Assembly (NCBI RefSeq): GCF_025362475.1
Contig: NZ_JANYGH010000024.1
Location: 2,164 to 66,163, forward strand
Source of the DNA: Mucilaginibacter sp.
GTDB lineage: Bacteria > Bacteroidota > Bacteroidia > Sphingobacteriales > Sphingobacteriaceae
Length of the DNA: 64,000 nucleotides
Direction: 5' to 3'
How positions within the stretch are numbered: position 1 is the stretch's first letter; the number at the start of each line of letters is the position of its first letter. Below, piece after piece: positions 1 through 64,000 of the stretch. The translations under genes and the position numbers were made by a program. A model generated the notes under the pieces. It made no database searches, had not been told where the DNA came from, and was given only the letters and a program-made list of their open reading frames with translations.

Positions 1-190
1 TTTTAAAAACTTCGGTTGTTGTATCTGTAGATGCAAGCAGGTTTTTATCGATGGTTTTTATAGCAGCATCTGCAGTACTGATGTTGGCATTGATGGTATT
101 AATTACATTTGTATTGTAAATATATCCCATTACAACACCAGAAATAAGAGCTATAAAAATATAGAGCGTTAGTTTGCTTTTTTTTTGCAT
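1..190 (-). CDS. Dicarboxylate/amino acid:cation symporter (GltP/DctA-like), 5' part, truncated by window edge
   Basis: Manual translation from ATG at 190: MQKKSKLTLYIFIALISGVVMGYIYNTNV...; resembles the hydrophobic first TM of the DAACS family; not in ORF track. Confidence 0.6.
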   Translation of the reverse strand, partial: MQKKSKLTLYIFIALISGVVMGYIYNTNVINTINANISTADAAIKTIDKNLLASTDTTTEVFK

Positions 191-240
191 CGATTTTATT
201 GAGGGTGTAAAAGTACAAAATTTACTGTTTTAAGAGTTAT

Positions 241-329
241 GAATCAGGACACAAGAATCAAAGCTTTTAAATTAAGCCGGTTTGCTCGGGAAAAACTTGT
301 CCGTGGCTTAATTCTTGTCTCTTGATTCT
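241..329. repeat. Imperfect inverted repeat of GAATCAA-type heptamers
   Basis: GAATCAGGACACAAGAATCAAAG ... TTCTTGTCTCTTGATTC with inner AATTAAGCC/GGCTTAATT pairing; same unit as 37337-37413. Confidence 0.7.
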
Positions 330-360
330 AATTAGTATTTTGCCCAACTTTTAACACAGT

Positions 361-888
361 ATGACGGTTACCACTTACGGATTACAGCACATAAAAAAAG
401 AAATTCAGCACATGCCGCTTGAGCAGTTGTCTGAGTTAATTCTTCGTTTGGCCCGTTATAAAAAAGAAAACAAAGAGTTGCTGGCTTATTTATTATTTGA
501 GGCATATGACGAAACCGCCTTTCTTGAAAAAGTGAAAGCTGAGGCTGGGTTTATGTTTAGCCAGTTACCGGCTTTAAGTTACCATGCAGCTAAGGGCATG
601 CGTAAAATTTTACGGTTACTCAGCAAATACACTAAATTTACAGGATCAAAAGGGGCCGAAATAGAATTGTTACTGAACTTTTGCAGCAATTACCTTGAAT
701 ATGCCGATAGGCGTACATCCTACAAACCTATCCGCTTAATTTTGACAAGAACAGTAGAGAAAATAAAAACGCTGATAAACAAGTTGCATGAAGATCTTCA
801 ATTTGATTACGCTGAGAATTACAACAATTTAATCACCGATGCAGAAAAAAAACTTTCCTGGTTTAAAAAGAGTGATTACTTGTTGTAA
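361..888 (+). CDS. Hypothetical protein (175 aa)
   Basis: Full ORF upstream of ECF sigma gene; no recognised motif. Confidence 0.75.
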   Translation: MTVTTYGLQHIKKEIQHMPLEQLSELILRLARYKKENKELLAYLLFEAYDETAFLEKVKAEAGFMFSQLPALSYHAAKGMRKILRLLSKYTKFTGSKGAEIELLLNFCSNYLEYADRRTSYKPIRLILTRTVEKIKTLINKLHEDLQFDYAENYNNLITDAEKKLSWFKKSDYLL

Positions 889-933
889 CATATTTAACCA
901 TCGTCAATCTAAACTATAAAAAATCTATTAATT

Positions 934-1431
934 GTGGCCAACAAAGAAGCAGCGTTCAAGCAAATATATGAAGCTAATTCTAAAAAGATATTCCATTTGT
1001 GCTATGGTTATACCGGCGATGATGATGCCGCGAATGATCTTTTACAGGAAACCTTTTTAAAAGTATGGCAAAACCTCGACAAATTCCGCAACCAGGCCAT
1101 GATCTCCACCTGGATATATCGCATTGCTGTAAACACGTGTTTAACCTACCTGCGATCGGAAAAGCGACAGGCAAAAGACGAACTTACTGATCAAATAGCT
1201 GAAACTAAGCGAGAGGAATTTTCTGAAAAGAATGAGCAGGTTGCTTTACTATATAAGTGTATATCAAAATTAGAAGAATCAGAAAGAATAATCATAACAT
1301 TGGTACTCGACGAAGTACCCTACCCCGAAATAGCAGATGTTTCGGGCATATCGGAAGGAAATTTGAGGGTGAAAATTTATCGTATAAAACAAAAGTTAAC
1401 AGAATTATATAACCAGTATGAAAGACTTTGA
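934..1431 (+). CDS. ECF RNA polymerase sigma-70 factor
   Basis: DLLQETFLKVW, STWIYRIAVN (region 2), YPEIADVSGISEGNLRVKIYRIK (region 4); GTG start. Confidence 0.92.
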   Translation: MANKEAAFKQIYEANSKKIFHLCYGYTGDDDAANDLLQETFLKVWQNLDKFRNQAMISTWIYRIAVNTCLTYLRSEKRQAKDELTDQIAETKREEFSEKNEQVALLYKCISKLEESERIIITLVLDEVPYPEIADVSGISEGNLRVKIYRIKQKLTELYNQYERL

Positions 1432-2008
1432 TCATTTGATGTCGGTTTGGCAGGGACAGCCAAAGCAAGATCAGCTTTCAGTGGATGAGGTGCTGAAGCA
1501 GGTAAAGAAGGGGATTCGCAGCATAACTAATAAGTTGTACTGGACTATAGTGGCTATGGTGGCTATCACCATATTTGCAGCCATTGTTACATTTTTTCTG
1601 GCATTTAAGTCGGGAGTTACTACGGCGGGTATATTAATTGTATTGGTTACCATGCTCATGTACCTTTCATTAACTGTAAGGCATTATCATATACTCAGCA
1701 AGCGCGATGCAACAATAAATCCAGCTGAGTACCTTGAAAGCTTAAAGGAATACCAAAAAAACCGGTCGAAAGTTATCGGCTGGTTCTATTACATTTATAT
1801 ATTGATGATAAGTGCCGGGCTTGCGCTTTACTTTATTGAAGTATTGGAAAGTTCATCGCTGATATTTAAAATAGTCACTTATGGCTCCATTATCATTTGG
1901 TTTTTATTCACTACGTTTTATTTAAAGCCAAGAATGTTTAAGAACGAGGAAGAAAAACTTAACCTGATGATAGATCGCCTGGTACGCCTGAAAGAACAAT
2001 TTGATTAA
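1418..2008 (+). CDS. Membrane protein, putative anti-sigma factor
   Basis: Overlaps the sigma stop; short N-terminal domain then about 4 hydrophobic segments. Confidence 0.7.
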   Translation: MKDFDHLMSVWQGQPKQDQLSVDEVLKQVKKGIRSITNKLYWTIVAMVAITIFAAIVTFFLAFKSGVTTAGILIVLVTMLMYLSLTVRHYHILSKRDATINPAEYLESLKEYQKNRSKVIGWFYYIYILMISAGLALYFIEVLESSSLIFKIVTYGSIIIWFLFTTFYLKPRMFKNEEEKLNLMIDRLVRLKEQFD

Positions 2009-2014
2009 TTATTA

Positions 2015-2566
2015 TTGTACCGAAATTTTCATTTTAAAATGACGGACAATTCTATTACACTTCAAAAAGTAACCGCGGCTGATGTTGACACCTTGCTGAC
2101 CATTAGCAGGGATACATTCTTCTATTTTTTTGCTCCGCTGAATAAGGCTGACGATATGGAAGCCTATGCAGTTAAAGCATTTACTACAGAACGAATACGC
2201 GCCGAGATCGAAAACTCCGGCTCTCAATTTTACTTTGCGCTGTTTAACGGCCAAATAGCCGGTTACCTTAAATTGAATTTTGGCGATGCCCAAACTGAAT
2301 TTAAAGAGCCCGATGCCCTTGAAGTAGAACGCATTTATGTATCAAAAGAGTTTCATGGTAAAAAGATTGGCCAGGTGCTTTTAAATTTCGCTATTAAAAC
2401 GGCAGTTGATCATCATTTTAAATACATCTGGCTTGGTGTTTGGGAACACAATCATAACGCCATCGGCTTTTATGAACACCATGGCTTTAAGGTATTTAGC
2501 AATCATGAGTTTTTATTAGGAAATGATTTGCAGAACGACCTGTTAATGAAGAAGGAATTAGCCTGA
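2015..2566 (+). CDS. GNAT N-acetyltransferase (PaiA-like)
   Basis: EVERIYV..FHGKKIGQVL, IWLGVWEHNHNAIGFYEHHGF. Confidence 0.88.
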   Translation: MYRNFHFKMTDNSITLQKVTAADVDTLLTISRDTFFYFFAPLNKADDMEAYAVKAFTTERIRAEIENSGSQFYFALFNGQIAGYLKLNFGDAQTEFKEPDALEVERIYVSKEFHGKKIGQVLLNFAIKTAVDHHFKYIWLGVWEHNHNAIGFYEHHGFKVFSNHEFLLGNDLQNDLLMKKELA

Positions 2567-2574
2567 AAAGCATT

Positions 2575-3273
2575 TTACTTCCCCTGATTGATCAACATAT
2601 ACATTACCTGCTCCCTTAATTGCCTGCTAATAGGGATTTGGTATTGCCCAACATTTAAAGTATTCCCCTCAATGGAGCTAACCTTATTGTAAGCAACGAT
2701 ATAGGATTTATGTGTTTGCAGAAACCTGCTTTGTGGCAGCTTATCGGCAAACGCTTTTAACGTACTATGGGTGATGATCTTTTTATTAAGGGTTTGTATC
2801 ACCACATAATTTTCCATGCCCTGCACAAAAAACACTTCATCAAAAATAACTTTCTCCAGTTTGCCTTCGCTTTTTACAAACAGGTAACCAGCCTCGCTCC
2901 CATTACTTTTTTGGTCAAAATAATCTTTAGCCTTAAAGGCAGCCTTCATGAAGCGTTCAAAAGAAATAGGCTTAAGCAGGTAATCCAGTATATCCAGGTC
3001 GAAACCATCGGTGGCATATTCTTTAAAAGCGGTAGTAAATATCACCTTTGGCGGATTTTGAAGTGACTTTAAAAAATCCACACCCGTTAAATGCGGCATT
3101 TGGATATCCAGAAAAAGCAGGTCGACCGGTTGTTGCTTCAACACATTGCTCAGCTCCATGGCATCTTCGCATTGGGCTTTCAGATCAAAAAAGCCTGCTT
3201 TTTCTATATATCCCTGCAGGCCTTTTCTTGCAAAAGGTTCATCATCGGTTATAATACAATTAATCCGGCCCAT
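2575..3273 (-). CDS. LytTR-family response regulator
   Basis: Receiver (DDE, FLDIQMP, LLKP) plus LytTR domain (FLQTHKSYIV). Confidence 0.93.
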   Translation of the reverse strand: MGRINCIITDDEPFARKGLQGYIEKAGFFDLKAQCEDAMELSNVLKQQPVDLLFLDIQMPHLTGVDFLKSLQNPPKVIFTTAFKEYATDGFDLDILDYLLKPISFERFMKAAFKAKDYFDQKSNGSEAGYLFVKSEGKLEKVIFDEVFFVQGMENYVVIQTLNKKIITHSTLKAFADKLPQSRFLQTHKSYIVAYNKVSSIEGNTLNVGQYQIPISRQLREQVMYMLINQGK

Positions 3274-3277
3274 CCTA

Positions 3278-4303
3278 TTAAAATTTCAATTCAACTTCGG
3301 CTATAAACCTATTTTCATGCCGGTTAACAACCAGCTTATTTTTATCGGGATAAAGTAATTGCAGGCGTCTTTTCAAATTTTCCAGCCCTATACCGGTATA
3401 ATTATCTTTGGCTTGTATTTGTGCCGGCACGTCATTATCAACAACAAAAATAAATACGCCATCTGTAATTTTTGCCGTGATATTAATTTCGTAGTCGCCG
3501 CCTGCATACTTAAACGCATTCTCAACCAATGGCAATAACAGCAATGGATATATTGACTGATCGGTCAGCTTCGTATCAAAACAAACATTTAAGCACAGCT
3601 TATTGCTTGCCCTTATTTTTTGAAACTCAATATAATTTTGCAGGTATTCCAATTCCTGCCTTATGGGTACCTGCTGTTGCTGATCATAAAGTTGATACCT
3701 AAGCAAACTGGAAAGCAATTCGGTACTCTTTTTGGCCGCCGGCACATCCTCATCCATCTGAAAATAAATGGTATTTAAAGCATTAAACAAAAAGTGCGGA
3801 TGATATTGGGCTTTCAAAAACTTAAGTTCGGTTTCCAACTGATCGGTAGTCAACTTTTCCAGTTGTACCTTGTTGGCAATGTAGGCCTTTAACCATGTGC
3901 TGCTACGCGCTATGCCATAATAAATAATGGCATATAAGGTTGGTATCATGGTGAGGTCTGCCAGATCACCCCAGGATAGGCCGTCGTCAGTCAATGCAGC
4001 CATTGGAGTAAATATCAGGTTCACCAAAACCAGGTTAGCAAACACCAGTATAATTAATTCTCTTACTACTCCCCTATAATTAAATTGCAGTGGCCAGCGC
4101 CTGTCATAAAACCGAAAGAGCCACTCAAATATATATATGCCTGCATAGCCCACCAATACACTGCAACTCATTTCAAGAACATTTAAACCCCAGTCTCTTT
4201 TCCAAAACATTTCATCATGTTCAGTGTCATGCAGCAGCCTTACGGTAAAATATACCAGCAGGCCATACAACGCGGGGGAAATATATTTCCGAAAGAATTT
4301 CAT
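3278..4303 (-). CDS. LytS/YehU-type sensor histidine kinase
   Basis: LKAQYHPHFLFNALNTI, LLPLVENAFKY, GIGLENLKRRL; N-terminal TMs. Confidence 0.92.
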   Translation of the reverse strand: MKFFRKYISPALYGLLVYFTVRLLHDTEHDEMFWKRDWGLNVLEMSCSVLVGYAGIYIFEWLFRFYDRRWPLQFNYRGVVRELIILVFANLVLVNLIFTPMAALTDDGLSWGDLADLTMIPTLYAIIYYGIARSSTWLKAYIANKVQLEKLTTDQLETELKFLKAQYHPHFLFNALNTIYFQMDEDVPAAKKSTELLSSLLRYQLYDQQQQVPIRQELEYLQNYIEFQKIRASNKLCLNVCFDTKLTDQSIYPLLLLPLVENAFKYAGGDYEINITAKITDGVFIFVVDNDVPAQIQAKDNYTGIGLENLKRRLQLLYPDKNKLVVNRHENRFIAEVELKF

Positions 4304-4312
4304 ATCATTAAA

Positions 4313-5536
4313 TTACAAGTCACATGCAGCAAGCGTTACAACCGGTTTTACTTCTTTAAGATCCATTTTCGTTACAGAATCGGCTTTATCCTTTGGTTTC
4401 ATGCCGAATAAAAAACGGGTTAAAGCATAGGGGCGTACCAATAAATGATAAATAAGAACCGTTATAAAAAAGGTGATCCCAACGGTATAAATATACTTAG
4501 ATAGGATGCTTTCGTTAGGTACCTGCACAATATAATAAACTATTAAAACTATTACCGTTTGGTGCAGAATATAAAAAGGATAAACGGCCTGGTTTAAATA
4601 GTTTAATGCTTTATGCGTACGGTTAAGGTATTGCTTGCCATAGCCAACCAGTGCCAACACCCATCCCCATGCAATTATTGGCCTTAAAGCAGTAAAAGCA
4701 TAGCTAAAGAGCACATTTTGAAAAGGCCAGCGGGCCTCACCGGGTTCAATTCCATTCCACCTTAAACATTCCCATAACATCAGGCTCAAAAAGCCAATGG
4801 TTAAAGCAAAGCGGCGGTTTCGTTGCAGGCTATCCATCAGTTTCGGCTGCACAATGCATATGAAACCCGCCAAAACAAAAAACAACCAGTAAACAAAATA
4901 GCAGCCATCATGTACCAGGTCATTGGTTTCGGGCAATTGCCAGCTCAATAAGGTAAACCAGACTACACCGGGCAGCATTAAAAGGTAAACCCATTTTCCG
5001 TTGGCTAATACAGCAAGCTTTTGTTTAAAACCATCACTTTTAGCTGATACCATCCAGGCAAATAGAGGGGCAAACATTAAATCGTAAATAAGCAGATATG
5101 CGATAAACCACAGGTGATGCCAGCTAAAACTGCCTTTAGGATAAGGTATAAAATTAAATACCGTTGGATAAAAATCCAAAAAGCTTCCTTTGTATCCATG
5201 CGCCAGCCGCTCCATATAGATCTGGGGTGGCACAATGATAAACATGCCCACCAAAAGCGGTATGAACAGCCTGCGGAAGCGTAAACCGATGAAGTTTAAA
5301 GTAGATCGCCGCTGCATCATGTAGTAACTCACAGTACCAGAAATAAAAAAGAGCAGCGGCATGCGAAAAAGGTGCAAAAAATGATTTGATTCCATCAGTA
5401 AGTTACTGGTCTCCGCATTTTTAATATGCCATCCATCTTCGGCAACATAAGGCATGGCCGAGTGAAAAAATAATACCCCCAGTATGGATAAGATCCTTAA
5501 CCAATCCAGGTAAGTTTGACGTTGTGTGGTTTCCAT
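4313..5536 (-). CDS. Acyltransferase-3 family membrane protein (OpgC/MdoC-like)
   Basis: LDWLRIL, FRMPLLFFISG, HHLWFIAYL, YPFYILHQTVI; about 10 TMs. Confidence 0.85.
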   Translation of the reverse strand: METTQRQTYLDWLRILSILGVLFFHSAMPYVAEDGWHIKNAETSNLLMESNHFLHLFRMPLLFFISGTVSYYMMQRRSTLNFIGLRFRRLFIPLLVGMFIIVPPQIYMERLAHGYKGSFLDFYPTVFNFIPYPKGSFSWHHLWFIAYLLIYDLMFAPLFAWMVSAKSDGFKQKLAVLANGKWVYLLMLPGVVWFTLLSWQLPETNDLVHDGCYFVYWLFFVLAGFICIVQPKLMDSLQRNRRFALTIGFLSLMLWECLRWNGIEPGEARWPFQNVLFSYAFTALRPIIAWGWVLALVGYGKQYLNRTHKALNYLNQAVYPFYILHQTVIVLIVYYIVQVPNESILSKYIYTVGITFFITVLIYHLLVRPYALTRFLFGMKPKDKADSVTKMDLKEVKPVVTLAACDL

Positions 5537-5591
5537 AAAGTTTTTCTTTTTTTATCAAAAGAAACAACTCAAACTGCCGCTATAAAATTAG

Positions 5592-5626
5592 TTTGACCAA
5601 TGGTATTAATGCTTTGACCAATGGTA
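5592..5626 (-). promoter_or_regulatory. Putative LytTR operator (direct repeat, 21-bp period)
   Basis: TTTGACCAATGGTA at 5592-5605 and 5613-5626, upstream of the acyltransferase-HK-LytTR operon. Confidence 0.65.
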
Positions 5627-5708
5627 AAAATTCCACTGAGGCAACCAATCGCAAAGCCGGCCTCCTCCCGCTTTCTCTATCAAAACAACAGCGGAGGCAG
5701 GTTAGTAT

Positions 5709-6893
5709 TCAGTCTTTCAAAAACGGATTGAAATTCCTTGTGCCAATTTCCATTCCGGCTGCCCGGCAAACTGTTTTATCGCCAAACTTAAAGTTGATAT
5801 TATCCATAGCCTGGTAAAGCCTGATGCGCTCTTCATTATCCTCAAACAGGTTAATCTGGTATTTCCCGGTACATAAATCACTTAATTTAATCCCTATCAA
5901 CCTGATGGGCCGGTGTTGATTCCAGGCTTTTTTAAGTAGATTTTTTACGCCGGGCAGTAATATATGCTCGGCTGCAGTAAAGGCTATTTTTTGTTGTTGC
6001 GTGTGTGTTTCAAAATTAGCATAACGGATCTTGATGGCTACGCACGAAGCGAGCTTATCCTCCCGGCGCAGTTTGGATGATAATTCTTCTGTCATAGATA
6101 CCAGGATGGTTTCTAACGTACGCAGGTCATTCACATTTACATCAAATGTGTGCTCGATAGATATAGATTTACGATCGCTATGCGGAATGATCTCACTGTG
6201 ATCAATACCATGGGCCTTTTCCCACAGATAAGTGCCCGCTTTACCAAAAACCGTTTCCAGGAAACGAATATTGGTACGTTGCAGGTCGCCAATTTTTTCA
6301 ATGCCGTACTGATACAATTTTTGGCTGGTGCTTTCACCCAGGCCGGGGATTTTGCCGATTGGCAGCGGGGCCAGAAATTGTATTTCTTCCCCGTGTTTAA
6401 TATAAAGCTGGCCGTTAGGTTTAGAGGCATTAGTAGCCATTTTAGCTACCGTTTTGCCAGATGCCATACCAAATGAGATAGGTAACCCTGTTTCCCTGAT
6501 CACCCTTTGGCGCAGATTACACGCTATCTGGTAACAATCATAAAAACGATCCATCCCGGTGAGGTCGATATAAAACTCATCAACGGACGACTTTTGGTAA
6601 AGCGGCACCGAGTCCCGGATAATCTCCGTTACCTCACGTGATGCCTCTGAATAGCGCCCATGCGTACCATGAACTATAATAGCATGCGGACAAAGCTTCA
6701 TAGCCTGTTTCATAGGCATGGCAGAGTGAATACCAAATTTACGCGCCTCATAACTGCATGAAGCCACTACTCCCCTTTCTGCCGAGCCGCCAATAAGCAC
6801 AGGCTTGCCAATGAGCGCCGGATTAAATTTGCGCTCCACAGATACAAAAAATGAATCTAGATCGATATGTACGATATGCCGCTTTTGATCCAT
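5709..6893 (-). CDS. dinB: DNA polymerase IV
   Basis: HIDLDSFFVSVE, ASCSYEARKFGIHSAMP, SVDEFYID, KMATNASKPNG. Confidence 0.95.
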   Translation of the reverse strand: MDQKRHIVHIDLDSFFVSVERKFNPALIGKPVLIGGSAERGVVASCSYEARKFGIHSAMPMKQAMKLCPHAIIVHGTHGRYSEASREVTEIIRDSVPLYQKSSVDEFYIDLTGMDRFYDCYQIACNLRQRVIRETGLPISFGMASGKTVAKMATNASKPNGQLYIKHGEEIQFLAPLPIGKIPGLGESTSQKLYQYGIEKIGDLQRTNIRFLETVFGKAGTYLWEKAHGIDHSEIIPHSDRKSISIEHTFDVNVNDLRTLETILVSMTEELSSKLRREDKLASCVAIKIRYANFETHTQQQKIAFTAAEHILLPGVKNLLKKAWNQHRPIRLIGIKLSDLCTGKYQINLFEDNEERIRLYQAMDNINFKFGDKTVCRAAGMEIGTRNFNPFLKD

Positions 6894-6903
6894 GAAACAA
6901 AAA

Positions 6904-6940
6904 TGCTAATAAATTTTGCATTTTACTAATTTAATTAGCA
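6904..6940. promoter_or_regulatory. Two tandem CTAA-N5-TTAG palindromes (putative SOS boxes)
   Basis: TGCTAATAAATTTTGCA (6904-6920, one mismatch) and TACTAATTTAATTAGCA (6924-6940) between dinB and the divergent gene. Confidence 0.7.
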
Positions 6941-6961
6941 TTTTTGAAAACACAAAAACAC

Positions 6962-7591
6962 ATGATTATGCGGATGTATGAGGACTATCTGATGCTGCTA
7001 TCACCGCCCGAAACGGTGAAACAGGAAATTGCCCGCTACAAAAAAGCATCGGCAAAACTTATAGGTGATTTCAAGAGCATGGATTCGCCGGCACATATCT
7101 CTATTATGCACATGGAACGCCAGAAGCCGTTTATGGAAGATAGAAGTATGCAGATGATGGAAAGCAGCTTAGCGGCACTCCCTCCTGTGCTGCTGCATGT
7201 AGATGGGTTTAACTATTTCCCTCACCTGCATAACAAAATGACCATTTACGCCCATATCCGTTCTACACCATCGGTTGAGCAGTGGTTCAGGCATTTAAAG
7301 GCCGTTCTGAAGATTAAAAAAACACTTTTGCCCCATATTACTATTGCCAGGAATATCCCGGAGGATGACTTTAATATCCTTTGGCCAAACTTTAGGCAAA
7401 GGCACATGGTAGAACCATTTTGGATCAACGAATTAAAAGTTAAAAAACGCGAAACTTTTGGCTATTCGCCCAAATGGGAAGATTTTAAAACATTCCGATT
7501 TAAAAACCCCATTGGGTTTGAGCATCAAATTGATACACTTATTAAAAAACATATTCAACCGGGAAATCAAAATCAAATCAATCTTTTTTAA
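6962..7591 (+). CDS. 2H phosphoesterase / 2'-5' RNA ligase family protein
   Basis: Two HxS/T motifs (PAHISI, LPHITI); ATG 6962 preferred to TTG 6944. Confidence 0.8.
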   Translation: MIMRMYEDYLMLLSPPETVKQEIARYKKASAKLIGDFKSMDSPAHISIMHMERQKPFMEDRSMQMMESSLAALPPVLLHVDGFNYFPHLHNKMTIYAHIRSTPSVEQWFRHLKAVLKIKKTLLPHITIARNIPEDDFNILWPNFRQRHMVEPFWINELKVKKRETFGYSPKWEDFKTFRFKNPIGFEHQIDTLIKKHIQPGNQNQINLF

Positions 7592-7667
7592 ACCTAAACC
7601 TTATTACTACCATTTAAACCTTATCCCTACCATTATTTATTTTATTACTTAACCCTAAAATCACAAA

Positions 7668-8201
7668 ATGAAAAAAGTTCACTTAACACTGATGTTATTA
7701 GCCGGCCTTACAACATCAGTACTGGCCCAAAAATTAGAGAAACCTGAAATTGACAAGATCAAAGGCGATACAACCTGGAGAACTTCAGATGAGCGTATCT
7801 ATACCCAGCTTGGCCTTGTTACGGGGCGCTTGCTTTACGTGTACACACAAAAAATAGGCAAAAGCTATGTGCTTGCATTCAGATTAGATAATGTGAACGG
7901 CCCGCGTGTATTTTCGATAGGTCCGGCTGACATAACCAACATTAAATTTACCGATAACAGCGTTCTTGACCTTTCACCAACTGTTGGCGGCGATCCTCAT
8001 GTAAGTTATAATACGGAGGCCAACCGGGTTATTACCCTGATATATTACGATCTGGCAAAAGAAGATATAGAGACTTTAAAAACAAAGTCGATATCAATTA
8101 TCCGGATTGCGACCGAAGGCGCCGGAAACTTCGATTATGAGATAAAACCTAAAAATTCAAATCTGGTAAAAAAAGATCTGGAGTTAATATTGACAAAGTA
8201 A
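7668..8201 (+). CDS. Secreted hypothetical protein
   Basis: Signal peptide MKKVHLTLMLLAGLTTSVLA-Q; no recognised domain. Confidence 0.75.
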   Translation: MKKVHLTLMLLAGLTTSVLAQKLEKPEIDKIKGDTTWRTSDERIYTQLGLVTGRLLYVYTQKIGKSYVLAFRLDNVNGPRVFSIGPADITNIKFTDNSVLDLSPTVGGDPHVSYNTEANRVITLIYYDLAKEDIETLKTKSISIIRIATEGAGNFDYEIKPKNSNLVKKDLELILTK

Positions 8202-8267
8202 AGCAATCAGCCACAATGATGGCTTTGAAATCGTAGGTGTTTGGAAGATATAAAAAGGCGGGGCAAT

Positions 8268-8395
8268 GTGCGATTCCTTCCTCGGGGGAAGGAGGAGGTA
8301 GGGGTTAAATCAGGCGTTCAAGCACCGTTGTATGAGGCATGTCGCCCCCCTCCCTACCATTGTGCACTTTTTAACCCCACCCTGCCATTTGGAGA
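8268..8395. repeat. Degenerate G-run/C-run REP-like palindrome
   Basis: CCTTCCTCGGGGGAAGG hairpin, GGAGGTAGGGG ... CCCCCCTCCCTACC; GC-rich patch in an AT-rich spacer. Confidence 0.4.
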
Positions 8396-8498
8396 GAATT
8401 AAAGGACTGTTAACAAACCTTACGAACACTGATGATTTGAAATCCATCCTTATGAAAAATATTGCCCTCGTATTTTAAAACGTTTTCACATATATACA

Positions 8499-8534
8499 AT
8501 AACAAATGCGGCTGAAATAAGCCGCATTTGTTAT
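8499..8534. terminator. Bidirectional intrinsic terminator-like hairpin
   Basis: 15-bp perfect stem ATAACAAATGCGGCT/AGCCGCATTTGTTAT. Confidence 0.7.
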
Positions 8535-8753
8535 CATCTTTTCTCTTTGTTCACACCGGATTCTCTCCAAGTAAATCATCCTAATCATACAAAGGCTCCT
8601 AAATAATCCCAGAAATGGAGTTTAAGGAAATAATAAAACATGATACACTTTCATCAAATGGTATTTTATTGGCGCAATTGAAAAACTATCAGCTTCACTA
8701 TCAGTAGCTAAGCTTTTTTTAACAATTTATTAACCAAAAACGTATCATTTTTC

Positions 8754-8761
8754 TATATTTG
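8754..8761 (+). promoter_or_regulatory. Bacteroidetes -7 promoter element for SRP RNA
   Basis: TATATTTG (TAnnTTTG) 5 nt upstream of the RNA. Confidence 0.75.
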
Positions 8762-8766
8762 CGCCG

Positions 8767-8862
8767 GGGTAAGTCTTTTACGGCCAGCTCCTCTTGAACT
8801 CCCCCAGGGTGGGAACACAGCAAGGGTAGAGAGTTGAGCGGCGCGATAAAAGTAGCTTACCC
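8767..8862 (+). ncRNA. ffs: Small bacterial SRP RNA (4.5S)
   Basis: Long hairpin GGGTAAG...CTTACCC with helix-8 signature CAGG-GTG-GGAA-CAC-AGCA; T-run follows. Confidence 0.9.
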
Positions 8863-8951
8863 TTTTTTATTTTTCTATTTTTGCCAATTGGCAACAGGCT
8901 TAAAACCTTTCCACAGGTTTTGCATTCTATCAAAGTCTTAATATAAATTAA

Positions 8952-9914
8952 ATGCTCGATATACTCATCATAGGTGGTGGCCCTATAGGCTTAGCTTGCG
9001 GACTTGCAGCACAAAAAGAAGGTTTAAGTTTTGTTATTATTGAAAAAGGCTGCCTGGTCAACTCACTGTACAATTACCCTTCAACCATGACATTCTTCTC
9101 CACATCAGAAAAACTGGAGATTGGCGGAGTGCCATTTGTAACTGTACATAATAAACCAACCCGTAATGATGCACTTGAATATTATCGCAGGGTGGCCCTA
9201 TCAAACCACTTACCCCTTAATTTATTTGAAGAAGTTACCAATGTAAAAGCCGAAGACAGCGGTTATACCATCACCACCAGCAAAGCAACTTACCATGCAA
9301 AAAAAGTGATTGTATCAACCGGCTTTTATGATATCCCTGTTAAGCTCAACATTACAGGTGAAGACCTGCCCAAAGTGAAACATTATTACTACGATCCGCA
9401 TTATTACACATCGCAAAAAGTAGTGGTTGTGGGTTCAAGCAATTCAGCAATAGATGTGGCTTTAGAAACCTACCGCAAGGGTGCCGAAGTAACGCTTGTA
9501 GTGCGTGGCCCGGAGATCAGCAGCAGGGTTAAATACTGGGTAAGGCCAGATATCATTAACCGGATAAAGGAAGGTAGCATCAAAGCATACTTTCACTCCA
9601 ACCTGGAAGCGGTACGGGAGCACGAGGTGGATATAAATACACCCGATGGCCTGATCACCATTCCTAATGATTTTGTGATGGCCATGACAGGTTATAAACC
9701 CAATTTTGATTTCCTAAAAAAGTTGGGCATCATTTTATCCGAAGACAAGTGCATCCCACAATATAATCACCAAACTATGGAAACCAATTTACCGGGCCTA
9801 TACCTTGCCGGTGTAGTTTGTGGTGGAATGGATACTCATTTATGGTTTATTGAAAACTCGCGCATTCATGCGGATATGATCCTGAATGATATTGTGCAAA
9901 AAGTGAATAGTTGA
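8952..9914 (+). CDS. ypdA: YpdA-family putative bacillithiol disulfide reductase
   Basis: GGGPIG, EKGCLVNSLYNYP, FFSTSEKLEIG, WFIENSRIHA. Confidence 0.9.
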   Translation: MLDILIIGGGPIGLACGLAAQKEGLSFVIIEKGCLVNSLYNYPSTMTFFSTSEKLEIGGVPFVTVHNKPTRNDALEYYRRVALSNHLPLNLFEEVTNVKAEDSGYTITTSKATYHAKKVIVSTGFYDIPVKLNITGEDLPKVKHYYYDPHYYTSQKVVVVGSSNSAIDVALETYRKGAEVTLVVRGPEISSRVKYWVRPDIINRIKEGSIKAYFHSNLEAVREHEVDINTPDGLITIPNDFVMAMTGYKPNFDFLKKLGIILSEDKCIPQYNHQTMETNLPGLYLAGVVCGGMDTHLWFIENSRIHADMILNDIVQKVNS

Positions 9915-9989
9915 TTAAGTGAAGCTTATTTCAGTTGTTTGCAGTTGCATTTGCAGCATTAAAGAGTCTTCTTAAAATGCCGTAATTAA

Positions 9990-10023
9990 TCTTCAAACTT
10001 TCAAATTCTCAAACCTTCAAATT
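9990..10023 (+). repeat. Tandem octamer repeat (YYTTCAAA-like x4)
   Basis: TCTTCAAA CTTTCAAA TTCTCAAA CCTTCAAA; single arm. Confidence 0.5.
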
Positions 10024-10118
10024 AACTTCCATCAACTAAATCATTTTTTTCTTGTATAAGTAAAAATTTATGCGATAATTTGCACCCAAATTAAAAACAC
10101 AGTAATACAATCGAAAAA

Positions 10119-10244
10119 ATGAATCAACCAAGCTTAAATAAGCCCGCAATAAGAGCAACATTTGCTCCGGTTGCCGCTGCTTTGGGTTCAACTGTTTTTT
10201 TATGCTGCCCTCCCCGACGAAGGCCCTATATGCCACGGGTTTGA
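10119..10244 (+). CDS. Putative arginine-responsive leader peptide (41 aa)
   Basis: MNQPSLNKPAIRATFAPVAAALGSTVFLCCPPRRRPYMPRV; CGA CGA AGG run plus CGG, 115 nt before the arg operon; below ORF-track cutoff. Confidence 0.6.
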   Translation: MNQPSLNKPAIRATFAPVAAALGSTVFLCCPPRRRPYMPRV

Positions 10245-10359
10245 ATTAATTTCTCGCACTAAGCCCTCACAAAAGAGTTATTAAACTTCTTTTAAGAAAA
10301 GCCATCTAATTATTAAGGCCTTTAAAAGCCAATTAATTTAACGGTAATCATCTATTTAA

Positions 10360-11001
10360 ATGACCATACAAGATTTTGATATTCAGGTTGCTACAGCACA
10401 GCATGTAGATTTTGCCCCAATGATATGTGATGAAATGGCCGAATCGGCCAAAGCGCGCGGAACGGGTATTGCACAACGTTCACCAGAATATGTTGCCAAT
10501 AAAATGCTGGAAGGCAAAGCAGTTATTGCCTTACATAAAGACGGTACCTGGGCCGGTTTCTGTTATATAGAAACCTGGAGCCATGGCGACTTTGTGGCCA
10601 ATTCCGGTCTTATTGTAAACCCGCAGTTTCGTAAAGTAGGTTTGGCGAAAGCCATTAAACATGCCATTTTCCAGCTTTCACGCAAAAAATATCCCAACGC
10701 TAAAATATTTGGATTGACCACAGGTTTGGCGGTAATGCGTATCAACTCAGAAATTGGGTATGAACCTGTTACCTATTCTGAACTTACCCAGGATGAAAAT
10801 TTTTGGGCCGGCTGCAAAAGCTGCGTTAACTACGATATCCTGATGAGCAAAGATCGTAAGAATTGCATGTGCACCGCCATGCTGTTTGATCCCGCCGAAA
10901 AACAAAAACAGGACGAGGAGAAAATGAAAAGAATTACGCACAAAGCTACCTTGCTTGAGCGAATTGAAAATGCCATTAAAAAGCGGATGGGGCAAGATTA
11001 G
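10360..11001 (+). CDS. argA: GNAT-type N-acylglutamate synthase (short ArgA)
   Basis: ARGTGIAQRSPEY, GFCYIETW, FWAGCKSCVNYDIL, CMCTAML; first gene of the arg operon. Confidence 0.75.
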   Translation: MTIQDFDIQVATAQHVDFAPMICDEMAESAKARGTGIAQRSPEYVANKMLEGKAVIALHKDGTWAGFCYIETWSHGDFVANSGLIVNPQFRKVGLAKAIKHAIFQLSRKKYPNAKIFGLTTGLAVMRINSEIGYEPVTYSELTQDENFWAGCKSCVNYDILMSKDRKNCMCTAMLFDPAEKQKQDEEKMKRITHKATLLERIENAIKKRMGQD

Positions 11002-11102
11002 GTGAAAGGGCGATAAGCCAGGTTGATAAATAAACTAATAAAAAGCACATACAAATTGAAAACATAAAAAGCTTTAAGCCTTTCGCTTTTAGCTTTAAGC
11101 CC
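11001..11102. repeat. Heptamer-armed junction element (no cargo)
   Basis: Right arm GCTTTAA GCCTTTC GCTTTTA GCTTTAA GCC just before argG ATG; degenerate left arm GGTGAAAGGGCGATAAGC at the argA stop. Confidence 0.6.
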
Positions 11103-11109
11103 ACAAAAA

Positions 11110-12306
11110 ATGAAAAAGAAAGTAGTATTAGCATACAGCGGCGGATTAGACACCTCATTTTGCTGTATATATTTAACACAGGACCTTGGTTACGAAGTTC
11201 ACTCGGTAATTGTTAACACGGGCGGCTTTAGCGACGAAGAGTTAAAAGGGGTTGAAGAACGCGCTTACCAAATGGGCGTTACATCGCACCACGTAGTAGA
11301 TGAAACTACTAATTTTTACAATACCTGTGTTCGTTTTTTGATTTATGGCAATGTTTTAAAGAACAACACTTACCCACTTTCTGTAAGTGCCGAGCGTGTG
11401 AGCCAGGCAACCGCAATTGCCAACTACGCAAAAGAAATTGGTGCTGAATTTGTAGCACACGGCAGTACCGGCGCCGGTAACGACCAGGTGCGTTTTGATA
11501 TGATCTTTAATATCCTGGTTCCGGAAGTAAAGATCATCACCCCTATCCGCGACTTGAAATTAAGCCGCGAAGCGGAGATCCAATACCTGAAAGATCATGG
11601 TGTGGAGATGAACTTCGAAAAAGCAAAATACTCTATCAATAAAGGAATCTGGGGTACGTCAGTTGGTGGTAAAGAAACGCTTACTTCAAACTTAGGTTTA
11701 CCGGAAGAAGCATGGCCTACACAAGTTACCGAATCGGAAGTTAAAAACCTGGAATTGGTGTTTGAAAAAGGCGAGCTGGTTGGCATTGATAATGAAAAAT
11801 ATGATCATCCAACCAAGGCAATCCAGGCATTACAGGCTATTGCGCAGCCTTATGGTATTGGTCGTGATATTCATGTTGGCGATACTATTATAGGCATTAA
11901 AGGCAGGGTTGGTTTTGAGGCAGCCGCGCCGATGCTTATTATCAAAGCCCATCATACTTTAGAGAAACATGTGCTTACCAAATGGCAGCTTTCATGGAAA
12001 GACCAGCTATCTGCATTTTATGGCAACTGGTTGCATGAAGGTCAGTTTCATGACCCAATTATGCGCAACATAGAAGCATTCCTGAGCGATACTCAGCTAA
12101 ATGTAACTGGCAAAGTGTTTGTACAATTGCACCCTTATCGCTTTCAGGTAATCGGTATTGAGTCTACTCATGACCTGATGTCGAATAAATTTGGCAGCTA
12201 TGGCGAAATGAACAATTCATGGTCTGGTGAAGATGTTAAAGGTTTCTCTAAAATATTTGGCAACCAGGTGATGATCTATCACAAGGTTAATCAAGATGCG
12301 AAATGA
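11110..12306 (+). CDS. argG: Argininosuccinate synthase
   Basis: VLAYSGGLDTS, AHGSTGAGNDQVRF, KGRVGFEA. Confidence 0.97.
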   Translation: MKKKVVLAYSGGLDTSFCCIYLTQDLGYEVHSVIVNTGGFSDEELKGVEERAYQMGVTSHHVVDETTNFYNTCVRFLIYGNVLKNNTYPLSVSAERVSQATAIANYAKEIGAEFVAHGSTGAGNDQVRFDMIFNILVPEVKIITPIRDLKLSREAEIQYLKDHGVEMNFEKAKYSINKGIWGTSVGGKETLTSNLGLPEEAWPTQVTESEVKNLELVFEKGELVGIDNEKYDHPTKAIQALQAIAQPYGIGRDIHVGDTIIGIKGRVGFEAAAPMLIIKAHHTLEKHVLTKWQLSWKDQLSAFYGNWLHEGQFHDPIMRNIEAFLSDTQLNVTGKVFVQLHPYRFQVIGIESTHDLMSNKFGSYGEMNNSWSGEDVKGFSKIFGNQVMIYHKVNQDAK

Positions 12307-12656
12307 TAAACACCATCTTTTCAAAAGGCGAATGTTTAAAGCATTATAAATGGGGCGACGACTGCTACGGGTGGACATTTATTGATACCGAAGAGCTATC
12401 TGTAAAACAGGAGTTGATGCCGCCTGATACTGCCGAGCAATTGCACTACCATGAAAAGGCTAAGCAGGTATTTTTCATTTTAAAGGGACGAGCGACGCTC
12501 CATATCAACGGGGAAACAACCGTTTTAAAGCCAGAGCAAGGCATCGAAATATTACCGGGTCAAAAACACTTCATCAGTAATAACGACAGAAGTGACCTGG
12601 AATTTATTCTATATTCTTATCCATCAACAAATAATGACAGGATCAACATTAAATAA
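12303..12656 (+). CDS. Cupin-domain protein
   Basis: EQLHYHEKAKQVFFILKG ... GQKHFISN; overlaps argG stop (ATGA) and argC start. Confidence 0.85.
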   Translation: MINTIFSKGECLKHYKWGDDCYGWTFIDTEELSVKQELMPPDTAEQLHYHEKAKQVFFILKGRATLHINGETTVLKPEQGIEILPGQKHFISNNDRSDLEFILYSYPSTNNDRINIK

Positions 12657-13632
12657 AGTACGGGCAGGTATCATTGGCGGGGCAGGTTATACTGGTGGCG
12701 AAATGCTGCGCATTCTTATCAACCATCCCAATGTAGATATTGCTTTTATTCATAGTAACAGCAATGCAGGCAATTACGTTTACGAGGTACATACCGATCT
12801 TTTTGGTGATACCGACTTAAAATTCGCGGCTGAGTTTTTTACCGATGTTGATGTGCTTTTTCTTTGCGTTGGTCATGGTGATGCTAAAAAGTTTTTAGAA
12901 GCGAATGACATCCCCGATGCAGTTAAGATCATTGACTTAAGCCAGGACTTTAGGTTAAGTCAAAATTCAAAATTTAAAACTAAAAACTTTGTATATGGCT
13001 TGCCCGAATTAAATCGGGAGGCGATTAAAACAGCTGATAACATTGCCAATCCGGGTTGTTTTGCTACCTGCTTACAATTAGGATTGCTTCCTTTAGCATC
13101 TAAAGGATTGCTGAATAACGAAGTTCATATCACAGCAACAACGGGCTCAACTGGTGCCGGCCAAAGTTTGGCCGCTACCTCGCATTTTACATGGAGAAAC
13201 GATAACCTTTCTGTTTACAAGGCCTTTAGTCACCAGCATTTAAATGAGATTGGGCAGTCATTAAAACAATTACAACCTGATTTTGGTAAAGCGATTAATT
13301 TTATTCCATATCGGGGCGATTTTACCCGTGGAATCATAGCTTCCATGTATACAGAAAGTGATTTGAGCGAAGAAGAAGCTTTATCACTTTACCAGGGTTA
13401 TTACGACGGGCATCCATTTACACATGTTACTAACCGCAATATTGATTTAAAGCAAATTGTAAATACCAATAAATGCTTTATTCAAGTTAAAAAACACGAT
13501 AATAAAATATTTATTATCAGCATAATGGACAACTTACTTAAAGGCGCTTCGGGCCAGGCTGTACAGAACATGAATTTATTGTTCGGTTTGGACGAGCGCA
13601 CAGGACTACGACTTAAGGCGACCGCTTTTTAG
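12634..13632 (+). CDS. argC: N-acyl-gamma-glutamyl-phosphate reductase
   Basis: GGAGYTGGE, IANPGCFAT, DNLLKGASGQAVQNMN; start uncertain. Confidence 0.95.
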   Translation: MTGSTLNKVRAGIIGGAGYTGGEMLRILINHPNVDIAFIHSNSNAGNYVYEVHTDLFGDTDLKFAAEFFTDVDVLFLCVGHGDAKKFLEANDIPDAVKIIDLSQDFRLSQNSKFKTKNFVYGLPELNREAIKTADNIANPGCFATCLQLGLLPLASKGLLNNEVHITATTGSTGAGQSLAATSHFTWRNDNLSVYKAFSHQHLNEIGQSLKQLQPDFGKAINFIPYRGDFTRGIIASMYTESDLSEEEALSLYQGYYDGHPFTHVTNRNIDLKQIVNTNKCFIQVKKHDNKIFIISIMDNLLKGASGQAVQNMNLLFGLDERTGLRLKATAF

Positions 13633-13662
13633 CTAAAAGCCGAAGGCTGAAAGCAAAAAGCT
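13631..13662 (+). repeat. Left heptamer arm of four-helix-bundle cassette
   Basis: AGCTAAA AGCCGAA GGCTGAA AGCAAAA AGCT, starting in the argC stop codon. Confidence 0.75.
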
Positions 13663-13681
13663 GTTGCCCTGAAAAATAACT

Positions 13682-14038
13682 ATGAGGGATTACAAAAAGT
13701 ATGAAGTATGGAAAAAAGCACATGAACTTAATATGTTCATTTACCTAACAGTACTTCCAAAATTCCCTAAAAGTGAACAATATGATTTAATGAGTCAAAC
13801 AAAACGAGCTTCGTATTCAATTCCCTTAAATATAGTTGAAGGGTGCGGAAGAAATACAGAGCGTGATTTTGCTCATTTTTTAGATCAGTCGTTAGGTTCG
13901 GCACATGAACTTGAATATTGCTGTTTAATGTGCAAAGATCTCTCGTACATCACTGAAGATTTGTTTCAGCAAACAAATAAGTCAATAAACGAAGTTAAGG
14001 CAATGCTGATAGGCCTGATTAAAATACTTAGAAAATAA
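13682..14038 (+). CDS. Four helix bundle protein (23S rRNA IVS protein / TIGR02436-like)
   Basis: VWKKAHEL, FPKSEQYDLMSQTKRASYSIPLNIVEGCGR, GSAHELE. Confidence 0.92.
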   Translation: MRDYKKYEVWKKAHELNMFIYLTVLPKFPKSEQYDLMSQTKRASYSIPLNIVEGCGRNTERDFAHFLDQSLGSAHELEYCCLMCKDLSYITEDLFQQTNKSINEVKAMLIGLIKILRK

Positions 14039-14039
14039 A

Positions 14040-14071
14040 GCTTTATGCCTTTGGCCTTTAGCTTTCAGCTT
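14040..14071 (+). repeat. Right heptamer arm of four-helix-bundle cassette
   Basis: GCTTTAT GCCTTTG GCCTTTA GCTTTCA GCTT, complementary to the left arm, ending 7 nt before argD ATG. Confidence 0.75.
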
Positions 14072-14078
14072 AAATGAT

Positions 14079-15206
14079 ATGAAACTATTTGACGTATATC
14101 CAATCAATCCAATAAATATAGTAAGAGGGCTGGGCAGCCTTGTTTATGATGCCCAGGATAATGAATATCTTGATATGTATGGCGGTCATGCCGTTATATC
14201 TATCGGCCATACCCATCCTCATTATGTAAAACGACTGGAAGATCAATTACATCAATTAGGGTTTTATTCAAACTCCATTGAGATCCCTATTCAAAAAGAG
14301 CTGGCGCAGAAACTGGGTAAGGTATCCGGTAAAGAAGATTACCAGTTATTTTTATGTAACTCAGGTGCAGAAGCTAATGAGAATGCTTTAAAACTGGCGT
14401 CTTTTTACAACGGCAAAAAGAAAGTTATCGCGTTTACAAAAGCCTTCCATGGCCGTACATCGTTAGCTGTGGCCGTTACAGACAATCCCAAGATTGTTGC
14501 GCCCATCAACCAAACCGACAACGTAATCTTTTTACCATGGGCCGATGAAGCCGCTTTAGCGCAGGCTTTTGCCGATAACGAAATTTCGTCTGTAATTATC
14601 GAAGGTATCCAGGGCGTTGGTGGTATCCAGGTAGCCCCTGAAAGCTTCCTGCAAAAGATCCGTTCGCTTTGTGACGAATGTAATGCTGTTTTTATTGCCG
14701 ACTCTGTGCAATGCGGTTACGGGCGTACCGGTAAATTCTTTTCCCAGGATTTTGCAGGTATTGATGCTGATATTTACAGTATGGCAAAGGGAATGGGTAA
14801 TGGCTTTCCGGTTGGTGGTATCATTATTTCGCCAAAAATACAACCTGCTTATGGCATGTTGGGCACCACTTTTGGTGGCAACCATTTGGCTTGTGCAGCT
14901 GGTTTAGCGGTGCTTGAGGTAATGGAGCAGGATAACCTGATGCAAAATGCTGCAACCGTTGGCGAATACCTGATAAAAGAGCTTAAAAAGCTGGAACAAG
15001 TTAAGGAAGTTAGGGGTCGTGGTTTGATGATAGGTATTGAATTGCCGGAAGAATTGGCGCATGCACGTAAAGAACTCTTATTTAAACATCATATTTTTAC
15101 CGGTGAGGCCAAGCCAAATGTGGTAAGATTACTGCCGGCACTTAACCTGACTAAAGCACATGCCGATAGGTTCCTGGAAGCATTTGTAAATGTTTTAAAT
15201 CAATAA
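14079..15206 (+). CDS. argD: Acetyl/succinylornithine aminotransferase
   Basis: NSGAEANENALK, AFHGRT, DSVQCGYGRTG, SMAKGMGNGFP, GTTFGGN. Confidence 0.93.
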   Translation: MKLFDVYPINPINIVRGLGSLVYDAQDNEYLDMYGGHAVISIGHTHPHYVKRLEDQLHQLGFYSNSIEIPIQKELAQKLGKVSGKEDYQLFLCNSGAEANENALKLASFYNGKKKVIAFTKAFHGRTSLAVAVTDNPKIVAPINQTDNVIFLPWADEAALAQAFADNEISSVIIEGIQGVGGIQVAPESFLQKIRSLCDECNAVFIADSVQCGYGRTGKFFSQDFAGIDADIYSMAKGMGNGFPVGGIIISPKIQPAYGMLGTTFGGNHLACAAGLAVLEVMEQDNLMQNAATVGEYLIKELKKLEQVKEVRGRGLMIGIELPEELAHARKELLFKHHIFTGEAKPNVVRLLPALNLTKAHADRFLEAFVNVLNQ

Positions 15207-15284
15207 GCTCTTTCTAAATCATCCCCTGTTGGCGGCGACTTTTAAATAAATATTAATTTGCTAAATCATTATTAAATAAGGCTC

Positions 15285-16232
15285 ATGAAATTATTTTCTT
15301 CTGTAAATGATGTTACTGATATCAACGCACTTGTAAAAGAGGCGTTGGCTCTTAAACAGAATCCTTATGCTCATCAGCAATTGGGTAAAAATAAAACACT
15401 GGCTTTAGTGTTTTTAAACCCAAGTTTGCGTACACGTATGAGTACTCAAAAAGCAGCGCTTAATTTGGGTATGAATGTGATGGTGCTTAATATAGATAAG
15501 GAAGGCTGGGCATTAGAGCTACGCGACGGCGTGATCATGGACGGATCAACAGTAGAGCATATCCGTGAAGCAGCCGGTGTTATGGGGCAGTATGCAGACA
15601 TTATAGGCGTGCGTTCATTCCCCGGCCTGCGCAACCGCGAGGAAGATTACAGCGAAATGATTTTTAATAAGTTTGTGGAGTTTTGCAAAGTGCCCGTGGT
15701 GAGCCTGGAATCGGCCACCCGCCACCCCTTGCAAAGCTTGGCAGATTTAGTCACCATAACAGAATTAAAAACTACTGAGCGCCCTAAGGTTGTATTAACC
15801 TGGGCGCCTCATATAAAACCATTGCCACAGGCTGTTCCTAATTCATTTGCTGAGTGGATGTGTAAAGCCGATGTTGATTTTACTATAGTTCAACCTAAAG
15901 GATATGAGCTTTGTGCCGATTTTACACAAGGTGCCAAAATAACCTATGATCAGGACGAAGCTTTAGCTGGCGCTGATTTTATCTATGTCAAAAACTGGTC
16001 GGCATATGAGCCTTACGGTAATATACTGGGTAAAAATGAAGAGTGGATGCTAACTACCGAAAAGCTGAAGGCAACCAATGATGCCAAAGTAATGCATTGC
16101 CTGCCTGTACGCCGTAACTTGGAGCTATCAGATGAAATATTAGATGGCCCAAATTCCATTGTTGTACATGAAGCCGGAAACCGCGTTTGGGCTGCACAAG
16201 CTGTGTTAAAGCAGATGTTGGAAAGTTTGTAA
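15285..16232 (+). CDS. argF: N-succinyl/N-acetylornithine carbamoyltransferase (ArgF')
   Basis: FLNPSLRTR, GSTVEHIREAAGVMGQYADIIGVRSF, HPLQSLAD, MHCLPVRRN. Confidence 0.92.
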   Translation: MKLFSSVNDVTDINALVKEALALKQNPYAHQQLGKNKTLALVFLNPSLRTRMSTQKAALNLGMNVMVLNIDKEGWALELRDGVIMDGSTVEHIREAAGVMGQYADIIGVRSFPGLRNREEDYSEMIFNKFVEFCKVPVVSLESATRHPLQSLADLVTITELKTTERPKVVLTWAPHIKPLPQAVPNSFAEWMCKADVDFTIVQPKGYELCADFTQGAKITYDQDEALAGADFIYVKNWSAYEPYGNILGKNEEWMLTTEKLKATNDAKVMHCLPVRRNLELSDEILDGPNSIVVHEAGNRVWAAQAVLKQMLESL

Positions 16233-16249
16233 TATCCTGTGCTGATTTT

Positions 16250-16618
16250 ATGAGTAAAGTTTATGATATCTTACTTGACAATATTAAAATCGGCACAACT
16301 GTATTTGAAAATGCGGATCCAACTATGGGAGTCGTTTTTGGTAGGATTAACTTTTTAAATATTGGATATGACTTTAATTTTTTTAGAGCGTATTGCTTAT
16401 TAAATGGCGTTGATTTTCAGAAATACATTGAAGATAAACTGATAACAACCAGTACAATTCCCGGTTTACGTGTATATAACCGAAGCGGGGATGAGGTTAA
16501 AGGAGATGCCTGTTCAATATCAGGGATGGACGGCGATTTTTTTGATGTAACTATCTCAGGAATACCATACCCGTTTTACGAAGAAGAGTTTCCTCAACAT
16601 CCCAAAGCAAAAGAGTAA
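16250..16618 (+). CDS. Hypothetical protein
   Basis: ATG at 16250 (MSKVYDILL...); no recognised motif. Confidence 0.65.
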   Translation: MSKVYDILLDNIKIGTTVFENADPTMGVVFGRINFLNIGYDFNFFRAYCLLNGVDFQKYIEDKLITTSTIPGLRVYNRSGDEVKGDACSISGMDGDFFDVTISGIPYPFYEEEFPQHPKAKE

Positions 16619-16663
16619 ATTTAAGGATTGGCATTTTGTAAATCCTAAAATCAACTTCATAAA

Positions 16664-17272
16664 ATGTATATTCCGTCTTTCAATAAATTCCCCAACCAGC
16701 AGGAAGCCATCAGCTTTATGCAACGGTACAGTTTTGCAGCCATAGTTACGGCAGAAGATGATGTGCCGGTAGCCTCACACCTCCCCTTTTTGGTTGAGCT
16801 TCGTGAAGATAAAATAGTTTTGCTCTCGCATTTTGCAAAAGCAAATCCCCAGGCTGGTCAAATTGTAGGTAAATCTATTTTGGTAATATTTACCGAGCCT
16901 CACGCCTATATATCACCCACAAATTACGAGAAAGAAACCAATGTACCTACCTGGAATTATTTAGCAGTACACGCCTATGGTAAAGCAACACTGATACCAG
17001 AGGGTGAAGAAACAGCTACCCTGCTTGCCAAAATGATAAGCAACTACGAGCCGGGCTACCTTCAACAATGGAATAGTTTGCCTGATGAGTACAAACAAAA
17101 GATGATGAAAGGCATAGTAGCTTTTGAAATTGTTGTTGATGACCTGCAGGGCAAACAAAAGCTAAGTCAAAATCGCTCGGCGATAGAGAGAGATAATATC
17201 ATTAATTCTTTAGATAAAAGTCCAGACACTAATGAGAGCGAGATCGCTAAATATATGTCAAAATTAAAATAG
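16664..17272 (+). CDS. PaiB-like FMN-binding negative transcriptional regulator
   Basis: ASHLPF, HFAKANPQ, HAYISP..Y, VPTWNYLAVHAYG, KLSQNRS. Confidence 0.9.
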   Translation: MYIPSFNKFPNQQEAISFMQRYSFAAIVTAEDDVPVASHLPFLVELREDKIVLLSHFAKANPQAGQIVGKSILVIFTEPHAYISPTNYEKETNVPTWNYLAVHAYGKATLIPEGEETATLLAKMISNYEPGYLQQWNSLPDEYKQKMMKGIVAFEIVVDDLQGKQKLSQNRSAIERDNIINSLDKSPDTNESEIAKYMSKLK

Positions 17273-17274
17273 GC

Positions 17275-18519
17275 TTAACCTATAAATTTGGCGGACCTGT
17301 TAATCATGGCATTAAGCGTTAATCCCTGCACAATTACCGAAAATATCACAATAAAATAACTGCCGGATAATATCAAATGGCGGTAAGGCGTATCGGGCAA
17401 TGTTAAAGCCAGCGCAATGGAGATCCCTCCTCTTAGTCCGGCCCAGGTCATTACATTGATATTGCTATAGTTTACCTTTAAAGAGTGGCGCAAAAAGGTA
17501 AGCGGCAGCATAATGCTTAACCAGCGCGCCAATAATATAAATACAATAGATATACTGCCCGTTACCCAATAATTATTTACAAATGGTAAGTTGATAAGCT
17601 GCAGGCCTATCATTACAAACAGGATGGTATTCAGCATTTCATCCACCAATTGCCAGAATTTCTCCAGCGACTCGTGTGATTTTTCTTTATTATCCTGGTT
17701 TATGGAGTGGCTGCCGGCAAACAGGCCCGCGGTTACTATCGCTAAAGGTATCGAGAAACTAAAAATAGTTGCCAATACCGATAGGCCCATAACCAGTGCC
17801 AATGAGATTAATACGATGGTTTGAAAATCTTTAACCGATTTCATTAATCGCTGGGCAACGTAACCCAGGAATGCACCGGCCAATATCCCCCCCAAAACTT
17901 CTTTAACGATGAGCAACAAAACTTGTGATGCCTCGATATTGCTCTCTCCAACTTTTGTTATCTCCAAAATAATTACAAACAGGATCAATCCTATACCATC
18001 ATTAAACAGTGATTCGCCCGAGATAATGGTTTCGAGGTGAGCCGGAAGTTTGGAGTTTTTTATGATTGCCGATACCGCCACCGGATCTGTTGGTGAAACC
18101 AATGCCCCAAATAACAAGCAATACATAAGGGGCATATGAATATGAAAAAAAGGCGCCAGGAAATACAGAAGAAACCCAAAAACAGCAGTTGATATGATTA
18201 CACCCAAAGTACTTAATACAAATACAGGGCGCATCTCTTTTTTCAGCTTTTTACCATCAAGGTTAAAAGCGCTTGAAAAAAGCAGGAAACCCAACATAAC
18301 ATTAAGTACTACTTTGGAGAAATCGATGTTCTTGGCGAGTGTAGTTAAATATTTAGCAGTATGAGGATCTAACTTATCAACAACCAATATAACTATCGAA
18401 ACAATGGTTGCTATCAAAACGGTTCCAATAGTACCTGGAAGTTTAACAAAGCGCGCATTTATATACGAGAAAAAGGCACTTACAATAACCAACAAAGTAA
18501 TTACAACAAACAGATCCAT
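17275..18519 (-). CDS. CPA1-family Na+/H+ antiporter
   Basis: ALVSPTDPVAV, ISGESLFNDG, WAGLRGGISIALAL. Confidence 0.92.
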   Translation of the reverse strand: MDLFVVITLLVIVSAFFSYINARFVKLPGTIGTVLIATIVSIVILVVDKLDPHTAKYLTTLAKNIDFSKVVLNVMLGFLLFSSAFNLDGKKLKKEMRPVFVLSTLGVIISTAVFGFLLYFLAPFFHIHMPLMYCLLFGALVSPTDPVAVSAIIKNSKLPAHLETIISGESLFNDGIGLILFVIILEITKVGESNIEASQVLLLIVKEVLGGILAGAFLGYVAQRLMKSVKDFQTIVLISLALVMGLSVLATIFSFSIPLAIVTAGLFAGSHSINQDNKEKSHESLEKFWQLVDEMLNTILFVMIGLQLINLPFVNNYWVTGSISIVFILLARWLSIMLPLTFLRHSLKVNYSNINVMTWAGLRGGISIALALTLPDTPYRHLILSGSYFIVIFSVIVQGLTLNAMINRSAKFIG

Positions 18520-18579
18520 AGGCGTTTACTTATTCAGTAAGAAAACAAAAGCCATAATGTTTTAAAAAATAATGCCTTT

Positions 18580-19878
18580 TTACTTCGACTCGGGATCTGT
18601 CATGCGGGTTTCTAAATTAAAATACCGCACTATCAACCTGTTATCGCTGTTCTTGGTGAAATAATTGATAGCCCAGCTAAAAAATACAGTTCCCTTATTG
18701 GTAAAACCGGCTAAGGACATTAAATGCACAAATCCCCAAAGTAGCCATGCAAAAAATCCCTGGAAATGAAGCCTCCCCAGATCGGCCACGGCCTTGTTAC
18801 GGCCTATGGTAGCCAGCGAGCCTTTGTCTTTATATTTAAACGGAACAGTGGGTTCATTTTTTAAAATTCGAACCAGATTTTTGGAAAGCCATTCGCCTTG
18901 TTGCATAGCCGTTGGTGCTACACCCGGATGCCCGTTTGGCGTTTCTGGAGTTATCATGGCGGAAACATCACCTATGGCAAAAATATTGGCATAACCATTT
19001 ACCTTGTTTATTTCATCTACTTGTATCCGGTTTCCCCTCACAATACTTTGTTCTGGCAAACCTGCAGGCACCTCACCCTTTACCCCGGCAGCCCATAAAA
19101 CGTTGCGGGTAAGTATGGTGGTGCCATCGTCTATTTTAAGCAGCGCACCATCGTAACTCTCTACGTGTACGTTGTTAAAAATAGTTACATCCATATCCTT
19201 CAGGAACTTTTTGGCTTTGGCAGATGCCGCGGGCGAGAAAGCAGCAAGTAACTCCGCCTTACCTTCTACAAGGTAAACCTTCATGCTATGTTTTCTTAAA
19301 CCATGGTAATCCTTCATCAGTATCAGCTGCCGCATTTCTGCCAGTGCACCAGAAAGCTCAACACCTGTGGGGCCTCCTCCTACTACTACAAAGGTCATTA
19401 GCGCCGCCTTTTCTTCCGGATCTTTGGTTATTAATGACATTTCCAGGTTTTGAAGAATCAGGCTGCGTAAGTTTAGCGCCTCGGGTATATTCTTCATGGG
19501 CATGGCAAAATGTTCAATTTCCTTATTGCCGAAAAAGTTGGTATTTGATCCGGTAGCTAAAACCAGGTAATCATAATATACAGTGCCCACATCGGTTGTA
19601 AGGGTATTGCTCTCAGGATGAATTTCCTGAACCTCAGTTAGCGCAAAACGAAAATTATCCTGTTTGGTAAAGATCCTGCGAATAGGGAAGCCGATAGAAT
19701 CGGCAGCAATTGAACCTGCAGCCACCTGGTAAAGCAAAGGCTGAAAAGTATGGTAATTATGTTTATCCAGCAATAAAACATCTACTGGCGCATTTTTCAA
19801 ATTTTTAGCTAATTCAAGTCCGCCAAATCCACCGCCAACAATTACTACACGGGGCTTGGCACTTTTCTTTTTATCCAT
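18580..19878 (-). CDS. ndh: Type II NADH:quinone oxidoreductase
   Basis: GGGFGG, FQPLLYQVA, GGGPTGVE, WAAGV, FAIGD, YKDKGSLATIGRN. Confidence 0.9.
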   Translation of the reverse strand: MDKKKSAKPRVVIVGGGFGGLELAKNLKNAPVDVLLLDKHNYHTFQPLLYQVAAGSIAADSIGFPIRRIFTKQDNFRFALTEVQEIHPESNTLTTDVGTVYYDYLVLATGSNTNFFGNKEIEHFAMPMKNIPEALNLRSLILQNLEMSLITKDPEEKAALMTFVVVGGGPTGVELSGALAEMRQLILMKDYHGLRKHSMKVYLVEGKAELLAAFSPAASAKAKKFLKDMDVTIFNNVHVESYDGALLKIDDGTTILTRNVLWAAGVKGEVPAGLPEQSIVRGNRIQVDEINKVNGYANIFAIGDVSAMITPETPNGHPGVAPTAMQQGEWLSKNLVRILKNEPTVPFKYKDKGSLATIGRNKAVADLGRLHFQGFFAWLLWGFVHLMSLAGFTNKGTVFFSWAINYFTKNSDNRLIVRYFNLETRMTDPESK

Positions 19879-20081
19879 AAGTAAATTTTACAACAAGTTT
19901 AATGCCTTAATTTCAAGTTTACTAATTATTTCATAATCAAATTGTAAACTTATAATACTGTAAGTAAATAATCATTTTTTAGTCATTTCAGTAAAAAATA
20001 CACGATAATTTCCTATTTTTAACAGATTTCTATTTAAAATGGTAGTAAATTGGCAAAGCTGGTGTTAAATTAATGTGAAGA

Positions 20082-20927
20082 ATGAACAAAAGTGTGACAG
20101 ATCCTATAAAATCGACTAAAATAACAACTAAAGAAAGCCTGTACGTTATAAAAATAGGCGGAAACGTTATAGATAACTCAGAAAACCTATATCATTTTTT
20201 AAAGGACTTTGAAAAGTTAGATGGTTTTAAAATATTGGTACATGGCGGCGGTAAAGTTGCTACCCAAGTTGCTGAGGATTTGGGCATTGAGGCACGACTG
20301 GTTGATGGCCGGAGAATAACTGATATTGAAACGTTAAGAGTGGTAACCATGGTTTATGGTGGCCTGATTAATAAGAATATAGTAGCTCAGTTACAACGCT
20401 TCGGCAATAACGCCATAGGTTTAACCGGGGCCGACGGTAATTTTATACGTGCCAAAAAACGCCCGGTAAAAACTATAGATTATGGTTTTGTAGGAGATAT
20501 CGACGAAAACTCCATCAATCCGGATAATATAAGTCGTTTGATGGAAGCAGGATTTACCCCTGTTTTTTGCGCGATAACACATGATGGCGAAGGCCAGCTA
20601 TTAAATACCAATGCTGATACAATAGCATCAGCGTTGGCGGTTAACCTATCATCATTATATGAAACAACCTTAATTTATTGTTTCGAAAAAAGAGGGGTTT
20701 TACAGGATATTGATGACGATGATTCGCTGATCAGGGAAATTAACCCCGCGCATTATGAAGAATTAAAAACACAACGGATTATACATAGTGGAATGTTGCC
20801 AAAACTGGATAATGCTTTTACCGCTATCGCATGCGGTGTACAGGCAGTTATCATTGGCAAAAGCGACGAATTAGGAAATTTAAAGAATAACAAACCATTT
20901 GGAACACGTTTAAGTAAAAACGCATGA
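20082..20927 (+). CDS. argB: Acetylglutamate kinase
   Basis: IKIGGN, VHGGG, GRRITD, NTNADTIA, GMLPKL. Confidence 0.95.
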   Translation: MNKSVTDPIKSTKITTKESLYVIKIGGNVIDNSENLYHFLKDFEKLDGFKILVHGGGKVATQVAEDLGIEARLVDGRRITDIETLRVVTMVYGGLINKNIVAQLQRFGNNAIGLTGADGNFIRAKKRPVKTIDYGFVGDIDENSINPDNISRLMEAGFTPVFCAITHDGEGQLLNTNADTIASALAVNLSSLYETTLIYCFEKRGVLQDIDDDDSLIREINPAHYEELKTQRIIHSGMLPKLDNAFTAIACGVQAVIIGKSDELGNLKNNKPFGTRLSKNA

Positions 20928-21745
20928 ATGCATCACAGCAAATAGCCATTTTAGGCTCTGGAAATATAGGGCTGTCATTAGCCAAAGGGTTGGTAAAAGC
21001 TGGCATCTGCAAGCCCCAGCAAATTACGCTTACACGCAGAAATGTGGCAGCACTGGCAGAATATGCACAAGAAGGCTATGCTACAACTGATAACAACTTA
21101 AAAGCGGTTAAAAAATCAGATATCATCGTATTGGCAGTACTTCCGCAACAACTTAACAAATTATTAGATGAAATAAGGCCATCTATAAAGCCCGAAAAAC
21201 AATTGTTGATATCTGTTATTTCGGGTGTGAGCTGTAATGATATCCGCCAGCAGCTTGATCTTAACGTACAGGTAATTCGCGCTATGCCAAATACAGCTAT
21301 AGCCATAGGGCATTCCATGACTTGTATTGCTACTGATAACGGCACCAATAAAAACATCAACCTGGTTAAATCACTTTTTGATACAGTTGGTGTAAGCATC
21401 CAGATCAATGAGGAACTGATGACATCAGCCACTGCGCTTTGTGCCTGCGGCATCGCTTTTTTCCTGCGCTCCATTCGCGCCGCATCACAGGGAGGTACCG
21501 AAATTGGTTTCCACGCGGGTGATGCCTTAAAAATGGCTGCTCAAACAGCCAAGGGTGCCGCCGACCTGCTGCTACAATTGTCATCACACCCCGAGCAGGA
21601 AATTGATAAAGTTACTTCGCCAAGCGGATGTACCATTGCAGGCTTAAATGAGATGGAACATAACGGTTTTAGCTCGGCAATGATAAAGGGTATTAAATTA
21701 TCCGCCGAAAAAGCCGGTGATCTTTACAAGAAGGACGTTCATTGA
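20924..21745 (+). CDS. proC: Pyrroline-5-carboxylate reductase
   Basis: GSGNIG, RAMPNTA, VTSPSGCTIAGL. Confidence 0.95.
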   Translation: MNASQQIAILGSGNIGLSLAKGLVKAGICKPQQITLTRRNVAALAEYAQEGYATTDNNLKAVKKSDIIVLAVLPQQLNKLLDEIRPSIKPEKQLLISVISGVSCNDIRQQLDLNVQVIRAMPNTAIAIGHSMTCIATDNGTNKNINLVKSLFDTVGVSIQINEELMTSATALCACGIAFFLRSIRAASQGGTEIGFHAGDALKMAAQTAKGAADLLLQLSSHPEQEIDKVTSPSGCTIAGLNEMEHNGFSSAMIKGIKLSAEKAGDLYKKDVH

Positions 21746-21830
21746 TTTTGATAACCAGTCTATCAATTTGATAACCCTCTTAAAATACTAACCAATTATA
21801 AAAATCTAATATTCAATTTCTTAAAAGTGC

Positions 21831-21863
21831 CTATACCAATGCTATCGCATTGGTATAGTTTTT
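21831..21863 (+). terminator. Strong intrinsic terminator between proC and aspartokinase
   Basis: 12-bp perfect stem CTATACCAATGC/GCATTGGTATAG plus TTTTT. Confidence 0.8.
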
Positions 21864-21897
21864 AGCACATACACTTATACAGTGTTTATTTTTTAGC

Positions 21898-23274
21898 ATG
21901 TTAACAGTAGAAAAAATCGGCGGCACATCAATGACCGCATTGGGCGATGTTATTAAAAACATCGTTCTGTTTGAACGCAGCGGGCAGCAATTGTACAACC
22001 GCATATTTGTAGTATCTGCATTTTCGGGAGTGACCAACCTCCTGTTGGAGAATAAGAAAACCGGTGCTCCGGGGGTTTATCACCGCCTGGCAACCTATAA
22101 GGATTTTCATAAGCCCTTAAATGCGCTTATTGTTAAGCTAAAACAGATCAATAAAAGTTATGAAAGCCTTGGCCTAAACATTGCCGAAGCCGATGCGTTT
22201 ATTGAGCAACGCCTTAAAGATGCACAAACCTATCTTGAAAATATAGCTAATATCCTGGCATCGGGTTATGTAAACAAGGATGATATTTTACTGGCGGCAC
22301 GGGAAATCCTGGCATCAATAGGCGAAAGTCATTCGGCTTTTAACTTTGCCAATATTTTGCAAAACATGGGCATCAATGCCACATTTGTGGATTTAAGCGG
22401 TTTTCATGACCACCGGTCTTTTACCATAGATCAACGGATCAAAAAAGACTTACAAAACATTAATTTTGAGGATACTATCTCCATCGTCACCGGTTACGCC
22501 AAGGGCACAGAAGGTATCATGCGCGAGTTTGACCGCGGCTACTCTGAGGTTACCTTTAGCAAAATCGCTGTAGCTGTAAAACCGCAGGAAGCCATCATCC
22601 ACAAAGAATATCATTTATGCACTGCCGATCCTAACCTGGTTGGTGTTGAAAACTGTTTTCCGGTAGGCAACACTAATTATGATGTAGCTGATCAATTAGC
22701 CGACGTAGGCATGGAAGCTATCCATCCAAAGGCGTCAAAGCCACTGGAGATTAATGATATAGACCTGCGTATCAAAAACACTTTCCAGCCAGAGCACCCC
22801 GGCACACTGATAACCCGCGAATACATTTGCGATAAAAAGCGTGTTGAGGTAATTACAGGTACCGAAAGAGTAATGATGATAGATATTTACGACCCATCAA
22901 TGGTGGGCAATGTAGGTACCGACTTTCATATCATGCAGCTGTTTTATAAATATGGCGTTAGCTACACCTTTAAGGCCACCAGTGCCAATAGTATCTCCAT
23001 TGTGATATGGGATAAGGACTATAACAAAAAACTGATACAGGAACTGGAAGATGATTACGAAAAGGTAACCGTTGAGAAGATGGCCATGGTTTGCCTAATA
23101 GGCTCCAACATGGATCAACCGGGCTTACTGGCCAAATCAGCAACAGCCTTGGCCAAGCATGGCATCAATATAAAAAGCTGTGGCTTTGCCCTGCGTAAAG
23201 TAAATATCCAATTCCTGGTAGCCCGTGAAGATTTTGCGGAGGCCATTAAAGCGTTAAATAAGGCGATGATATAA
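21898..23274 (+). CDS. Aspartate kinase, Ask_Ect-like subfamily
   Basis: TVEKIGGTSM, FVVSAFSGVTNLLLE, FDRGYSEVTFS, TNYDVADQLADVGMEAIHP; C-terminal ACT-like region. Confidence 0.9.
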   Translation: MLTVEKIGGTSMTALGDVIKNIVLFERSGQQLYNRIFVVSAFSGVTNLLLENKKTGAPGVYHRLATYKDFHKPLNALIVKLKQINKSYESLGLNIAEADAFIEQRLKDAQTYLENIANILASGYVNKDDILLAAREILASIGESHSAFNFANILQNMGINATFVDLSGFHDHRSFTIDQRIKKDLQNINFEDTISIVTGYAKGTEGIMREFDRGYSEVTFSKIAVAVKPQEAIIHKEYHLCTADPNLVGVENCFPVGNTNYDVADQLADVGMEAIHPKASKPLEINDIDLRIKNTFQPEHPGTLITREYICDKKRVEVITGTERVMMIDIYDPSMVGNVGTDFHIMQLFYKYGVSYTFKATSANSISIVIWDKDYNKKLIQELEDDYEKVTVEKMAMVCLIGSNMDQPGLLAKSATALAKHGINIKSCGFALRKVNIQFLVAREDFAEAIKALNKAMI

Positions 23275-23280
23275 GGCGTT

Positions 23281-23563
23281 GAAAGGCAAAGGGTAAAAGG
23301 CGAAAGGTAAAAGGTTGTTTAACATAATGCCTTTCACCTTTCACCTTTCACCTTTCACCTTTCACCTTTCACCTTTCACCTTTCACCTTTCACCTTTTAC
23401 CTTTTACCTTTCACCTTTCTCCTTTCTCCTTTCTCCTTTCACCTTTCTCCTCTCACCTTTCTCCTTTCTCCTTTCTCCTTTCTCCTTTCTCCTCTCACTT
23501 TCTCCTTTCTCCTTTCACCTTTCTCCTTTCTCCTTTCACCTTTCTCCTCTCACCTTTCTCCTT
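23281..23563. repeat. Inverted heptamer arms; right arm expanded to 33 copies of CCTTTCW
   Basis: Left GAAAGGC AAAGGGT AAAAGGC GAAAGGT AAAAGG (23281-23314); right 23330-23563 CCTTTCA/CCTTTCT/CCTCTCA array. Confidence 0.92.
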
Positions 23564-23618
23564 GTTTGTAACTTTCCCGTGGCTAATTTTAATAAACCGG
23601 CTATTTTGAGCATATTTA

Positions 23619-26447
23619 ATGCTTAACAAGGTTGATATGGGTAGAATTTTACTAATTATTTGTTTATCAGCAATCTGCTTTAATGCATCTGCCCAAAAGA
23701 CCTCTAAAAAACCATTAGATCATTCTGTATTCGACGGATGGCAAAGCATTAGCGATCAGCGCATCAGCAATGATGGTAAATGGATTTTATATGTGATAAA
23801 ACCGCAGGAGGGCGATGCCGAACTGGTGATCACCAGCTCAAAAAACACCGGCAATGTTCATATCCCAAGGGCTGATACTGCACGTTTTACCAGCGATGGC
23901 AAATTTGCAGTATTCCGCGTGAGGCCGTTTTATAAAGATACCCGCCAGGCTAAAATCAAAAAGAAAAAACAGGCAGAATTCCCCAAGGATACCCTGGGGT
24001 TTATCTCGCTGGCAACCAAAACCATTACAAAAATCCCCGCTGTGAGGAGTTTTAAAATTGCCGAGAATGCTGATGTTATCGCCTACCTCGCTGTAGGCGA
24101 TACGTTAAAAAAGCCGTCATCAAATGATACTTCAAAAAAAGCGATAAGTACAACAATTACGCCGCCTACCCGCGAGGGTACTGATCTCACCGTAAAACAA
24201 TTAACGGGCAACATAATCCATACGTTTAAATATGTTACCGACTACCAAGTAAGTAAAAATGGCAAACTGGTAGTATTTGCCATTACTGCTCCGGTAAAAC
24301 AAAAGGAAATTATCTCGGGATTATATGTGTTTGACATTGATAAAAACAAAGTTAAAGCCATCAGCACAGGCAGGGGCAATTATCATAGTATCGCTATTGA
24401 TGATGCCAGCCGGCAGGTAGCTTTTGCGGCAGAGAAAAATCCAGAGAAAGCCCTGGTGAAACCATTTAAACTATATTACTATAACTTAACCAGGGACAGC
24501 GCTACGGTGATTGCCGCTGAAGGCCTGGAAACTATGCCCGCCAAATGGGCGGTGAGCGGAGACGGAAAGGTTTATTTTAGTAAAAGCGGTGCCAATTTAT
24601 TCTTCGGCACTGCCCCTATCCCCAAACCTGCGGATACCACCATTGTTGATTTTGAAGTGGCCAAACTTGATATCTGGAATTACAAGGATGATTACCTGCA
24701 GCCGCAACAGCTTAAAAACCTCCAAACCGAACTGAAGAGAAGTTACCTGGCAGTTATCCGTCCCGAAGATCCGGAATCTAAACAAGTGCAATTAGGCAGT
24801 AAGGCCATACAGGAAGTTTTTGTAGCCGAAAATAAAAACGCCCGGTATGTTTTAGGAGTAACCGATACCGGCGCACGTGTACAATCGCAATGGGAAGGCG
24901 ATACCAAACAACAGGCCATTTTAATAGATACAAAAAGCGGCAATAAGAGATTAATCAGTTCGGGGGTAAAGGCCCGATACAGAATCTCCCCGGATGGCCG
25001 GTATGTAATCTGGTTCAATTTTAATGACCAGCAATGGTACAGTTATACCATCAGTACCGGTACCAAAACCAACCTTACAAGTTCAATCGCCACCAAACTG
25101 GGCGATGAATTGAATGATGTTCCCAATTATGCCTCTGATTATGGTTTGGCCGGATGGACAAAGGACGACAAAGCGGTACTGATATATGACAGGTATGATA
25201 TCTGGAGTATTGACCCTGCGACTGGTGTTGCAACCAATTTCACAAATGGCATCGGTCGTAAAAATAAATTGATCATCAGGTATAACATGACCGATCCAGA
25301 ACAAAAATTCATTCCCTCAAAACAGGTAATGTGGTTATTGGCCCAGGATGAGGAAACCAAACAATGGGGATATTTTGTAAAAACTCCCGAAAGCAAAAGT
25401 GCCTCCGAAAAGGTGAACATGGGTAAATTAAGCTATAGCGATTTAACCCGGGCTAAAAATGCAGCCATTTACATCTACACTAAAAGCAACTATGAGTTGC
25501 CTCCCGATCTTTATGTATCAACCGACTTAAAAAAGGAGATAAAGCTAAGTGACATCAACCCCCAACAGGCCCAATACAACTGGGGTACAGCAGAGCTGGT
25601 AACGTGGACTACTCCAAAGGGCTATAAATCAAAAGGCATTTTATATAAACCAGAGGATTTCGACCCAAATAAAAAGTACCCGATGATCGTTTATTTTTAT
25701 GAAAAACTATCTGAGGGCCTTTATAATTATATAGCTCCTGCCCCAACCCCTTCGCGTTTACCTATTTCTTTTTTTGTGAGTAACGGGTATTTAGTTTTCG
25801 CACCGGATATCAGCTATGAAAACGGCCATCCAGGCGCGTCAGCGGTTGAATTTATTAACTCGGGTGTTGAATCATTAAAGAAAAATGCATGGGTTGATGG
25901 CGCCCATATTGGCCTTCAGGGACAAAGCTGGGGAGGTTACCAGGTGGCATACCTTATCACCCAAACCAATATGTACGCCGCGGCATGGGCAGGTGCACCA
26001 GTGGTAAACATGACATCAGCATATGGGGGCATCAGGTGGGAATCGGGCGTTAACCGGCAGTTCCAGTACGAAAAAACACAAAGCCGCATAGGTGCTACAC
26101 TTTGGGAAAAACCAGAACTATATATTGAAAACTCACCGTTGTTTCAGTTACCCAAAGTGCAAACCCCGGTCATGATTATGAGCAATGATGCCGATGGCGC
26201 AGTTCCGTGGTACCAGGGAATAGAAATGTTTACTGCCTTGCGCCGCCTTAATAAGCCTGTTTGGCTATTGCAATACAATGGCGAAGCCCATAACCTGGTA
26301 CAACGCCAAAATCGTAAGGATATCACTATTCGCGAGCAGCAGTTTTTTGATCATTACTTAAAAGGCGCGCCTATGCCGGTTTGGATGGCTAAAGGTGTGC
26401 CCGCCGTGGATAAAGGGAAAGATTGGGGATTTGAGTTAGTGAAATAG
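23619..26447 (+). CDS. S9-family (prolyl oligopeptidase/acylaminoacyl peptidase) secreted peptidase
   Basis: Signal peptide, propeller region, GQSWGG nucleophile, D..VP and EAH catalytic residues; start may be 23637. Confidence 0.92.
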
Positions 26448-26490
26448 TATGGCAAATAGAGTGTTGCGGACACTTTTAACAAAAGCTCTA

Positions 26491-26531
26491 TAATGCAAAA
26501 AACAGGCTGATTTAGCCTGTTTTTTGCATTA
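26491..26531. terminator. Bidirectional terminator
   Basis: 18-bp perfect stem between convergent genes. Confidence 0.85.
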
Positions 26532-26545
26532 TAGATAGTGATGAA

Positions 26546-28093
26546 TTATATCTCTCTGTTCAAATCCCATTTCTCAAGGTAATCGGCAACTCTGCGAACA
26601 AATGACCCGCCCAATGCACCGTCAACTACACGATGATCGTAGGATAACGACAGGAACATCATATGCCTTATTGCGATAACATCACCCTCGGGAGTTTCAA
26701 TTACAGCCGGTTTTTTCTTGATGGCGCCAACAGCCAGGATAGCTACCTGCGGCTGATTGATAATTGGGGTACCCATCACATTACCAAACGAACCTACGTT
26801 TGTAATAGTAAAGGTTCCGTCTCTTACATCATCCGGTAACAGCTTCCCGATCCGGGCCCTGTTTGCAAGGTCATTAACCGCTTTGGTTATTCCAAGCAGG
26901 TTTAATTGGTCGGCCTTTTTTATTACAGGCACAATAAGGTTACCACTTGGCAAGGCCGTTGCCATGCTGATATTGATATTAGCCTTTTTTATGATCTGCG
27001 TACCACTTACCGTAATATTGATCATCGGAAAATCCTTGATCGCTTTAACAACAGCTTCAATAAATATCGGGGTAAATGTTATTTTTTCGCCCTCCCGCTT
27101 TTCAAAGCTGTTCTTTACTTTTTCGCGCCACAACACCAGGCTGGTTACATCAGCCTCAACAAAAGAGGTAACATGCGGCGAGGTTTGCTTACTCATTACC
27201 ATATGATCGGCAATAAGGCGGCGCATCCTATCCATTTCAATTATTTCATCACCACCCGAAACCGAAGTTGCCGGCAATGACTGGGCTATACCAGCTTTTT
27301 CTGTTTCAGGTTCGGCAGCTTTTTGCGGCGTTGCAACTGGTGCCGGTTCATTTACAGGCAAAGTTTCCCTTTTGGGTTCAACAGAACCATTGGCACTGAT
27401 GCCTTGAATTAATTCCGCAGGCCGTTCTGTATTTTTAGCTGTTGCAAATACATCTGGCTGTATCACAGTTTGCGCAGCAGGCGATTGCTTATGTTGAATA
27501 TAACTTAACAGATCATCTTTAGTTAACCGGCCTTCCGAACCAGTTCCGGGTATACGATCAAGTTCATGAACGCTAATACCTTCCTGGCTGGCAATATTGC
27601 GTACCAGTGGCGAATAAAATCTGCCTTCGCTTTTGAACGTTTGCTCCTGGGCCGAAGTGCTTAATTGCTCCAACTGAGCAATACCAGGTATATCAATAGG
27701 TGTATTGGATTCTTGTTCTGGTGCTACAGCCTCTTGAACTTCAACAATCGGAGTTACGGGAGCTTGCTCAGTTACTGTAACAGATGGGGCTAAAGGGGCT
27801 TCATGAACCGGCGGCGCAGGAGCTATTTCAGGCTCAGCGGCCACTTCTTTTTCTTCAGTTTCTATAATTGCAATTACCGCACCTACCTGCACTACATCAT
27901 CAACCTGGTAAAATTGTTGAACCAATTTACCAGATACCGGGGAGGGCACATCTGAATCAACTTTATCAGTTGCAATTTCCATTACTGCTTCGTCGGCATC
28001 AACATGATCTCCTGGGCTTTTATTCCATTTAATTACGGTTGCTTCCGCAACGCTTTCACCCATTTTTGGCAATAACAGTTGGTATTTGGCCAT
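26546..28093 (-). CDS. 2-oxoacid dehydrogenase E2 (dihydrolipoamide acyltransferase)
   Basis: Lipoyl EIATDKVDS, E3-binding YSPLVR..GTGSEGR, LSYDHRVVDG; long P/A/E linkers. Confidence 0.93.
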   Translation of the reverse strand: MAKYQLLLPKMGESVAEATVIKWNKSPGDHVDADEAVMEIATDKVDSDVPSPVSGKLVQQFYQVDDVVQVGAVIAIIETEEKEVAAEPEIAPAPPVHEAPLAPSVTVTEQAPVTPIVEVQEAVAPEQESNTPIDIPGIAQLEQLSTSAQEQTFKSEGRFYSPLVRNIASQEGISVHELDRIPGTGSEGRLTKDDLLSYIQHKQSPAAQTVIQPDVFATAKNTERPAELIQGISANGSVEPKRETLPVNEPAPVATPQKAAEPETEKAGIAQSLPATSVSGGDEIIEMDRMRRLIADHMVMSKQTSPHVTSFVEADVTSLVLWREKVKNSFEKREGEKITFTPIFIEAVVKAIKDFPMINITVSGTQIIKKANINISMATALPSGNLIVPVIKKADQLNLLGITKAVNDLANRARIGKLLPDDVRDGTFTITNVGSFGNVMGTPIINQPQVAILAVGAIKKKPAVIETPEGDVIAIRHMMFLSLSYDHRVVDGALGGSFVRRVADYLEKWDLNREI

Positions 28094-28115
28094 TTTTACA
28101 GTTTATACTTTTGCT

Positions 28116-28123
28116 CAAAATTA
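28116..28123 (-). promoter_or_regulatory. -7 promoter element for the E2 gene
   Basis: TAATTTTG on minus strand, 22 nt upstream of ATG. Confidence 0.55.
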
Positions 28124-28136
28124 TGAATTTTGAGCC

Positions 28137-29384
28137 TTAATCTGCAACTTCTGTTAGTAAAGTATTCAACATTGATAAAGCCATTACAGCACTCCGTTCA
28201 ATGTTTTGTTGCCTTTTATTGCCGAATGTGTATTTCTTTATTAACATTTTACCCATGCCAGAAACCGCAATCCACACTGTACCAACGGGTTTATCAACAG
28301 TACCTCCATCCGGCCCCGCCACTCCTGTTACGGATATGGCAAAATCCGACTTGAAATTTAATAGCGCGCCGTCTACCATTTCTTTCACGGTTTGTTCACT
28401 TACGGCCCCAAATTGCTCAATCGTTTGGTGTTTTACCCCCAGTATATGTTCTTTTAATCCGTTGGAGTAAGTAACTCCACCGCCCAAAAACACTTTTGAC
28501 GAGCCTGGGTGCTGTGTAAATAAATGCGAAATATATCCGCCGGTACAACTTTCGGCAATGGATAAGGTGAGGCCTCTTTCGGTCATCTTATCAAGGATAG
28601 CTTTTTCTAAGGCAATATCCTTATCAACCACAAAAACAGCACCTATCCGTTCAATGATCTTACCGGCAAAAATATCAACTTGCTTTTGAAGTGATTCCTC
28701 ATCTTCGCCAAAAGCGCTTAAACGCAGTCTAACCTGACCTAATTTAGGCAGATAAGCCAATTTAATATAAGGGGGGAGCTCGTTTTCGATATCGGCAATC
28801 CGTTCGGCTAAAAATGATTCCCCCTCGCCCACTGTTAAAAGTGTTGTATGAATGATGGATGGCAGCTTAAAATTAGCCATTATTTTAGGTAACACCTCAC
28901 CTTCCATCATGTACATCATCTCGAAGGGTACGCCGGGCATTGAAATATAAATAACACCTTCATGGTTAAACCACATACCCGGTGCTGTGCCGTTCTTGTT
29001 TAATATGATCTCGCAATTAGCAGGAACCTGAGCCTGCAGCCTGTTAACATCAAGTAAAGGGCGGTTGTATTTAGCAAATATGCGCTCCACATTTTCAAGC
29101 GCCTCCTTGTTTTCAACAAAACCAACACCAAAATATTCGGCCAGTGTTTTCTTGGTGATATCATCCTTTGTTGGCCCTAAACCACCGGTAATAAATATGA
29201 TTTTTGCACGTGTGGCAGCTTCGGCCAGGGCTTTCAGTATATGATCTTTATCGTCAGATACCGATGAAATTTGTTTAACCCTGATACCTATTTTATTCAA
29301 CTCCCTGGCCATCCAGGCCGAGTTGGTATCAACAATTTGCCCAATAAGTATTTCGTCGCCAATGGTTATAATCTCTGCCAGCAT
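28137..29384 (-). CDS. cinA: CinA-family protein (MoCF domain + NMN deamidase)
   Basis: IGDEILIGQIVDTN, GGLGPTKDDIT, AESCTGG, TGVAGPDGG. Confidence 0.95.
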   Translation of the reverse strand: MLAEIITIGDEILIGQIVDTNSAWMARELNKIGIRVKQISSVSDDKDHILKALAEAATRAKIIFITGGLGPTKDDITKKTLAEYFGVGFVENKEALENVERIFAKYNRPLLDVNRLQAQVPANCEIILNKNGTAPGMWFNHEGVIYISMPGVPFEMMYMMEGEVLPKIMANFKLPSIIHTTLLTVGEGESFLAERIADIENELPPYIKLAYLPKLGQVRLRLSAFGEDEESLQKQVDIFAGKIIERIGAVFVVDKDIALEKAILDKMTERGLTLSIAESCTGGYISHLFTQHPGSSKVFLGGGVTYSNGLKEHILGVKHQTIEQFGAVSEQTVKEMVDGALLNFKSDFAISVTGVAGPDGGTVDKPVGTVWIAVSGMGKMLIKKYTFGNKRQQNIERSAVMALSMLNTLLTEVAD

Positions 29385-29389
29385 ATTTA

Positions 29390-32239
29390 TTAATAAAAAT
29401 TCCTGCTACTTGAATAATCGTTTCGTTTGCTCAGTTTTAAATCCTGTAAAATAGTTGATTTAACCTTTAAGGTAACATTATATGATTTTAAGTAACCAAA
29501 TGGCACCCATTGAAACGAAAGATCCCAGCAATGCAAATCGCGATAAATAGAAAATGATGTTGCGCTGCTTAATTTGGCCGCCTTAAAATCATAGTTAGTA
29601 GAGTACTGTATTTTCCATTTTTGCGTGATACTTACATCACCGCTAATCATAAGCGTATTACTTGTTGATACCTGGTTAAGAAAATTACTATAGCTGTAGC
29701 TATAATTTAAGGAGATATTCCATGGCACATTAAAATCCACATAGGAGTTAGGATCGCTGTTAATCAATGCTAACCGTTGAGCTTGTTGCGCGCCTATATT
29801 TTGCAAGGTGTTAACATTAGGCGTTCCCGGAGCTTTTGCCGAAGTGGAATTTAAACTGCCGCTCATAGAAATACTAAGCGCGTTTAATTGCGGAAACTGA
29901 CCGTTAGACCATCTGTACTTATTAACAAGAGTGCTGGTACGTACTATAGTATTATTTGAAATAGAATCACGAACGTTAACCACATAGGGGTTAAATGAAC
30001 CGCTGAAACTAACATTCACCTTTTGTTTAAACAATGCGGTGTGACCAGAAAATTGAATATTTGACAGTTTAAGTGAATCCGCAGCGAAGTTATAAAAGGT
30101 TGAAAAAGACAAACCCTGCAGCAGCGTTATCTTCCTATCTGTACCTGATGTATCGGTACTTTTAGCTTTTAATTTGGCCTCAATGGTGTTATCCAATGCA
30201 AAGCTGATACCAGCCTGCTTACCGCTTGATGGATAGCCGTAAACCCCGTTTTCAAAAATAGAGTATTTTTGATAGGTGTAAGGATAAGGGATACTTGCCG
30301 TACTTACAGCGGTTTTATAATATCCATAACTTGGGTCCGAAAAATCGGGCGTATAGCCAAACCCGAGGGATGGCGTCATTACGTGCCTGATAGCTTTTAA
30401 ATTACCATGCTTAAAATTCATGGTTCCGTATAACTTGGTTGATAAGCCGGTGCTCAGGCTGTAATTCCCGGCACGTTTAAACCCTTGCAAGGTATCAACA
30501 AGCAGCACATCTGAGCTGGAAATACTGCCACGCTCAAATCTTTTGTTAACTGATTGAAAATACCAGCGTTCGGTATAATTTACACTACTGTTAAACTGAA
30601 AATATTTAAGCACATTTAAACCCAAACTTACCGGGATCTGATGTTGAAAGCCATTTTGCAAACGCTTGGTAACCGTGCTTTTAAACAACTCCGATTCGGG
30701 AATATCATTTACTTTATTGGTAGCATTTAAATTATAGCTAACGGTTATTTTTTGATACCATTTTTGTTCTCCCACCCTATCTTTTGAATCGAACGGGTTG
30801 ATTGACGACATACCAAAGGCTATTGTAGGTAACTCAATGGTAATTGTTTTACGGGCAATATCCTGGCTGTGCCCGATACCTACACTTAAGTTAAAAGGCG
30901 TACCGGCCCATGTTTTCCCGTAAGATATACTTGAACGCAAACTGCTTTGCGCGGCAGTCACCACGTTATAATTTGAGGTTGACGGGTTGCGGGAAAAATA
31001 ACCCGAAGTACCTGCATTTACCGATGCGCTGAATGTTGAACCGGGATTGGCATTAGGATCCTGTGAATGGGTCCAGTCAATATGAATATCCTTCACCGGG
31101 GGATCGCCGGGCAACTGGTAGTTATGCGAGCCATAACTCAATGATAAATTACCAGTATATTTATAACGTACCAGGTATCTTGCAGTGGAGTTTACTTCAT
31201 ATGACCCTTTGGAGTAAATTGTACCCGTTGTGGTTAAATCCATATAATCGCTAAGGCCCAGGTAATAACCAAAACCCGCCAGTTTAAAGCCCAGCTTGGC
31301 ATCTTCGCCAAAAGTAGGTAATATAACCCCGGATGTTCGCTGGTTGGGCTTTGGAAAAAAACCGAAGGGGATGGCCAAAGGCAGGGGTACTCCCTCGATC
31401 TCCAGGTAAGCCGGACCGGATATGATCTTGTTTTTTTCGCCAATACCCTTGGTTATCACAATACCAAAGTGTGTATCGGGATAAGGCAAATCGCAGGTAC
31501 TGAAAATCACATTGCGATAAGCAACCTCGGTTTCATTTAATTTTTTTGCCTGCCCGCCAGATATAAAGTTACCTTCCTGCTCTGATGCGGGATTATAAAG
31601 TTTCCCTTTTTTGGTTGTGTAATTAAATAACAACGAATCTGATGCTATAGGCTTTTCGTTTTTTGATTTGGATAATGGCCTGCCAACGTAACGCTTGGTG
31701 CGGGGATCAATACTCCCGCTTGCAAAAATCAGGTGATTTTTCTGATCAACCCTTATATAATCTGCATCCAGCTCAAAATCTTCATAGGTTACCCTGGCCC
31801 GGCCATACAGGTATAAAATATCATGCTCGTTGTCAACAACGGTTGAATCCTCGGCTACAGCCTTAACTTCTGATTGTATGCCCCCACTTTTTTTAGTGGT
31901 ATCATTTGCCGGCAACGCGCCTTTGCCTACAGGTGCAAGTTGCTTTCCATCTGCCTTTTTAATTTTAGGCGTATCTGCTTTACGAACGGTATCACCCGCG
32001 GGGGTTATATTGAAGGTATTGTTTAAGCCCTGGCCGTCGGCATTTTGAGTTGCCTTACTTTGCTTAGATTTCTTAACTTTAAGAAGTTTCCTATCTCTTG
32101 CCTTATTAGTGTCAAGTTTGATAATAGTATCTGCTACAGATTTGTGGCTATACCTGTTATATGTACCTTTGCTTTCAGCAACAAGTACATTTACCGTCAA
32201 AATAATTGCAAGCAGAAAAAAAAGAGATATGAATTTCAA
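29390..32239 (-). CDS. LptD-like outer-membrane LPS assembly protein
   Basis: Signal peptide, OstA-like LYGRARVTY, STCD, barrel ending YRDLHCW; divergent from the amidase. Confidence 0.8.
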   Translation of the reverse strand: MKFISLFFLLAIILTVNVLVAESKGTYNRYSHKSVADTIIKLDTNKARDRKLLKVKKSKQSKATQNADGQGLNNTFNITPAGDTVRKADTPKIKKADGKQLAPVGKGALPANDTTKKSGGIQSEVKAVAEDSTVVDNEHDILYLYGRARVTYEDFELDADYIRVDQKNHLIFASGSIDPRTKRYVGRPLSKSKNEKPIASDSLLFNYTTKKGKLYNPASEQEGNFISGGQAKKLNETEVAYRNVIFSTCDLPYPDTHFGIVITKGIGEKNKIISGPAYLEIEGVPLPLAIPFGFFPKPNQRTSGVILPTFGEDAKLGFKLAGFGYYLGLSDYMDLTTTGTIYSKGSYEVNSTARYLVRYKYTGNLSLSYGSHNYQLPGDPPVKDIHIDWTHSQDPNANPGSTFSASVNAGTSGYFSRNPSTSNYNVVTAAQSSLRSSISYGKTWAGTPFNLSVGIGHSQDIARKTITIELPTIAFGMSSINPFDSKDRVGEQKWYQKITVSYNLNATNKVNDIPESELFKSTVTKRLQNGFQHQIPVSLGLNVLKYFQFNSSVNYTERWYFQSVNKRFERGSISSSDVLLVDTLQGFKRAGNYSLSTGLSTKLYGTMNFKHGNLKAIRHVMTPSLGFGYTPDFSDPSYGYYKTAVSTASIPYPYTYQKYSIFENGVYGYPSSGKQAGISFALDNTIEAKLKAKSTDTSGTDRKITLLQGLSFSTFYNFAADSLKLSNIQFSGHTALFKQKVNVSFSGSFNPYVVNVRDSISNNTIVRTSTLVNKYRWSNGQFPQLNALSISMSGSLNSTSAKAPGTPNVNTLQNIGAQQAQRLALINSDPNSYVDFNVPWNISLNYSYSYSNFLNQVSTSNTLMISGDVSITQKWKIQYSTNYDFKAAKLSSATSFSIYRDLHCWDLSFQWVPFGYLKSYNVTLKVKSTILQDLKLSKRNDYSSSRNFY

Positions 32240-32255
32240 AATTGATTATGAATAG

Positions 32256-32263
32256 TATTTTTG
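32256..32263 (+). promoter_or_regulatory. -7 promoter element for the amidase
   Basis: TATTTTTG 28 nt upstream of ATG. Confidence 0.55.
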
Positions 32264-32291
32264 CAGATATAGTTAACAGCGTTCAAAAATA

Positions 32292-33197
32292 ATGAAAAAT
32301 AGGGCATTGAAAAGATTCATTTATAGTTTATCGGTTTTGCTGGCACTTGTTTCATGTTTTCCGGTTACATCTTATGGTTTTATAAAAGCAGATACTGTTA
32401 TTAATAGCGGTTTTAAAATAAAAACTATTGTTATTGATGCGGGGCACGGTGGCAAACCTTCAAGCACAGAAGGTCATTTCTCTCATGGTGCATCCGGCTC
32501 TTTTTCTTCAGAAAGAAATGTAACGCTTGCCATTGCCTTAAAATTGCAAAATGCCATAGAAAAAGATATGACGGGCGTAAAAGCAGTTTTAACCCGTACA
32601 ACAGAAGATGACGTTTCTTTTGAAAGACGCGCGGAAATTGCCAACGAAAACAAGGGAAATATTTTCATATCCATACACTGCAATTCATTATCTGACAGGC
32701 GCGTAAGGGAACAGGTGGGCACCAAACATCATAAACCAGTTTACCGAACGGTTAGCTTACCAGACCGTTCTGGCAAAGGGGTTTTATTATTGGTGTACGG
32801 ATTGCACCGTTCTAAAGAGGAAGAAAAGACGATTATACACAACCAGGTTGAAGAAGACTCTGGAATGGATGCCGGCTTAGACCCCGATGACCCTATCACC
32901 ATCATTTTAACCAATGAGTATAAAAGAAAATTCAGGCAGCAAAGCATAAAGCTGGCCACGTTAATTAACAACGAGTTTGTGCAAACAGACGGCCGCCCAA
33001 GTGAAGGCTTAAGGGAGCAGGGTATATATGTGTTATGCCATACCGCAATGCCCTCGGTTTTAGTAGAAACCGGTTATATAAATAACCCTAAAGACGAAGA
33101 ATACTTAAACTCGGAAGATGGACAAAATGAAATTGTAAGTTCAATAGTACGCGCTTTATTAAACTATAAAAACGAAGTTGAAAAGGTATCGCAATAA
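32292..33197 (+). CDS. N-acetylmuramoyl-L-alanine amidase (Amidase_3)
   Basis: IDAGHGG, ERNVTL, SIHCNS, LVETGY. Confidence 0.93.
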   Translation: MKNRALKRFIYSLSVLLALVSCFPVTSYGFIKADTVINSGFKIKTIVIDAGHGGKPSSTEGHFSHGASGSFSSERNVTLAIALKLQNAIEKDMTGVKAVLTRTTEDDVSFERRAEIANENKGNIFISIHCNSLSDRRVREQVGTKHHKPVYRTVSLPDRSGKGVLLLVYGLHRSKEEEKTIIHNQVEEDSGMDAGLDPDDPITIILTNEYKRKFRQQSIKLATLINNEFVQTDGRPSEGLREQGIYVLCHTAMPSVLVETGYINNPKDEEYLNSEDGQNEIVSSIVRALLNYKNEVEKVSQ

Positions 33198-33328
33198 TAA
33201 AAGCATTTACTTTGCGTTTTCTGCCAAACTTAAGTAGCAGGTTAAACGTATATTAAAAGTTAACAAATATTGCTCCTGGTACAAGCAAGTGCCCTCAAAG
33301 AATTTAAACAACATCACAATCTTACTTA

Positions 33329-34273
33329 ATGAAAATTTCAAACGAAACAAAAATTGGAGCACTTACGGTAATTTCCATTACTATACTTATTTTAGGATAT
33401 AGTTTTTTAAAGGGTAACGATGTTTTTTCGGGATCAAATAAATTTTATGCAGTTTATAACAGTGTTGAAGGCTTAGGCGTATCAAAACCTGTGCTGGTTA
33501 ATGGATTCCAGATTGGTAGGATCTCTAAAATGGAACTTCAACCAGATGGCCGCACCATCGTAGAATTTAAAATTGAAGAAAAATACGATGTACCAAACAA
33601 CACCCTTGCAAAGCTGGAAAGCACCGACCTGTTGGGGAGTAAAGCTATAGTTTTTGAACTGGGCAACAGTAAAATACTTGCCGAAAACAAAGACACCTTG
33701 AAGGCTGATATACAGGGAAGCCTGGCCGAAAGCCTGCAGCCAATTCAAAAAAAGGCCGAACAGTTAATGACAAAGCTGGATTCATCCCTGGCAGCTATCA
33801 ACAAAATATTGAATCCAAACTTTCAAAAAAATGTTGACCGCAGCTTCATGAGTATTGCAAACTCATTGCAAACATTAGAAGGTGTTACCAAAAAGATCGA
33901 TAATTTGGTGGGTACGCAAACAACCCACATTGATGCCATACTTTCAAATGCCGAAGTTGTATCTGCTAATTTAAAAACCAGCACGATACACGTAAACGGC
34001 ATCACATCCAATTTTGAAAAGGTTAGTAATGATGTTGCCGCATCAAACATTAAAAACACACTGGATAACGCTAACAAAGCCATGGCCGATTTGCAGGCTG
34101 CTATTGCAAGGATAAATACCAACCAGGGTACACTTGGTTTGTTAATGAATGATGATAAGGTTTATAAAAACCTGGCTGATGCATCAAACAACCTGAATAA
34201 CCTGTTCATTGACTTGAAAGCGCATCCAAAACGCTATGTAAGTTTCTCTGTTTTTGGTGGTAAAAAGGACTAA
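33329..34273 (+). CDS. MlaD/MCE-family protein
   Basis: N-terminal anchor, VEGLGVSKPVLVNGFQIG, GTLGLLMND, DLKAHPKRY. Confidence 0.9.
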   Translation: MKISNETKIGALTVISITILILGYSFLKGNDVFSGSNKFYAVYNSVEGLGVSKPVLVNGFQIGRISKMELQPDGRTIVEFKIEEKYDVPNNTLAKLESTDLLGSKAIVFELGNSKILAENKDTLKADIQGSLAESLQPIQKKAEQLMTKLDSSLAAINKILNPNFQKNVDRSFMSIANSLQTLEGVTKKIDNLVGTQTTHIDAILSNAEVVSANLKTSTIHVNGITSNFEKVSNDVAASNIKNTLDNANKAMADLQAAIARINTNQGTLGLLMNDDKVYKNLADASNNLNNLFIDLKAHPKRYVSFSVFGGKKD

Positions 34274-34295
34274 AAACAATATCGCGATATAAGAT

Positions 34296-34330
34296 AAAAA
34301 GCTGAACAGACGATATCTGCTCAGCTTTTT
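34296..34330 (+). terminator. Intrinsic terminator after mlaD
   Basis: AAAAAGCTGAACAGA/TCTGCTCAGCTTTTT. Confidence 0.75.
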
Positions 34331-34466
34331 ATTTTTTAGTTATAGGCTGTATGGGCCTCTTTTACAAACAACTTTATAAAAGAAGGCTCTGGGACTTTGC
34401 AGGGTCAGGATTGTTAGCAAGAGTCAAGATTGCTTTTTTAATAAATCAGTGGCGTAGCCACGGCTC

Positions 34467-34671
34467 ATATTGTAACAACGGATTTTAATCCGTTGAAAAA
34501 GAAGCAGCACATAAAAAGAACCATAGCTTCGGCCCATATACTCTGCTGTTAACTGTTATTTAGCATATAATCAATGGGAAATTCCGGTATCTACTTAAAT
34601 ATGCACCGTGCCTACGGCACTCATTTTTATTTGGTTTATAAGCAACGGATTAAAATCCGTTGTTACAATAT
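34467..34671. mobile_element. MITE/REP-like element with 29-bp perfect terminal inverted repeats
   Basis: ATATTGTAACAACGGATTTTAATCCGTTG (34467-34495) and its exact reverse complement (34643-34671); internal GTGCCTACGGCAC hairpin; no ORF. Confidence 0.7.
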
Positions 34672-34752
34672 CTTTGAGCCAATGGCTCTTTAAAAAAGAT
34701 AATTAACCGGGCATTCGAATCTTAGAGGCTGTCTAAAAACAAATAAATAGAT

Positions 34753-34853
34753 CGTCATTACTGTAAGGTACGAAGCAATCTCTACATAGGCAGATTGGCC
34801 CTGTAGAGCCCCTCTGTACAGCTTAGAGATTGCTTCGTGCCTCAGCAATGACG
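34753..34853. repeat. REP-like palindrome (GTCATT...GAAGCAATCTC type)
   Basis: CGTCATTACTGTAAGGTACGAAGCAATCTCT ... AGAGATTGCTTCGTGCCTCAGCAATGACG. Confidence 0.75.
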
Positions 34854-35026
34854 TGTAGATATGTGCTTCATTAGAAGTATAAAAACATTAATAAATCAAA
34901 TTTAAACAGCTTCTTAGAGCCCGTTAAAGAATGACTTTTAATGTCCAACTTTCAAACAGTTGAAAAGGGCGGATTAAAGTTTAATTTTTAGATTTCCCTG
35001 ATTGTGCGAGAGCCGTTTCAGGTCTG

Positions 35027-35938
35027 TTATATATTAAATATTCTTCCTTCAATGGCCAGTTCAGTTTCGGGGAAAACGCTCTTAGCTTCATCCAATAACT
35101 CATTCAGGGTTTTATACCGGGCAGAGAAGTGGCCAATCACCAATCTTTTGGCATTTGTTTTTAATGCAACTTCACCGGCCTGTAATGCGGTAGTATGATG
35201 GGTATCATTTGCCCTATCCAACATATCATTTAAAAAGGTAGCCTCATGGTATAGCAGTGTAGCGTTCGCTATCTGTTTAAAATATTGCTCACCGTACAAA
35301 GTATCTGAACAATAAGCATAAGATTTAGGCTCGTCAGAATCAATGGTTAGGTCCTCATTCTTATAAACCTTCCCGGATGGTGAAGTATAATCGGCACCTT
35401 TTTTTAGGGCAGTAAAATACGGCACCGGGATCTTTATTTCTTCTATTACCTCCTTACGCAGCTTCCTTAACCGTTTCTTCTCTCTGAAGACAAAACCGGT
35501 GCAATCGATGCGGTGATTTAGCGGAATTGTTTCTACAACGATATCATTATTATCTACAATAACTTCGGCTTTTTGAGCGTTGGTTTGTGTAAACACCAAA
35601 GGGAAATGCAATGTAGTTTCTGAATATTTTAATTGCAGATCAATGATCTCCATTAAATGCGGAGGGCCAAAAAGATAAAGATTTTTTTTTCGTCCGTTTA
35701 GATGCATGGACGACAGTAGTCCTACCAGGCCCAGGTAATGGTCGCCATGCAGGTGGCTTATAAATATATAATCGATACGGCTTGCTTTGATATCAAAACG
35801 CAGCATTTGCTGTTGAGTACCTTCGCCGCAATCAACTAAGTACAAGTGCTCATTAATATTGAGCACTTGTGCTGAAGGATTTCTGTTAAAAATGGGAGTG
35901 GCCGAACTGCTTCCAAGTATTGTTAACTCAAATTTCAT
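35027..35938 (-). CDS. rnz: Ribonuclease Z
   Basis: DCGEGTQ, SHLHGDH, SDT, HEATF, HFSARY. Confidence 0.95.
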   Translation of the reverse strand: MKFELTILGSSSATPIFNRNPSAQVLNINEHLYLVDCGEGTQQQMLRFDIKASRIDYIFISHLHGDHYLGLVGLLSSMHLNGRKKNLYLFGPPHLMEIIDLQLKYSETTLHFPLVFTQTNAQKAEVIVDNNDIVVETIPLNHRIDCTGFVFREKKRLRKLRKEVIEEIKIPVPYFTALKKGADYTSPSGKVYKNEDLTIDSDEPKSYAYCSDTLYGEQYFKQIANATLLYHEATFLNDMLDRANDTHHTTALQAGEVALKTNAKRLVIGHFSARYKTLNELLDEAKSVFPETELAIEGRIFNI

Positions 35939-35959
35939 ACCCGGGAAACAATCATTGGA

Positions 35960-36337
35960 TTATCTTGATTCTTTTTTTAGTTCCTTTTCAATCTCTTCCA
36001 TAAAAATAAGGTCGATGCCTTCTTCAGAAGTTGGAACTATAGTGAGTACGTTATCCAGTTGAGATATAGTTATTAAACGCGAAACAGCGTCATTTAAACC
36101 AGCGAGTATAAAAACGCCGCTGGCGTTTTTACATAAACGATGACCTACCAACAAGCTGCTTAAGCCGGATGAATCCGCAAATTTTACTTGTGAAAGATCA
36201 AGAATTATATTTCTTTGTCCTTCCGTATTGATCAATATCAACTCGGATTTCAACTGAGGAGTTACTAATGAATTCAATTTTGATTCATTGAGTTTCACCA
36301 AAATGTATTTCTCGTGTTTATCGACAGCAAATTTCAT
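35960..36337 (-). CDS. STAS-domain anti-sigma factor antagonist
   Basis: ILDLSQVKFADSSGLS. Confidence 0.9.
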   Translation of the reverse strand: MKFAVDKHEKYILVKLNESKLNSLVTPQLKSELILINTEGQRNIILDLSQVKFADSSGLSSLLVGHRLCKNASGVFILAGLNDAVSRLITISQLDNVLTIVPTSEEGIDLIFMEEIEKELKKESR

Positions 36338-36389
36338 TCTTCCTGGGATTATTAAGCTAAGATAAGATTATTTTACGTGGAAATAAAAA

Positions 36390-37334
36390 TTACATATTAT
36401 TAAGCGCGAGCTTTATAGCCCCTTCAACCCTGGCTAAAACATTCTCCGTGTCTGATTTTATGAAGGCCTCGCCTGTAATTTGCTCGTATAGCTCAATGTA
36501 CCGTTCAGATATAGACTCTACAATTTCTTCCGTCATAACAGGAACAACCTGCCCGTCTTTACCCTGAAAACCGTTTTCTATAAGCCACTTCCTTACAAAC
36601 TCTTTTGAAAGTTGTTTTTGCGGCTCTCCTTTTTGCTGCCGCTCCTCATACCCTTCCTTGTAAAAATACCTCGAAGAATCGGGCGTGTGGATCTCATCAA
36701 TCAGATAGATATCATCACCAATCTTACCAAATTCATATTTGGTATCAACCAGGATCAATCCTTGCTTCGCTGCTATTTCGGTTCCGCGTTTAAACAGCGC
36801 TTTGGTATAGGCTTCCAGCTTTTCGTAATCATCTGCGGCTACAATATGCTGAGCCAGTATTTGCTCTTTTGAAATATCCTCATCATGCCCTACTGATGCT
36901 TTAGTGGTTGGGGTGATGATAGGCTCAGGAAGAATATCATTTTCCTTTAAGCCTTCTGGCAATGCCTCACCACAAACCTGCCTGCGGCCGGCAGCATATT
37001 CGCGCGCGGCATGGCCGGCCAAATATCCACGAATTACCATCTCTACCTTAAAAGGCTCGCAAATACGACCGATGGTAACACTTGGGTCTGGAACGGATAT
37101 AACCCAATTGGGTACAATATCACTTGTTGCCTCTAAAAAACGGGCTGCTATCTGGTTAAGCACTTGTCCTTTATAAGGAATAGCTTCTGGCAGTACAACA
37201 TCAAATGCCGATATCCTGTCAGATACCACCATAGCCAGGTACTTATTATCAATAGTATAAACATCCCGTACCTTGCCTTTATAGTAGCCGGTTTGCCCGG
37301 GGAAATTAAAATGTGTTTCTTTTATTGCGTTCAT
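36390..37334 (-). CDS. purC: SAICAR synthase
   Basis: [35 protein letters not shown]. Confidence 0.96.
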
Positions 37335-37336
37335 AT

Positions 37337-37413
37337 GAGAGTCAAGAATTTAGAATCAAGAATCAAGACAGGAAATTGCAGCTTCTTGATTCTTGACTCT
37401 TGATTCTTATCTC
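37337..37413. repeat. Heptamer-armed hairpin at phoH|purC junction
   Basis: GAGTCAA GAATTTA GAATCAA GAATCAA GAC ... TCTTGAT TCTTGAC TCTTGAT TCTTATC; ends 2 nt from the purC ATG. Confidence 0.8.
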
Positions 37414-37435
37414 TTTATTTTATTGGATATCCCTT

Positions 37436-38395
37436 TTATTGTATATCTCCGTAAGCTGCTAATATTTTACGTACCAGTTTATGGCGAACTACGTCTTCGC
37501 CGCTTAGGTATACTATTTCTATTCCACTTATATCCGTTAGTATGCGTAACGCGGTATGTAAGCCCGATTGTTGTTTTTTTGGTAAATCTATCTGGGTAAC
37601 ATCGCCTGTTACTATAAACTTAGCCGATGGCCCCATACGTGTCAGGAACATCTTGAGCTGCATATCGGTAGCATTTTGGGCTTCATCCAATATCACAAAA
37701 CAATTATCAAGTGTACGGCCACGCATAAATGCCAGTGGTGCTATTTCAATGGTTCGGTTCTCCAGGTAAAACTTCAATTTCTCCGCCGGAATCATATCAT
37801 CCAAGGCATCGTACAGCGGCCTTAAATACGGATCAATCTTTTCTTTAAGGTCGCCGGGTAAAAAGCCGAGGTTCTCCCCTGCCTCAACAGCCGGCCGGGT
37901 TAAAATAATTCGTTTTATCTCTTTGTTTTTTAGTGCGCGCACGGCTAAAGCTACCGCGGTATAGGTTTTACCGGTACCTGCGGGCCCAATGGCAAAAAGA
38001 ATATCGCTCGTATTAATACTATCAACCATTTTGCGCTGATTGGCTGTACGGGCTTTCACCATTACGCCATTCGGGCCAAAAACAATTACCTCGCCACTGG
38101 CAAATTTATCGGCTACCTGGTCTGTAGATGGCCCGGTATTAACTTTTGATCCTAAAATACGTTCAAGATCGGTAATGTTCAGGTTCTCGAATTTTTCTAC
38201 ATGTTGCAGCAGATGCGAGAATTTTTCCTGGAAAACATTTAGTTCGTGATCATCACCCAAAACTTTTATTTCATTGCCTCGTGCAACTAATTTAAGCTTG
38301 GGATATTGTTTCTTAATGATCTCAAAATGATCATTATTAGGCCCCCACAATACGGCTGGATTTACGTTTTCAATTGATAGCTTAAGTTCGTTCAA
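37436..38395 (-). CDS. phoH: PhoH-family ATPase
   Basis: GPAGTGKT, LTRPAVEAGE, LAFMRGRT, LDEAQN, DVVRH. Confidence 0.95.
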   Translation of the reverse strand: MNELKLSIENVNPAVLWGPNNDHFEIIKKQYPKLKLVARGNEIKVLGDDHELNVFQEKFSHLLQHVEKFENLNITDLERILGSKVNTGPSTDQVADKFASGEVIVFGPNGVMVKARTANQRKMVDSINTSDILFAIGPAGTGKTYTAVALAVRALKNKEIKRIILTRPAVEAGENLGFLPGDLKEKIDPYLRPLYDALDDMIPAEKLKFYLENRTIEIAPLAFMRGRTLDNCFVILDEAQNATDMQLKMFLTRMGPSAKFIVTGDVTQIDLPKKQQSGLHTALRILTDISGIEIVYLSGEDVVRHKLVRKILAAYGDIQ

Positions 38396-38495
38396 TACTA
38401 ATTGATTTTTTAGTTACAGATTTTTATGAATTAAAAATTGAATATTTGTAGCTTCAAATGCTATTACAAGATTAGCAATAAATATTATAAAATTA

Positions 38496-39272
38496 ATGGC
38501 AATAATAACATTAACTACTGATTTGGGCGATAAGGACATTTATCAAGCTACTTTAAAAGGAAGCATCTATAAATTATTGCCTACAGTGAATATTGTTGAT
38601 ATTACCAACAGTGTAGCGGCATTTAACGTACAACAGGCTGCGTTTATATTAAAAAATAGTTTTTATTACTTCCCCGAGGATACTGTGCATCTTATTGGTA
38701 TTGATACTGTTTATAGTGATCATACAAAGTACCTGGCAGTAAGGTACAAAAAACATTATTTTGTAGGGGCCGATAATGGAATTTTCTCGCTGATGTTTGA
38801 TACCGACCCTGAAGAGATTGTAGAGATCAACATTATGCAGGACCTTAAATTTCTTCATTTTCCGTTGGCTGATATTTTTGTTAAGGCGGCGTGTCACCTG
38901 GCAAAAGGTGGAAAACTTAACGAGATTGGCATACCTACACACGAAATTGAAAACAAAATGAACCTACAGCCTGTTATCGAGAAAAACCTGATAAAAGGCG
39001 TGGTTATTTATATCGATTCGTTCCAAAATGTGATCACCAATATTACCAAGGAATTTTTTAATAATGTGCAACAAGGCCGGCGTTTTGTACTCAATTTTAA
39101 GCGGAACGAAACCATTAACCACCTCAGCTGGCATTATAATGAAGTCCCTATCGGTGAAAAATTATGCCTTTTTGGCATCAGCGATCATTTAGAAATTGCT
39201 ATAAACAAAGGCAACGCGAGTGGTTTATTAGGTTTAAACCTTAATGACAAAGTGATCATTGAATTTCAGTAA
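38496..39272 (+). CDS. SAM hydroxide adenosyltransferase (DUF62; chlorinase/fluorinase superfamily)
   Basis: ITLTTDLG, VDITNSV, ADNGIFS, YIDSFQNVITN, LEIAINKGNAS. Confidence 0.88.
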   Translation: MAIITLTTDLGDKDIYQATLKGSIYKLLPTVNIVDITNSVAAFNVQQAAFILKNSFYYFPEDTVHLIGIDTVYSDHTKYLAVRYKKHYFVGADNGIFSLMFDTDPEEIVEINIMQDLKFLHFPLADIFVKAACHLAKGGKLNEIGIPTHEIENKMNLQPVIEKNLIKGVVIYIDSFQNVITNITKEFFNNVQQGRRFVLNFKRNETINHLSWHYNEVPIGEKLCLFGISDHLEIAINKGNASGLLGLNLNDKVIIEFQ

Positions 39273-39282
39273 AGTATAATAT

Positions 39283-39792
39283 ATGAAGAAACTAATACTG
39301 CTTGGCTTGCTGTGTTTTTTTGCAGTGGGCGATCTTTTAGCGCAATCTCAGTTTAATGCAGATTCAATTGCATACCAGCTTCAGCGCAAAAAAATTAATT
39401 CCATGCTGGCCGTACGCAAACAAAAATTTGGGCAGTACAGCCAAAGTTTAAGTCAGCATACCGGAATCTTCGGTTTACAAACCAAAGATGATATCCGCCG
39501 GTCAAACAGTATTTTGATGGACATCGTAAAAACGGACGATAACATTTATAAAGAGCTAAAGATATTACTGGAGTACCGCGCTTTTCAGCAAAGGCAGATT
39601 CAAAGCCACAGCAAAGAGGCAGAAACCATAAACCAGGGTTTTATAGCTACCATAAAAAAACTTAGCGCGCAAAATGCGCAGCTTAAAGCCGCTGCAGAGC
39701 AAAAGGGAACCTCAAACTTTATCTATATAACTATAATTGCGCTCATGCTTGCGTCAATTTTATATCTTATTTACAAAAAAAATAAAGTTTAG
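39283..39792 (+). CDS. Hypothetical membrane-anchored helical protein
   Basis: Signal peptide, helical body, C-terminal TM. Confidence 0.7.
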   Translation: MKKLILLGLLCFFAVGDLLAQSQFNADSIAYQLQRKKINSMLAVRKQKFGQYSQSLSQHTGIFGLQTKDDIRRSNSILMDIVKTDDNIYKELKILLEYRAFQQRQIQSHSKEAETINQGFIATIKKLSAQNAQLKAAAEQKGTSNFIYITIIALMLASILYLIYKKNKV

Positions 39793-39826
39793 GTGTAATT
39801 TCGCGCTCGTAACTATAAAACTATAA

Positions 39827-41659
39827 ATGGCAAGAGGACGACTGAACAGTGGCGCTAAGACCGAGACCGAATTACCTAAAGCAAAAATAAACAGGCAAAG
39901 CATCCAAAACATACGGAAACTGCTCACCTACATAAAACCTTACCGGGGTAAATTTATAGCCGGTATGCTATTCTTATTTATATCAAGCCTGGTTGGCCTC
40001 GCATTCCCCGCTATACTGGGTGCTTTGATTGATGCAGCACAGGGCAAATTTAAATACCCTTATTTACCGCACAGCTTAAATGCAATTGCCATTGCCGGTT
40101 TTATCATATTGTTTGGGCAGGCATTTATATCTTTTTTTAGAGTGGTATGGTTTGTACAGGTTGCCGAGCGCTCACTGGCCGATATCAGGCGGGATACCTA
40201 TTTTAAGCTGATCACCCTGCCTATGAACTTTTTTGCCAACCGCCGCGTTGGTGAATTGAACAGCCGTATATCTGCCGATCTTTCACAAATACAGGATACC
40301 TTAACAACTACCATTGCCGAGATCATCAGGCAATTAGTGATCATGGTGGGCAGTGTTATTTTACTGGCAATAGTATCTATTAAATTGACCCTTGCCCTGC
40401 TGGCTATTTTGCCATTCCTGGTAGCATTTGCAGTATTTTTCGGAAAATTTATTCGTAAACTTTCTCGCCAGGCCCAGGACAAGCTCGCCGAATCAAACAC
40501 CATTGTGGAGGAAACACTTCAGGGTATTGCCAATGTAAAGGCATTTGTAAATGAGGCGTATGAAGCCACGCGCTATGATAAAATTTTGCGAAACGTTGTT
40601 GACATAGCTGTAAAAGGGGCCAAATTCCGCGGAATTTTTGCCTCATTTATTGTATTTTGTTTGTTTGGTACATTTGTGGGCGTTATTTGGTATGGCTCGG
40701 TATTGGTTAGTCATGGCGAAATTCTGGTAGGTGATTTAACCACGTTTATCATGTACTCCATATTTGTAGGTGCAGCCATGGGTAGTTTCCCTGATCTTTA
40801 TGCCAACCTGCAAAAGGCCGTAGGCGCAAGTGAGCGTGTGCTGGAGATATTGGCCGAACATGGCGAAGATATCTCAATGGTTGAAAACAACAACCAGGTT
40901 GATCAACTAATCAAAGGCGATCTATCTTTCAACAATGTGGTGTTTGCCTACCCTTCCAGGTCAGAACTTACTATTTTAAAAGGTATTTCTTTTGATGCCT
41001 CTGCCGGACAAAAAGTGGCTATTGTTGGTCCAAGCGGCTCGGGAAAATCAACTATGGCTTCGTTGATCCTGCAGTTTTATCATCCGCAAAACGGCACAAT
41101 TTTATTTGATGGCCGGCCGGCAGCAGATTATTCTATTACCGATATCCGTAACCAGGTGGCCATTGTTCCGCAGGATGTATTGTTATTTGGCGGATCGATA
41201 ATGGAAAACATCGCCTACGGAAGGCTCAATGCTTCAAAAGAAGATATTATACAGGCTGCTAAACGTGCAAACGCGCATCAGTTCATTACATCTTTTCCGG
41301 AAGGCTATGAAACCATTGTTGGCGAGCGTGGTGTAAAACTTTCTGGCGGTCAGCGCCAGCGGATTGCCATAGCGAGGGCATTATTAAAAAACCCATCAAT
41401 ATTGATTTTGGATGAGGCCACGTCATCATTAGATTCTGAATCAGAACGCCTGGTTCAGGAAGCTCTTGAGGAATTGATGAAAGACCGAACTTCCATTATC
41501 ATTGCCCACCGCCTGTCAACCATCCGCGAAGCTGATAAGATCATTGTGCTGGAAAAAGGCGAAATCATCGAGAGCGGCAGCCACCAGGAACTGATTGGCA
41601 ACGAGCAGGGACTTTACCGGTATTTAAGCCAGCTGCAATTTGAATCGCAGAGTAACTAA
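39827..41659 (+). CDS. ABC exporter, fused TMD+NBD (MsbA-like)
   Basis: GPSGSGKS, LSGGQRQR, LDEATSSLD, IAHRLST. Confidence 0.95.
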   Translation: MARGRLNSGAKTETELPKAKINRQSIQNIRKLLTYIKPYRGKFIAGMLFLFISSLVGLAFPAILGALIDAAQGKFKYPYLPHSLNAIAIAGFIILFGQAFISFFRVVWFVQVAERSLADIRRDTYFKLITLPMNFFANRRVGELNSRISADLSQIQDTLTTTIAEIIRQLVIMVGSVILLAIVSIKLTLALLAILPFLVAFAVFFGKFIRKLSRQAQDKLAESNTIVEETLQGIANVKAFVNEAYEATRYDKILRNVVDIAVKGAKFRGIFASFIVFCLFGTFVGVIWYGSVLVSHGEILVGDLTTFIMYSIFVGAAMGSFPDLYANLQKAVGASERVLEILAEHGEDISMVENNNQVDQLIKGDLSFNNVVFAYPSRSELTILKGISFDASAGQKVAIVGPSGSGKSTMASLILQFYHPQNGTILFDGRPAADYSITDIRNQVAIVPQDVLLFGGSIMENIAYGRLNASKEDIIQAAKRANAHQFITSFPEGYETIVGERGVKLSGGQRQRIAIARALLKNPSILILDEATSSLDSESERLVQEALEELMKDRTSIIIAHRLSTIREADKIIVLEKGEIIESGSHQELIGNEQGLYRYLSQLQFESQSN

Positions 41660-41777
41660 TTCGTAATTATCTTTCACGGATTATCATTATTTAAATAAAA
41701 GTTCGGATATTAAACCGAAAACCCAAAAAGGTATTTAGAGGCTATGGTATAATGATCATTGCCCATGGACTTATAAA

Positions 41778-43175
41778 ATGAAATTAACCATACACGGGGC
41801 AGCCCAACAGGTAACCGGAAGCATGCATTTGCTGGAGGTTGACCAATATAAAATATTAATAGATTGCGGGCTGGATTATGAGAAGGACCGCAGCATACAA
41901 TCAAACGAGAACTTCCCTTTTCGCGCCGAAGAGATTGACGTTGTAATACTTACACATGCACATATCGATCACTCCGGAAATTTGCCTACCCTGGTAAGGT
42001 TAGGATTTAACGGACAGATCCTTTGCACCCCTCCTACTGCCGATCTTACCGAATTGCTTTTACTTGATTCTGTAAGTATCTTCATGAACAAGGCTAAAGG
42101 TAACCGGAAACGTGGTAAAGGGAAATTTAACTCCGGCAACGGCCAGCAACCCCTATACCTGCAAAAACACGTAATGGATACGGTTGACCGCTTTGTTACC
42201 ATAGGCTTTAACCGCCCTTTCAGGATAAACGGCAATATCGAACTTACTTTTATCCCGGTTGGGCACCTGTTGGGTGCAGCAGCAGCAGTTTTAAAAGTGA
42301 TCGAGAATGGCGAAGAAAAATCTATTGCCTTTACCGGCGATATTGGCAGGAAAAACTACCCGGTATTAAATGATCCGCAGGAATTACCTCCTGTTGATTT
42401 CCTGGTATCAGAATCAACCTATGGCGGTCGTTACCACACCAAAGGTAAATCGGTAGAGGAAACATTGATAGAGGTTATTGATAAAGCCTGTGTAAGAGAG
42501 CAAGGACGTTTAATTATCCCGGCTTTTAGCATAGGGCGCACCCAATCATTAGTATACTCTTTAAACAAGATCTTTAGCGAAGGCTTGTTGCCCCAGGTTA
42601 AGGTTTTTGTTGATAGCCCTATGGCTACCATAGCAACCGGCATCTTCAGAAAATATCATAGCCTGGTAAACCAGGAAGCTCAGGATTTTTATAAGGATAA
42701 AGGCGATGAGTTTGAATTTGATAATCTTACCTACGTTGAAAACCTGAAAGATAGCCGGCAGATCTCGAACTACTACGAACCCTGTATCATCATCTCATCA
42801 GCTGGAATGCTGGAAGGTGGCCGTATCCAGGATCACCTGTTTTATAACATCCAGAATTATTACTGTACTATCCTCTTCATTGGCTATTGCGCCAAGGGAA
42901 CTTTAGGCCACCGTTTATTGCGCGGCGATCCCATAGTTCACATTAAAGACCGCGAACTGGCCGTTTACGCCACCATTAAACAAACGGATGTACTAAGCGC
43001 CCACGGTGATCACCAGGACCTGTTAGACAACGTAAAACAGCAGAATAAAGCCAAATTGAAGAATGTATTCCTTGTCCATGGCGAAGGCGAAAGCATGAAA
43101 CTACTGGCTAACTCATTGGAAGAAGAAGGATATACGGTTACGATACCTGAGAAGGATTTGACTTACGTCCTCTAA
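41778..43175 (+). CDS. MBL-fold beta-CASP ribonuclease
   Basis: THAHIDHSG, GHLLG, ESTYG, SAHGD, VHGE. Confidence 0.92.
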   Translation: MKLTIHGAAQQVTGSMHLLEVDQYKILIDCGLDYEKDRSIQSNENFPFRAEEIDVVILTHAHIDHSGNLPTLVRLGFNGQILCTPPTADLTELLLLDSVSIFMNKAKGNRKRGKGKFNSGNGQQPLYLQKHVMDTVDRFVTIGFNRPFRINGNIELTFIPVGHLLGAAAAVLKVIENGEEKSIAFTGDIGRKNYPVLNDPQELPPVDFLVSESTYGGRYHTKGKSVEETLIEVIDKACVREQGRLIIPAFSIGRTQSLVYSLNKIFSEGLLPQVKVFVDSPMATIATGIFRKYHSLVNQEAQDFYKDKGDEFEFDNLTYVENLKDSRQISNYYEPCIIISSAGMLEGGRIQDHLFYNIQNYYCTILFIGYCAKGTLGHRLLRGDPIVHIKDRELAVYATIKQTDVLSAHGDHQDLLDNVKQQNKAKLKNVFLVHGEGESMKLLANSLEEEGYTVTIPEKDLTYVL

Positions 43176-43241
43176 TACACTATGTCGTTGCTGTAAGTTT
43201 TACTATCCGGGGACACTGAAAGGAAAATGACGTTTGAAAAG

Positions 43242-43337
43242 TTTGTCATCCTGAGGAACAAAGGATCTATTTGCAGACTGTACAGGGCGAAAAAGTATAG
43301 CGAATAATAGATCCTTCACTATCGTTCAGGATGACAA
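43242..43337. repeat. REP-like palindrome (GTCATCCTGAG...GGATCT type)
   Basis: TTTGTCATCCTGAGGAACAAAGGATCTATT ... AATAGATCCTTCACTATCGTTCAGGATGACAAA. Confidence 0.75.
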
Positions 43338-43361
43338 AAAGTTTTTTTAGACATTCTGTTT

Positions 43362-43450
43362 AACACAAATGGCACGAACTCTTTAGGAATTCGTGCCATT
43401 CGTTTTTATTCGTGAAATTCGTGCCCGAATCAATTCGGGCTATTCGTGTC
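43362..43450. repeat. Nonamer (ATTCGTG-core) tandem/inverted repeat after serA
   Basis: ATTCGTGCC ATTCGTTTTT ATTCGTGAA ATTCGTGCC ... ATTCGGGCT ATTCGTGTC with opposite arm ACACAAAT GGCACGAA. Confidence 0.7.
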
Positions 43451-43452
43451 AA

Positions 43453-44403
43453 TTATTTCTTAAAGTGATCTATGATCAGATTAGCCAATTCAACACCTAT
43501 TCTTTCCTGGGCCTCGTTGGTGGCAGCACCAATGTGAGGAGTTAAAGAAATTTTAGGGTGCTTTAATATTTCTTCACGGGGAGTTGGCTCGTTATCAAAT
43601 ACATCTAAAGCAGCAAACGAAACCTGACCGCTGTTTAAGGCGTCGATCAAAGCAAGCTCGTCAATTAAACCACCACGTGAAATATTTACCAGGCCAACAC
43701 CTTTTTTAGTTTGAGCCAATTCTTCGGCGCCAAAAAGAGCTTTGTCGATAAATGGAGTATGCAGAGTAATAAAATCAGCGGTTTTGATGATCTCATCTAA
43801 GGTTGAAGTTTTAACAGCTACTTTTACTGTTGTACCACCACCTAAAACAATATCCAACTCAGGGTTAAAAGGGAACAAATCGTAAGCCAAAACTTCCATA
43901 CCTACGCCAATAGCTATTTTAGCTACTTCTTTGCCAATACGGCCAAAGCCAACAATACCTAAAGTTTTACCACGCAGTTCAATACCTTTTGCATAAGCTT
44001 TCTTCAGATCGTTAAATTTGGCACCACCTTCAACAGGCATTTTACGGTTGCTATCTGGCAAAAATCTTACCGCGCTAAATAAACTTGCAAAAACAAGTTC
44101 GGCTACTGATAATGATGAAGATGCAGGCGTGTTATAAACGCTAAGGCCTTTTTCCCTTGCGTATTCAACATCAATGTTATCCATACCAACACCACCACGA
44201 CCGATTACCTTAAGATTAGGGCAAGCGTCAATTAATGCTTTACGCACTTTGGTAGCACTACGCACGGTAATGGCATCGTACTCTTGTAATTTAACAGATA
44301 GTTCATCCTGTGGGATGTTATTAGTATCAACAAAGAAACCAGCTTCTTCTAAAAGTTGTTTCCCAATTGGGTCGATACCGTCATTAGCTAATATTTTGAT
44401 CAT
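43453..44403 (-). CDS. serA: D-3-phosphoglycerate dehydrogenase
   Basis: VRSATKV, RGGVGMDNID, GFGRIG, NISRGG, LDVFDNEP, TPHIGA; follows serC. Confidence 0.9.
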   Translation of the reverse strand: MIKILANDGIDPIGKQLLEEAGFFVDTNNIPQDELSVKLQEYDAITVRSATKVRKALIDACPNLKVIGRGGVGMDNIDVEYAREKGLSVYNTPASSSLSVAELVFASLFSAVRFLPDSNRKMPVEGGAKFNDLKKAYAKGIELRGKTLGIVGFGRIGKEVAKIAIGVGMEVLAYDLFPFNPELDIVLGGGTTVKVAVKTSTLDEIIKTADFITLHTPFIDKALFGAEELAQTKKGVGLVNISRGGLIDELALIDALNSGQVSFAALDVFDNEPTPREEILKHPKISLTPHIGAATNEAQERIGVELANLIIDHFKK

Positions 44404-44408
44404 CTTGT

Positions 44409-44584
44409 TAGTTCATTGGTTCATTAGTTCATTGGTTCATTGGTATGTTGCGTTAAATATTTAACAACCTGATGAACGAACGGGGAACTAATAAACGATT
44501 TAGAGTTAATTTATTTAGTTTAATAGTTCACCGGCCTTATTCATCAAGTCCTAATGAACTAATGAACCAGTGAACTAATGAACG
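44409..44584. repeat. Octamer-armed inverted repeat at serC|serA junction
   Basis: (A/G)GTTCATT x4 near the serA start and AATGAAC(T/C)-type x4 at the serC stop, with degenerate nested units. Confidence 0.8.
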
Positions 44585-44588
44585 ACGA

Positions 44589-45656
44589 CTACTTATTTAA
44601 TTCAGCAAACTCCTGCATTACATCAATCAGCGCGTAAACGCTGGTTATTGGCAATGCGTTATATATTGATGCTCTGAAACCACCAACACTTCTGTGGCCT
44701 TTAATACCAACTATCCCTCTTTCGTCGCATAGTTTAAGGAATGGTTTTTCCAATTCTGGATTTTCCATTACAAAGGTAACGTTCATGTGTGAGCGGTCTT
44801 CAACAGCACAAACAGGTTTAAATATAGGGTTGCGCTCAATTTCTTCATACAACACCCTTGCTTTGGTAATGTTTTCCTGCTCAATAGCTTCAACACCACC
44901 TTTGGCCTTTAACCAGTTTAAGGTAAGCATAGAAACATAGATAGCAAATACCGGTGGAGTATTGTACATAGAACCACCTTCAATTTGTGTTTGGTAATTC
45001 AACATAGCCGGGATCTTACGATCAACTTTGCCCAGGATCTCATCCTTAACAATTACCAAAGTAACACCTGCAGGGCCCATATTTTTTTGAGCACCGGCAT
45101 AAATCAAACCGAAATCGGCAACGTTGATTTTGCGGCTAAATATATCTGACGACATATCGCAAACAACCGGGATTGGTGATTTAGGGAACTCCTGTAACTG
45201 TGTACCATAAATGGTATTGTTTGATGTAATGTGGAAGTAAGCCGCATCAGCAGGGATAGTATAATCTTTAGGGATGTAAGTAAAGTTGCTTGCTTTTGAT
45301 GAGGCAACAATCTCCACTTCGCCAAAATATTTAGCTTCTTTTAAAGCTTTGTTTGCCCATACGCCTGTTTCAAGGTAAGCAGCTTTGCCATTCGATGGCA
45401 GCAGGTTATAAGGAGCCATTGCAAATTGTGTACTTGCGCCGCCCTGTAAAAATAATACCGAATAACCTTCTGGTACACTGAATAATTCTTTTACCAATGC
45501 AACAGCTTCATCCAAAACTGCTTCAAATTCTTTTGATCTGTGAGAGATCTCCAGCAATGATAATCCTGTACCATTAAAATCAATAACCGCCTCTGAAGCT
45601 TGTTTTAAAACTTCGTGAGGTAAAATGCCTGGTCCGGCACCAAAATTATGTTTCAT
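44589..45656 (-). CDS. serC: Phosphoserine aminotransferase
   Basis: [42 protein letters not shown]. Confidence 0.96.
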
Positions 45657-45840
45657 ATAATTAACGAATTGTAGGTTCTGAATACTTGATTAGGAACTTT
45701 GTATTTAGTTGGGCCGAAGTTAATTAATTTGACAAAATATATAGAGATTATTTACATTTTTTGAAAAAATATACAATTAATCAACAAAAGCCTTTTTGAT
45801 TGCAAATTTTAAATTAATCCTATTGGGTTAGTAGTAATTA

Positions 45841-46509
45841 TTACAATTGTAATAACTTTTCGGGGTATTTAAGGTTTGATATAGCACCCAGCTGATTGGC
45901 CGAGGAGAACACAGAATTGCCTGCAACCAGCACATTTGCACCAGCATCTAACAATTTTGTTACATTATGCTCACCAACTCCGCCATCAACTTCTATCAGT
46001 AAACCTGGATTTTTCTTTTGGCTAAGTTGTTTTAAGTCGTTGAGTTTCTTGTAGGTATTATCAATAAATTTCTGTCCGCCAAAGCCTGGGTTTACAGACA
46101 TGATAAGCACCATATCCAGGTCGGCGATGATATCCTCAAGCAAGGCAACCGGAGTATGCGGGTTAAGGGCCACTCCTGCCCTGCAGCCAAGTTCTTTGAT
46201 GGCTTGTATAGTACGGTGCAAATGAGGGCATGCTTCATAGTGAACGGTCATACCATCCGCGCCGGCATCCTTAAAAGCCTTCAAATAACGGTCGGGATCA
46301 ACAATCATTAAATGTACATCCAGCGGTTTGGTGGCGTGCTTTTTAGTGGCTGCAACAACCGGGAAACCAAAGGAGATGTTTGGCACAAACATGCCATCCA
46401 TAACATCAACGTGCACCCAATCGGCATCGCTTTTATTGATCATTTCAATATCACGTTGCAAGTTGGCAAAATCGGCAGCTAAAATTGATGGTGCTATTAG
46501 GTGGTTCAT
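45841..46509 (-). CDS. rpe: Ribulose-phosphate 3-epimerase
   Basis: IAPSILAADF, HVDVMDG, DVHLM, MSVNPGFGGQ, EVDGG; start at ATG 46509. Confidence 0.96.
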   Translation of the reverse strand: MNHLIAPSILAADFANLQRDIEMINKSDADWVHVDVMDGMFVPNISFGFPVVAATKKHATKPLDVHLMIVDPDRYLKAFKDAGADGMTVHYEACPHLHRTIQAIKELGCRAGVALNPHTPVALLEDIIADLDMVLIMSVNPGFGGQKFIDNTYKKLNDLKQLSQKKNPGLLIEVDGGVGEHNVTKLLDAGANVLVAGNSVFSSANQLGAISNLKYPEKLLQL

Positions 46510-46512
46510 ATG

Positions 46513-46520
46513 CAAATATA
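46513..46520 (-). promoter_or_regulatory. -7 promoter element immediately before rpe ATG
   Basis: TATATTTG-CAT-ATG on minus strand. Confidence 0.5.
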
Positions 46521-46571
46521 TAAAACCCAAGGTCGGCAAAAAGTAATTATTTGTAAAGTTTTTGGCAGCCC

Positions 46572-46716
46572 GTCCGCCTCAACTTGTTTCAGGATCACAC
46601 AGGGCTAGTGTCAGCATGAAATATACCTTACAAGGGGGGATGCCGAAATAAATCGGCATGATTGATCTTTATGAAAGAAATATGCTTATCATTCCCCCTT
46701 TAGGGGGTTAGGGGGC
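46572..46716. repeat. Composite degenerate REP-like elements
   Basis: AACTTGTTTCAGGATC ... GATGCCGAAATAAATCGGCATGAT pair and CCCCCTTTAGGGGGTTAGGGGG. Confidence 0.5.
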
Positions 46717-46719
46717 AAC

Positions 46720-46992
46720 TTAATCACAGTTAAGCAACAGATCATAGTATTTTTTCATCAGTACCGTATCGTAATTAACTAAGGAGCCATAAGCCTCTGC
46801 TACCAGCTCATTCAAAATTGACGAGCCAAGCTGACCACCTCCATTGGGAATGGAATCGTAGTACAGTATTAATTCTTTAACGCGGATGATCTCATATAAT
46901 AATTGCTGGACCAGATCGGTATGTGCACCTGACTGCTTTCCATGCGGATTATTGTTGAGAAAATCTAAAGGATCGTTAGTAGCAGGAGTCAT
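46720..46992 (-). CDS. Hypothetical protein (90 aa)
   Basis: Clean ORF downstream of the pnp terminator; no recognised motif. Confidence 0.65.
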   Translation of the reverse strand: MTPATNDPLDFLNNNPHGKQSGAHTDLVQQLLYEIIRVKELILYYDSIPNGGGQLGSSILNELVAEAYGSLVNYDTVLMKKYYDLLLNCD

Positions 46993-47110
46993 GTTTTTTA
47001 CAAGCAGGATCGAACTTTAAGGTTTTATCAACTATTTATTAACTGATATAAAGTTTAAATAAATGCCTTTTGTTTTAATTTATTTAAAAAAAGTGTAAAA
47101 AACACAAGTT

Positions 47111-47146
47111 AAATAACAAAACCCTCATAAAGAGGGTTTTGTTATT
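47111..47146 (-). terminator. pnp terminator
   Basis: 16-bp perfect stem AAATAACAAAACCCTC/GAGGGTTTTGTTATTT. Confidence 0.85.
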
Positions 47147-47161
47147 TATTTAAAACTGGAA

Positions 47162-49297
47162 TTATTTATCTGTTTTTGGAGCTTCTGGTCTTGGCAATAA
47201 TGCCTTACGGGATAACTTTAATTTACCTTGTTTATCAACATCAAGTAACTTAACCCTTACCTCATCACCTACTTCAAATATACCATCCATTTTCTCAATC
47301 CTGCGGTGATCTATTTCAGAGATGTGCAACAAACCATCTTTACCTGGCATGATTTCAACAAATGCACCAAACGGCATAATTGATTTCACTTTACCTTCGT
47401 ATATCTCGCCAACTTCTGGTTTAGAAGCAATATTGCGGATACGTGATAAAGCCTGATCGATAGATGCTTTGTTATCGGCAAAAATTTGAACGATACCCTG
47501 GTTATCTTTTTCTTCGATAGAAATAGTTGCACCGGTTTCACGTTGCATTTCCTGGATAATTTTACCACCGGGCCCGATAACAGCACCAATAAATTCTTTA
47601 TCAATTTTGATGGTAACGATACGCGGAGCATGTGGTTTTAAATCAACACGTGGCGCAGTAAGGGTCTTAGACATTTCGCCTAAGATATGTAAACGACCAT
47701 CTTTTGCCTGGTTTAAAGCGTTAGTTAACACTTCGTATGAAAGGCCATTGATTTTCAAATCCATCTGTACGGCAACAATACCATTAACAGTACCTGTTAC
47801 TTTAAAGTCCATATCACCTAAGTGATCTTCATCACCAAGGATATCAGACAGGATAGCGTATTTAGTACCCATTTCATTGGTGATCAATCCCATCGCGATA
47901 CCTGATACCGGCGATTTGATCTTTATACCCGCATCCATCAAAGCCAATGTACCGGCGCAAACCGTAGCCATTGATGATGAACCGTTTGATTCTAAAATAT
48001 CAGAAACGATACGGATTGTGTATGGGTTTTCATCCTCAGATGGCAATACTTGTTTTAATGAACGCATGGCCAGGTTACCGTGACCAATTTCGCGGCGACC
48101 AGCACCCCTGTTTGGACGAACCTCGCCGGTTGAGAAACCTGGGAAGTTATAGTGCAACAGGAATTTTTGGTAACCGTTGATGAACGCGCCATCAATCATT
48201 TGCTCATCATCCTTAGCACCTAATGTTACGGTGGTTAATGCCTGAGTTTCACCACGGGTGAATACTGCAGAACCGTGAGCAGATGGTAAATAACTAACTT
48301 CGCTCCATATAGGGCGAATCTGGGTAGTTGTACGACCATCTAAACGTTTGCCTTCATCTAATACAAGGTTACGGATAGCATCATACTCTACATCATGATA
48401 GTATTTTTTAGCAAGGAATTTAGTGATATCATCAATCTCGCCTAAAGTAGCGATATAAGCATCACGAACTTCTTTGAACTTGGCAGAACGCTCATCTTTT
48501 GCAGATGCAGAAGATGCGATAGCGTAAACCTGGTCATAAGTAGCAGCGTAGATAGCTTTTTTCAAATCTTCATTGCTGTGCTCATGGCTGTAAACACGTT
48601 TTTCGGTTTTGCCAACTTCAATGGTTAATTCTTTTTGAGCTAAACACTGTAATTTAATAGCAGTGTGTGCAAATTTAATGGCTTCAACCAATTCAGCTTC
48701 CTGAATCTCTTTTGATTCACCTTCAACCATGTTGATGTCATGCTCGCTACCTGCTACAATAAATTCTAAAGTAGCACGCTCAAGCTGGCTTAACGTTGGG
48801 TTGATCACTAACTCGCCATCAATTTTAGCAACACGTACTTCAGAGATAGGGCCATTAAATGGAATATCAGATACAGCCAATGCTGCTGATGCTGCCAAAC
48901 CGGCAAGGCAATCAGGCATGATGTCCTTATCTGCCGAAATTAAAGAAATCATCACCTGTGTATCAGCGTGATAATCTGAAGGGAACAACGGACGTAAAGC
49001 ACGGTCAACCAAACGCGAGATTAAAACCTCATAGTCTGATAAACGCGCCTCACGGCGTAAAAAACCACCCGGGATACGTCCGGTGGCAGCGTATTTTTCC
49101 TGGTAATCAACAGAAAGAGGTAAAAAATCAACTCCTTCTTTTGCTTCCCGTGATGATACTACAGTAGCCAATAACATGGTATCACCCATTTTAATAACTA
49201 CAGAGCCATCTGCCTGTTTAGCCAGTTTACCTGTTTCGATCTCAATGGTGCGGCCGTCACCTAAATCAATAACTTTTTTAATTACGTTTAAACTCAT
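47162..49297 (-). CDS. pnp: Polyribonucleotide nucleotidyltransferase
   Basis: [39 protein letters not shown] and S1 domains; start MSLNV at 49297. Confidence 0.97.
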
Positions 49298-49433
49298 CTT
49301 CTTTTGTTTGTGGTGCACTTTTCATCTTTCGGAGCACACCGGTTTTTTATGTGTGTAATATTAGTTTCAGTATATAATTGCCTGTTACCGGCAATGATTT
49401 ATAAGCTTTTTAACAGGTGGCCTATAATGTATG

Positions 49434-49441
49434 CAAAAGTA
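49434..49441 (-). promoter_or_regulatory. -7 promoter element for pnp
   Basis: TACTTTTG on minus strand directly downstream of the rpsO terminator. Confidence 0.55.
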
Positions 49442-49442
49442 A

Positions 49443-49473
49443 AAAAGCCATCCCCAAACTTGGGATGGCTTTT
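49443..49473 (-). terminator. rpsO terminator
   Basis: AAAAGCCATCCC/GGGATGGCTTTT stem with T-run on minus strand. Confidence 0.8.
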
Positions 49474-49491
49474 AAATAAAAAAGGAGAGAA

Positions 49492-49770
49492 TTACTTAAT
49501 GATATCCCTTAGCTGTAAAGCTTTGATGATAGCACGATATCTTTCAATGTCTTTTTTGAATAAGTATGCCAGCAATGCACGGCGTTTACCTACTAATTTT
49601 TGTAGTGACAACTGGGTTGAAAAATCATGTTTGTTCTTTTTCAGGTGACCAGTTAAATGTGCAATACGGGTGGTGAATAATGCTACTTGTCCTTCTGCAG
49701 ATCCTGTGTCTGTAGCACCTTTACCGTGTTTTGCAAAGATCTCAGCCTTTGCTTCTTTACCTAAATACAT
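49492..49770 (-). CDS. rpsO: 30S ribosomal protein S15
   Basis: DTGSAEGQVALFT, HLKKNKHDFS, LVGKRRALLAYL. Confidence 0.97.
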   Translation of the reverse strand: MYLGKEAKAEIFAKHGKGATDTGSAEGQVALFTTRIAHLTGHLKKNKHDFSTQLSLQKLVGKRRALLAYLFKKDIERYRAIIKALQLRDIIK

Positions 49771-49816
49771 TACTTGAATAATATTAAAGCGTTAAATATT
49801 CTGTTAATTGTGGGTG

Positions 49817-49824
49817 CAAAGATA
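49817..49824 (-). promoter_or_regulatory. -7 promoter element for rpsO
   Basis: TATCTTTG on minus strand. Confidence 0.7.
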
Positions 49825-49886
49825 GCGTGAATGTTTCATATATGCAAGGGAAATGACAAGATGCTTTTAGGATAAAACCATAATAT

Positions 49887-51632
49887 TTAGCCTGCCTTTT
49901 GATAAGGGATATTGAAGTAAAAACAGCTACCTTTTCCTGCGTCACTCTCCACGCCGATGTTTCCTTGTTGCAACACAAGAAGCTGGTGGCAAATATAAAG
50001 ACCAAGGCCGGTACCCGGTTTACCCATTGAACGATCGGCCTGGTAATATCTTGTAAATAACTTGGCTTGTTTTTCTTTAGGGATGCCTGTTCCGGTATCT
50101 ATTATACGCACTAACAGTTTTTGCTGCTGTTCGTCAATCGACCGCAAACTAACCTTAACGGTTACGCCTCCGCTTTCTGTGTATTTAATGGCGTTACCCA
50201 ATAAATTAATCATCACCTGTTTTAGCCGGAAAACATCTCCAAGAACCAATACTTCTTCATTCCCATCAAATTCTGCAGTTAAATAAATTTGTTTATTCTC
50301 TGCAAGAAAGCTCATGGCCGCTATCGCCTGGCTAATTTCCAGGCAGGGGTTAAACTCAGATAAGTTAAGTACTTCATCTTTCTGATGATCTATCTTACTG
50401 GCATCCAAAATATTATTAATGGTTTCCATCAGCATTTGCGCCGCGTGATTCATGGAAGCCAATCGTTTTTGCTGATCAGGTGCGCGAATGGTCTTGTTTA
50501 AAATATAAATTGTTCCTGTAATGGTTGTGAGCGGATTACGGATTTCATGACTCATAATGGCCAGCAACTCAGATTTTTGCTCGGCAAGAGCAACGGCTCT
50601 TTCATTTTCTGAAAGATAAAGATCTTCTGCCCTTCCTGCTTTGCGGATGTAAATAAGCAACAGGATGATAAAAACAAGGACCATAATAATGGCCACACCT
50701 GTAAAATTATTAAGCTCGCCCGTTGCCATCTGGTATTGCGCCAGTGCTTCATTCCGGCTTATATCCCAGGCGTTAATGTGCATATCCTTCAATTCCTGTA
50801 TGAGCTGATGAAGCTGGATAACCAGGTCAAGATTAGCACCAATCAGCTGTTTGTTTGATTGGGTAAGATGATTGTTTTCTTCATTGAGTTCCTTCACCAG
50901 TTGTTCAACCGATAAATTCTGCTTTTTAACCAATGATCGCGTCACAGAATCGCTGATCTGTTTTACCCGGTTAACTGTAATCACCCTAACGGTATTACCC
51001 GCCTGGTTTTTATTGCTAAAGGCATCCCTAAGCCGCTTAAAGAACCCTTTTTTACTGCCGGGCGCTTTTATATCTTTTACCAATGTATCAGCTTTGGCTT
51101 TTGTTATATTAGTATGGTGCCGGTGTTGATAAGCAGCCACAATAGTTTTATTGCTCTCCCCTTGTATGCCCCTAATGGTTGTTACCGTTAAAAGAGAATC
51201 AAACCGGTGTTTAAGTTCTAATACCTCTTTTGATATTTGTAATTTACGGTTAAATGCTTTTTCAAGCTGCCCCTTACCCTGTGGAAAATATTGAGGGATA
51301 TTAGATTTATACTTATCGAGTATGATATTGATCTGGCTAAAAACATTGGTGAGTTTTGTTTTATAGGTTTCCAGTTTATCGCTGCCACCATATAAACTTG
51401 CCTTCTGAAAATCATTTTCTGCGCTGTTTAAATCCAACAGAATATTATTGATTTCCTGTGCCTGCAGCGGGTCTTTGTAGTGCTGGCCTACGTATTGCAG
51501 TTTTTCTGAAATGGAGTTTCTCAAAAACAGCGAGCCAGAAGTGAGGAGGAAAATAAATACCAGGAATATAATAAATATCCTACGGAGATAATGTGTTGAT
51601 CCCGCTTTTGTAATTCCCGTATTTATCAGCAT
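49887..51632 (-). CDS. Orphan sensor histidine kinase
   Basis: 2 TMs, large periplasmic domain, MSHEIRNPL, NLLGNAIKYT, DTGTGI, GTGLGL; no receiver. Confidence 0.9.
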   Translation of the reverse strand: MLINTGITKAGSTHYLRRIFIIFLVFIFLLTSGSLFLRNSISEKLQYVGQHYKDPLQAQEINNILLDLNSAENDFQKASLYGGSDKLETYKTKLTNVFSQINIILDKYKSNIPQYFPQGKGQLEKAFNRKLQISKEVLELKHRFDSLLTVTTIRGIQGESNKTIVAAYQHRHHTNITKAKADTLVKDIKAPGSKKGFFKRLRDAFSNKNQAGNTVRVITVNRVKQISDSVTRSLVKKQNLSVEQLVKELNEENNHLTQSNKQLIGANLDLVIQLHQLIQELKDMHINAWDISRNEALAQYQMATGELNNFTGVAIIMVLVFIILLLIYIRKAGRAEDLYLSENERAVALAEQKSELLAIMSHEIRNPLTTITGTIYILNKTIRAPDQQKRLASMNHAAQMLMETINNILDASKIDHQKDEVLNLSEFNPCLEISQAIAAMSFLAENKQIYLTAEFDGNEEVLVLGDVFRLKQVMINLLGNAIKYTESGGVTVKVSLRSIDEQQQKLLVRIIDTGTGIPKEKQAKLFTRYYQADRSMGKPGTGLGLYICHQLLVLQQGNIGVESDAGKGSCFYFNIPYQKAG

Positions 51633-51948
51633 CGTTTAATCATTATAATAAGGAAAAATTAATTGGTTTAGGAGCTTATTAGTAACAGATTACCTACAGA
51701 TGCCTTGCCATTTTAAATAGCCAATAAAATTTTCCAAATATAGGAATTTCATCCTTATTCATTTTTTAAAATAAGTTCAAATAAAAGTAAAATCAATTAC
51801 AAACGATTGCGTTGTGTGATAAACAATTGAAAATAAATAACATATACCTACATCACAAAATAAGCGCTGCCGGTCATAAACACTTTTACACGCAGTTTAA
51901 AGAATGAACTGAAGTATTTTTATAGATAATGGTATAAGGGAAATACTT

Positions 51949-52422
51949 TTATAAATGTACAGGATAAGCGGTTTCCTGCTTTGTTTCCGACAATACAAAA
52001 AAGCTTTGCATATTCAATACATCAGGCAACCCTGTTAGCTTTGTCATGAGCAATACATTATATTCGTTCATATCACTTATGGCTATCCGGAGTAAAAAAT
52101 CAAAGTTCCCGGTCATATGGTAGCATTCCATAATTTCGGGCAACTTAACCACCTCCAGCTGAAAGGCCAGCAAAGCATCCCGGGAGTGCTCTTTTAACTG
52201 TACGTGGGTATAAGCGATAAGCCCGCGGCCAACCTTTTTAGGATCAACAATGGCCACATAGCGCTTGATGTATCCTTCATCCTCCAGGCGCTTTATCCGC
52301 AGATGGATGGGCGTAACACTTTTGTGCAGCAGGTAGCCTATTTCTTTATGCGTTATTTGCGCATCCTTCTGCAATAATTCTATAATAGCAACATCTGTAT
52401 CGTCAAGTTGATTGTTCTGCAT
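51949..52422 (-). CDS. Lrp/AsnC-family regulator
   Basis: LQKDAQITHKEIG, RIKRLEDEGYI, ECYHMTGNFDFLL. Confidence 0.93.
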   Translation of the reverse strand: MQNNQLDDTDVAIIELLQKDAQITHKEIGYLLHKSVTPIHLRIKRLEDEGYIKRYVAIVDPKKVGRGLIAYTHVQLKEHSRDALLAFQLEVVKLPEIMECYHMTGNFDFLLRIAISDMNEYNVLLMTKLTGLPDVLNMQSFFVLSETKQETAYPVHL

Positions 52423-52433
52423 GGAAATATAAG

Positions 52434-53480
52434 CTATACTTTAATTAAAAATGGTTCAGCTTCATTAAAAGAAAGTACACCCGCTTCCAGCATAAAGTGC
52501 TCGGCCTGTTTTACCATATTTACCGAACCAATAAAAATTGGTGAACGCTGGTGTAGTTCCATTACATCAAGCTCCAAAATCCTGTAGTTGCCATTAGTTG
52601 CCCTACCCCCAGCCTGTTCTATAATAAATGCCATTGGGTTACACTCATAAACCAGCCGTAGTTTGCCATTGGGAGCGGCGGCGGTAACCGGGTAAATAAA
52701 GATGCCTCCCTTAATGAGGTTACGGTGCAGATCGGCCACCATGGAACCGATGTACCTTGAGGTGTAGGGCCGTTTAGTACTTTTATCCTCCACCTGGCAG
52801 TACTTAATGTATTGCTTTACCCCTTTAGGAAAATGCACATAATTCCCTTCGTTAATGGAGTAAATGAAACCATCTTCGGGGATCTGCAAGTTGGGGTGCG
52901 ATAAGCAAAACTCACCAATGGATGGATCAAGGGTAAAGCCATTAACGCCTTTTCCCGTAGTGTAAACCAACATGGTTGATGAGCCGTAAATTACATAGCC
53001 TGCCGCCACCTGGGCCGTACCCGACTGCAGTACATCAGCCAGCGTGGCAGGCCCCTCCTGCGATAATCTGCGGTAAATTGAAAAAATAGTACCTATGGGC
53101 ACATTTACATCAATATTAGAAGAACCATCCAAAGGATCAATGGCCACAATATATTTGGCGTTATTTGCCACCGCCGCATCTATCCTGATGATATCTTCAT
53201 TTTCTTCTGATGCTACTATGCAACATTCGCCACCGCTCGCCAGTGCAGATATGAATTGCTCATTGGCAAAAACATCCAGTTTCTGCTGACTTTCTCCCTG
53301 GATATTTATGCTCCCGGCTTGCCCCAGGATATCCATCAGGCCCGCTTTGTTCACCTCTCTGTTGACAATCTTAGCCGCGATTCCAATGTCGCGCAGCAGC
53401 CTGGAAAGCTCTCCTTTGGCGTACGGAAAATCGGCCTGTTTTTCAATAATAAACTGGCCCAAAGTTTTAACTATCGGCAT
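52434..53480 (-). CDS. fbp: Class I fructose-1,6-bisphosphatase
   Basis: [39 protein letters not shown]. Confidence 0.95.
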
Positions 53481-53861
53481 ATACTTAGTGTAAAGTTTAC
53501 GTTTTAAATAATAATAATTGGTGCTTCCAAGTTAAGTACTTAAATCCTTAAAAAACAACATTTAAGTATAATTTTTTTATAAATCGTCAAAATATGCGCA
53601 TTATGCAAAAGATACTAAGTGTAAAATAGGCCAATTTTCAAACCTGTTATTTTGACATTAAACAGCGGGCAATAGCCGTTTTTTTTAAAAGCGATACAAA
53701 TTGCCCCTTCTTTTAATCTTATCAATCACCAATTGCTGCATTTTTAGTTCTTTTTTCTAAATACTGCCAATCCTATAGTTTCAGAAACTAAATACACCAA
53801 CCTTTACAGTATTCAGGATGACCAACATCCTCAGCTAACCAATTATAACAATTATAAACCA

Positions 53862-54872
53862 ATGAAGCCTGTAAAAATCCTGGTGATTGGTGCCTGCGGA
53901 CAGATCGGCACCGAACTGACCCGTGCCTTAAGATTAAGATATGGCAGTAACAATGTCATTGCGGCCGACCGTTTTTTCCGTAGTACGGATGATGGTCTTT
54001 ACCGGCAACTGGATGTTTTAAATATTGACGCATTAACGCATCTCATCCGCGAGGAGCATATAACGCAGATATACCTATTGGCTGCCATGCTCTCGGCAAG
54101 CAGTGAGCAACATATCCATACCGCGTGGGAGCTTAACATGAATGGCCTGCTAAATGTGCTTAAAGTAGCGGCTTCCCAAAAGCTGGACAAAGTTTTCTGG
54201 CCAAGCAGCATTGCCGTATTTGGCCCCGGATCTCCTAAACACCTTTGCCCGCAGGAACCAACTACAGAACCAAACACGGTTTATGGGATCAGTAAACGGG
54301 CGGGCGAGTACTGGTGCCAGTATTATTTTGATAAATACGGACTTGATGTACGCAGTCTCCGCTATCCCGGTCTTATCTCTTACTCATCGCCTCCGGGCGG
54401 CGGCACCACCGATTACGCGGTTGATATATTTTACCAGGCCGTTGAAAAAGGCCATTATACCTGTTTCCTGCAGGAGGACGCCTGCCTGCCGATGATGTAC
54501 ATGCCCGATGCTGTGCGCGCCGCGATAGAGTTGATGGAAGCTCCCGCCGAACAGATTAAAATACGCACCTCCTATAATCTTTCCGCATTAAGCTTTTCAC
54601 CATGCGATTTAGCCGCAGCAATTCAAAAATACATACCGGCTTTAGAGGTTACGTACCAGCCCGATAGCCGGCAGGCTATTGCAAGTAGCTGGCCGGCCAG
54701 TGTTAATGACCAATGCGCCCGCACCGATTGGGCCTGGCAGTCACGGTTTGATCTTAATATGATGGTAAGAGATATGCTAAAAAACCTGAAACACAAAAAA
54801 AAGGCAACTGAAGCAGCGCAGATCTGGCTCAACGATGATAATTGTGTTTTTACAAGAATAGATGAAGCATGA
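53862..54872 (+). CDS. tdh: SDR-type L-threonine 3-dehydrogenase (NAD-dependent epimerase family)
   Basis: GACGQIGTEL, PSSIAVFG, YGISK, GGGTTDYAVDIF, PMMYMPDA. Confidence 0.8.
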   Translation: MKPVKILVIGACGQIGTELTRALRLRYGSNNVIAADRFFRSTDDGLYRQLDVLNIDALTHLIREEHITQIYLLAAMLSASSEQHIHTAWELNMNGLLNVLKVAASQKLDKVFWPSSIAVFGPGSPKHLCPQEPTTEPNTVYGISKRAGEYWCQYYFDKYGLDVRSLRYPGLISYSSPPGGGTTDYAVDIFYQAVEKGHYTCFLQEDACLPMMYMPDAVRAAIELMEAPAEQIKIRTSYNLSALSFSPCDLAAAIQKYIPALEVTYQPDSRQAIASSWPASVNDQCARTDWAWQSRFDLNMMVRDMLKNLKHKKKATEAAQIWLNDDNCVFTRIDEA

Positions 54873-55705
54873 GAGAACTGCAAATAACCCAAACCATTAC
54901 CAACCGGGAAACCCGCGCGGTAGAAACCTATCTTCAGGAACTTGGCAAAGTGAACCTCATCAGCTCTGAGGAAGAGGTAACGCTAGCCAAACAAGTGAGG
55001 CAGGGAGATAAGGCAGCACTTGACAGGTTGGTTAAAACCAACCTGCGTTTCGTAGTTTCTGTAGCCAAAAAGTACCAGCATCAGGGTATGCCCCTATGCG
55101 ACCTGATTAGCGAGGGCAACCTTGGCCTAACCAAAGCGGCCAAAAAGTTCGACGAAACCAGGGGCTTTAAATTCATCTCTTTCGCGGTATGGTGGATAAG
55201 GCAGAGTATCCTTGCGGCCCTTACAGAAAACTCACGCATGATAAGGTTACCGATGAACAAGATTCACGATATATCAAAAATCAACAAAGCGATGGCCGTG
55301 GTTGAACAGGAAACCTTACGCAAACCTTCTGCAGAACAGATTGCCGAATACCTGGATATATCACCCGAAAAAGTTAATGAAGCTTTGTCTGTAGCGCCGT
55401 GGATAACCTCACTGGATAAGCCATTTGGGGATGACGATGACTATTCGCCTTATGAGCGGCTTTACGAAAAAGACAACAGAACTGATGCGACCCTTATGGC
55501 AGAGGATGCGTCATTGGAGATAACCATGCTCCTATCCCGTTTAAGCGAACGGGAACGTTCCGTAATCGATATGTCTTTTGGGCTTTCGGGAGATGGAGAA
55601 GTGCCCGCAGCAGAAATAGCCCGGTGTTTGGGACTCAGCAGGGAACGGGTAAGGCAAATCCTGAATGAAGCCCTTTATAAACTACGCAACATAAAATCCA
55701 CATGA
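54869..55705 (+). CDS. RpoD/SigA-type sigma-70 factor, divergent paralogue
   Basis: ITNRET, YLQELGK, NLRFVVSVAK, DLISEGNLGL, FDETRGFKFISFAVWWIRQS, LSRERVRQI. Confidence 0.9.
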   Translation: MRELQITQTITNRETRAVETYLQELGKVNLISSEEEVTLAKQVRQGDKAALDRLVKTNLRFVVSVAKKYQHQGMPLCDLISEGNLGLTKAAKKFDETRGFKFISFAVWWIRQSILAALTENSRMIRLPMNKIHDISKINKAMAVVEQETLRKPSAEQIAEYLDISPEKVNEALSVAPWITSLDKPFGDDDDYSPYERLYEKDNRTDATLMAEDASLEITMLLSRLSERERSVIDMSFGLSGDGEVPAAEIARCLGLSRERVRQILNEALYKLRNIKST

Positions 55706-57276
55706 AAAAGGTAAATGATATTGTTCAGAACCTATCACTGAAAAACAGGATTAATTACCAGTTGCCAACTGCAAAATTGGTGGAACAATGCCTGCAAAGG
55801 CAGGAAGGCGTATTAAATGATACAGGGGCCCTGGTGATATGTACCGGTGAGTTTACCGGCCGCAGTCCGGCTGATAAGTTCATTGTGAAAGATACACTGA
55901 CGGATAAAACGGTTAACTGGAATAAATTCAACAATCCAATATCTGAGGCATCTTTTCTAATTCTCCGCCGGGATATGACTGCCTACCTCAACCAGCAAGC
56001 CGAGGTATGGGTAAGGGACGGCTACGCCTGCGCCAACCCTGCATTTCAAATCAGCATCCGGATAGTAAATGAATGCCCTTCATCAAACCACTTTGCAGCT
56101 AACATGTTTATTGCGCCGGTTGCTGATGAGCTGAAAACCCTGCAACCCGACTGGACCATCATCCAGGCTGCCGGCTTTAAAGCAAACCCTGCAAAGCATG
56201 GCACCAGGCAAGGCAATTTCACCATTGTTTCCTTTACCCATAAAACCATCCTTATAGGCGGTACCGGGTATACCGGCGAAATCAAAAAAGCTGTATTTAC
56301 CGTGCTTAATTTTATTTTACCTGTTAATCACCGGGTGTTAAGCATGCACTGCAGCGCCAATGAAGGGCCGGAAGGCGACACCGCCCTGTTTTTCGGCTTA
56401 AGCGGAACCGGTAAAACAACGCTAAGTTCAGACCCATCCCGCAGACTGATAGGTGATGACGAACATGGCTGGGATGATACGGGTATTTTTAATTTTGAAG
56501 GGGGCTGCTATGCAAAAGTCATTAACCTTTCCGAAGAGCATGAGCCGGATATTTACCGGGCTATCCGCAAAGGGGCATTGGTTGAGAATACCTGTTTTAC
56601 CAGCGATACTAACCGGATTGATTTTGCAAACAAAACGATCACTGAAAATACAAGGGTAAGTTATCCATTAAATTTTATACCAAATACCAAAGCTCCTGCC
56701 CTATCCGGCATCCCCCAAAACGTGTTCTTTCTTACCTGCGATGCCTATGGTGTATTCCCGCCGGTGAGCAGACTAACCCATGAGCAGGCCATGTATTATT
56801 TTATCAGTGGATACACAGCCAAAGTTGCCGGTACAGAAGAAGGAGTAAAAGAACCGCAGGTTACTTTTAGCACCTGTTTTGGCGCACCTTTTTTGCCACT
56901 GCACCCTAACCTTTATGCCTCACTGCTGCAGGAGAAACTCGAAAAACATCAAACCAAAGTATGGATGATAAACACCGGCTGGTCTGGCGGACCTTATGGA
57001 ACCGGTAGCAGGATAAGCCTGGCATACACCCGGGCAATGATCTCTGCCGTTCTCGCTGGGCAACTGGAGAAGGTAGCTTACCGCTCGCACCAGGTTTTTG
57101 GTGTTTTTATTCCTGAAAGCTGTCCCGGCGTTCCTTCTGCTATTTTGAACCCAAGAGATACCTGGGCAAACAAACAGGATTACGATTTTATTGCGGGCAG
57201 ATTGGCCGATAAGTTCAGGGAGAATTTTAAACCATACCAGGATCAGTTACCCTCATCATTGGCGCATGCTATGTAA
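55702..57276 (+). CDS. pckA: PEP carboxykinase (ATP)
   Basis: TGRSPADKF, YTGEIKK, SMHCSAN, GLSGTGKTTLS, GDDEHGW, NFEGGCYAK, NTGWSGG. Confidence 0.96.
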   Translation: MKKVNDIVQNLSLKNRINYQLPTAKLVEQCLQRQEGVLNDTGALVICTGEFTGRSPADKFIVKDTLTDKTVNWNKFNNPISEASFLILRRDMTAYLNQQAEVWVRDGYACANPAFQISIRIVNECPSSNHFAANMFIAPVADELKTLQPDWTIIQAAGFKANPAKHGTRQGNFTIVSFTHKTILIGGTGYTGEIKKAVFTVLNFILPVNHRVLSMHCSANEGPEGDTALFFGLSGTGKTTLSSDPSRRLIGDDEHGWDDTGIFNFEGGCYAKVINLSEEHEPDIYRAIRKGALVENTCFTSDTNRIDFANKTITENTRVSYPLNFIPNTKAPALSGIPQNVFFLTCDAYGVFPPVSRLTHEQAMYYFISGYTAKVAGTEEGVKEPQVTFSTCFGAPFLPLHPNLYASLLQEKLEKHQTKVWMINTGWSGGPYGTGSRISLAYTRAMISAVLAGQLEKVAYRSHQVFGVFIPESCPGVPSAILNPRDTWANKQDYDFIAGRLADKFRENFKPYQDQLPSSLAHAM

Positions 57277-57329
57277 AGCATATACAAATTAACTGCGGCC
57301 CGGCCGTTGTTTACTAATTGATAATGATT

Positions 57330-57695
57330 TTAAAATGTCCGTCTTGGACGTTTTTTCTTTACAGAACCGTCTGGCTTCTCCACTTTGTGATAACCGGGTG
57401 ATTCAAAAGAGGGTTTGCTTGCAACAGGCGATGGCTTTTGCGCAGACGCTCTTTTATCCTCGGCTATCCTCACACTGAGCTGCCTGGTTTCTATCTCCAT
57501 ACCGTCAAAAGCGGCGATAGCCCTGTCTGCACCCGCCTGATCGGTCATATGAACAAAGGCATAGCCCTTGCTTTCACCTGTATCTATATCCGTAACAATC
57601 TTCACCATTTCTACCTGGCCTTCAGCCATAAACAACTCCAGCAGTGCAATTTCCTGCATAGTTCGTGGTATACCCACAACAAATAATTTTACCAT
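57330..57695 (-). CDS. RRM-domain RNA-binding protein
   Basis: RNP2 KLFVVGI, RNP1 KGYAFVHM, basic tail KKKRPRR. Confidence 0.9.
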   Translation of the reverse strand: MVKLFVVGIPRTMQEIALLELFMAEGQVEMVKIVTDIDTGESKGYAFVHMTDQAGADRAIAAFDGMEIETRQLSVRIAEDKRASAQKPSPVASKPSFESPGYHKVEKPDGSVKKKRPRRTF

Positions 57696-57838
57696 ATTAT
57701 AATTTTAGGTATTTTACCATATAAATCTACTCAAATAACGGAGAATAGTTTCCGGCAGTCAGAAATTGTGCAACGTGCACACCCCTTTTGCCTTTTAGCA
57801 CATGTATACCAAAACATGTTTTTAAAAAAATTCACCGT

Positions 57839-58220
57839 TCAAATTGTTTGCCCGTTGATGGTTTTTACAAAATTTTTGCCGCCATCATCCAAAACCAACA
57901 TCCAGTCTTATCCGTACCCGTTTGTCGGCGGTATAACCTTTTTAGTTACGTTTGGCATGTTGCCAATAACTGTTGTTTAACCATCGCGCGGGTTATACCA
58001 GTAAGCGTATAAATTACCTAACCATATAATGTTAGTTCTGCTTTTATAACGCCTGGCTAACCATGCGGCAAATATAGCAGCATTATTATCATTAAAAACC
58101 TCCGGACCAGCGCCCCAGGTATTTTTATATAATTTATCGCCCCATGTTGGCAAAACAGCAATATTCAAGTGATACTTTTCTGCCCGGTTAATAAAAACAC
58201 ATTTCCGCATGAACGAAGAT
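57839..58220 (-). pseudogene. Relic of a DUF4038/GH140 (apiosidase-like) gene
   Basis: AVLPTWGD...RYKSRTNIIWL joined directly to C-terminal AYWYNPRDG, then frameshifted PPTNGYG*DWMLVLDD. Confidence 0.7.
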
Positions 58221-58611
58221 AGGTAAAACGCTAATTACTAAGCCTTTATTTATTCAACCAACAGCGTAGCTTAAACCCCCATAAAAATACTTATAGTCAA
58301 TAAAATAATAACCAATCACCTCATCAGTATACTCCCTAACAATTAATTGAAAGAAACCGTCGCCAACCTAAAAATACCTCTGCCATATAGGGGCAATTGA
58401 CTGTGGCCCTGGCCTGATGTTTGCCTAAAGCAGAAAAATTTAAGAATGCAATCTCATGCCTAAAAAAGAAACTTCCACTACTAATAAATAAATTTATTTA
58501 TTAAGAAATATGAAATGACTTAATAGTATACAAATTATAAATTTGGCAATTTTTCATCCATAACGATGGCCGTATTTTGATTTTTACAATTTGATTTTAT
58601 ATACTTACAAA

Positions 58612-58698
58612 ATCTATTAGGTAAGCATCCTGCTTACCATTGTGATAAGGTTTAGGTTTAAAGTCCCCGGCGGCGAGCGCTTAGGGGACTTTTATTTT
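58612..58698 (+). ncRNA. Candidate small RNA (hairpin - unpaired core - terminator)
   Basis: GGTAAGCA-TCC-TGCTTACC stem, core ATTGTGATAAGGTTTAGGTTT, AAAGTCCCC/GGGGACTTT stem plus TATTTT; TATACTTA -7-like box upstream; ends approximate. Confidence 0.55.
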
Positions 58699-58896
58699 GA
58701 TTTCGAATATTCTGCAATATGGTGTTGCCACAAAACCTTGTATTATTACACTTACTTTCAACAGAAATAATAAATACTGATCACATAAATTACCCGGTTG
58801 TTTTCGTAATTATTTTTTTTAAAAAAATTCGCTTTCCTGCCAGCAATAAAAAGTAATTTCGCCATCTGTTCATTCAGGATACTACTTAATTAATTT

Positions 58897-59169
58897 ATGT
58901 CTGCAGATAATTCCATTTCACCCGTTCAAGCTGACCTTGTCCAAATTATTTCTAAATATATTTTACTTGAAGAAAGCCGCAAACACTTAAAAGGGCGGTG
59001 CCCCTTTCATAAGGACCTGGCAACCTCATTAATGGTTTCTCCTGATAAAAATATTTTTCAATGCTTTGGCTGCGGCAAAGGTGGTGGCCCCGTTGAGTTT
59101 GTAATGGCAATAGAAAATAAAACACGCGAAGAAGCGATACATCTTATCGCCACACAAAAACCTTTTTAA
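58897..59169 (+). CDS. Stand-alone CHC2 zinc-finger (DnaG ZBD-like) protein
   Basis: CPFH...CFGC, GGGPVEFVMAIEN; stop after 90 aa, no TOPRIM continuation. Confidence 0.8.
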   Translation: MSADNSISPVQADLVQIISKYILLEESRKHLKGRCPFHKDLATSLMVSPDKNIFQCFGCGKGGGPVEFVMAIENKTREEAIHLIATQKPF

Positions 59170-59257
59170 AGGCGGCGGGTAGCTAAATATCATCCATATT
59201 TCCAGCCCACGTTCTCCGGCCATCCGAGAACTCCCCCTTTTTAATGAAATAAAAAAA

Positions 59258-59289
59258 GAGGCTGTATCAATTTTACATGATACAGCCTC
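59258..59289 (-). terminator. Terminator of the fadL-SGNH operon
   Basis: GAGGCTGTATCA/TGATACAGCCTC stem with A-run upstream on + strand. Confidence 0.75.
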
Positions 59290-59330
59290 GTTAATTAAAG
59301 GCTTTAAAAAGCAGCTATCGGGCCCTGCTA

Positions 59331-60659
59331 TCAGGGGAATTTAACACTGTTATATGAAGATATATCAGCCGAAGGAATATTAGCATTGTATTGTTTATTA
59401 ATAGCGCTTATAAACTGATTAGCCACAACGGCATAACCCCTTGGCGTTAAATGTATCCCATCCAACGAAAAAATGCCCCCGCTAATATAATTGGAGTTTA
59501 AACTTACTCCATTAATAAGCAAGCCCGATTGTTTTATGTTATTCAGGAAAGTAAAAGCATCAAAAACAGCCAGGCCTTTTGCGGCCGCAACAGATTTAAT
59601 GGTTCCGTTATAAGAATTAACATAATCAAGCGTCATAGCGGCTTCTGCTTGATCAAGTACATATTTATTATCTATAGGGGTATAAGGCGTTAGTCCGTAA
59701 GGCAGGTTGCCAAATGGCGTTGATACAGGTGTCCCAATCATACTTGTTGGAAAAGTAAGTATGATTAAATCAGACGCTGTAGCGGCCCGCGGCGCATAAG
59801 TGGTACCAGACACCAGCGCGTTTATATAAATTGCTGTAACAGCCGGATTAACCTTCTTAACCCCCGCCAAAATTGCATTCACGGTTATTGTGGTAAAGTA
59901 AGGTACCGAAGTAACATCTGGTATAGTAGCCACCACACCTTTTGCGCCACCTGCGGTAAGCTTACCAATAAGCAGGTTATATAGTTGTGCAAAGGTATTT
60001 TTATCTGTCAAAACATCACCTACACCACCGGCTGTTGCATATCCAAGGGCATCGTTATTACCAAGCCAGTTGGAGAAAAAGGTAAAAGGCTTCGCGGTAA
60101 CAAAATCAAGATACGTAGTATTGTTAGTAGGCGCGTTACCGGGCAGCAAACGTTCAAAGTACCCATTTAGATTACCGTATGGGGCATAGGTGATGTGAAA
60201 TAATTTTATGCCCGGTACTCCATAATTATTAAGTTCGCCGGCATATTTGGTATATAAAGTAACGTTACCGAAACCAGGTACCGTTAAAAAACCTCTTATA
60301 GCCAGGTTTGTTGTTACCGGCGTAGTCATAGGAGTTCCATCTGCATTAAACCCGCCCAGTTTCAAATAACCAGAGCCATTTGCCTGCTCTGGGGTAAAAA
60401 GTGGTTGCGTAAATGCCCCTCCTCCTACGCTTAACATTTGTTTGGCAATGATACTTGGATACGAGTTTAATTGTCCTTCGCGGTAAAGGCCACCATCAGC
60501 ATAACCGGCGGTTAATGAATTACCCACGGATATATAGCGCGTAAAATCTGCGGATCCTTTGGATGGTTTAAAGGTATTAATCTCTGGCTTACAGGCTGCA
60601 AAGCCCAATACACCAAGGATAAATAAGTAGCGATAGCAATATTGTTTAAAAGTCTTCAT
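59331..60659 (-). CDS. SGNH/GDSL hydrolase lipoprotein
   Basis: Lipobox FAAC, GNSLTAG, WLGNND, DGIH. Confidence 0.88.
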   Translation of the reverse strand: MKTFKQYCYRYLFILGVLGFAACKPEINTFKPSKGSADFTRYISVGNSLTAGYADGGLYREGQLNSYPSIIAKQMLSVGGGAFTQPLFTPEQANGSGYLKLGGFNADGTPMTTPVTTNLAIRGFLTVPGFGNVTLYTKYAGELNNYGVPGIKLFHITYAPYGNLNGYFERLLPGNAPTNNTTYLDFVTAKPFTFFSNWLGNNDALGYATAGGVGDVLTDKNTFAQLYNLLIGKLTAGGAKGVVATIPDVTSVPYFTTITVNAILAGVKKVNPAVTAIYINALVSGTTYAPRAATASDLIILTFPTSMIGTPVSTPFGNLPYGLTPYTPIDNKYVLDQAEAAMTLDYVNSYNGTIKSVAAAKGLAVFDAFTFLNNIKQSGLLINGVSLNSNYISGGIFSLDGIHLTPRGYAVVANQFISAINKQYNANIPSADISSYNSVKFP

Positions 60660-60678
60660 CTGTTTTGTTGTTTAGGAT

Positions 60679-61902
60679 TTACCAGTGGTAAGCAAGAGAA
60701 ATGCCGGGGATGTATACGTCGGTTTTAAATGTGCCTGATAGTTGCGATTGAGTATTGGTTTGCGTGCGCGACATCAGGTGCTCATATTCAAAACTAAAGT
60801 CAATATCAATGTGTCTGGTGGCATGATAGCCTAAACCTGTTGTTAAAAAAATACGATTAGCATCGGGCGCTTCCGGGGTAACATAGCCATCACGAACGGC
60901 GGTGCTGGCATAACCGCCGCCGGCGCGGATATCAAATTTGTTATTTGCCTTGTATTGTGCCCCTGCCCTTAAAGAAACCGCATTTTTATAGTTACGCTGA
61001 GAATAAGTATCCTGCAATTGGGCAGTGTTGGTTGCATAATTAAAAGCAAGTTGCTTGTAAACACTCCAGTTTACATAATTAACGTCAAATGCCAGCATCA
61101 GCTTTTTGTTGGGATATATACCAAAACCGATTGATGCTGTTGCAGGCAGAGGTAAAGAGGAACTAAAAGTATTAGGCTGAGGGAAACTGCTCTGAAGGGA
61201 AGCAGGAACGGTAAATATTGCGTCTCCTTTTTTAATGGTGGTATTTATTTTTGAACGATAAGATAAGCCCACGGTAAACATCTCCGATGGTTTATAATAA
61301 ATACCCGCGTTCCATCCGTATCCGTTACCACTTCCTTTTATCTCGGCTTGTCCGTCCTGCCCGTTTTGATTTGATATTGGGATGGCCTGGGTTAAATCAA
61401 CCGTGCTACGGTTATAAACAAACCCTGCACCTATGCTTAAATTATTAGCCAGTTTAACGCTCAATGTAGGCTGAAAATAAAAGGCTTTAAGATTAAGGCT
61501 TTCCAGCGAATATCTCCCAGCCCAATCATGGCCCCAATCGGTTAGCCCGCCAAAAGGCGTATAAACGGCCAGTCCAAGTTTCCACCAGGATGATTTGGGG
61601 CCTACTGCAGCGTAAACGCTAAATGGAGTGGCAACCTTGTTGGTGGTGTGGTACTGAGCCGATGTACCATTTGGGTTAAAAACGGATTTAAATACAAGCG
61701 GGCTTATTCCGGCCTGGATGTAATTACCGGGCAACATAACAACCGCGCCGGGGTTAAAAAATACAGAAGCTCCATCCTGCACCACCCCGGTGCCGGTGTG
61801 CCCCATCCCGATCTGTTTCTGACCTTCAAGGTTAACCTGAAATCCCTGGGCGAACGCCAGAACCGGTAATAACGCGAACGCTAAGAGTAATAGTTTTCTC
61901 AT
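60679..61902 (-). CDS. OmpP1/FadL-family outer-membrane transporter
   Basis: GFQVNLEGQKQIGMGHTG, ASVFFNPG, YTPFG, terminal aromatic AYHW. Confidence 0.9.
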   Translation of the reverse strand: MRKLLLLAFALLPVLAFAQGFQVNLEGQKQIGMGHTGTGVVQDGASVFFNPGAVVMLPGNYIQAGISPLVFKSVFNPNGTSAQYHTTNKVATPFSVYAAVGPKSSWWKLGLAVYTPFGGLTDWGHDWAGRYSLESLNLKAFYFQPTLSVKLANNLSIGAGFVYNRSTVDLTQAIPISNQNGQDGQAEIKGSGNGYGWNAGIYYKPSEMFTVGLSYRSKINTTIKKGDAIFTVPASLQSSFPQPNTFSSSLPLPATASIGFGIYPNKKLMLAFDVNYVNWSVYKQLAFNYATNTAQLQDTYSQRNYKNAVSLRAGAQYKANNKFDIRAGGGYASTAVRDGYVTPEAPDANRIFLTTGLGYHATRHIDIDFSFEYEHLMSRTQTNTQSQLSGTFKTDVYIPGISLAYHW

Positions 61903-62002
61903 AATATAATTGGTATAATTTAGGCCGCAGTTTGGGATTGCGCCTATTGTTTATTAAAAATTAAAATTACTTCGTTAAACAATCAAAAAAAGGGCTATAA
62001 TG

Positions 62003-62026
62003 CGGAGATATTAGTCAAAAAGTCGG
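62003..62026 (-). promoter_or_regulatory. 24-bp site, left copy (oriented toward fadL)
   Basis: CGGAGATATTAGTCAAAAAGTCGG, exact reverse complement of 62977-63000. Confidence 0.7.
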
Positions 62027-62059
62027 TTATGAAATATTTAAACCTTTTTAAGCTTTAAA

Positions 62060-62944
62060 ATGAAGAAGATAGGACAACTCAGTTTATCAAAGTTTGCGGA
62101 CCTATATGCGGACAAGCTGGTAGGCCCTGATTTTTTTATTACAGACGAAAAACAACTCCTCTCCCTTAGTGAATACCCTTACCGCTCAGATGGTTATATT
62201 ATAGGTATCTGTACGCGCGGAACCGCGTTAGTAGAAGTAAACCTGCAGGTTTACGAAGCTAAGCCTGATGCCATGCTGCTGGCTACCCCTTTTCATGTAT
62301 TAAGGATATACCAAAGCAGCCCCGATTTTTTGTGCAGGTTTATTGTTTTTTCGAAAGCCTTCCTCATTGAGAATAATGTAAATAGTCATTTCCTTGAATC
62401 TTTCAGTTATTTTAAAAGTGCATCCTTGCCGGTAATCTATCCCGATCATGAGGACGCTAAAATGCTGCTTGAAATTTATGTCCTGCTTCAGCAAAAACTC
62501 GACAGGCAGGATCACCCCTACCGCATGGAAATTTCCAGGAGTATCCTTATTACACTATTATATGAAGTAGGATCTATTTATGAAAAGCAGCATGTGATGG
62601 TTAAAGGAAAACTAAACCGCAAGCAGGAGCTGAATGTACTTTTCCAGGATTTAGTGTTTCATCATTATAAAGAGCACCGTAATGTGCAATATTATGCCGA
62701 TGCTTTATGCGTATCATCAAAACACCTTACCGAAACCATAAAAGATGTAACCGGCCGAACTGCCGGCGAATGGATAGATGACGCCGTGATTCTTGAAGCC
62801 AAAGTTTTGTTAAGGAACCAGGAGATCAGTATAGCTAATATCGCGTATGTAATTCATTTTCCAGACCAATCATCTTTTGGCAAGTATTTCAAAAAACAAA
62901 CAGGCTTATCACCTTCAGATTACCGGATGGCTATTCCCCGTTAG
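62060..62944 (+). CDS. AraC-family transcriptional regulator
   Basis: YYADALCVSSKHLTETIK, FPDQSSFGKYFKKQTGLSPSDYR. Confidence 0.93.
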   Translation: MKKIGQLSLSKFADLYADKLVGPDFFITDEKQLLSLSEYPYRSDGYIIGICTRGTALVEVNLQVYEAKPDAMLLATPFHVLRIYQSSPDFLCRFIVFSKAFLIENNVNSHFLESFSYFKSASLPVIYPDHEDAKMLLEIYVLLQQKLDRQDHPYRMEISRSILITLLYEVGSIYEKQHVMVKGKLNRKQELNVLFQDLVFHHYKEHRNVQYYADALCVSSKHLTETIKDVTGRTAGEWIDDAVILEAKVLLRNQEISIANIAYVIHFPDQSSFGKYFKKQTGLSPSDYRMAIPR

Positions 62945-62976
62945 TTAAAGCCCTACTTTAGCCAATATTCTTCTTT

Positions 62977-63000
62977 CCGACTTTTTGACTAATATCTCCG
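62977..63000 (+). promoter_or_regulatory. 24-bp site, right copy (oriented toward etfB)
   Basis: CCGACTTTTTGACTAATATCTCCG. Confidence 0.7.
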
Positions 63001-63137
63001 TACTGCCGCCCTTTGCGGCAGTAGCCTTCACTTCTAATTTTACCCCCTGATTATATAACCGGATGGCGCTTGCTATCAAAACAAATGGGGGCCGGTAAAG
63101 CCTTGTAAATTTTACCAGATTTAACATAATAACCTAT

Positions 63138-63881
63138 ATGAAGATATTAGTATGCATTAGCCAGGTGCCAGATACTACCACCAAAATAATATTAAAAGAT
63201 AATGACACGGCCATTAATAGCCAGGGTACTACCTATATAATTAATCCCTATGATGAGTGGTACGCACTGGTTCGTGCTATTGAATTAAAGGAAAGCGGGA
63301 TTGCTACTGAGATCCACCTGGTAACTGTTGGCAAAGCTGATATTGAGCCAGTAATACGCAAAGCACTCGCATTGGGAGGTGATGAGGCTATCAGGATTGA
63401 TGCCGAAAGTATCGACCCATACCAAACCGCAGTTTATATTGCTGATTACACTAAAAGTGCGGGGTACGACCTGGTATTGTGCGGTAAAGAGTCAATAGAC
63501 TATAACAACGGCACTACAGGCGTTTTGCTTGCCGAACTGCTTGACATGGATTATATAGGTTTTGCCACAAGTGTAAAAATTGAAGGTAATGTGGCCATAG
63601 TAAATCGTGAAATTGAGGGTGGTGAAGAAACCGATAGCTGCAACCTCCCGGTTGTAATTGCCTGCCAGAAAGGAGTAGCCGAAGCACGCATACCCAATAT
63701 GAGGGGCATCATGGCCGCACGCACACGCCCGTTAAAAGTAATTGCTCCATCAGCCATAACTCCTCTCACTGCTATCCTATCATACGAGTTACCACCTGCC
63801 AAAGCAGGGGTAAAATTGGTAAGCGCAGATAATATGGATGAACTGGTAGCCTTACTGCATACCGAAGCCAAGTCGATTTAA
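63138..63881 (+). CDS. etfB: Electron transfer flavoprotein beta subunit
   Basis: CISQVPDT, INPYDEWY, ALALGGD, GKESIDYNNG, ARIPNMRGIM. Confidence 0.95.
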   Translation: MKILVCISQVPDTTTKIILKDNDTAINSQGTTYIINPYDEWYALVRAIELKESGIATEIHLVTVGKADIEPVIRKALALGGDEAIRIDAESIDPYQTAVYIADYTKSAGYDLVLCGKESIDYNNGTTGVLLAELLDMDYIGFATSVKIEGNVAIVNREIEGGEETDSCNLPVVIACQKGVAEARIPNMRGIMAARTRPLKVIAPSAITPLTAILSYELPPAKAGVKLVSADNMDELVALLHTEAKSI

Positions 63882-63924
63882 ATAGTTATTAGTACTGTAA
63901 AAACATCAAACTAAATTAAAACAC

Positions 63925-64000
63925 ATGTCTGTAATTGTATTGGTAGAACATACCGGAGGAAATATAAAAAAGAAAAGCTTTGAAGCCGTGCAGTATGCAG
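63925..64000 (+). CDS. etfA: Electron transfer flavoprotein alpha subunit, 5' fragment
   Basis: MSVIVLVEHTGGNIKKKSFEAVQYA directly after etfB; truncated by window edge. Confidence 0.8.
   Translation, partial: MSVIVLVEHTGGNIKKKSFEAVQYA

Follow-up and report, generated by a model that had tools for sequence, protein, structure and literature searches.

An element on the plus strand at about 58610-58698 of the window (the whole 64,000-nucleotide stretch of Mucilaginibacter DNA that was analysed) is probably one paralogue of a small RNA (sRNA) family found throughout the Sphingobacteriaceae, whose members would act by pairing in trans and would connect several promoters to common targets. Each RNA would be about 85-95 nt long, with a 5' hairpin whose sequence is free to vary, followed by an essentially invariant and unpaired segment, AUUGUGAUAAGGUUUAGGUU(G/U)AA, and a Rho-independent terminator. 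The invariant segment would pair with A/C-rich leaders or translation-initiation regions, with translation or mRNA stability being changed as a result. Judged by the comparative data presented below, the family is real and previously undescribed, of a kind already known as sibling sRNAs. Its existence, architecture, strand, covariation and distribution, the classes of promoter motif and the complementary sites with their partial conservation are all shown here. It is from sequence that we infer transcription, regulation by pairing and the direction of its effect.

Anatomy of the focal element and selection on a plus-strand RNA

The focal copy lies in an interval, 58211-58896, in which only short mechanical open reading frames (ORFs) are present. 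Its parts and its neighbours are given below, with the genes assigned by Pfam and the promoter features by motif.

55702-57276 (+): PEP carboxykinase gene
57330-57695 (-): RRM protein gene
57977-58210 (-): apiosidase-like gene fragment, 77 aa
58577-58607 (+): promoter-like region of the focal paralogue, TTGATT-N17-TATACT in a generic scan
58600-58607 (+): Bacteroidetes-style -7-like box TATACTTA
58620-58638 (+): 5' hairpin, perfect 8-bp stem GGTAAGCA/TGCTTACC (58620-58627 with 58631-58638), loop TCC
58639-58659 (+): 21-nt core ATTGTGATAAGGTTTAGGTTT, seed-like, between both hairpins
58639-58661 (+): seed-like segment ATTGTGATAAGGTTTAGGTT(T)AA, near-invariant across the family and predicted to be unpaired in the focal centroid fold
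58660-58698 (+): Rho-independent terminator, 9-bp stem AAAGTCCCC/GGGGACTTT (58660-58668 with 58684-58692), then TTTTATTTT
58897-59169 (+): gene for an orphan CHC2 zinc-finger protein, 90 aa

A GDSL lipase and a FadL-type porin (both by Pfam) are encoded further along, beyond the CHC2 gene, and a distance of 946 nt separates the focal copy from the RRM gene. Within the terminator, an inner helix (GGCG/CGCT) closes a GCGAG loop, and TTTTATTTT reaches position 58698. An earlier note, made from the letters of the window, had described the 8-bp 5' stem, the 21-nt core, the 9-bp GC-rich stem with its T-run and the -7-like box, and all of these were found where it had placed them. The invariant segment contains two AGGUU(U/G) units, and position 58659 is T in the focal copy vs G in the family consensus. 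Folding of the 87-nt focal element with RNAfold gave -30.7 kcal/mol (z = -3.3 vs dinucleotide shuffles), with the core unpaired in the centroid structure. When 94-nt windows overrunning the probable RNA ends were folded, the minimum free energy structure paired part of the seed in most copies, so that single-strandedness is a prediction for the focal RNA and is not proven family-wide.

The evidence for selection has been drawn from 184 distinct copies gathered from all fetched loci, among which ATTGTGATAAGGTTTAGGTT(G/T)AA is nearly invariant. Across 29 copies drawn from about 12 genera the 23-mer ATTGTGATAAGGTTTAGGTTGAA shows 100% identity, with the sequence and length of the terminator varying freely, and no change in the seed segment is seen among 25 Mucilaginibacter copies. 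In 183 of the 184 copies the core is preceded by a 5' hairpin of at least 5 bp that ends 1-5 nt ahead of it; these hairpins comprise 149 different sequences, with a mean dG of -9.8 kcal/mol vs -2.5 for shuffles. The variable hairpin was not structurally aligned by MAFFT; for this reason the covariance model used here (R1) comprises core and terminator only, and the hairpin was tested on a geometry-matched ungapped alignment of 24 copies. In this subset 98.6% of the cells of the 9-bp 5' stem are paired and compensatory changes on both sides occur in seven of its nine pairs; the covariation score was reached by none of 500 shuffles, and slid controls collapse. In the terminator, six of the seven modelled pairs have double changes or covariation, and 91% of cells are paired vs 72% in shuffles.

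Strand-specific properties point in the same direction. In 183 of 184 copies the predicted fold of the plus strand is more stable than that of the minus strand (-34.1 vs -23.9 kcal/mol), G-U pairs constitute 18% of predicted pairs and would become A-C mismatches on the other strand, and 177 of 184 copies have a T-run of four or more T after the 3' hairpin. There is accordingly strong comparative support for selection acting on an RNA from the plus strand. The proposal in the earlier note of a plus-strand, independently terminated sRNA gene with a seed-like core is thus upheld, as far as sequence can carry it, by covariation in both hairpins, strand bias, G-U content and T-run.

Copies, distribution and promoters

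Seven copies are present in the genome from which the window derives (6.45 Mb, 79 contigs; G000), including the focal copy on contig C71. The earlier note had proposed a paralogue count; that core and terminator belong to a multi-copy family it had not recognised. The copies besides the focal one are as follows.

C6:1583-1665 (-): full paralogue
C57:41866-41948 (+): full paralogue
C44:58507-58590 (-): full paralogue
C52:755-837 (+): full paralogue
C52:240765-240837 (+): full paralogue
C8:205340-205400 (+): copy without an obvious 5' hairpin

The common architecture of the copies is a hairpin of unrelated sequence ending 1-5 nt on the 5' side of the core, the invariant core itself and a terminator whose stem differs from copy to copy. 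The U variant of the seed occurs in the focal, C57 and C6 copies, G being the ancestral variant. Matches to core and terminator have been detected in all 24 other genomes sampled from the same genus, at 4-22 per genome, and R1 matched in 56 of 121 sampled Sphingobacteriaceae genomes, representing 23 of 37 genera. One copy per genome is the usual number in R1-positive Sphingobacteriaceae, while two other genera reach 6-20. In one genome, five copies about 157 nt apart form a tandem array. Among some 290 genomes from other families of the class, just one R1 match was obtained. The exact 23-mer ATTGTGATAAGGTTTAGGTTGAA occurs at no fewer than 119 loci in public genomes; among the matches listed, nearly all belong to Mucilaginibacter, with some from Hufsiella, Daejeonella, Pedobacter and further Sphingobacteriaceae, and the few metagenome-assembled genome (MAG) records carrying it under other labels are probably mis-binned.

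Searches of existing collections returned no description of this family. With Rfam 15 at gathering thresholds, the sole match over the whole window was the SRP RNA at 8760-8866, and at E<=10 over 58200-59000 the best overlapping match was ctRNA_p42d, with 19.7 bits (gathering score 50) and to the terminator only; the absence of an Rfam match, on which the novelty suggested in the earlier note depended, therefore held at both settings. None of the papers in the library searched had the motif in either orientation, and a keyword search found no sRNA description for Mucilaginibacter, Pedobacter and relatives, and none of the focal RNA family.

Genomic context separates the ancestral copy from the extra ones. 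In 70 of the 159 copies with enough flanking sequence, the RNA lies 90-320 nt downstream, on the same strand, of genes for an ECF sigma factor and an anti-sigma-like membrane protein. At these loci the sigma gene (about 193 aa) comes first, the gene for the anti-sigma-like membrane protein (161-173 aa) second and the RNA third, and their ECF sigma factors share 62-89% identity with that encoded at C44:59241-59822. The copy linked to these two genes is the ancestral copy; in the window's genome it is represented by the C44 copy, and the focal copy on C71 is an extra paralogue.

Promoters have been assigned by their motifs, which suggest three classes. The first, TGGYAY-N5-TTGY, has the GG-N10-GY spacing of sigma-54 promoters and was found in 64 of 76 syntenic copies vs 1 of 920 random positions; neither the focal copy nor most of the other paralogues have it. 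RpoN and at least 11 sigma-54 activators are encoded in the window's genome. The second, AAAACwwwT-N13-CGTT, is of the ECF type (AAC/CGT) and occurs at a fixed distance in single-copy genera. An ECF-like AAC-N16-18-CGT motif was detected in 29 of 108 non-syntenic copies vs 15 of 920 random positions (1.6%), the focal copy again lacking it, and the adjacent sigma gene has a different ECF-type promoter of its own, TGTAACC-N16-CGTC. The third is the Bacteroidetes housekeeping -7 box, TAnnTTTG, which 22 of 108 non-syntenic copies have some 12 nt ahead of the hairpin vs 23 of 920 random positions (2.5%).

The focal copy is a strict match to none of these three classes. The focal unit of about 110 nt, which includes TTTTTATATACTTGCGC and the GGTAAGC...GCTTAC hairpin, is 84-90% identical in five other Mucilaginibacter species, where the flanks are unrelated. 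These five orthologues keep TTTT(T)ATATACTTGCGC at the same distance, with the focal copy having A for the final G, and their box reads TATACTTG vs TATACTTA in the focal copy. Because of this deviation, the focal copy may be weakly expressed. In a further lineage, a copy with an ECF-like promoter and a TGTAAGTGC.../TATAAATGC... hairpin is found 660-790 nt upstream of a gene for a glycine-rich RRM protein, an arrangement that at least 18 species share, with both on the same strand; RRM genes are present in 20 of about 180 fetched loci vs about one expected. The promoter inputs would then be sigma-54-like for the ancestral copy, ECF-like for others, including the lineage upstream of the RRM gene, and of the housekeeping -7 type for the focal lineage. 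Since the paralogues share the seed and differ in their promoters, different signals would converge on one target set.

Several other readings have to be weighed against these data. The earlier note had offered a minus-strand leader with a 7-codon ORF (MVSRMLT) as its alternative, and in the focal copy the reverse complement of the core does run into an ATG. Such an ORF would sit in the 5' hairpin, of which 149 different sequences exist, on a strand that folds worse in 183 of 184 copies and opposite the strand bearing the T-run. The one-strand folding bias, the G-U pairs, the T-run and the hypervariable hairpin exclude this reading, to which we leave hardly any probability. A DNA-level repeat that is no gene in itself, either of the REP/MITE kind or serving recombination or attachment and joined to a terminator, would fit the multi-copy intergenic occurrence, the location of some copies near recombinase, phage-like or primase-zinc-finger genes and the five-copy tandem array in one genome. 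It is nonetheless very unlikely, considering that the hairpins covary with G-U pairs formed on one strand only and favour the plus strand almost without exception (183 of 184), that promoter motifs are conserved at fixed distances, that most genera have a single copy in a syntenic position, and that terminal inverted repeats and target-site duplications were not seen.

Slightly less probable still is that the RNA guides a DNA-binding system associated with ECF sigma factors, the long matches being its DNA targets. The dCas12f-sigmaE systems of Bacteroidetes offer a precedent, with guide RNAs encoded downstream of rpoE-dcas12f loci, beside nuclease-dead Cas12f and a sigma gene without an anti-sigma gene (PMC13472631). 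They share with the present family their host group, the location beside ECF sigma genes (the ancestral copy lying immediately downstream of one) and long matches upstream of genes. The loci examined here differ in carrying a canonical anti-sigma gene and no dCas12f gene or Cas12f-sized ORF. In addition, the RNA is small (about 90 nt), its conserved segment is internal with a terminator behind it, there is no long scaffold with a 3' guide, and most single-copy genomes are without a second near-perfect match. A less remote reading, although one that we still regard as improbable, is that the family is functional and the focal copy a silent or decaying paralogue that contributes nothing. The TATACTTA box, kept as TATACTTG in the five orthologues, the mismatch to all three strict promoter classes and the position in an AT-rich, ORF-free stretch adjoining a gene fragment would all agree with decay; on the other side, the hairpins, seed and T-run of the focal copy are all intact, and its U seed variant fits two long sites in its own genome better than the ancestral G does.

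Candidate targets and the possible role of the invariant segment

The reading as a pairing sRNA leads to the question of targets, for which the window's genome was scanned position by position for pairing with the 23-nt seed, with G-U pairs allowed and a reversed seed as control. Up to 21 pairs, sites occurred in background numbers equal to those of the control. Leaving the sRNA genes aside, only two sites attain 22 or more of 23 pairs: C71:9749-9771, inside the window, with 22 pairs (20 Watson-Crick), and C57:132747-132769, with 23 pairs (21 Watson-Crick). Both are in sense orientation upstream of genes, both fit the U seed variant better than the ancestral G, and the four mismatches across the two are all transitions that keep G-U pairing. 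The features around the site in the window are listed here.

7586-7608 (+), C71:9749-9771: candidate target site 1, TTTTAAACCTAAACCTTATTACT, 18 Watson-Crick pairs in a row, 22 of 23 with two G-U pairs
7615-7625 (+): putative target site 2, TAAACCTTATC, 11-nt perfect complement of GAUAAGGUUUA
7668-8201 (+): candidate regulated gene, encoding a 177-aa signal-peptide protein of no Pfam family

Site 1 belongs to the leader of the 177-aa gene, 59-82 nt ahead of it, and includes the stop codon of the preceding gene, which is 2H-phosphoesterase-like. The 18-nt perfect pairing with 7587-7604 to which the earlier note had drawn attention was recovered, TTTAAACCTAAACCTTAT being the exact reverse complement of 58645-58662, and G-U pairs extend it to 22 of 23; an exact 15-18-mer match in 6.45 Mb is far beyond chance. 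As read from the sequence, the focal U variant is better suited to this site than the ancestral G. Site 2 is the second unit of a 19-nt direct repeat, at a spacing of 21 nt from the first. Homologues of the 177-aa protein have been found in 7 of 41 Mucilaginibacter genomes, and an anti-seed site occurs upstream of four of the seven genes (the window copy counted), down to 34-41% protein identity. The AACCTAAACCTTA-type sites lie at about -82 in G441 (76% identity) and at -22..-8 from the ATG in both G444 (41%) and G436 (34%), where the site is weaker in the latter; in G444 and G436 they overlap the stop codon of an upstream ssb-like gene. In view of this recurrence, 7587-7604 may be considered a credible target site, in line with the earlier note. 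That note had further imagined a single sRNA linking a sigma/RRM block to an SOS-linked locus, a notion that finds no support here, as the focal copy is one of seven paralogues and the ancestral context is the ECF operon on C44.

Evidence from the remainder of the genome is less clear. The C57:132747 site was not found upstream of any of eight homologues of its gene, an 80%-identical orthologue included, and is for this reason ambiguous, possibly lying at a decayed gene copy. Across 5,041 crude translation-initiation regions (TIRs) of the window's genome, derived from ORF-based gene calls, duplex energies were no better than those of shuffled seeds. Anti-seed k-mers in these regions were 2-3-fold above reversed and complementary controls, but this excess vanished against 2,000 mononucleotide, composition-matched shuffles (p ~0.3), and it was consequently judged compositional and rejected as target evidence. 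The regulon of mRNAs with a common leader motif that had been suggested thus gained no statistical enrichment from duplex energies or k-mer counts.

In 20 other genomes, sites with up to three mismatches to the seed numbered 83 vs 9 for the reversed control, most of them being sRNA genes. Of twenty sites inspected, four proved to be diverged copies of the sRNA and seven to fall within coding sequence; another four are at -27..-3 of start codons (out of about 16 matches other than sRNA genes), three have a terminator behind them in the target sense and two are intergenic sites of other kinds. The three terminator-followed sites may be 3' UTRs or sponge RNAs. One site at a start codon belongs to the leader of a TonB-dependent receptor gene in another genus (g19), where TCAACCTAAAC(C/T)T is retained in place by four of five orthologues and its C-to-T changes would still allow wobble pairing; with 74% conservation over the entire leader, the persistence of this site counts as weak evidence. 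Recurrent near-matches in the coding regions of apaG and infA were rejected as targets, since they resemble the seed in sense orientation on account of conserved protein sequence.

Trans-acting base-pairing is the best-supported reading of these observations and on balance a likely one, based on one conserved leader site and several suggestive ones. The candidate targets would be the secreted 177-aa protein gene at 7668-8201 and the TonB-dependent receptor in the other genus.

The foremost alternative, which is unlikely and still deserves consideration, is that the RNA is real and works mainly through a protein partner, the invariant segment serving as a binding or sequestration site, for instance for an RRM-domain protein, whether as a CsrB/RsmZ-like or 6S-like decoy or with the protein as an obligatory chaperone. 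An invariance of 23 nt across a bacterial family exceeds what is usually needed of a seed pairing with diverse mRNAs, and a protein partner could be its cause; genome-wide target enrichment was not found, and the RRM genes recur at the fetched loci as described (20 of about 180 vs about one expected), one paralogue lineage being syntenic, in 18 species or more, with the glycine-rich RRM gene some 700 nt further downstream and the focal copy lying 946 nt from such a gene. This adjacency, however, is limited to one lineage and may be plain synteny, anti-seed sites sought in the leaders of neighbouring RRM genes were in no case conserved, and the long, partly conserved sense complementary sites upstream of genes are not predicted by a pure decoy. 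A bolder reading, in which the family forms a regulatory hub atypical of the phylum, is somewhat less probable again. Here one 23-nt RNA word would have been wired by duplication to sigma-54, ECF and housekeeping control, perhaps with RRM proteins as the Hfq-independent chaperones of the Sphingobacteriaceae, and leaders of some mobile-element or accessory genes, such as the ssb-linked 177-aa family, would have evolved to plug into it. In its strongest form, a dedicated protein would recognise the invariant segment, and a ribonucleoprotein regulator of a new type would take the place of the classical sRNA that pairs through a seed.

Relation to known systems and significance

As a trans-pairing sRNA family, the elements described here would in function most resemble sibling sRNAs such as Qrr1-5 and the sigmaE-linked envelope sRNAs, and they are homologues of neither. 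The sigma-54/LuxO-dependent Qrr1-5 of Vibrio likewise occur as several paralogues of about 100 nt per genome, with a long, absolutely conserved pairing segment and a terminator, and the sigma-54-type GG-N10-GY motif of the ancestral copy, together with the presumed use of one seed by several inputs, adds to the likeness. They differ in belonging to another phylum and in showing no homology (RF00378 was unmatched at E<=10), and some paralogues here have ECF-like or housekeeping promoters. To our knowledge, the host phylum lacks Hfq.

The SigmaE-dependent envelope sRNAs include RybB, MicA and MicL in enterobacteria, VrrA/MicV in Vibrio and FoxI/FoxJ in Fusobacterium. Common features are a genetic or regulatory tie to an ECF sigma factor, a short, terminator-ended RNA and an ultra-conserved seed, which here would act on mRNAs for secreted or outer-membrane proteins, the candidates being a signal-peptide protein and a TonB-dependent receptor. 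Unlike in those RNAs, the seed here is internal, behind a 5' hairpin, and not at the 5' end; AAC...CGT is found in some copies only and differs from TGTAACC-N16-CGTC, the promoter of the adjacent sigma gene. Multi-copy paralogous sRNA families are also present in Bacteroides, FopS being an example, as are sRNAs associated with RbpB. These belong to the same phylum, are multi-copy and may have a comparable link to RRM-type RNA-binding proteins; the family described here is from another taxon, the Sphingobacteriaceae, and has no known sequence relation to them.

We know of few regulatory RNAs in Bacteroidota outside gut Bacteroides, and of none described for the Sphingobacteriaceae (Mucilaginibacter, Pedobacter and relatives). 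The present family is easily recognised, occurring in dozens of genera with up to about 20 duplicates in some genomes, and is connected with an ECF sigma/anti-sigma operon, promoters of the sigma-54 type and genes for RRM proteins. It may become an Rfam entry and in this way improve genome annotation, and it provides specialists in Bacteroidota RNA biology with a directly testable lead. For the Sphingobacteriaceae, it would constitute an entry point into post-transcriptional control, envelope and stress signalling and Hfq-independent sRNA action.

Surroundings of the sRNA copies

The AT-rich region that holds the focal sRNA copy is flanked by two features:

Window 57977-58210, - strand: apiosidase-like fragment of 77 aa, a gene remnant
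Window 58897-59169, + strand: orphan CHC2 DnaG-type zinc-finger protein of 90 aa

The occurrence of this remnant and this orphan protein around the sRNA region suggests past rearrangement or mobile DNA. RRM genes are enriched about 20-fold in the vicinity of sRNA copies. In one paralogue lineage, represented in at least 18 Mucilaginibacter species, a glycine-rich RRM-protein gene is located 660-790 nt downstream on the same strand (loci L012, L023, L024, L032, L035, L069, L083, L086, L094, L103, L104, L106, L131, L142, L157, L160, and L198), and the focal copy lies 946 nt from another RRM gene (window 57330-57695). The conserved ECF sigma gene that lies upstream of the ancestral copy carries an autoregulation-type promoter motif of its own, TGTAACC-N16-CGTC (L036, L045, L046, L054, and L058), from which the AAAAC-N17-CGTT motif of the sRNA differs.

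Copy number and distribution

Five sRNA copies have been detected in a tandem array with a spacing of about 157 nt (G129:C16:191696-192384), in a genus whose genomes hold 8-20 copies each. Paralogues with a changed seed (e.g., CTGATATGGTTTAGGTTAAA) and an intact terminator, found in G019 (L226) and G003 (L227), are diverging siblings. The sole match outside the bacterial family (G303:C57:2217-2275, L059; 68.5 bits) stems from horizontal transfer or else from mis-binning of the contig, and the exact 23-mers in MAGs with Janthinobacterium and Nomurabacteria labels (L097, L132) are probably contamination.

Pairing sites and the leader of the candidate target gene

One further pairing site for the seed occurs in the window's own genome, G000:

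C57:132747-132769, + strand: 23/23 pairing with the seed, 21 of the pairs Watson-Crick

A possible 46-codon ORF directly follows, and a gene for a 493-aa secreted repeat protein lies some 150-190 nt downstream. Since the site shows no conservation in relatives, it could be what is left of a copy of the sRNA that has decayed. At L232 (G018) and at L233 and L234 (G019), an anti-seed sequence runs directly into a terminator hairpin in target-sense orientation; these elements could be sponge RNAs, or else sites within 3' UTRs.

Two features were located in and near the candidate target gene, which encodes a 177-aa signal-peptide protein:

Window 7596-7634, + strand: in the leader, a pair of 19-nt direct repeats with a spacing of 21 nt, AAACCTTATtaCTACCATT and AAACCTTATccCTACCATT
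Window 8760-8866, + strand: signal-recognition-particle RNA (Rfam Bacteroidales_small_SRP, 97.6 bits)

The signal-recognition-particle RNA follows the candidate target gene at a distance of about 0.6 kb. The direct repeats in the leader could represent two sRNA sites, or the binding site of a DNA-binding regulator.

What the first reader, a model, noticed from the sequence alone, without database searches (positions are those of the whole stretch)
61962..63042. Perfect 24-bp inverted repeat around araC defines twin promoter-like units for fadL-SGNH and etfBA
Seen: identical 24-mers at 62003-62026 and 62977-63000 point outward. Each is followed by a CCCTTT..G element and by TAATTTTA (a non-consensus -7 box) after 33 nt (61962-61969) and 34 nt (63035-63042). 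In the right copy CCG recurs at a 21-bp period (62977, 62998), which is AraC-like. Inference: an AraC activator co-induces lipid uptake/hydrolysis and ETF for beta-oxidation, a candidate FadR-independent fatty-acid regulon with a readable operator. Alternative: recombinase sites of a ~1-kb invertible segment, as in Bacteroides phase variation. A 9-bp hairpin (63001-63023) overlaps the etfB-side promoter.
Basis: partly seen in the sequence, partly recalled or inferred. Interest (0 to 1): 0.62.

Follow-up and report, generated by a model that had tools for sequence, protein, structure and literature searches.

The report
AraC-type operators of a fatty-acid cluster
The 24-letter inverted repeat around this soil bacterium's araC-type regulator gene is real, but it is most likely two of three copies of the regulator's docking site in front of fatty-acid-uptake and fatty-acid-burning operons, not a flip-switch: a tidy new regulon of a familiar kind.

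Summary
The perfect 24-mer pair (62003-62026 / 62977-63000) occurs only here in the 6.45-Mb Mucilaginibacter genome.

Comparative evidence supports the operator reading:
- The 24-mer heads a conserved promoter module: 24-mer, (G)CCCTTT, then a -7-like box (TAATTTTA) after a rigid 33-34 nt.
- The module keeps the same orientation relative to transcription in front of fadL-SGNH and (acad)-etfBA.
- A weaker third copy lies in front of DUF2147-fadBA-acad-fadD, 1.7 kb beyond the window.
- A PWM scan finds only these three sites in the genome.
- The module is present in 89 of 229 species of the genus, together with the regulator and the beta-oxidation cluster.
- The site is a tandem half-site with a 21-bp period that abuts the -33 element, the classic AraC/XylS activator layout.
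- The same layout sits next to 30-36 % identical paralogs that have other target genes. This ties the motif to the regulator subfamily.

Evidence against inversion:
- araC has the same orientation in all ~45 complete loci.
- The arms stay with the outward promoters when DNA is inserted next to araC.
- No recombinase gene lies on the 119-kb contig.

The two arms evolve in concert, probably by gene conversion. Binding, activation and the ligand are inferred, not shown. Verdict: a new member of a known kind, of moderate interest.

The parts
59331..60659 (-). GDSL/SGNH-type lipase/acylhydrolase gene, second gene of the fadL operon
   Evidence: Pfam Lipase_GDSL, E 1.3e-6, 29.1 bits against a cut-off of 23.6. 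Syntenic with fadL in all orthologous loci.
60679..61902 (-). FadL/TodX-family outer-membrane long-chain fatty-acid channel gene
   Evidence: Pfam Toluene_X, E 3.4e-55. NCBIfam FadL, E 1.1e-22, below the equivalog cut-off.
61962..61969 (-). -7-like box TAATTTTA of the fadL promoter; predicted start of transcription near 61957
   Evidence: A TAnnTTTA-type box starts exactly 33 nt after the 24-mer in 47 of 47 fadL-side sites. The sigma-A -7 box TAnnTTTG lies at -12 to -5 in flavobacteria (PMC9723704).
61989..62027 (-). fadL-side operator. Distal half-site inside the perfect 24-mer (62003-62026); proximal half-site TCCGCATTATAGCC; CCCTTT at the -33 position.
   Evidence: 64.6-bit PWM hit, the best in the genome. 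21-nt self-similarity peak.
62060..62944 (+). AraC/XylS-family regulator gene (294 aa): N-terminal cupin-like sensor/dimerisation domain and C-terminal double helix-turn-helix
   Evidence: HTH_18 E 8.5e-20, HTH_AraC E 4.1e-11, AraC_binding E 9.4e-4. AlphaFold model pLDDT 81.7. Foldseek hits to ToxT/Rns over the full length and to RhaR/AraC regulatory domains, TMt up to 0.75. It is the only regulator gene in the cluster.
62976..63014 (+). etf-side operator. Perfect 24-mer (62977-63000); proximal half-site TCCGTACTGCCGCC; CCCTTT (63009-63014) at the -33 position.
   Evidence: 51.9-bit PWM hit. With the predicted start near 63047, it spans about -70 to -36.
63001..63023 (+). 9-bp hairpin overlapping the proximal half-site and the -33 element; probable terminator or insulator for araC read-through
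   Evidence: -15.6 kcal/mol, z -5.45. Hairpin potential exists only on the araC-downstream side: 16 of 49 sites at or below -8 kcal/mol, against 0 of 47 and 0 of 11 on the other sides, and the stems differ in sequence between species.
63035..63042 (+). -7-like box TAATTTTA of the etfBA promoter; predicted start of transcription near 63047
   Evidence: The box starts 33-34 nt after the 24-mer in 49 of 49 acad/etf-side sites.
63049..63062 (+). Local variant (GATTATATAACCGG) of a second conserved box, TTATAAA(A)CCAATTA, shared by all three promoter modules; function unknown
   Evidence: Conserved in alignments of the outward flanks. It is not a general start-codon signal in this genome.
63138..63881 (+). 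etfB, first gene of an operon that continues beyond the window with etfA, a thioesterase and an ACBP
   Evidence: Pfam ETF, E 3.3e-28. Downstream genes.

Best explanation
The two 24-mers are the high-affinity distal half-sites of two operators for the AraC/XylS-type regulator encoded between them.

Each operator is a tandem direct repeat, TCCGnnTTnTnGnC-like, with a 21-bp period. Its proximal half-site abuts a CCCTTT element at the -33 position of a weak Bacteroidota sigma-A promoter. The -7 box of that promoter (TAATTTTA) starts 33-34 nt after the 24-mer. The operator therefore spans about -70 to -36, the position of a class II activator.

One such promoter drives fadL-SGNH leftward and one drives etfBA-thioesterase-ACBP rightward. 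In most relatives the rightward operon starts with an extra acyl-CoA dehydrogenase gene. A third, weaker copy drives DUF2147-fadB-thiolase-acad-fadD-hydratase-reductase.

The repeat is inverted only because two promoters that point away from each other flank the regulator gene. The regulator probably senses a fatty acid or acyl-CoA through its cupin domain and then recruits RNA polymerase to all three promoters. At the fadL-side site it probably also affects its own divergent promoter.

The two strong sites are kept identical by occasional gene conversion between them.

Shown here: the motif, its architecture, spacing, orientation, conservation, genome-wide uniqueness, co-occurrence with the regulator, and recurrence beside paralogs. 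Inferred: binding by this protein, activation rather than repression, the ligand, autoregulation and the conversion mechanism.
For: (1) The module is conserved in ~50 orthologous Mucilaginibacter loci while the surrounding intergenic DNA diverges.

(2) The spacing from operator to -7 box is rigid: 33 nt in 47/47 fadL-side sites, 33-34 nt in 49/49 acad/etf-side sites and 33 nt in 11/11 third sites.

(3) Orientation is always toward the controlled operon. Where 0.8-1.4 kb is inserted next to araC, the arm stays with the outward promoter.

(4) A third copy with the same architecture precedes DUF2147-fadB. The PWM scan of the whole genome gives only these three sites (64.6, 51.9 and 46.3 bits) and nothing else above 12 bits.

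(5) Phyletic pattern. The motif is in 89/229 genomes of the genus, typically as two outward-facing copies. A mis-spaced pattern gives only chance-level hits. Of the 36 same-genus genomes, 12/12 with the ortholog have the motif and 0/24 without it do. Twelve genomes without the regulator also lack the FadB ortholog, with positive controls included.

(6) AraC is the only transcription-factor gene in the cluster.

(7) Self-similarity of the site peaks at a shift of exactly 21 nt in all classes: 8.2-8.6 of 15 in Mucilaginibacter and 11.4 of 15 in Pedobacter.

(8) The same motif type, CCTTT element and 33-34-nt spacing lie beside 30-36 % identical paralogs with unrelated targets: an aminotransferase/GNAT operon in 10 Pedobacter loci, a TetR gene and a pirin-like gene. 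The DNA-binding domains are 46-53 % identical, against 16-27 % for the sensor domains.

(9) The conserved -7 box departs from the consensus at its last base (A for G) in most sites, as expected for an activator-dependent promoter (consensus from PMC9723704).
Against: - No experiment of any kind; binding and induction are inferred.
- Regulator, motif and cluster are always inherited together, so co-occurrence alone cannot exclude a binder encoded elsewhere.
- The promoter boxes are predictions without mapped transcription starts.
- The structure comparison did not identify the ligand. The ToxT/Rns matches have low TM (0.33-0.46) and reflect the shared two-domain fold.
- Identity over 24-29 nt is more than a binding site usually needs. 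Concerted evolution explains it only by inference.
Confidence: 0.8

Rival explanations
1. The motif is an operator, but for a different transcription factor encoded elsewhere in the genome, such as a global lipid regulator. The local AraC protein would have other sites.
For: Motif, regulator and cluster are always co-inherited, so the phyletic pattern cannot separate them. Nothing here shows binding.
Against: - AraC is the only regulator gene in the cluster.
- Only three sites exist in the genome, all in this cluster.
- The tandem 21-bp half-site layout abutting the -33 element is the AraC/XylS pattern.
- The same motif and architecture travel with 30-36 % identical AraC paralogs into unrelated gene contexts.
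Confidence: 0.07
2. The regulator binds these sites mainly as a repressor, or as a loop-forming dual regulator. Without ligand, one dimer would bridge the two identical distal half-sites 1-2.5 kb apart and enclose araC. With ligand it would shift to adjacent half-sites and activate, like the AraC light switch on a larger scale.
For: - Two identical strong half-sites flank the gene, and each has a weaker proximal half-site.
- In the window's clade the fadL-side arm lies only 33 nt from the araC ATG, so it overlaps araC's own promoter.
- E. coli AraC is known to loop between distant half-sites (established knowledge).
Against: - The arm-to-arm distance varies from 1.0 to about 2.5 kb without any sign of phasing.
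- The third promoter and the paralog loci have a single site and the same architecture.
- In the deepest lineages the etf-side arm is degenerate or undetected.
Confidence: 0.08
3. The repeats are recombination sites of a ~1-kb invertible segment that flips araC, a phase-variation switch as in Bacteroides.
For: - A perfect inverted repeat flanks a discrete segment.
- The two arms evolve in concert, which recombination between them would produce.
- One lineage (L054) shows a conversion tract.
Against: - araC has the same orientation relative to fadL and acad/etf in all ~45 complete loci from different species and metagenomes.
- The segment carries a whole regulator gene, while the controlled promoters lie outside the arms.
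- Similarity continues beyond the arms into promoter elements with rigid spacing.
- A third copy in direct orientation exists.
- There is no tyrosine or serine recombinase on the 119-kb contig, and the motif occurs nowhere else in the genome.
- When extra DNA is inserted, the arms stay with the outward promoters.
Confidence: 0.03
4. The arms act as RNA or are relics of a mobile element. Either they pair as a 5'-3' panhandle on the araC transcript, or they are terminal inverted repeats of an element that delivered araC.
For: Both arms change together, which keeps them complementary. An inverted repeat brackets a single gene.
Against: - araC's own -7 boxes lie close to its ATG and downstream of the arm. 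The spacer between arm and ATG is 33 to ~450 nt and unconserved, so the upstream arm is not in the transcript.
- No Rfam family matches.
- There is no transposase, the locus is single and the synteny fixed.
- The third site and the paralog sites are single copies.
Confidence: 0.02

Closest known systems
E. coli AraC at araC-pBAD (I1-I2 half-sites); likewise RhaS/RhaR and XylS at Pm
   Same: - Two-domain regulator: cupin sensor/dimerisation domain plus double HTH.
- Regulator gene divergent from a controlled operon.
- Operator made of two direct-repeat half-sites 21 bp apart, with the proximal one touching the -35-equivalent element.
- Likely autoregulation through the shared intergenic region.
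   Different: - Only 71 bits to the AraC equivalog model, whose cut-off is 208.
- Bacteroidota sigma-A promoter grammar (-33/-7) instead of -35/-10.
- Targets are fatty-acid uptake and beta-oxidation genes.
- Three promoters in one cluster.
- A second strong operator lies downstream of the regulator gene.
- No evidence for a distant O2-type looping site.
Fatty-acid-sensing AraC-family regulators ToxT (Vibrio cholerae), Rns/CsvR (E. coli) and HilD (Salmonella)
   Same: AraC-family proteins whose N-terminal domain binds long-chain fatty acids (PMC7504960, PMC9247172). They are the top full-length structural matches to the model.
   Different: - In those proteins fatty acids inhibit virulence-gene activators; here the regulon is catabolic and presumably induced.
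- Sequence identity is 9-16 % and TM-scores 0.33-0.46, so no specific relationship or shared ligand pocket is shown.
Known fatty-acid-degradation regulators: FadR (GntR family, E. coli, Vibrio), FadR/YsiA, PsrA and FadP (TetR family)
   Same: The functional role is the same: local or global control of fadL, fadBA, fadE, fadD and etf genes in response to acyl-CoA or fatty acids.
   Different: - Those are repressors of other protein families that bind palindromic operators.
- This one belongs to the AraC family, with an asymmetric tandem operator in an activator position.
- Literature searches here found no AraC-type regulator of beta-oxidation in Bacteroidota.
Bacteroides invertible promoters (the Mpi/Tsr-type phase-variation switches)
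   Same: Short inverted repeats bracket a DNA segment in a member of the phylum Bacteroidota.
   Different: - No recombinase nearby.
- No alternative orientation in ~45 genomes.
- The segment holds a regulator gene, not a promoter.
- The repeat is unique in the genome.
- The repeat belongs to a larger promoter module that also occurs in direct orientation.

Membership tests
AraC/XylS-family transcription activator with tandem direct-repeat operator | C-terminal DNA-binding domain with two helix-turn-helix motifs | tested here: met
   HTH_18 E 8.5e-20 (71.3 bits, cut-off 33.6) and HTH_AraC E 4.1e-11. PDB sequence hits to the AraC DNA-binding domain, SoxS and Rob.
AraC/XylS-family transcription activator with tandem direct-repeat operator | N-terminal cupin-like sensor/dimerisation domain (two-domain members) | tested here: met
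   AraC_binding E 9.4e-4, just under the Pfam cut-off. AF2 model with a beta-barrel at residues 25-97 followed by helices, pLDDT 81.7. Foldseek matches to RhaR, AraC and BgaR regulatory domains, TMt 0.56-0.75.
AraC/XylS-family transcription activator with tandem direct-repeat operator | Operator made of two direct-repeat half-sites about two helical turns (21 bp) apart | tested here: met
   Self-similarity of 15-nt windows peaks at a shift of 21 in the fadL, acad and third site classes and in Pedobacter: 8.2-11.4 of 15, against 7.4 or less at any other shift. This is at the sequence level only.
AraC/XylS-family transcription activator with tandem direct-repeat operator | Proximal half-site abuts or overlaps the -35-equivalent element, at fixed distance from the promoter | tested here: met
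   CCCTTT directly follows the proximal half-site. The -7-like box starts 33-34 nt after the 24-mer in 107 of 107 Mucilaginibacter sites and in 13 of 13 paralog sites. Transcription starts are predicted, not mapped.
AraC/XylS-family transcription activator with tandem direct-repeat operator | The protein binds the operator and activates transcription in response to a ligand | not testable with these tools
   Needs EMSA or footprinting, reporter assays and a knockout.
Invertible (phase-variable) DNA segment | Inverted repeats flanking the segment | tested here: met
   Perfect 24-bp inverted repeat, 950 nt apart.
Invertible (phase-variable) DNA segment | Both orientations found among genomes or reads | tested here: not met
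   All ~45 complete orthologous loci have araC co-directional with acad/etf.
Invertible (phase-variable) DNA segment | Site-specific recombinase encoded nearby, or repeat shared with other switch loci of a global invertase | tested here: not met
   All 8 Phage_integrase and 3 Resolvase matches in the genome lie on other contigs. The repeat has no further copy in the genome.
Invertible (phase-variable) DNA segment | Inversion couples or uncouples a promoter and its gene | tested here: not met
   The predicted target promoters lie outside the arms, and araC's own promoter lies inside with the gene. A flip would therefore not switch any of them.

The most novel reading that the evidence does not exclude
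The two operators flanking araC are not just independent activator sites. On this reading they are kept letter-identical by recurrent recombination between the arms because the regulator uses them as a pair. That could be a kilobase-scale AraC-type repression loop enclosing its own gene. Alternatively it could be rare RecA-type inversion of araC that goes unseen in consensus assemblies. Either way this would be a regulatory design in which operator identity is maintained by concerted evolution.
Probability: 0.1. Interest if true: 0.55.

Novelty: new member of a known kind. Interest (0 to 1): 0.36.

Why it matters
Regulation of fatty-acid degradation is well worked out in Proteobacteria and Firmicutes, where the regulators are GntR- and TetR-type repressors. 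It is essentially uncharted in Bacteroidota.

This locus offers a concrete, testable model:
- an AraC-type, probably activating, regulator;
- a fully readable operator and promoter layout;
- a three-promoter regulon covering uptake, hydrolysis, electron transfer and the whole beta-oxidation cycle.

The same operator layout (motif, CCTTT at -33, 33-34 nt to the -7 box) appears beside paralogs with other targets. It could therefore be used to predict regulons of a whole AraC subfamily in Sphingobacteriaceae, and as an inducible promoter part for these hard-to-engineer soil bacteria. The concerted evolution of two operators 1-2.5 kb apart is a small but clean example of gene conversion acting on regulatory sites.

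Tried and rejected
(1) The first genus-wide pattern search used the wrong spacer (7 N instead of 6) and missed the real sites. It gave only chance-level hits (27/229 genomes, own genome 0) and was kept as a negative control.

(2) Invertible segment: rejected on orientation, architecture and the absence of a recombinase.

(3) Dispersed repeat or MITE: rejected, since the strict motif has only two copies and the PWM finds three sites in the genome.

(4) RNA panhandle or a known RNA family: rejected.

(5) The idea that the second box, AAACCAAT, is a general translation or start signal: rejected. Of its copies, 17.6 % lie near an ORF start, against 13-18 % for control k-mers. Its role stays open.

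(6) Ligand inference from structure: uninformative. The ToxT/Rns hits are generic full-length AraC-family matches with low TM.

(7) The sigma-70-type promoter scan does not apply to Bacteroidota promoters and was ignored. The conserved TATAAT at 61996-62001 on the fadL side is better read as part of the proximal half-site.

(8) Literature searches found no described AraC-type beta-oxidation regulator in Bacteroidota. The first search was swamped by 'arachidonic'.

(10) Earlier scan notes had nothing on this stretch or on look-alikes.
Full report
**1. Observation**

The region was read directly. The 24-mer CGGAGATATTAGTCAAAAAGTCGG lies at 62003-62026, and its exact reverse complement lies at 62977-63000. 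Similarity extends to 38 nt at 87 % (61989-62026 / 62977-63014). No shuffle of the window gave a match even with three mismatches allowed. The 6.45-Mb genome has no further copy.

The other details also hold:
- CCCTTT follows each copy.
- TAATTTTA starts 33 nt (left) and 34 nt (right) after the 24-mer.
- CCG recurs at a 21-bp period.
- A 9-bp hairpin sits at 63001-63023 (-15.6 kcal/mol, z -5.45).

The gene calls are right: GDSL/SGNH 59331-60659 (-), FadL family 60679-61902 (-), AraC-type regulator 62060-62944 (+), EtfB 63138-63881 (+).

**2. Context**

Reading on beyond the window shows a complete beta-oxidation cluster after etfB. In order it holds:
- etfA, a 4HBT thioesterase and an acyl-CoA-binding protein;
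- DUF2147, a multifunctional FadB (3-hydroxyacyl-CoA dehydrogenase plus enoyl-CoA hydratase), a thiolase, an acyl-CoA dehydrogenase and an acyl-CoA synthetase;
- an enoyl-CoA hydratase and an SDR reductase;
- Fe-S and CCG-domain oxidoreductase genes and a HAD hydrolase.

An unrelated ECF-sigma/FecR/SusCD locus follows. The AraC-type gene is the only regulator gene in the cluster.

**3. Conservation and architecture**

The organism is a Mucilaginibacter. Orthologs of the regulator at 74-95 % identity occur in about 50 fetched loci. The next-best homologs drop to about 35 %.

Every complete locus has the order SGNH(-) FadL(-) [arm] AraC(+) [arm] (ACAD) EtfB(+). In most species an extra acyl-CoA dehydrogenase gene lies between the downstream arm and etfB.

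Alignment of the outward flanks shows that the 24-mer is the head of a conserved module: TCCGACTTTTTGAC-N6-CTCCGCATT-nnn-GCCCTTT, then about 15 nt, then CTAATTTTA.

The distance from the 24-mer to the -7-like box is rigid:

| Site class | Distance | Sites |
|---|---|---|
| fadL side | 33 nt | 47 of 47 |
| acad/etf side | 33-34 nt | 49 of 49 |
| third site | 33 nt | 11 of 11 |

In flavobacteria the sigma-A -7 box TAnnTTTG lies at -12 to -5 (PMC9723704). The predicted transcription starts are therefore near 61957 and 63047, and the operator spans about -70 to -36.

Where 0.8-1.4 kb of extra DNA lies between araC and an arm (L033, L036, L049, L053, L066, L072), the arm stays next to the outward operon and not next to araC.

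**4. A third site and genome-wide uniqueness**

A weaker copy, CCGAAATTTTGACAAATGTTTCCG, lies before DUF2147-fadB. It has the same CCCT(T)T element, the same spacing and a nearly canonical -7 box (GATATTTG). It sits at L029:7841-7864, which corresponds to window coordinate about 65677, outside the window. It is present in every locus that extends far enough.

A position weight matrix built from all site classes finds exactly three sites in the genome, at 64.6, 51.9 and 46.3 bits. Nothing else scores above 12 bits. The inverted repeat is thus two of three instances of one orientation-fixed promoter module. The regulon is the cluster itself.

**5. Link to the regulator**

- In the genus, 89 of 229 species carry the motif, typically as two outward-facing copies 1.0-2.5 kb apart. 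The backwards control pattern is near zero, and a mis-spaced pattern gives only chance hits.
- Among the 36 congeners, 12 of 12 with the ortholog have the motif and 0 of 24 without it do.
- Twelve genomes without the regulator also lack the FadB ortholog, with positive controls included. Regulator, operators and cluster are therefore inherited as one unit, which by itself cannot prove who binds.
- Two further observations do tie the motif to the protein family.
  - The site repeats on itself at a shift of exactly 21 nt in all classes. This is the tandem direct-repeat layout of AraC I1-I2, RhaS and XylS, with the proximal half-site abutting the -33 element.
  - The same motif type, CCTTT element and 33-34-nt spacing to a -7-like box occur next to 30-36 % identical paralogs with unrelated targets. 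These are a class I/II aminotransferase plus GNAT operon in ten Pedobacter loci, a TetR gene, and a pirin-like gene.
- The DNA-binding domains of these paralogs are 46-53 % identical to the window's protein, against 16-27 % for the sensor domains.

**6. The protein**

It has a double HTH (HTH_18, HTH_AraC) and a weak AraC_binding hit. No curated family fits: the AraC equivalog scores 71 bits against a cut-off of 208.

The AlphaFold model (pLDDT 81.7) shows a cupin barrel, helical linkers and the double-HTH domain. The full-length Foldseek matches are ToxT, Rns and CsvR. The regulatory domain alone matches RhaR, AraC and BgaR, with TMt up to 0.75. This establishes the fold but not the ligand.

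**7. Concerted evolution of the two arms**

The centre hexamer of the 24-mer varies between species but is usually the same in both arms. Of 42 loci with both arms, 36 have identical hexamers, and 12 of those carry derived ones.

On the regulator tree both arms share derived states in at least five lineages:
- the CAATAC clade;
- a GAATAT subclade, nested inside a clade in which only the acad-side arm is GAATAT;
- L041 (TAATTT);
- L074 (CAAACT);
- L075 (CAATAA).

The third site's hexamer (AAATGT or AAATCA) does not follow the arms. Co-adaptation to the protein is therefore an unlikely cause.

In L054 the fadL-side arm carries the acad-type proximal flank (CACTGCTG instead of CATTATAG), which looks like a conversion tract. 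Occasional gene conversion between the arms is the simplest reading. This is inference.

**8. Inversion and other rivals**

Against inversion:
- araC is never inverted in about 45 complete loci.
- The promoters it would have to switch lie outside the arms. araC's own -7 boxes lie inside, close to its ATG, separated from the arm by 33 to about 450 nt of unconserved DNA.
- No tyrosine or serine recombinase gene lies on the 119-kb contig.
- The repeat occurs nowhere else in the genome.

The same spacer data argue against a 5'-3' RNA panhandle. No Rfam family matches.

**9. The hairpin**

Hairpin potential over the proximal half-site and -33 element exists only on the araC-downstream side. There, 16 of 49 sites fold at or below -8 kcal/mol, against none on the other two sides, and the stems have different sequences in different species. 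The likely role is to stop araC read-through before the regulated promoter. It lacks a canonical U-tract, so this is tentative.

**10. Comparison and verdict**

The system works like araC-pBAD or XylS-Pm transplanted onto Bacteroidota promoter grammar and onto a fatty-acid catabolic cluster. It differs in family and in logic from the GntR- and TetR-type repressors known for fad regulons. Literature searches found fatty-acid-sensing AraC proteins only as virulence regulators (PMC7504960, PMC9247172). They found no AraC-type beta-oxidation regulator in Bacteroidota.

It is a new member of a known kind. The prediction is solid and testable and would be useful for Bacteroidota regulation. It is not a surprise to a specialist: interest 0.36, confidence in the operator/activator model 0.8.

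Noticed in passing
L029:7841-7905 (same contig; corresponds to window coordinate ~65677-65741, beyond the window end): Third, weaker operator copy (CCGAAATTTTGACAAATGTTTCCG) with the same CCCT(T)T element and a GATATTTG -7 box 33 nt downstream. It lies in front of DUF2147-fadB-thiolase-acad-fadD. It scores 46.3 bits in the PWM scan.
   Followed up: yes
window 63049-63062; fadL side about 61912-61926; L029 about 7912-7930: A second conserved box, TTATAAA(A)CCAATTA, lies downstream of the -7 box in all three promoter modules. On the fadL side it sits just before the ATG. It is not a general start-codon signal in this genome. It could be a second regulator's site or a leader element.
   Followed up: partly
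L108-L118 (Pedobacter spp.), about 3016-3043 in each locus: A 32 % identical AraC paralog is divergent from a class I/II aminotransferase plus GNAT-domain operon. That operon is preceded by CCnACATTTTGACCAATATATCCC, then CCTTT, then TAAAATTG 34 nt after the motif. The half-sites repeat very clearly at 21 bp (11.4 of 15). The target looks like an acyl-CoA-using alpha-oxoamine-synthase type lipid pathway.
   Followed up: partly
L021:2384-2407, L022:1353-1376, L026:2377-2400 (Mucilaginibacter paralog loci): Paralogous AraC genes (30-36 % identity) have the same operator layout immediately downstream of their stop codon. It faces a TetR-family gene (L021, L022) or a pirin-like gene (L026). The regulator-then-operator-then-target arrangement therefore recurs in the subfamily.
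   Followed up: partly
L054 (M. lappiensis ANJLi2), fadL-side arm at about 3335: The fadL-side arm carries the acad-type proximal flank (CACTGCTGCCC instead of CATTATAGCCC) and shares an unusual C with its own acad-side arm. This looks like a gene-conversion tract between the two arms.
   Followed up: partly
window 63137-63151: The start of etfB (ATGAAGATATTAGTA) is an 87 % inverted match to part of the operator (ACTAATATCTCCGTA, 62988-63002). It lies in the conserved MKILVC coding sequence, so it is probably chance.
   Followed up: no
window 62945-63137 compared with relatives (L030-L037, L040): The window's genome, with a few relatives (e.g. L042, L075, L078, L081), lacks the extra acyl-CoA dehydrogenase gene that sits between the downstream arm and etfB in most species. 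Here the operator therefore drives etfB directly.
   Followed up: partly
window 58897-59169: A lone 90-aa ORF holds only the CHC2 zinc-finger of DnaG-type primases (Zn_ribbon_DnaG, E 1.7e-22). It lies next to short ORF fragments at 57768-58210. It may be a gene remnant or a stand-alone zinc-ribbon protein.
   Followed up: no
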